A stretch of 20,000 bases of DNA, from positions 305,440 through 325,439 of the forward strand of contig NZ_MWQY01000001.1 in the NCBI RefSeq assembly GCF_002087085.1, given 5' to 3'. Below the pieces are notes generated by a model. That model ran no database searches, was not told the origin of the DNA, and was given only the letters and a program-made list of their open reading frames with translations. Both the position numbers and the translations under genes were made by a program. Positions within the stretch are counted from its first letter, which is position 1. The number at the start of each line of letters is the position of its first letter. Positions 1-20,000 of the stretch are shown here, piece after piece.

Positions 1-2
1 TT

Positions 3-932
3 CTTGTAAGCGGTATGCTTTTTGCCGAAGGGCAGCAGGACAATGCTTCCATCGAAGCGAAGATTTCCGATGCCGACACGACCGTCGATTTTGCAGAAGT
101 CCAGTGGACCGATATCAACTCCACTACCGCCGCTACCAGGATCGTTCTGGAGGCAATGGGATACGACACTACAAGTAAAATTGTATCCGTGCCCATAGCA
201 TTCCAGGCTATCAGCACCGGCGATATTGATGTTTTTCTCGGCGACTGGGAACCCTCCATGCGTTCCATTACCAGGCCTCTTCTGGAAGAAGGCGAGATAA
301 TTGATTACAAGACAAATCTTACCGGAGCCAAGTATACCCTCGCTGTTCCCCGGTACGTTGCCGATGCGGGTGTTACAAGCTTTAAAGACCTTGCCGAGCA
401 CGGAGAAAAATTCAATTACAGAATTTACGGTATAGAGCCCGGGAACGACGGAAATATACTGATTCAGCAGATGATTGACAGCAACGCCTTCGGTCTTGGG
501 GATTTTGAGCTCATAGAGTCCAGTGAAGCCGGAATGCTTGCGGAGGTACAGGCGGTTACAAAGAATGACGAATGGATCATTTTTCTCGGTTGGGCTCCGC
601 ACCCCATGAATACTGTATTCGATATAGAGTACCTTGCCGATGGAGACGATTATTTTGGTCCCGACTTCGGGGCAGCTACTGTGCATACCATCACACGAGT
701 CGGCTATGCGGCGGAAAACCCGAATCTGGGGCGTTTCTTCAAGAATCTGGAGTTTACCCTTGATATGGAGGGTGAGATCATGAAGATGATTGCCGACGGT
801 ATGACCGCCATGGACGCCGCGGAAGCGTGGCTGGCTGAGAATCCTGCGATTCTCGATTCATGGCTCAAAGGCGTAAAGGCCGTGGATGGCCGCGACGCCC
901 TGCCGGTTGTTCGGGAGAGTCTAAACCTGTAA
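3..932 (+). CDS. Choline/glycine betaine ABC transporter substrate-binding protein (ChoX/ProX/OpuAC family), 5' end probably outside the window
   Basis: The frame is open from base 3 (LVSGMLFAEGQQD..., the end of a signal peptide). Motifs WTDINSTT, DIDVFLGDWEP, IYGIEPGNDGN, SSEAGML and FLGWAPHPMN match ChoX-type binding proteins. Confidence 0.88.
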   Translation, partial: LVSGMLFAEGQQDNASIEAKISDADTTVDFAEVQWTDINSTTAATRIVLEAMGYDTTSKIVSVPIAFQAISTGDIDVFLGDWEPSMRSITRPLLEEGEIIDYKTNLTGAKYTLAVPRYVADAGVTSFKDLAEHGEKFNYRIYGIEPGNDGNILIQQMIDSNAFGLGDFELIESSEAGMLAEVQAVTKNDEWIIFLGWAPHPMNTVFDIEYLADGDDYFGPDFGAATVHTITRVGYAAENPNLGRFFKNLEFTLDMEGEIMKMIADGMTAMDAAEAWLAENPAILDSWLKGVKAVDGRDALPVVRESLNL

Positions 933-992
933 GACGGGAAGAAATACCGGATTCCTGCAAATTGAAAAAATATCTGATTATTGATTTTCATG

Positions 993-1060
993 AAAAGGGT
1001 CCTGTGGTCGATGGAGGATCGTAACTCTCTCGGTACAGACAGGGCCCTTTTTTCTTTTTT
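993..1060 (+). terminator. Intrinsic terminator-like hairpin after the binding-protein gene, with a large structured loop
   Basis: AAAAGGGTCCTGT (993-1005) pairs with ACAGGGCCCTTTT (1039-1051) and is followed by a T-rich run to 1060. Confidence 0.6.
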
Positions 1061-1123
1061 ATTCCGCTCTGCTTTCTTATTTCTGTTTCTTCTCCGCGTA
1101 TAGTGTTTCCCCGGAACTGATGG

Positions 1124-1152
1124 TTGATAATCGGGAAACAGGCATCTATAAT
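1124..1152 (+). promoter_or_regulatory. Sigma70-type promoter of the DUF1538 operon, predicted leaderless
   Basis: TTGATA (1124-1129), a 17-nt spacer, TATAAT (1147-1152), then 6 nt to an in-frame ATG at 1159. No Shine-Dalgarno is visible. Confidence 0.7.
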
Positions 1153-1158
1153 CGGACA

Positions 1159-3237
1159 ATGCGTCGCTCTTCCAGCCTTCATATACCGGTACGCTCTGCT
1201 CTTCATCTGACAGGAGTATATATAAGAGGTCTTCTGGGGGCGCAGGTAAAATCAGTAGTTTTTATCATCCTGTATTTGATTATATTCCAGCGATTTATAT
1301 TGGGTATACCATTAAGCGGCATCTCATGGATTGCCTTTGGCATTACCATGGTAATTCTGGGTCTTACCTTGTTTCTTGAAGGAATAAGATTCGGTCTGAT
1401 GCCGTTGGGGGAGCAGGTCGGGGTAACTCTGCCTGCCAGGTACAGGAGTATTTTCGTAATAATTGTATTCGGTTTTCTTGTCGGTTTTGGCTCAACCCTT
1501 GCCGAGCCTGCAATAGCGGCATTGAGAGAAATCGGAAGTACCGTACCTGCCTGGAAATCTCCTTTATTATATCTGCTGCTCCAAAGATATACATCCCTGC
1601 TTATTTGGGCCATCGGGATAGGAGTCGGAATTGCGGTAATTCTTGGTCTTTTGCGTTTTCATTATGGGTTCTCCATTAAGTTCCTGATAATCACCGTAAT
1701 CCCCCTCCTGCTGGCAGTGACCATCCTGGCCTATATTGATGATAAACTCCGGAGTATAGTCGGATTAGCCTGGGATTCCGGTGCTGTCACAACAGGTGCA
1801 GTTACCGTTCCTCTTGTACTCGCCATCGGTATTGGTGTATCAAGAGCCTCCGGACGAAACGAAGGCGGGCGCGGTGGTTTTGGAATTATCATGCTTGCTT
1901 CTGCACTGCCGATAGTATGCGTCCTTGTTTTGGGTATTGTCCTGCGGGAGAACGCACCGGATCCCCGCACGGAGCATGCTTTTTTCCTGCAGGAACACAG
2001 GGAACAGGCTTTACAGCTTTTTGATAGTGAAAAATCTCTACAGCGGTATGCATTCCGGATAGCCGGAGAAGAGGGACGCAGGGCATTTTTCACGGAATCC
2101 GATGATTATCGGACCGCCTTGCGGTCCCTCGTGCTGAATGAAGGTTTCAGGCGCGATATTCTTGGAGATTTGAGTTTTTCCGAGTGGCTTCGTACGCGTT
2201 CTTCAGAAAGTGAACGGGAGTACCTTGCAGGTTTCTTCCATCAGGAGCCTGGGGAAAAGCGGGAGTCCGGGGGATTCAGCAGTATTATTTCTCAGAAAAT
2301 GGCGGATGCATCCAGGGCAATAATCCCGCTTACTGGTTTGCTGCTTATAGTGCTGATTATGTTTCTCCGCGAAAGACCCCGATACCGCGACGAGGTGAGT
2401 TTGGGGATTATTCTGGCGATTCTCGGAATGACCTGCCTGACAGCCGGGATAAGTGTTGGATTGACTCCCCTTGGCGAAGCTGTTGGCGAGGGGCTGCCTC
2501 GTTCCTTTCAAGCCAGGGAACAGGTGACAGACCGGATTGTGATAGAAGAGTTCGATACAAGTATAGTTATAAGAAGTATACATCCGGATGGAAAGAAGAC
2601 TGCGTATTTTTATCTTGAGCGTGATGGTCGTCTTGAAAGGATACAGTATTTTTCGGAGCGATATAATCCGGAAAATCGGCAGTATGAACACATTATTTAT
2701 CGTAAACCGCTGTTCAAGGCTGAACTTTCATTTCTGGGAATTGCTCTTGTTTGTGTCTTCGCTTTCGGGCTTGGTTATGGTTCTTCATTGGCCGAACCGG
2801 CATTGCATGCCCTGGGGAAGACGGTGGAAGAAATGACCATCGGCAGAGTCAGGGAATTCATGCTGGTACGGGTTGTTGCCATTGGTGTCGGTTTTGGAAT
2901 CATGATGGGGATAATGCGTATTATATTTTCCATTCCCACGATCTGGCTTCTTCTGCCGCCCTACTTGCTTTTGTTACCCATGAGCATTATTGGGGATGAA
3001 GATTTTGTTGGAATAGCATGGGACAGCGGAGGAGTAACAACTGGACCAGTTACCGTACCCCTTGTATTGGCCATGGGCATGGGGATTGGTGCTGAGCTTC
3101 ATGCCACCGACAGCTTCGGGGTATTGGCACTGGGGTCTGTGTATCCGATCTTTACGGTTCTTGTATATGGGTTGTGGGTGCGGATTAGTCAGCGTCGATC
3201 GATGGTGGAAAAAAGGGAAGAGTTGAGTAATGGATGA
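1159..3237 (+). CDS. Fused tandem DUF1538-domain integral membrane protein (putative transporter)
   Basis: Two internal repeats carry the DUF1538 motifs: TLAEPA...AWDSGAVTTGAVTVPLVLAIGIG and SLAEPA...AWDSGGVTTGPVTVPLVLAMGMG. There are many hydrophobic segments. The start was placed at 1159 from promoter geometry (the ORF track gives 1120). Confidence 0.85.
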   Translation: MRRSSSLHIPVRSALHLTGVYIRGLLGAQVKSVVFIILYLIIFQRFILGIPLSGISWIAFGITMVILGLTLFLEGIRFGLMPLGEQVGVTLPARYRSIFVIIVFGFLVGFGSTLAEPAIAALREIGSTVPAWKSPLLYLLLQRYTSLLIWAIGIGVGIAVILGLLRFHYGFSIKFLIITVIPLLLAVTILAYIDDKLRSIVGLAWDSGAVTTGAVTVPLVLAIGIGVSRASGRNEGGRGGFGIIMLASALPIVCVLVLGIVLRENAPDPRTEHAFFLQEHREQALQLFDSEKSLQRYAFRIAGEEGRRAFFTESDDYRTALRSLVLNEGFRRDILGDLSFSEWLRTRSSESEREYLAGFFHQEPGEKRESGGFSSIISQKMADASRAIIPLTGLLLIVLIMFLRERPRYRDEVSLGIILAILGMTCLTAGISVGLTPLGEAVGEGLPRSFQAREQVTDRIVIEEFDTSIVIRSIHPDGKKTAYFYLERDGRLERIQYFSERYNPENRQYEHIIYRKPLFKAELSFLGIALVCVFAFGLGYGSSLAEPALHALGKTVEEMTIGRVREFMLVRVVAIGVGFGIMMGIMRIIFSIPTIWLLLPPYLLLLPMSIIGDEDFVGIAWDSGGVTTGPVTVPLVLAMGMGIGAELHATDSFGVLALGSVYPIFTVLVYGLWVRISQRRSMVEKREELSNG

Positions 3238-4369
3238 TACAGAATTCCACGGCCGGAAGGCCGTCGGGGTCACCTGCATTGTGCATAAAAGCCTCCGTAA
3301 ACAGGTGATGGAATTTCTGGAAGAAACCGGCGTTGGAAAGATCTATGTCGAGGCGGGTAAAAGCGAAAGGCTTTTTATCAGGTCACGTCCTTTCGGACTG
3401 CCCGGGACACGTCAGGTTCTGCACGATTCGCCTGCAGAAATCTTCCGATTCTCCATATCCACCGGGGATACACAGTATGTGCTGAATTCTCTTATCGCAG
3501 CTGCAGAACTGGATGTTCAAGGACGCGGTATGATTTTCTCACAGAAGATATATGAGTACAGTAAAGATTCACTGCCGATCATTCCAGCCGGGGAAAAGTC
3601 TGGAGAAATCGATACGAAGTATTCGCTTTTGCCAGGGCTCTCACTTATAACCTGTATTCTGTCCAGACCTGGTAGCGGGGAAGAACTTTCCAGAACAGCC
3701 CTTGAGCTGGGAACCTGCGTGCCGATTATCACTAACGGACGCGGTACCGGGATGCGTGATAATCTGGGATTGCTGAGAATAACAATTCCCTCCGAAAAGG
3801 AAATAGTCCAGCTAATCGTTCCGGAATATGATGCTGACAATATTATTCAACTGTTGATAGAAGAGGTAAAACTGAACCTGCCAGGACGCGGTTTTTTGTT
3901 CCGGACACCCATAGGCATGGGCGTGGTGGATACAAGGCTTCGAATCGGCCGTCAGGAACATGCAGCCAGCATGGAACAGATTATTTCCGCTATTGATGAG
4001 TTGAAGATGGGAACTCACTGGCGTAAACGTTTTTCCGGTACAGAAAACAGCTCTTTTGGCAATCCATCCCATCTTCTATTCAACTATAAAGCCATATCCT
4101 TTGTGTGTAGGGAAGGAAAGGGAGATTCCCTTGTCAACAGGGCCATGGAAAAGGGCGCTCCGGGTGCCACTATTTCCCGTATAAGCTGCTTGAATCTGCA
4201 GGACAGGGAGGGGGATTCGGCTGCTCGGGAACGGAATGTCATCTGTGTACCGAATAATCTCGCTGAAAAAGTTATAGATGCCATATTTCATGAAGAAGAG
4301 ATAATTGAACAGTTTCTGGACCACCTTTGGATTCAGGACGCTCCCAGTGTTTTTTCATATATCAGATAA
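3230..4369 (+). CDS. P-II-like (GlnB-fold) regulator with three tandem PII-like domains
   Basis: Three roughly 100-aa units each begin with a 'VTCIV/ITCIL/ISFVC' strand. Unit 2 has GRGTG...EKEIV...PGRGFLF and unit 3 has AMEKGAPGATI. The start overlaps the DUF1538 stop, and DUF1538 genes are commonly next to PII-like genes. Confidence 0.72.
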   Translation: MDDTEFHGRKAVGVTCIVHKSLRKQVMEFLEETGVGKIYVEAGKSERLFIRSRPFGLPGTRQVLHDSPAEIFRFSISTGDTQYVLNSLIAAAELDVQGRGMIFSQKIYEYSKDSLPIIPAGEKSGEIDTKYSLLPGLSLITCILSRPGSGEELSRTALELGTCVPIITNGRGTGMRDNLGLLRITIPSEKEIVQLIVPEYDADNIIQLLIEEVKLNLPGRGFLFRTPIGMGVVDTRLRIGRQEHAASMEQIISAIDELKMGTHWRKRFSGTENSSFGNPSHLLFNYKAISFVCREGKGDSLVNRAMEKGAPGATISRISCLNLQDREGDSAARERNVICVPNNLAEKVIDAIFHEEEIIEQFLDHLWIQDAPSVFSYIR

Positions 4370-4379
4370 AGGAGAGGGT

Positions 4380-4664
4380 ATGGATTTTTCTACAGGACAA
4401 TGTATCCTTCTGCACGATAAAGACAATACACTGACCGCTCTGCTTTCCCTCGCTGCCGGACAGGAGATAGCTCTTAAGACCGTTCAGGGAATGCTAAAGC
4501 TGACGCTGCGGGACGAGATCCCTTACGCGCACAAGTTCGCCCGCCGTGATATTGAGGCCGGAGAAGATATCATGAAATACGGTGAGGTAATCGGATCTGC
4601 AACTGCCTTTATTCCGGCCGGGGCCCATGTACATGTACATAACGTCAAGGGGAAAAGGGCATGA
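4380..4664 (+). CDS. UxaA/SuyA-family dehydratase small subunit (SAF domain)
   Basis: HDKDNTLTAL...IPYAHKFARRDIEAGEDIMKYGEVIG...GAHVHVHNV is the SAF signature. AAGGAG lies upstream of the ATG at 4380, and there is an ATGA overlap with the next gene. Confidence 0.88.
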   Translation: MDFSTGQCILLHDKDNTLTALLSLAAGQEIALKTVQGMLKLTLRDEIPYAHKFARRDIEAGEDIMKYGEVIGSATAFIPAGAHVHVHNVKGKRA

Positions 4665-5839
4665 GCTTTTCAGATGCGCAATTTCTTGGATATCACCGTC
4701 CGGATGGACAGGTGGGGGTAAGAAATTACCTGGGAGTTCTTTCCACGGTTACCTGCGCCAACCAGGCTGCGGAGAATATTGCCGGGCACGTAAGGGGCAC
4801 GGCCGTTTTTACCCATCAGCAGGGCTGCGGACTCCTGCAGGAAGACCTCGATCTTACCCGGCGAACCCTTATTAACCTGGGACGAAATCCCAACCTGGGG
4901 GCTGTTCTGGTTGTCAGCCTGGGCTGCGAAGGGGTTGATGCCGAAAAGATCGTGGAAGGCATCGCTTCTTCCGGAAAGCCCGTGGAGCTGGTCAGAATCC
5001 AGCGGGACGGGGGCTACTTCGCCGCCATCAGCGAAGGGGGACTGAAGGCGCAGAAACTCGCATCGGAGATCAGTATGCAGGTCCGTAAAGAGGCCTCCAT
5101 ACAGAACCTGCGTATCGGCGTCAAGTGCGGTGCATCGGACCCCACCTCCGGTCTCGCCTCGAATCCTGCGGTGGGTCAGGCCCTGGACCAGCTGATCGCC
5201 GCCGGAGGTTCAGCTGTATTCGGCGAGACAACGGAGCTGATCGGGGCGGAGCATCTCGTGGCCGGACGCTGCGAAACCGACGAACTCTCGGACAGGCTCC
5301 TTGGCATGGTACGCAGGCTCGAAGCCCGGGTAATCCAGCACGGAAGCGATATGCGGGGCGGAAATCCCTCTGCCGGAAATATCGCAGCGGGACTGACAAC
5401 CATCGAAGAAAAGTCCCTGGGAGCTGTTGTAAAGTCCGGCACTGCACAGATTCACGGGGTTTTTGATTACGGGGAGTGTCCGCCCAGTGAAGGAGGCCTC
5501 TACTTTATTGATTCCCCCGGAAGGGAGCCGGAACTCCTGGCCGGACTCGGTGCCGCCGGGTGTCAGATTATACTCTTTTCCACCGGTATCGGCGCACCCC
5601 AGGGGTTCCCGTTTATTCCGGTTATCAAGGTTTCCGGAAACAGAAATACGGTAAAGGCCCTGGTGGATTTTATCGACCTTGATGTATCCCAGGTCCTGTT
5701 AAAAGGAGAGTCTCTGGAGAGTGCCGGCAGTCGGGTGCTGCAATATTCCCTTCGGACCGCCGACGGGCACACCACAAAGGCGGAGACCATCGGCTACAAC
5801 GGGTCGACCGCGATCTATCAGCGGGGGCCCATCGTCTGA
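4661..5839 (+). CDS. UxaA/GarD/SuyB-family dehydratase large subunit (substrate undetermined)
   Basis: Family motifs GYHRPDGQVGVRN, HQQGCG, SLGCE, KCGASD, NPAVG, GETTE, GNIAAGLTTIEEKSLG and FSTGIG are present. Confidence 0.9.
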   Translation: MSFSDAQFLGYHRPDGQVGVRNYLGVLSTVTCANQAAENIAGHVRGTAVFTHQQGCGLLQEDLDLTRRTLINLGRNPNLGAVLVVSLGCEGVDAEKIVEGIASSGKPVELVRIQRDGGYFAAISEGGLKAQKLASEISMQVRKEASIQNLRIGVKCGASDPTSGLASNPAVGQALDQLIAAGGSAVFGETTELIGAEHLVAGRCETDELSDRLLGMVRRLEARVIQHGSDMRGGNPSAGNIAAGLTTIEEKSLGAVVKSGTAQIHGVFDYGECPPSEGGLYFIDSPGREPELLAGLGAAGCQIILFSTGIGAPQGFPFIPVIKVSGNRNTVKALVDFIDLDVSQVLLKGESLESAGSRVLQYSLRTADGHTTKAETIGYNGSTAIYQRGPIV

Positions 5840-7887
5840 TTCTGTTCACCCTTTACGGTGTATATATTCTTTATTGTTGTACCCGGATAGTAGTGTGCCA
5901 ATATCTCCTCCCAGGTCCACCCCTCGGCTGCCATGCCGGCGGCCCCGCTCTGATCCATTCCTACACCGTGTCCCCAGCCGCCGCCGGTAAAGACGAAAGA
6001 CTCCGGTAAATCCCCATACCCGAGCACCGGTTCCGATACAAACAGGTTGCTCCTCAGGCTTCCCAGGACCGATCGGATTGCGTCCCCCTGTATTTCGGTA
6101 CTGCCGCCGGTACCCCGGACGAGGATCTTCTCCACCCTGCCGCTTATGCCCCGGCCCCGACTGGTCAGGGAGATGATTTCGCCAACTTCAGTGCCCCTGG
6201 CACGTAATCTGGCGGCGATTTCCTCTGCGGAGATCCAGCTGCGCCAGCGGTAGGCCGAGGGTGAATGAAGGCCCGGAGCGGAGCTGAAACCTGGCGGACG
6301 ATCCGTCAGCCACCGGGCCAGTTCCTCCGGCGGCAGGAAAGATATTCTCTCCGGGATGGCCGGATCGTTGACTGCCTGCAGCGGGGAGGGGTATCTCCAG
6401 ACGCTCTCGCCGCTCTCGGTGTGTCCGCCGCTGTTGGCGGAGTAGACGGCGTCCAGGGGCCTGTTATCGTAGATAAGGACCTTTCCCCGGCTTGCATCAA
6501 CGGCGGCGCTGGTTCGCTCCGCCTCGTTGCCGGCTCCTCTGTAGGAGGCGGAGCGGACGGAACCCATCAGATCGAATCCCCGGGAGGAGAAGCGTCCCAT
6601 GTTAGCCAGAGTGTAACTGCGGGCTGCAATGGCCTGGGCTTTCAGTGCCTCTTCCGGCCAGTAGGCGGGAATTTCCGACGGTACCACCGAGTAGAGATAC
6701 TCCTCCAGATTAACCTGGTTTATTACGGTAATCCCGCCGGGTTTGGGCAGAAACTCCATCTGCCCCCGGTAGAACCGGTCCTCGGAGCCTGCAAAATAGT
6801 ACCCGCTGCCGTACTCCATATCGAAGAGCGCCGTGGTCGCCCCGGGGGAGTCGTAGTTAAGGACCACAGGTGCCGCGGTCTCCATGATACTGTCGCCGCC
6901 GCTGCGGCTCACGATTATCCGGTCCGGAGCATGACTGATGGTAAGGATCTCCCCTTGCTCTCCCTGATAGAGAATATCGGCACTCCACAGGGAAAAGGCT
7001 TCTCCTGTTTTCAGGTGCAGGATATCCGTATCCTCCGCCAGCCCTATCCGTATTGCCGGAATGGTTTCCCTGTCCTCCGGGAACTGTTCTTTTTTCGGGG
7101 CCTTTACCGCTACACGCCGTTCCCCGGCCTCACGATCCCTCTTTTCCTTCAGATCCGGATATCTCTCGGTGATGTTACGCAACTCCCGTGCCGCCTCCCT
7201 GTTGCCGGGGTATACGGCAAGGGCACGCTGCAGATAGCTGTAGGCAGCATCCAGATTTCCCCGGGCGATCTCCGTTCTTGCCATGGGAAGAAGAGCACGG
7301 GTAAGATTGGGTTCCTGTTTAAGAGCCAGGCGCAGATGGTCCGCGGCGGAATCGTAATTCCCCTGTCCCAGCGCAAGGATGCCGAGAAAATAGTGAGCCC
7401 CGGGATTGTAGCTCTCCCTGCGAAGGGATTCATTCAGAAGCTCTCCGGCCTTTGCTGTTTCTCCCTTTCTGTAAACGGCGAGTCCGTACCAGAAGAGCTC
7501 CTCCGCGGAGGAGCCATCCGGACCTGCGAAAACAGGTCCCGGGAGAAGGCCGGCAAGCACTTCGGTTTTCAGCAGTTCCAGGGAGTACCGGCCGTTTTCC
7601 GGGTCGGCATTAAGGATGACGAGGTGCTCACGGGCCTCCCGCAGGTATCCGGCTTCCCGCAGAAGGCGGGAGAGCTGCAGCCGGGAACGGGTATCTGCGG
7701 CGTCATGGTCTACCCGGCTCTGAAAAGCCTCCAGGGACTCTTCGAAGTCCCCGTCGTAATAGAGGGATACCGCGTCTTCGAAGGACGGAGCTGCCTCGGT
7801 CATGATTTCCTTCGCCGGATTGCCGGCAAGACCGGTTCCAAGAAAAAGTACCAGTAAAATGCCTGCCATGTGTTCCGCGGATTTCAT
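5818..7887 (-). CDS. Secreted TPR-repeat plus SpoIID/LytB-domain peptidoglycan lytic transglycosylase
   Basis: There is an N-terminal signal peptide and several TPR-like helices. The SpoIID motifs are VINQVNLEEYLYSVVPSEIPAYWPEEALKAQAIAARSY, LRSNLF and GGGWGHGVGMDQSGAAGMA..EILAHYYPG. Confidence 0.9.
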   Translation of the reverse strand: MKSAEHMAGILLVLFLGTGLAGNPAKEIMTEAAPSFEDAVSLYYDGDFEESLEAFQSRVDHDAADTRSRLQLSRLLREAGYLREAREHLVILNADPENGRYSLELLKTEVLAGLLPGPVFAGPDGSSAEELFWYGLAVYRKGETAKAGELLNESLRRESYNPGAHYFLGILALGQGNYDSAADHLRLALKQEPNLTRALLPMARTEIARGNLDAAYSYLQRALAVYPGNREAARELRNITERYPDLKEKRDREAGERRVAVKAPKKEQFPEDRETIPAIRIGLAEDTDILHLKTGEAFSLWSADILYQGEQGEILTISHAPDRIIVSRSGGDSIMETAAPVVLNYDSPGATTALFDMEYGSGYYFAGSEDRFYRGQMEFLPKPGGITVINQVNLEEYLYSVVPSEIPAYWPEEALKAQAIAARSYTLANMGRFSSRGFDLMGSVRSASYRGAGNEAERTSAAVDASRGKVLIYDNRPLDAVYSANSGGHTESGESVWRYPSPLQAVNDPAIPERISFLPPEELARWLTDRPPGFSSAPGLHSPSAYRWRSWISAEEIAARLRARGTEVGEIISLTSRGRGISGRVEKILVRGTGGSTEIQGDAIRSVLGSLRSNLFVSEPVLGYGDLPESFVFTGGGWGHGVGMDQSGAAGMAAEGWTWEEILAHYYPGTTIKNIYTVKGEQNQTMGPR

Positions 7888-7893
7888 GTTGCT

Positions 7894-7922
7894 ACAGTAG
7901 GGAGAGCTTCCATGTGTGTCAA
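7894..7922 (-). promoter_or_regulatory. Sigma70-type promoter of the TPR-SpoIID gene, predicted leaderless
   Basis: The minus strand reads TTGACA (7922-7917), 17 nt, TACTGT (7899-7894), 6 nt, then ATG (7887). Confidence 0.72.
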
Positions 7923-7967
7923 GTTGATCTCGGCATGAATCACCAGTTTCCTGGGGATAGAACTTGA

Positions 7968-8001
7968 TTGCGAGACCGCTTAAAAACCGGTATTATATAA
8001 T
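7968..8001 (+). promoter_or_regulatory. Putative sigma70 promoter of aroQ
   Basis: TTGCGA (7968-7973), 17 nt, then TATTAT (7991-7996), which overlaps TATAAT (7996-8001). An AAGGAG Shine-Dalgarno precedes the GTG at 8026. Confidence 0.5.
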
Positions 8002-8025
8002 TGTTCCCATATTAAGGAGATCTTC

Positions 8026-8454
8026 GTGGCAAAAAGAATCGCGGTAATAAATGGACCCAATCTTAACATGCTGGGGCAGCGTGAGACCGATGTATACGGC
8101 ATGCAGGACCTGGAGACCATAAACGCTGGACTTAAAACACGAGCACATAACGCAGGAGCCGATATCGAGTTCTTTCAATCCAACGGAGAAGGTGAGCTTG
8201 TAACCTTCATTCAGCAGTGCAGAAAACGGATTGATGGAATTGTACTGAATGCAGGGGCTTATACACACTATTCTGTCGCCCTGAGGGACGCAATCTCAGC
8301 AGCCGAGGTTCCTGTTGTGGAAGTACACCTTTCCAATGTCTACAAAAGGGAAGCTTTCCGCTACAGCTCCGTGCTCGCTCCGGTTTGTGTGGGAGTTATA
8401 AGCGGCTTCGGTGCCGACAGTTACCGTCTTGCCCTGGAGGCCCTACTGAGGTAA
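8026..8454 (+). CDS. aroQ: Type II 3-dehydroquinate dehydratase
   Basis: Motifs INGPNLNMLGQRE..YG, FFQSNGEGEL, NAGAYTHYSVALRDA and VEVHLSNVYKRE.FR are present, with an AAGGAG RBS. Confidence 0.97.
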   Translation: MAKRIAVINGPNLNMLGQRETDVYGMQDLETINAGLKTRAHNAGADIEFFQSNGEGELVTFIQQCRKRIDGIVLNAGAYTHYSVALRDAISAAEVPVVEVHLSNVYKREAFRYSSVLAPVCVGVISGFGADSYRLALEALLR

Positions 8455-8489
8455 ACAGGGAAGATGATTTACTAAAGACTGTCGTTGCA

Positions 8490-8541
8490 TAAAAGCTCCG
8501 TCAGGTCAGGGGCATCCATGTTATCCGGTCTCTGACGGAGC
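8490..8541 (-). terminator. Terminator-like inverted repeat between the convergent aroQ and tatA genes
   Basis: A perfect 10-bp inverted repeat, GCTCCGTCAG (8495-8504) / CTGACGGAGC (8532-8541), encloses a 27-nt loop and is followed by UUUUA on the minus strand. Confidence 0.5.
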
Positions 8542-8620
8542 AGTTGCATGGCGGCAGTATCAGGGAAAGTGGTCCTGACTCCCGCTTATTCATAACTTTT
8601 TTCTTTGAAGGGAGGGGCGG

Positions 8621-8794
8621 CTAATCCTTTTTTTCTTCCTGTTCGTTCCTGGCCTCTGCTTCACCTTCAGACATGCCGTCACGGAACTCTTTTTTCGCCT
8701 TTCCCAAAGATCGTGCGAATTTGGGTATTGCAGACGCTCCGAAAAGAAGCACCACCACACCGCCAATTACCAGAATTTCTGTTGAACCAAGCAT
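8621..8794 (-). CDS. tatA: Twin-arginine translocase subunit TatA (57 aa; not in the ORF track)
   Basis: Translated by hand as MLGSTEILVIGGVVVLLFGASAIPKFARSLGKAKKEFRDGMSEGEAEARNEQEEKKD. It has a TM helix, an FG hinge, the amphipathic SLGKAKKEFR helix and an AAGGAG RBS, and starts 3 nt after the tatB stop. Confidence 0.93.
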   Translation of the reverse strand: MLGSTEILVIGGVVVLLFGASAIPKFARSLGKAKKEFRDGMSEGEAEARNEQEEKKD

Positions 8795-8797
8795 ATT

Positions 8798-9124
8798 CTA
8801 ATTCTCCTTGCTGTTTTCTTCAGTTCTATTTGCCCGGGAATCGGATCCGTCCCGGCTTGTTTTTTCGACTGCTTTATCAAAATTTGCTATTTCGCTTCTC
8901 ATCCGGGCATTGATGGCCCGAATCTCCTTCATCTCTTCTTCTATGCCGATCTCCTTCTCCATATTCCGCAGTTCACGTTTAGCCAGGGTATAGTAGTAAT
9001 ATGCCTTGGCCCAGATACGTCCCAGCCGCCGGAAGATTGCAGGTATCTCCTCCGGACGTACAAAGATGAGCAGAAGCAGACCGATGAGGAGAATTTCCTG
9101 AAAGCCGAGTCCCGCGGGGCCCAT
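8798..9124 (-). CDS. tatB: Twin-arginine translocase subunit TatB-like
   Basis: MGPAGLGFQEILLIGLLLLIFVRPEEIPAIFRRLGRIWAK fits the TatB N-terminus. The ATG at 9124 overlaps the tatC stop (TAATG). Confidence 0.85.
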   Translation of the reverse strand: MGPAGLGFQEILLIGLLLLIFVRPEEIPAIFRRLGRIWAKAYYYYTLAKRELRNMEKEIGIEEEMKEIRAINARMRSEIANFDKAVEKTSRDGSDSRANRTEENSKEN

Positions 9125-9900
9125 TAGCGTTCTCCCTCCCCGAAGCGGAATATCTTTGCTACAAAGATGGCCAGAAAGTAGAGCAAAATCAAGGGGGCGG
9201 CGATGATGCACTGGGAGATGAAATCCGGAGGGGTAATAAAGGCCGCCAGAATAAACACGAGCACGATTACAAAACGGCTTGCCTTGAATAGCGTTTTTCT
9301 CTCGAGGACATTGAGTATCATGAGGGCTTCCAGCAGGATCGGGAACTGGAAACTTACCATGATTATCAGAATAAAGCGGAAGATATAGAGGATGTTCCGC
9401 TGATAGTTGAGCATGAGACCGACGTTTTCCGGCAGAAACCCGCGGTTTGTAAAAAACTTTATCGTAAGCGGAAGTATTGTGTAGTATCCGTAATAGAAAC
9501 CCACACCCACCAGGAGGGTTCCGGTAAAGATGGCGAGGAAGAGCACCCTTTTTTCCTTCTTTCGTAAGGCCGGAAGAACGAAACGGACAATCATGAAGAG
9601 CATGACCGGGATGGACAGGGTAAAGCCGGAGAGGATTGAGACCTTCAGTTTGGTAAGGAATCCTTCAAAAAGGAAGTTTACAAAAAGGGTGTCCTCCGTA
9701 TTCAGACCTTCGATGGCCAGAAAGGGCGCATAGAGGAAGTTCACAATGGGGTCGAAGAAGTAGAAGCTGACAATGCTGAACAGCGCCAGGGCGGCGGCGG
9801 AGATCAGAATGACCGAACGCAGTTCCCGCAGGTGCTGGCGTACCGACAGCTGCAGCAGCTGCTCCTCTTCCCTGCTGAGTTTCTCTTTTTCGTCAGGCAT
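9124..9900 (-). CDS. tatC: Twin-arginine translocase subunit TatC
   Basis: HLRELR, FEGFLTKLKVS, FVLPALRKKEKR, SFQFP and AAFITPPDFISQ motifs are present, with about six hydrophobic segments. Confidence 0.95.
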   Translation of the reverse strand: MPDEKEKLSREEEQLLQLSVRQHLRELRSVILISAAALALFSIVSFYFFDPIVNFLYAPFLAIEGLNTEDTLFVNFLFEGFLTKLKVSILSGFTLSIPVMLFMIVRFVLPALRKKEKRVLFLAIFTGTLLVGVGFYYGYYTILPLTIKFFTNRGFLPENVGLMLNYQRNILYIFRFILIIMVSFQFPILLEALMILNVLERKTLFKASRFVIVLVFILAAFITPPDFISQCIIAAPLILLYFLAIFVAKIFRFGEGER

Positions 9901-10558
9901 AGGCCCGTCCTTTATTGAAGAGCAGGGGCCGGTCGGAGGAGATACGCCCGATTATTCCGACCCCCTGCTTCCGGGCTATCCCGCAGGCCCGGGTCGTGGC
10001 AATACTCCGGGAAACGATAAGGGGAAATCCACAGCGTCCTGCCTTTTCCGCGATCTCGGAGTTGACGCGGCCGGAGGTAAAGTAGATCAGGTTTGCCGGG
10101 TTCAGGCCGGTCAAAAGGGCTTTTCCTGTAACCTTGTCGAAGGCATTGTGCCGTCCCACGTCTTCGTACTGGGCGACAAAGCTTTTGCCGTCGAAAAGGG
10201 CGCTGCAGTGAATGCCGCCATGGGCCTTGTACTTCTCGGCACAGTCGAAGAAGTGCTGCATAAGGGCCTGCAGGTCGGTAAGCTCAGGTACTTTCAGATC
10301 CTGCACCGGCGGCATAGGGGTGGAGTCCTCCCTGTTGATGCTGATGTGGATGGTGATAGTGTCCGGATGAGTGGAATCGGTCTCATACTGCGACAGTTCT
10401 GCCGCACTGCGGATCAGACCATTACAGTACAGATGTCCGACAGTCAGCTCCCTGAGGGCCTCGGGGGTACAGTGAAAGCGATGCAGCAGTTCGTCTCCGG
10501 TGAAAAGAAAGACTTCAGATTCGGCAACCAGGGGTTTTGTCTCTTCCAGGGAAATCAT
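9893..10558 (-). CDS. fdhD: FdhD/NarQ-family Mo/W-cofactor chaperone (short; lacks the CxxC/SGCG loop)
   Basis: Motifs CTPEALRELTVGHL, GGIHCSAL, EDVGRHNAFDKVTG, FTSGRVNSEI and VSRSIATT are present. Confidence 0.88.
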   Translation of the reverse strand: MISLEETKPLVAESEVFLFTGDELLHRFHCTPEALRELTVGHLYCNGLIRSAAELSQYETDSTHPDTITIHISINREDSTPMPPVQDLKVPELTDLQALMQHFFDCAEKYKAHGGIHCSALFDGKSFVAQYEDVGRHNAFDKVTGKALLTGLNPANLIYFTSGRVNSEIAEKAGRCGFPLIVSRSIATTRACGIARKQGVGIIGRISSDRPLLFNKGRAYA

Positions 10559-11113
10559 TTATTGAATCTCCAGACTTTCCACAGATTCCCACTCCGCCAT
10601 GTATTTCGCCTGGGATTCATCCAGAAAATCAGCGGAGAACAGATAGCCATCGCCATTGGATGCCCTGGTAAGCCGGATGTCCCTGTAGTCCTCCGTATTC
10701 GATGCAAGTACTTCTGCAATCTGATTCAGCCGGCCGGGTTTTACCGAGAACGGGGCGTCAAGGAACTGGCTGAGTATGGTTGGCCGGGGATATGTCCTGG
10801 ATTCCCGCCTGACTGTGTGCACGATGAGCATTATATCATCTCCTTCGGCGGAAATATTCAGGATCTCCGCGTAGGAATCGGTCATCGAATTGCTGCTGTA
10901 ATAACGACAACATTCCTTTCCCTGAAATATGTGAATATCCGGACTCTCAATACGGGCCGCCGACTCGATTCTGGCTGCGATCATGTCCGGAGTAAACTCG
11001 GTATTGAAAAAACGAGAGCCGGCCGCAGCCAGCTCCCGATTATCAGTCAATCTGCCTTCCTGTGAAGCTTTTCGTATCTCTTCGGTAAGGAAGGCTTTTA
11101 CATCACCCCTCAT
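10559..11113 (-). CDS. ydhW: YdhW-family accessory protein of the YdhV oxidoreductase
   Basis: It lies directly after ydhV, as in E. coli ydhYVW. The YYSSNSMTDSYA and VRRESRTYPRP segments resemble YdhW-family proteins as I recall them. Confidence 0.7.
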   Translation of the reverse strand: MRGDVKAFLTEEIRKASQEGRLTDNRELAAAGSRFFNTEFTPDMIAARIESAARIESPDIHIFQGKECCRYYSSNSMTDSYAEILNISAEGDDIMLIVHTVRRESRTYPRPTILSQFLDAPFSVKPGRLNQIAEVLASNTEDYRDIRLTRASNGDGYLFSADFLDESQAKYMAEWESVESLEIQ

Positions 11114-11120
11114 GTACCTA

Positions 11121-13220
11121 TTATGCGGTTAAAAGTCCCAGCCGTTCAAGCTCATCAGCCACATCCTCCAGGTTGAGCCTGGTGAGCTGTGCCCTGGTGG
11201 GGATTCCCGTCTCTTCGTCCCATCCCATCTCGCGGTAGAAGAGGGTAAGGGCTGTGTCGTAGTCATCCCTGTCCAGCTTGATGGTTCCCTTGGTAAAAGG
11301 TTCCTTGTCCGGGTCCATATCGAACTGCCAGCCTGTAAGCTGATCATGATCCCGCCTGAGGTTGGAGGACTTCATCTGCTTGGCCGTCAATGCCCTGTGC
11401 AGGGTAAAGATTCTCTCCGCGGATTCATCGAGCTCCGCCTCGCTGACCTTGAATCCTGTTGCCATGGAGAAGAATTTTGCCTCCAGGCCGGTGTCTCCTC
11501 TATAGTTACGATCCTTGAGGGGAGATACAGTCATGGGCCACATCCAGTTGCAGAGGGTAAGGGAGTCGTGCAGTACGTTACGGACGATACTCCACTTTGT
11601 GAATTTCGCCTTTGCCTGGTTGGCCGGTGTGTAGTTGGCCACTTCGTCGATTGCTTCGGCTCCCCAGTGTTCGGCAGCTACCTCCTTCAGGATGTTCGTG
11701 GGAAGTCCGCTGAACAGGAAGTTCTGGTGGGTATGGCACTGGGCGTCCCGGTTGAACATGGAGGATATAACTCCTCCAACCACTCCGTCGGATTCATTGC
11801 TGTGGTGAACGGGATAGCCGAGTTTTGTCCAGAGTTTGTTTCCCTTGTAGCTCCAGTAGTCCTCGCCGAAGCCCCATTTTTTTGCAACGTACCAGGCTCC
11901 TTCGCCGAGGGTCGCCAGCTCTCCTTCCTTGAAGGCGATGCGTCGGTAAAAATCCTGGAAAAAGCTGATATCTCCCTTTTCGATCTTGTCCAGGGGCAGG
12001 GAGTTGTACTCATCCCGGGGAAGGACCTTTTCCAGATAGCCGTGATCGATGGCCCAGAAGAAGTCACGCCCCAGCTGCCCGTAGTTGCACCAGACGCCGT
12101 AGTCGTCGGCGATCTGCGCTCCCATGGAACGTCCGATAACATTGGCCTCGTCATTGGTTTTGCCCGCAACCTTGTAGCCTTTCATTACGCCGTTGGGAGA
12201 GAAAAACCCCATGCAGGTATTGGCCACATTCGGGCTGACGCCGTAGGCCTCCAGTTCGGGAACATGAAGGTGACTGTGACAGCGGACAGGGCAGGACGCG
12301 CATCCGCCCATACGGACGGTGTATTTTTCGCCCGCGGGACCAAGGTCCTTGATGGCTTTCATGGTACGGTAGCCGATCTTGTTGACTTCCTCCGGCCGGA
12401 CTTCTCCCGTTTCGATGGGATAGGGGGCTGCACCCCAGAAAAGCCCCTTCTGGGAAGTCCAGCGGCTGGAGGGATCATGGTACTCGGCCCAGGCCTGGGG
12501 AGTCGAGGGAACAACGTGCTGGTTGTTGGCCCCCACGATGGCAAAGGTATCCTTGTTCAGCTTGTGCCAGGCATTCCGGTCTCCTGCGATCTTTACCGAA
12601 CCGGTTCCCATGACGCCGATGGCCTTGAGGTTCTTGGAGCCCATTACACCGCCGTGTCCGCCTGCGGAGTGGCTGGCGCCGGTCCGGATAACCGAAAGGT
12701 TGACCTGGTGTTCACCGGCCTGACCGATGGCCGCAACCTGGGAGCTTTTTCCCATGATGGCGGTAATTCCTGCAATCGTGTTGAAAGTCCCGTCTCCCCA
12801 GAAAACTGAGGCGTCTTCCAGGGTGACGTCCTGGTCGACTATCCTGAGCCATACCGGCCGTTTTGCTTTTCCCTGGATAATGACAGCGTCATAACCCGCG
12901 TACTTCATCTCCACCGCAAAGTGGCCGCCCATGTGACTGTCGGAAACCCCGTGGAAGGGATTGGAGGGAAGAAGGCTGGTAATATTGGTCCGTCCGGAAC
13001 ACATGGCTCCTGTTCCCGTAAGGGGACCGACGCCGAATATTATCCTGTTCTCCTCAGCGAAGGGATGGGTCCCCTGGGGAACCTCGTCCCACATTACCTT
13101 GTAGCCGATTCCCATACCGCCTATGTAGCGGGAATATTTTTCCGTTGATTCTCTTGTTATCTGTTCAGTGCTCAGATCCACTCGAAGAATGGTTCCTGCC
13201 CAACCGCCTTTTAATGCCAT
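11121..13220 (-). CDS. ydhV: Aldehyde:ferredoxin oxidoreductase (AOR) family Mo/W-bis-pterin enzyme, YdhV type
   Basis: GWAGTILRVDLS, HMGGHFAVEMKYAGYD, GGVMGSKNLKAI, GANNQHVVPSTPQAWAEY, CASCPVRC and HDSLTLCNWMWP closely parallel E. coli YdhV. There is an AGGAG RBS and no signal peptide. Confidence 0.92.
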   Translation of the reverse strand: MALKGGWAGTILRVDLSTEQITRESTEKYSRYIGGMGIGYKVMWDEVPQGTHPFAEENRIIFGVGPLTGTGAMCSGRTNITSLLPSNPFHGVSDSHMGGHFAVEMKYAGYDAVIIQGKAKRPVWLRIVDQDVTLEDASVFWGDGTFNTIAGITAIMGKSSQVAAIGQAGEHQVNLSVIRTGASHSAGGHGGVMGSKNLKAIGVMGTGSVKIAGDRNAWHKLNKDTFAIVGANNQHVVPSTPQAWAEYHDPSSRWTSQKGLFWGAAPYPIETGEVRPEEVNKIGYRTMKAIKDLGPAGEKYTVRMGGCASCPVRCHSHLHVPELEAYGVSPNVANTCMGFFSPNGVMKGYKVAGKTNDEANVIGRSMGAQIADDYGVWCNYGQLGRDFFWAIDHGYLEKVLPRDEYNSLPLDKIEKGDISFFQDFYRRIAFKEGELATLGEGAWYVAKKWGFGEDYWSYKGNKLWTKLGYPVHHSNESDGVVGGVISSMFNRDAQCHTHQNFLFSGLPTNILKEVAAEHWGAEAIDEVANYTPANQAKAKFTKWSIVRNVLHDSLTLCNWMWPMTVSPLKDRNYRGDTGLEAKFFSMATGFKVSEAELDESAERIFTLHRALTAKQMKSSNLRRDHDQLTGWQFDMDPDKEPFTKGTIKLDRDDYDTALTLFYREMGWDEETGIPTRAQLTRLNLEDVADELERLGLLTA

Positions 13221-13239
13221 ATCTCTCTACTCCTGTTGT

Positions 13240-13890
13240 TTATACCTGAAAATGCTCTTTGTACTTCTGAATCGCGTCTTCCCAGGACACATACTGCAGT
13301 GCACCGGTGGGACAGTCCTTAACGCAGGCTGTATAGCCGTGGCAAAGGATACACTTGGTGGAAACATTGGTTTCCGGATCAAGGGTAGGAATGCCCCAGG
13401 GACAGGCTCGAACGCAGGTTCCGCAGCCGACGCATTTTTCCGGGTCAACCTCCCGGGCCCCGGTTCCTTCGTGTTCGAAGATCGCGTTCTCCGGACATGC
13501 CAGCGCACAGGCGGGCTGTTCGCACTGCCTGCAGGTATCGGCAACAAGGGTAAAATTACCCATCTCTCCGGGGCCGTTTACCCAGTCCCCCCGTACCCCT
13601 TTGGGGCCGTAGGCAAAGTTCTGACTTACCTTGATTCTTGCGGTAACCTGACTGGCTTTACCGTCGTTTCCAACCGAGCATGTAGCTTCACAGACCAGAC
13701 ATCCGGTGCAGCGGGCTGATTCGTGGATAATCATTCCATCGGCGGTTTCAAAGACTTTGATGTCCTTGGACGTACAGCCCGGCAGCAGCCAGGACATGGT
13801 CGTAGCCCCGATGGCGCTGATTCCTGTGTACTTGAGAAAATCTCTGCGGGTAATTTTCTGGTTCAGCAGTTGTGATTGAGTTTCGGACAC
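13240..13890 (-). CDS. ydhY: YdhY-type multi-[4Fe-4S] ferredoxin with a Tat signal and putative lipobox
   Basis: It has a TRRDFLK twin-arginine motif and LLPGC. Four Cys groups follow: CTGCLVCEATC, CRQCEQPACALACP, CVGCGTCVRACP and CILCHGYTACVKDCP. A GGGAGG RBS lies 6 nt before the GTG. Confidence 0.9.
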   Translation of the reverse strand: MSETQSQLLNQKITRRDFLKYTGISAIGATTMSWLLPGCTSKDIKVFETADGMIIHESARCTGCLVCEATCSVGNDGKASQVTARIKVSQNFAYGPKGVRGDWVNGPGEMGNFTLVADTCRQCEQPACALACPENAIFEHEGTGAREVDPEKCVGCGTCVRACPWGIPTLDPETNVSTKCILCHGYTACVKDCPTGALQYVSWEDAIQKYKEHFQV

Positions 13891-13904
13891 ACCTTACCTC
13901 CCTG

Positions 13905-14010
13905 TATTTTCTCCTTTCCAAATACGGGAGGCACAGACGTTTCCATCGGGACCTGGCGTCCGACAACCCTGGGACGGGCGTCCTGTAGGTTAATCGGATC
14001 GGAGATATAT
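13905..14010 (-). ncRNA. Moco RNA motif riboswitch candidate, variant lacking P3 (Tuco type)
   Basis: The minus strand reads CTCC-GA-[TCCGAT TAACCT...AGGGTT GTCGGA]-CGCC-[AGGT CCC GATG GAAA CGTC TGT GCCT]-CCCGTATTTGG-AAA-GGAG. The GCCTCCCGTATTTGGAAAGG segment matches the E. coli moaA Moco RNA as I recall it. It lies upstream of a Mo/W enzyme operon. Confidence 0.9.
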
Positions 14011-14016
14011 ATGTAC

Positions 14017-14045
14017 ATTCTAATCGAGATAAAAAGATATGTAAA
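14017..14045 (-). promoter_or_regulatory. Sigma70-type promoter of the ydhY operon
   Basis: The minus strand reads TTTACA (14045-14040), 17 nt, then TAGAAT (14022-14017). The predicted start near 14010 coincides with the 5' end of the riboswitch. Confidence 0.7.
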
Positions 14046-14305
14046 GAAATAAGGAATAGAAAATCGTATAAATGGTCGTTCTCTGCGCAAAAAATAAAAT
14101 AATTGAAAATAGATGTGAGTGTTTTACTAATAATGTGATATGGATTGTATTAATATTCTGACGTAGGGTTTTATCCTGCTGAAAATCCTGACGGCCCAGG
14201 ATATGGGAAAAAGAGCAGTTTTTGGAGCTGCCCTTATTATCTTCAATATCGTATAATTTTCCTGTTATCCGGCACGGATAATCTGTTAAGGGGAGAAGTA
14301 TTGCG

Positions 14306-14734
14306 TTGAGTGATTTTTCTGCTGCTGCAAGGGAGTTTTTTTCAAGATACGGAGAATTCGCCGCCTTGCTTGGGGGGCTTTCCCTTGTCCTGTTTTTCTT
14401 AACCCTGGTTGCCATACCCCTCATAATAGTATCCATTCCGGCTGACTACTTTATCCGGGACCCCGGAAGCCTGTCAGATAGACGGCATCCCGTATTGCGG
14501 GCAGCGGTTTTCGTCATAAAGAATTCCCTGGGTGCTGTTTTTCTTCTTGCCGGATTCGTCATGCTGTTTATACCGGGGCAGGGGCTTCTGACATTCATGA
14601 TTGGCCTGATGCTGATGAATTTCCCCGGAAAAAGAATGCTTGAACTGAAGCTTATTCGGAAGCCCCGGATCAGGGAGGCCGTGAACTGGATTCGGGTAAA
14701 GGCGAAACGGTCGTCCCTGGAGCTTCCCGAATAG
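14306..14734 (+). CDS. PGPGW-family small membrane protein
   Basis: SIPADYF, KNSLG...LAGFVMLFIPGQGLLTFMIGLMLMNFPGKR motifs are present. GGGAG lies upstream of the TTG start. Confidence 0.78.
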   Translation: MSDFSAAAREFFSRYGEFAALLGGLSLVLFFLTLVAIPLIIVSIPADYFIRDPGSLSDRRHPVLRAAVFVIKNSLGAVFLLAGFVMLFIPGQGLLTFMIGLMLMNFPGKRMLELKLIRKPRIREAVNWIRVKAKRSSLELPE

Positions 14735-14804
14735 GGCTTCTCTCCCCGGGTCCTTTCTCCCCCGGGAAGGTGCATCGCATGGAAATATTCTGTATACTGT
14801 ACCA

Positions 14805-15143
14805 GTGACCCGGAAATCCCCTTTCCCAGAGCGCGAACTGGCACGGCTTCTGATGGCTCTTCCCCGAATCGAAATCCAGAACCGCCTGTTAAAAGTCAGC
14901 GACAGGGAGCTTGCCCTGGCAATGCTGAATCTCGATGAAAATGAACGGTCAGGAATCTATGCGGCGGTGTCCCCCGAGAAAATCCGTAGGCTGCGGGAGG
15001 AACTGTCCATGCTGCGGCGGCTGAGGCTTCACAGAGAGGATTATCTCACGGCTCTCGCCAGGGTTATAAGCGTACTGGAAGGGCGGCCGTACACCGAGGT
15101 ACTGCGCTCCTATATTCGTCCCAGGGGCCGAAGGCCGGGATAG
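14805..15143 (+). CDS. Standalone FliG C-terminal-domain-like protein
   Basis: IQNRLLKVSDRELALAMLNLDENERSGIYAAVSPEKIRRLREEL resembles the FliG C-terminal ARM/helical region. It is only 112 aa. TATACT lies 6 nt before the GTG. Confidence 0.55.
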   Translation: MTRKSPFPERELARLLMALPRIEIQNRLLKVSDRELALAMLNLDENERSGIYAAVSPEKIRRLREELSMLRRLRLHREDYLTALARVISVLEGRPYTEVLRSYIRPRGRRPG

Positions 15144-15151
15144 ACTTTCGA

Positions 15152-15967
15152 TTACTTCAGACTCCGCCTGGCCCCTGCCAGGTCGGACTGAAAGGAGAGG
15201 AGCATATCCTCGATTTCACTGTTCGATATGGCCGACTGCTCTATCATTCGATTAAGGTTCTCTTTCAGGGCATCGTATTCCTGGAATACATCGAGTATGG
15301 ACTGAACGTCTTCCTGGACGGCGTCGGCGTTGTTCTTGCTTTCCTGGGTTCTTTCCAGCAGTTTTTTTACGGTTTCTCTGCTGGAGGAGACTTCATTACT
15401 GATGGAGTGCAGAATATTTACCAGCTGAAAGATAAGGTCGATCATTTCGTGCAGTTGCCCTGATGCCTGGTTTACGATTTCCCTCGACTGCACACCGTGC
15501 CGGCGAATCTCTTTTGCTACAACTGAAAAACCCGCTCCCTCTTTTCCTACCCGGGCAGCCTGAATCGAGGCGTTCATGGCCAGGATGTTGGTTATCTCCG
15601 AAAGATCTTCCACTTCCTTCAGTTTGTTCTGTGCCTCCTCCGCCTTGCTTTGAAGGATCTGTCCCAGTTTGTAGGAGTGGCCGAAGGACTGGTCGATGCT
15701 CGAGAAGTGGCTCTCCACCTCATTAATATAGTCCCGGGATACGAGAAAGGTTTCCAGGAAGCTGTTCATTCGGGTCTGGAAACTTGTACGTACCTTTTCC
15801 ACCGCATGGGTTATTTTTGAAAAGTGCTCATGGAGGTAGCGGACGGTAATATTCAGAAGCTGACTGCGGGAAATTATTTCGAAAACCACGGCATTGATTT
15901 TACTGGCGAAATAATGGAGCAGTTTTTTCCCCTTTGACGTCTGAATTCGTGTTTCGGTATGTTCCAT
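15152..15967 (-). CDS. Soluble methyl-accepting chemotaxis protein (signalling domain only)
   Basis: The hairpin-tip motif EITNILAMNASIQAARVGKEGAGFSVVAKEIRR is flanked by coiled coils. No TM segments are present. Confidence 0.85.
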   Translation of the reverse strand: MEHTETRIQTSKGKKLLHYFASKINAVVFEIISRSQLLNITVRYLHEHFSKITHAVEKVRTSFQTRMNSFLETFLVSRDYINEVESHFSSIDQSFGHSYKLGQILQSKAEEAQNKLKEVEDLSEITNILAMNASIQAARVGKEGAGFSVVAKEIRRHGVQSREIVNQASGQLHEMIDLIFQLVNILHSISNEVSSSRETVKKLLERTQESKNNADAVQEDVQSILDVFQEYDALKENLNRMIEQSAISNSEIEDMLLSFQSDLAGARRSLK

Positions 15968-15972
15968 ATCGA

Positions 15973-17082
15973 TTATTCTCCGATGAACAGTGCGGTAAGC
16001 GTCTGGTTATGGTGAGTAAATAGTTCTTCTCCGTAGGTGTTGAAACCGATGTAGGGAATTGAGGAGAATACCTGGTGAAAATCATCCAGTTTTTCGTCTT
16101 CCCTCATTTCCAGATAGCGGAGAACGCAGTTAAAGAGAATCACTCCCCCGAGGGGACTTACCTGGTCCCTTGCGCTCTGCAGCGCAGCTCTGGCATTAGC
16201 CAGAATGTCTCCCTGTCTGAGGAGGCGCATTTTTGTCCCCGCCTCGATGAAGCAATAGAACTGAAGCCCCTTTCCGTCTATGACAGCGTTCGGGCTGCGG
16301 GTGTATACCGTATCGCCGATTACAACCCCCAGGGGATTTCGTGAAAAATGCATGTGTTCAATTGCTTCCGGTCCTGAAAGCCCCAGCATCCTGGCATAAT
16401 AATCTGCAGCAGGTTCATGGTCTATCTCCCATACCACCCGTTTCTCCGGATCTGCCTGGGTAATGAGAAACTCCTTGTCCGTTGGAAGATAATGAACAAA
16501 GTGGTCGTAGAAAAAGGGGACCTTCATTTTCATGACCGCGACGCACACAGCATCACCGGATATCCGGGAGTCATGGGCGACAAGGGTCTCCGTAAAGGTC
16601 AGTTCGTCCGCGGCGGCTCCTCCAACCAGGGGAAAGGAGAACTTCCTGGCAGTTGAAAACTCCTTCATAACGAGTTCTCCCAGGGCAAGACCGTCGACGA
16701 GAACGATTCCGACATATTCTGCCGGGTTCACGTCGTCCGCAGGCAGCTGCCGGGAAATATCTTCGACGATTTCCTGTGCAGCCTTCCGAGGATCGCCTTT
16801 TACCTGTTCTCTGAACGAGGAAACTGCAAAATCGACCTCCTGTCCCGACAGCGACAGCGCCGTAAATCCCCGTTCCATGGGTCCCTGTGGTCCCCAGCCG
16901 CCGATCATTGATGCACCCAGGCATACGGCTTCGGGGAAGCGGTCTTTGACGCTTGTCTGAATATTCCGGTCCCTGTAGTCGACGGAAAAGAAATACAATA
17001 CAATCCTTGTATCCGGCTGATAAATTGAATCCAGTACATGGGATATGTCGAAATCGGCCGTAGCCGCGCTTAGTACTGCCAT
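15973..17082 (-). CDS. FIST N+C domain sensory protein (NosP-like)
   Basis: FIST-type motifs include YFFSVDY, LGASMIG, GIVLVDGL, VGGAAADELTF, VWEIDHEPAADYY, FNCVLRYL and GFNTYGE...HHNQT. It ends 5 nt before the MCP start. Confidence 0.88.
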   Translation of the reverse strand: MAVLSAATADFDISHVLDSIYQPDTRIVLYFFSVDYRDRNIQTSVKDRFPEAVCLGASMIGGWGPQGPMERGFTALSLSGQEVDFAVSSFREQVKGDPRKAAQEIVEDISRQLPADDVNPAEYVGIVLVDGLALGELVMKEFSTARKFSFPLVGGAAADELTFTETLVAHDSRISGDAVCVAVMKMKVPFFYDHFVHYLPTDKEFLITQADPEKRVVWEIDHEPAADYYARMLGLSGPEAIEHMHFSRNPLGVVIGDTVYTRSPNAVIDGKGLQFYCFIEAGTKMRLLRQGDILANARAALQSARDQVSPLGGVILFNCVLRYLEMREDEKLDDFHQVFSSIPYIGFNTYGEELFTHHNQTLTALFIGE

Positions 17083-17110
17083 TGTTCCTGCACCTGTAAT
17101 ATTCTTTAAG

Positions 17111-17139
17111 ACAATAGTCTATGTGATCGGGAATAACAA
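17111..17139 (-). promoter_or_regulatory. Putative sigma70 promoter of the FIST-MCP pair
   Basis: The minus strand reads TTGTTA (17139-17134), 17 nt, then TATTGT (17116-17111). An AGGA RBS precedes the ATG at 17082. Confidence 0.5.
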
Positions 17140-17223
17140 GAAGTTTTTTATTTGTTTCACAGCCTGATGGTCTATTCTGCGAGGGGCGTGAATGAAAGGT
17201 ATAAGCCGGAGTATACTGAGAGC

Positions 17224-17952
17224 ATGGAACGCAGGGATTTTTCCGGATCAATGACACCGCTGGCAGCAGGTTTTCGCCGCGCCTGCCTGGACCAGCTCTA
17301 TCTGGCGGAACGGGGATACCCCGTCAAGCAGACGGTCAAGCTCATAGGCGACCGCTACCAGTTGAGGGCAGTACAGCGCTCCATCCTGATGCGCGGAGTT
17401 ATTCCTCCCGGCAGTGCCTCCCGGCGCAGGGTAAAACTTTTGTCGCCGGAGGATCTTTCCGGTGCCGAACTGTGGGTCGATGCCAGCAATGTTGTTGTAG
17501 CCGTCGGCAACTATCTCTGCGGAAAGTTCCTCTATATCGCCACCGACGGGCTGCTCCGGGATGCCGCGGAATCCCGGGGGGTATTCAGAAACGACGGGAT
17601 CAGGAAACGGGCGGCAGAGCTGGTTGACGCAGCCCTGTCGGAGCTGGCCCCCGGAAAACTGATACTCTATATTGATGCACCCCTGACACACAGCAGGGAC
17701 CTTGCCCGGGAACTGCGGGCTGGACTCTCCAGACGAAGAGGAGAAACACAGGTTCTGCTGGCAGATCATGCTGATGAGGTACTGAAGCAGGCCCCGGACA
17801 TTGCGTCCAGCGGGGATTCCGAGATTATCGATTCAGTGGACCGGGTTTTTGATCTTACCAGGTTTACTCTGGAAAAAGGTCTGAATGCCCGTTTCCCGGA
17901 CCTTGCGGAGTTTATCGGGGACTCGGATAAGCTCGAAACTGCCCGGAATTAA
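17224..17952 (+). CDS. DUF434 domain protein with a C-terminal PIN/NYN-like (DUF5616-type) region
   Basis: The N-terminus reads DQLYLAERGYP...IGDRYQL...QRSILMRGV. The C-terminal acidic motifs are VDASNV, DGLLRD, YIDAP, ADEVL and SGDSEIID. The start was placed at ATG 17224 because TATACT lies 6 nt upstream. Confidence 0.75.
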   Translation: MERRDFSGSMTPLAAGFRRACLDQLYLAERGYPVKQTVKLIGDRYQLRAVQRSILMRGVIPPGSASRRRVKLLSPEDLSGAELWVDASNVVVAVGNYLCGKFLYIATDGLLRDAAESRGVFRNDGIRKRAAELVDAALSELAPGKLILYIDAPLTHSRDLARELRAGLSRRRGETQVLLADHADEVLKQAPDIASSGDSEIIDSVDRVFDLTRFTLEKGLNARFPDLAEFIGDSDKLETARN

Positions 17953-17966
17953 GCGGTGGATGCCCG

Positions 17967-18407
17967 TTACAGCCGCATCTGAAAACCTGTCTTGCTCTCA
18001 GAATCGAAACCGAGGGATCTATAGAATTCATGGGCTTCCTTACGATTCGCACTGCTCATAAGCATTACCTTGTAGCAGTTGTACCGATGGGCAAGATCGA
18101 TGGCATTCTGCAGCAGCGCCCTGCCATACCCCTTTCGCCGGTAACGCGGGGCGGTAACTACATTTTCTATAAGCATATATGGGCGACGGCTACGGGTCAG
18201 GTTCGGGAGTATCGAGACAACGCAGCTTGCTGTAAGTTCGCTTCCTTCCTCCGCCACCAGAATCCTGTGCATCTCTCCCGCCTGGAGAATTGTGTTCCAG
18301 GTACCTCGGTATTTTTCTGTGTCCGTAAAGTCCTCATCCGGTTGAAGGTGCTGGTATAATCCAAGCACACCCTCCATGTCCTGTCCCCGTGCTTCCCGTA
18401 TCAGCAC
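17967..18407 (-). CDS. GNAT-family N-acetyltransferase
   Basis: IENVVTAPRYRRKGYGRALL (acetyl-CoA motif A) and CYKVMLMS...EAHEFYRSLGF are present. The start overlaps the methyltransferase stop. Confidence 0.92.
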   Translation of the reverse strand: MLIREARGQDMEGVLGLYQHLQPDEDFTDTEKYRGTWNTILQAGEMHRILVAEEGSELTASCVVSILPNLTRSRRPYMLIENVVTAPRYRRKGYGRALLQNAIDLAHRYNCYKVMLMSSANRKEAHEFYRSLGFDSESKTGFQMRL

Positions 18408-19060
18408 TGGTGCTGTTCCTTTTCCGGGTAGATCGGATTGATCTTGAGAGCGAAGAAACAGTTCACCGGTTTTTCGTGGAGTATCTTCTTTTCGATAATT
18501 GTAAAGCCCAGGTTTTGCAGTCTGCTCTCAAATTGTTTCACCGTCAGGAATTCCATGGGCGGAATCAGGCGGATTTTTGACAGGAGACGCAGGAGGAAGC
18601 TCTGCACTGTTTTTTGTTCTCCCAGGCAGTCGCTGGCACACAGCAGCATTCCCGCCGGCCACAGGAGTTTCCTGATCCTGGACAAAGCTGCATCAAGGTC
18701 TGAGGTAAAGTGCAGCACATTGAAGGCAAAGATTACATTGAACTTTCTGGGGTCCAGACGGGGATCGAAGATATCGGTTTTCATAAAATCGACGGCAGCA
18801 CGGTCCAGCTTCTGCACCTTGGTTCTGGCTGCATCGATCATCTTCCCTGAAATATCGATGGCCAGGATCTTCTTAACCCAGGGGGCAAGTTCAACTGTGG
18901 TTATTCCTGTACCGCAGCCCATATCGAGGGCCGTCTGGTTCTGATCCAGATATTTTTTGCTCAGTTCGACGGTATCCCGGTATGCCCTGCGGTAGATTTT
19001 ATCCACCTGGACATCGTAATGGGAGGCCATTCTGTCCCAGAATTTCTGCCATGATTTCAC
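18401..19060 (-). CDS. Class I SAM-dependent methyltransferase
   Basis: FWDRMASHY, LDMGCGTG, AIDISGKMI, FNVIFAFNVLHF and LLWPAG motifs are present. The start was placed at the in-frame GTG at 19060 from promoter geometry (the track gives TTG 19078). Confidence 0.88.
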   Translation of the reverse strand: MKSWQKFWDRMASHYDVQVDKIYRRAYRDTVELSKKYLDQNQTALDMGCGTGITTVELAPWVKKILAIDISGKMIDAARTKVQKLDRAAVDFMKTDIFDPRLDPRKFNVIFAFNVLHFTSDLDAALSRIRKLLWPAGMLLCASDCLGEQKTVQSFLLRLLSKIRLIPPMEFLTVKQFESRLQNLGFTIIEKKILHEKPVNCFFALKINPIYPEKEQHQC

Positions 19061-19066
19061 CAGATC

Positions 19067-19095
19067 ATTATCCGGCAAGGGTAAGGTTTTTTCAA
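19067..19095 (-). promoter_or_regulatory. Sigma70-type promoter of the methyltransferase-GNAT pair, predicted leaderless
   Basis: The minus strand reads TTGAAA (19095-19090), 17 nt, GATAAT (19072-19067), 6 nt, then GTG (19060). Confidence 0.6.
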
Positions 19096-19109
19096 CAGAA
19101 AATTATTTC

Positions 19110-19138
19110 TTGTCTCCGTAAGTAAATGGGCCTATGAT
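19110..19138 (+). promoter_or_regulatory. Putative sigma70 promoter of the last membrane-protein gene
   Basis: TTGTCT (19110-19115), 17 nt, then TATGAT (19133-19138). An AGGAGG RBS precedes the ATG at 19175. Confidence 0.55.
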
Positions 19139-19174
19139 AGTAGTAGAGTACACAAGCTTTTTAGGAGGCAGAGT

Positions 19175-19915
19175 ATGAGTATAAGTAAAATATTCAAGGA
19201 AAGTCTGGCGATCGCCAGGGGGAACCCCCTTATTTTCATTCCGATGCTCCTGGCGAGTATCTTTTCCGCCCTTGTGGGGCTGATCTTCGTCGGATCCGCA
19301 GTGCCCATGATGCATGGATTGTCCGCCGATCAGATCGCCGCCAATCCTGAACAGGCCCTGGCCGGAGCGGGCGCAGCTGCAGGTGGCATGCTCCTGTTCA
19401 GTATCATCAGCGGCCTGGTCGGACTGCTCACGCACAGCATGACCGTTGGAATGGCGGACATGGCTTTTCAGGGAGAAAAGGCCACCCTTAAAAACGGATG
19501 GGCCAGGATCGTCTCCCGGATTGTCCCGGTTCTCATCGCATCCATTTTGATGGGGATCATTATCGGTCTGGGCATGATATTCCTCGTGCTTCCCGGGATT
19601 ATTCTGGCATTCTTCCTGATGTTCACCCTTATTGCGGTTGTTGTCAGCAATCTCGGCGCTTTTCAGGCCATCGGACGCAGCTTCAGCACGGTGGGTAAAA
19701 ACTTTGGCGCAACCTTTATCACCTTTCTTATTATAATCGGCCTGGCAATTCTTACGGGACTTCTCAACTTCATAATCAGCCTGATTCCCTTTCTGGGAGT
19801 AGTCCTCTCCATGATTGTCTTTGCCATATTTACCGGCTTCGTGACCATTTTTCTTGTACGGGTGTACCAGGAGATGGACCTTTCAAGCGATACATCTCCG
19901 GAGGTTGAAGCCTGA
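19175..19915 (+). CDS. Polytopic membrane protein (GDPD-membrane-domain/DUF975/YciC-like), function unknown
   Basis: It has about six hydrophobic segments, an IFLVLPGII motif, a GAFQAIGRSFSTVGKNF motif and a strong AGGAGG RBS. Confidence 0.75.
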   Translation: MSISKIFKESLAIARGNPLIFIPMLLASIFSALVGLIFVGSAVPMMHGLSADQIAANPEQALAGAGAAAGGMLLFSIISGLVGLLTHSMTVGMADMAFQGEKATLKNGWARIVSRIVPVLIASILMGIIIGLGMIFLVLPGIILAFFLMFTLIAVVVSNLGAFQAIGRSFSTVGKNFGATFITFLIIIGLAILTGLLNFIISLIPFLGVVLSMIVFAIFTGFVTIFLVRVYQEMDLSSDTSPEVEA

Positions 19916-19943
19916 AGCAGCATTCGACGGAGGAACAAACATC

Positions 19944-19980
19944 AGGGGGCTGTCTAAGAAGAATCTTAGTCAGCTCCTTT
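19944..19980 (+). terminator. Intrinsic terminator hairpin
   Basis: GGGGCTGTCTAAGA-AGAA-TCTTAGTCAGCTCC forms a 14-position stem with one mismatch, followed by TTT. Confidence 0.65.
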
Positions 19981-20000
19981 ACTATTTTGGGAGTGAGGGT

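Follow-up and report, generated by a model that had tools for sequence, protein, structure and literature searches.

The window analysed here, a stretch of 20,000 nucleotides from a marine spirochaete, contains on its reverse strand an operon with the gene order ydhY/worS, ydhV/worL, ydhW, fdhD, tatC, tatB, preceded by a leader that harbours an aptamer of the Moco/Tuco family (Table 1). The product of the ydhY-like gene carries a twin-arginine motif in its amino-terminus (...ITRRDFLKYTGI...), and its GUG start at 13890 is fixed by an in-frame UAA (13896–13894) together with orthologs matching full-length from residue 1. The start of the TatB-like protein probably lies further downstream than listed, because the listed start overlaps tatC. 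A WorL of the YdhV clade (NF007354) next to a WorS with a Tat signal corresponds to the Class V WOR layout, the clade being taken from the family score. A 2026 classification assigns WorL, a WorS with a Tat signal, W and neighbouring tat genes to Class V WOR, which it treats as an enzyme class of unknown function with Mo or W as the possible metal (PMC13328260), and the YdhV protein of E. coli binds a molybdenum bis-MPT cofactor (PMC9103625; PMC13328260). The operon resembles the described Class V (clade 41) operons E. coli ydhYVWXUT and C. somerae CsWOR41LSW in its YdhV-equivalog WorL, Tat-signal WorS, YdhW and adjoining tat genes, but differs from them in that fdhD, tatC and tatB belong to the single run of genes that follows the riboswitch (PMC13328260); the word riboswitch has 0 occurrences in that paper.

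Table 1 Features of the operon and its leader; positions refer to the window.
Feature	Position	Strand	Basis or remark
Promoter-like site TTTACA-17 nt-TAGAAT	14017..14045	-	10/12 consensus matches; consensus match only
Moco/Tuco riboswitch aptamer, no P3	13895..14016	-	Rfam RF01055
P1 5' strand, UCUCC	14001..14005	-	Rfam alignment; formed in nascent-RNA and P1-enforced folds
Stem P2, internal loop and apical hairpin	13959..13998	-	Rfam alignment, nascent fold
Stem P4	13929..13954	-	5' strand 13954-13944, GAAA loop 13943-13940, 3' strand 13939-13929; Rfam alignment, nascent fold
P5, CC 13928-13927 with GG 13919-13918; conserved loop CGUAUUU 13926-13920	13918..13928	-	Rfam alignment
P1 3' strand, GGAGA	13910..13914	-	Rfam alignment; in loop of alternative hairpin
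Hairpin 5' arm (anti-SD)	13920..13940	-	Last A of GAAA loop, P4 3' strand, P5 5' strand, P5 loop
Hairpin 3' arm	13889..13909	-	AAAUAC (P5-loop complement), bulged A13903, SD, spacer, G and U of start codon
Shine-Dalgarno (SD) GGGAGG	13897..13902	-	6 nt upstream of start codon
ydhY-like (WorS) 4Fe-4S ferredoxin, twin-arginine motif TRRDFLKY, GUG start	13240..13890	-	NCBIfam NF007382 181.9 bits, below cut-off 213
YdhV-type aldehyde ferredoxin oxidoreductase (WorL)	11121..13220	-	Pfam AFOR_N, AFOR_C; NCBIfam NF007354 1086.3 bits, above cut-off 868
YdhW-family protein	10559..11113	-	NF007411 104.6 bits, below cut-off 203; no Pfam match
FdhD-type sulfurtransferase or cofactor-insertion helper	9893..10558	-	Pfam/NCBIfam
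TatC	9124..9900	-	Pfam/NCBIfam
TatB-like protein	8798..9211	-	TIGR01410 36.8 bits, below cut-off 56.5

The Infernal search that a first-pass annotation of this DNA had proposed returned the Rfam family RF01055 with 67.2 bits (E 1.7e-14; gathering score 36). Model positions 1–135 are all covered, stem P3 appearing as a 15-column deletion, and the Rfam alignment shows all conserved core positions to be present. Stems P1, P2, P4 and P5 are accompanied by the conserved junction and loop sequence (CCUCCC..UUGGAAAGGAG), and, as judged from its sequence, the element is a full-length P3-less Moco/Tuco riboswitch aptamer and an ordinary member of the known family. Whereas P3 is absent here, the TupA-family gene of the same genome has a P3-containing motif; a correlation of P3-less motifs with tungsten use was reported by Regulski et al. 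(PMC2408646). The end of the aptamer lies 19 nt upstream of the ydhY-like start, a cis position in the 5' leader. Transcription would start near 14012–14008, a few bases 5' of P1, from the promoter-like site, the promoter scan of the region having returned 3 sites versus 1.7 expected.

Two mutually exclusive folds of the leader

Downstream of P1, the leader contains a strand complementary to the aptamer itself. The segment UGCCUCCCGUAUUU (13933–13920) pairs with AAAUAC-A-GGGAGGUA (13909–13895) over 14 bp with A13903 bulged, and the 43-nt stretch folds with −18.2 kcal/mol (z −5.06), an energy that none of 200 dinucleotide shuffles attains. Six further base pairs between ACGUCU (13940–13935) and AGGUGU (13894–13889) extend the stem over the G and U of the GUG start (13890–13888). 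The whole hairpin comprises 20 bp with A13903 (bulge) and G13934 left unpaired, and reaches −21.1 kcal/mol (z −4.61; 0/200 shuffles as good). The best duplex of the buried SD with a 16S-type anti-SD motif has −12.4 kcal/mol. Because the 5' arm of the hairpin consists of the P4 3' strand, P5 and the P5 loop, formation of the hairpin (13940–13920 with 13909–13889) rules out that of the aptamer. The hairpin leaves the paired bases of the P1 3' strand (13914–13910) unused and therefore does not exclude P1 directly; the GGAG of this strand (13914–13911) lies within the 10-nt hairpin loop.

These results largely bear out the first-pass annotation. It had placed two complementary stretches at 13933–13920 and 13909–13895, where we find them, and had described a hairpin of about 14 bp with one bulge that covers the ydhY SD (13902–13897) and holds the GGAG of the P1 3' strand in its loop. 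The inner 14 bp, the bulge, the position of the SD in the 3' arm and that of the GGAG were all recovered, while the full hairpin turned out to be longer. Of the aptamer stems that had been regarded as incompatible with the hairpin, P4 and P5 are indeed so; P1, for which this had been called probable, is not excluded directly. The annotation had further contrasted an RBS downstream of P1, here an SD 11 nt beyond P1, with the E. coli moaA Moco riboswitch, in which the RBS lies inside P1 and the cofactor represses, in agreement with Regulski et al. 2008 (PMC2408646).

Some of this complementarity needs no special explanation, since any strong SD can pair with CCUCC in the aptamer core. The CCUCCC:GGGAGG pairing makes up 6 of the 20 bp, and only the additional 6 + 6 bp are informative. 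A reading of the hairpin as a terminator was rejected, as a T-run is absent downstream and the − strand contains no terminator-like site.

The comparison of fold energies that had been suggested along with the annotation identifies the aptamer as the minimum free energy (MFE) structure of the nascent RNA and the anti-SD fold as that of the full leader. For the nascent 103-nt RNA (14012–13910), the MFE structure is the Rfam architecture P1/P2/P4/P5 with −33.9 kcal/mol. With 22 nt more, yielding a 125-nt RNA, it switches to the anti-SD hairpin (−44.0 kcal/mol), which is favoured by about 10 kcal/mol, and the anti-SD hairpin is again the MFE structure of the 151-nt leader. Ensemble energies from the partition function were −49.6 kcal/mol unconstrained, −42.0 kcal/mol with the four P1 pairs enforced and −47.8 kcal/mol with the P1 5' strand blocked, and the corresponding predicted mean probabilities of the SD being unpaired were 0.13, 0.65 and 0.13, respectively. 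Together, these ensemble energies and probabilities argue for a leader that would be off by default and open while the aptamer holds. Restricting the ensemble to aptamer-compatible structures costs 7.6 kcal/mol in stability relative to the unconstrained ensemble, which implies that the switch would have to be kinetic or that ligand binding would have to pay this price; if neither applied, the gene would be permanently damped.

Conservation of the pairing and layout of related leaders

The same leader is present in three of the five other genomes of the genus, as well as in L061 (98%) and in the metagenome contigs L262 (98%) and L263 (87%). The closest named relative with this leader is Candidatus Marispirochaeta associata (L062), whose YdhY is 84% identical; the other close matches are Spirochaetaceae. 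Scans of genome contigs and metagenome contigs for further orthologs found the leader only in L061, L062, L262 and L263. Within 700 nt upstream of ydhY orthologs with 66–68% identity and of two Collinsella homologs (L063-L065 and L066-L067), RF01055 was absent, and L264, read by eye, has a short promoter-proximal leader; the riboswitch is therefore a lineage-specific addition.

Covariation was assessed on five distinct orthologous leaders that could be aligned unambiguously, three of which are nearly identical so that their conservation is uninformative. For the 20-pair structure, 93.0% of the 100 cells are standard pairs, compared with 37.8–57.9% when the 3' partner is slid by 1–3 columns. 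Two pairs changed on both sides: an A-U pair becomes G-C where the P5 loop GUGUUU replaces GUAUUU, and L263 has U-A in place of C-G in the outer stem. Out of 500 shuffles, 25 reach two double-change pairs, 16 the paired percentage and 18 the covariation score. The pairing is thus kept in five orthologous leaders with two compensatory pairs, which is the covariation that the first-pass annotation had recommended looking for; with five sequences and two pairs, it is thin and modest evidence among strict orthologs. The hairpin of the metagenome ortholog L263 has the same fold with −22.4 kcal/mol (z −5.25). In this ortholog a C-to-U change in the P4 3' strand keeps a G-U pair in P4 and is matched by a G-to-A change in the hairpin, so that both folds are kept, apparently under selection.

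Two larger alignments were set aside. Adding the distant G040 to the five leaders (alignment A2), its row shifted by one column by MAFFT, gave 84.8% paired cells and one double-change pair, and 113 of 500 shuffles reached the score; the signal was gone, and this result was considered uninformative. From an alignment of 11 ydhY and AOR leaders (A1) no pair counts were taken, MAFFT having lost the SD register across the different spacer lengths.

Three RF01055 matches are found in the genome. In the two other leaders, that of moaA (P3-less) and that of a TupA-family binding protein (P3-containing), GGAAAGGAG of P1 is the only SD and the coding sequence starts 8–11 nt later, which by analogy we read as the OFF layout of E. 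coli moaA. The ground state of the tupA-like leader is the aptamer, with −60.0 kcal/mol both unconstrained and with P1 enforced.

To compare leaders across lineages, we collected RF01055 matches from Spirochaetia (61 genomes, 26 with a match, 61 matches listed), Clostridia (150 genomes, 19 with a match; 52 of the 53 listed matches kept, one below the cut-off being dropped) and Desulfobacterota (151 genomes, 34 with a match; 72 of 78 kept, with three below the cut-off and three truncated matches dropped). These comprised 185 leaders in total, 181 of them with a downstream ORF, and the genes were named by Pfam, NCBIfam or BLAST to named Spirochaete proteins. In Spirochaetia, where the counts refer to related and not to independent leaders, 28 of the 34 leaders of supply genes (cofactor synthesis or transport) carry the SD in P1 and the start codon 7–17 nt after P1, three being moaA leaders with an inferred non-AUG start. 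This layout was found in none of the 18 leaders of enzyme genes (AOR, Tat ferredoxin, small ferredoxin), 13 of which pair the SD to the aptamer core in the local MFE fold. The OFF form is also found in relatives upstream of NAD-dependent aldehyde dehydrogenase genes.

Across Spirochaetia and Desulfobacterota, the hairpin between core and SD is the local MFE fold in nine of ten ydhY/AOR leaders, L216 being the one in which the local fold did not form it. The z-scores of this set were between −5.4 and −3.0 in six leaders, −2.75 and −2.57 in two and 0.0 in L199, which folds no better than its shuffles. The segment preceding the SD tracks the P5 loop, with the combinations GUAUUU:AAAUAC, GUGUUU:AAACAC, GUUUG:CAAAC, CGUGUUU:AAACACG, CCCGUGUUUG:CGAACAUGGG, CCCUUUC:GAAAGGG and CCCUUU:AAAGGG. 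Duplexes between core and tail from nine lineages averaged −18.3 kcal/mol for cognate versus −15.8 kcal/mol for swapped partners (permutation p 0.00125). The AOR leader L217, from another phylum, forms 15 contiguous bp, and L224 and L199 share the design with different loop and complement sequences.

The difference between the P1-enforced and the P1-blocked state (enforced minus blocked) was 0.19–0.53 in all five short Tat-ferredoxin leaders, 0.26–0.33 in all three AOR leaders of one type and 0.24–0.57 in all four short AOR leaders of Desulfobacterota. It was about 0 in a second AOR type (L044, L055, L015) and 0 or below in five small-ferredoxin leaders. The notion that all enzyme leaders are ON switches was therefore rejected, as the second AOR type and the five small-ferredoxin leaders lack the two-state signature and L216 lacks the hairpin; the ON design is not universal among enzyme leaders. 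Among the Clostridia and Desulfobacterota leaders with an ORF, 99 of 120 are long (>60 nt) and fall outside the layout classes. In the long leaders that bear a terminator (e.g. L182, L254, L186), the terminator is formed in both constrained states, and consequently no sign can be assigned to them.

A candidate translational ON switch

Taken together, the data make it probable that the P3-less Moco/Tuco riboswitch acts as a translational ON switch for the operon of a Tat-exported YdhV-type (Class V WOR) enzyme. Such an ON platform is supported by folding, limited covariation, recurrence in another phylum and the contrast with the OFF leaders of the same genome, and we infer the direction of regulation from folding and comparison only. 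The first-pass annotation had proposed the same wiring, and each of its suggested checks that could be computed spoke for it. In the mechanism we propose, the aptamer, which is transcribed first, would fold before the competitor strand is made. AAAUAC is complementary to the P5 loop, which is unpaired in the free aptamer, and is therefore a possible toehold for displacing P5 and P4 unless ligand occupies the core. Without cofactor, AAAUAC would dock on the free P5 loop and displace P5 and P4, which would bury the SD and the GUG start and turn translation off. With cofactor bound, the core would be locked in the aptamer, leaving the 3' tail single-stranded for ribosomes to load, and the cell would produce and export the apo-enzyme only while pterin cofactor is at hand. 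At moaA and the tupA-like transporter gene of this genome, an aptamer of the same class would switch expression off via the SD inside P1.

Translational ON switches are known from other riboswitch classes, for example the adenine riboswitch of Vibrio vulnificus add, where a part of the ligand-free aptamer is base-paired to the SD and the start region until ligand binding captures this strand and thereby frees the RBS. The logic proposed here is alike, but aptamer and ligand are unrelated and the switching strand comprises the P4 3' strand, P5 and its loop instead of the P1 3' strand. Proteins pass through the Tat pathway in the folded state, carrying their cofactors (PMC13328260), so that making the apo-enzyme while cofactor is lacking would be a waste. 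Expression of E. coli torCAD requires the bis-MGD cofactor, for which its authors hypothesised an ON-type riboswitch; in the available text no RNA element is defined and no sensor was found, and the torC leader is unlike the moaA motif (PMC10845959). The operon described here would share with torCAD the dependence of expression on the ability to make the cofactor of the encoded enzyme, and differs from it by an identifiable RF01055 aptamer.

Within the aptamer family, the leader shares with E. coli moaA the stems P1, P2, P4 and P5, the CCUCCC...GGAAAGGAG core, the location in the 5'-UTR of a cofactor-related gene and, as predicted here, translational control. It differs by the absence of P3, by a second, core-paired SD 11 nt past P1 where E. 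coli has its RBS in P1, and by predicted activation instead of repression. The platforms described by Regulski et al. 2008 are an RBS in P1 or terminators, and motifs were also noted before genes of cofactor-using enzymes (PMC2408646); according to that study, direct ligand binding had not been demonstrated even for the E. coli moaA RNA. In E. limosum, Tuco riboswitches precede wor1, tupABC, two iron transporters and focA (PMC11725836). For wor1SLXABC, translational control was proposed by an RBS-sequestor hairpin and a complementary region that overlaps a 5' aptamer helix; upon tungsten limitation the aldehyde-oxidising activity fell below 10% with wor1 mRNA unchanged, and the sign of the regulation is left unstated in the main text (PMC11725836). 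The E. limosum wor1 leader and the one described here have in common a P3-less aptamer before an operon of the tungsten-oxidoreductase type, translation as the proposed level of control and a transporter gene with the same riboswitch class in the same genome. They differ in that E. limosum employs a separate sequestor for a cytoplasmic bifurcating WOR1, whereas here the 3' core of the aptamer is itself the anti-SD and the enzyme is the Tat-exported YdhV type. An ON-type Moco/Tuco platform was not found in a search of full-text literature, reviews included, that covered few of the subscription journals; term searches found no mention of activation in the available text of PMC2408646, and Weinberg et al. 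2007 adds nothing on ON wiring. The aptamer family itself is known, and ON wiring for it is, as no paper was found, apparently undescribed.

Other explanations of the hairpin have to be weighed against this reading. The 7.6 kcal/mol by which the hairpin ensemble exceeds the aptamer-compatible one in stability would also be expected of a constitutive damping hairpin, a 20-bp structure that always wins and lowers translation of a costly exported enzyme or stabilises the mRNA, with the aptamer acting elsewhere (Rho, RNase) or being vestigial. We regard this as unlikely, since the aptamer scores 67.2 bits with every conserved core position in place, has been retained in five or more distinct orthologous leaders and is what the nascent RNA folds into while the competitor strand is still to be made, and since the C-to-U change of L263 is accommodated both in P4 (G-U) and in the hairpin through its G-to-A partner. 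The complementarity might also be a by-product, in that a CCUCCC core pairs with any strong SD and the extension is a functionless accident at the level of the genus. The six core:SD pairs among the 20 and the near identity of the three closest orthologs are in line with such an accident, which nevertheless appears improbable, given a hairpin energy reached by 0/200 shuffles, two compensatory pairs, the advantage of cognate over swapped pairs (p 0.00125) and the recurrence of the design with different sequences in AOR leaders that are unrelated and come from another phylum (L217, L224, L199).

In a switch of opposite sign, the bound aptamer, only 11 nt upstream of the SD, would keep the 30S subunit from loading, either by steric hindrance or by a tertiary contact that it makes with the tail. 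In the available text of PMC2408646, repression is the reading for every family member that has been tested or described, and the sequestor layout of the E. limosum wor1 leader would usually be read as OFF (PMC11725836). Nevertheless, the prediction with P1 enforced is an open tail (P(SD unpaired) 0.65), no sequestor hairpin is possible within the 24-nt tail, and a gene that is off in either state would leave the conserved, covarying anti-SD pairing without a role; we consider an OFF switch at this leader hardly plausible.

If the ON-switch reading is true, repression, the sole demonstrated behaviour of this riboswitch class, would be only half of its repertoire, and the sign of regulation could be annotated by a simple rule, namely an SD in P1 versus an SD paired to the core. 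For the question of how the synthesis of apo-molybdo- and apo-tungstoenzymes is matched to cofactor supply, an activating aptamer would represent a concrete, mutable element. More speculatively, the Moco/Tuco aptamer might serve as a two-way regulon controller in one genome, which would turn off the supply genes (moaA, tupA-like) via the SD in P1 and turn on the Tat-exported enzyme via the SD paired to the CCUCCC core, with the P5 loop as a ligand-gated toehold, and which in relatives would replace an isoenzyme that needs no tungsten by the tungsten enzyme. We put this broader scheme forward as a tentative idea; if true, a riboswitch would exchange the two isoenzymes as the cofactor appears.

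At the transcript level, contigs from four metatranscriptome runs cover only parts of 13000–13836 in the coding region, and none of them covers the leader. Short metatranscriptome matches at 13910–13947 have unlike flanks and thus represent the conserved aptamer core of other organisms.

Stem P3 and the start of moaA

The window's own genome carries a single P3-containing RF01055 motif (L003), whereas its P3-less motifs lie one before moaA and one before the AOR operon. As L003 precedes a gene of the TupA family, this distribution does not fit the simple rule that P3 denotes molybdenum and its absence tungsten. The features upstream of the promoter-like site of the riboswitch within the window, among them candidate ORFs that overlap one another on opposite strands, are listed together with L003 in the table.

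RF01055 motif of the window's genome with P3, and features upstream of the promoter-like site of the window's riboswitch
Feature	Location	Strand	Context
L003, P3-containing RF01055 motif	G000:C75:167044-167190	-	before TupA-family (PBP_like_2) binding-protein gene
ORF without family match	window 14020-14436	-	upstream of promoter
ORF without family match	window 14446-14844	-	upstream of promoter
ORF, weak PGPGW match	window 14306-14734	+	overlaps the two - strand ORFs
FIST-domain and MCP-signalling genes	window 15152-17082		farther upstream of promoter

In three genomes of the genus, the moaA leader (L001, L035, L043) contained no in-frame ATG, GTG or TTG between P1 and the codons of the radical-SAM CxxxCxxC motif, while the reading frame is open from P1 onward and all three share the reading GGAGAGAAUAUCAAAGA. 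Together, these sequence features point to a probable non-canonical start codon for moaA, AUC or AUA, located 5-7 nt past the SD in P1.

Leaders of aldehyde-oxidizing and hydrogenase genes

In two Spirochaetia leaders (L040, L049) and one from Clostridia (L143), the motif directly 5' of a gene for NAD-dependent aldehyde dehydrogenase (Pfam Aldedh) lacks P3 and carries its SD within P1, which is the OFF layout. This layout accounts for three of the nine motifs linked to such genes, the other six having long leaders, and suggests that tungsten-free and tungsten-dependent aldehyde-oxidizing enzymes would be exchanged under cofactor control.

For the second AOR type (L044, L055, L015), a local hairpin, for example of AGCACC with GGUGCU, covers part of the SD and the AUG, and its 5' arm overlaps the extended P1 3' strand (GGAGAGC). 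This arrangement may represent a different ON design; the two-state test, comparing SD accessibility with P1 enforced or blocked, revealed no difference between the states for these three leaders.

Some motifs in Desulfobacterota and Clostridia precede, with long leaders, genes for the NiFe hydrogenase small subunit (L205, L230) or FeFe hydrogenase and HoxE/NuoE-like genes (L162, L150, L181), which may be part of formate dehydrogenase-hydrogenase complexes.

A secreted protein family and tandem motifs

In Spirochaetia, the gene most often located 3' of an RF01055 motif, at 13 of 61 matches, encodes a secreted protein of ~470 aa, comprising an extra amino-terminal region of ~140 aa followed by an SBP_bac_8 domain. 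Nearly all leaders of this family (L005, L008, L010, L014, L016, L017, L019, L028, L032, L041, L046, L048, L056) place the SD in P1, and the protein may be part of an uptake system for molybdate, tungstate or the pterin.

Paired motifs spaced by 100-200 nt were found in L020 (G027:C195:8-307), L188, L189, L201, L208 and L260, the genes 3' of such tandems encoding a Tat ferredoxin, small ferredoxins, AOR and MoaB/MogA-like proteins.
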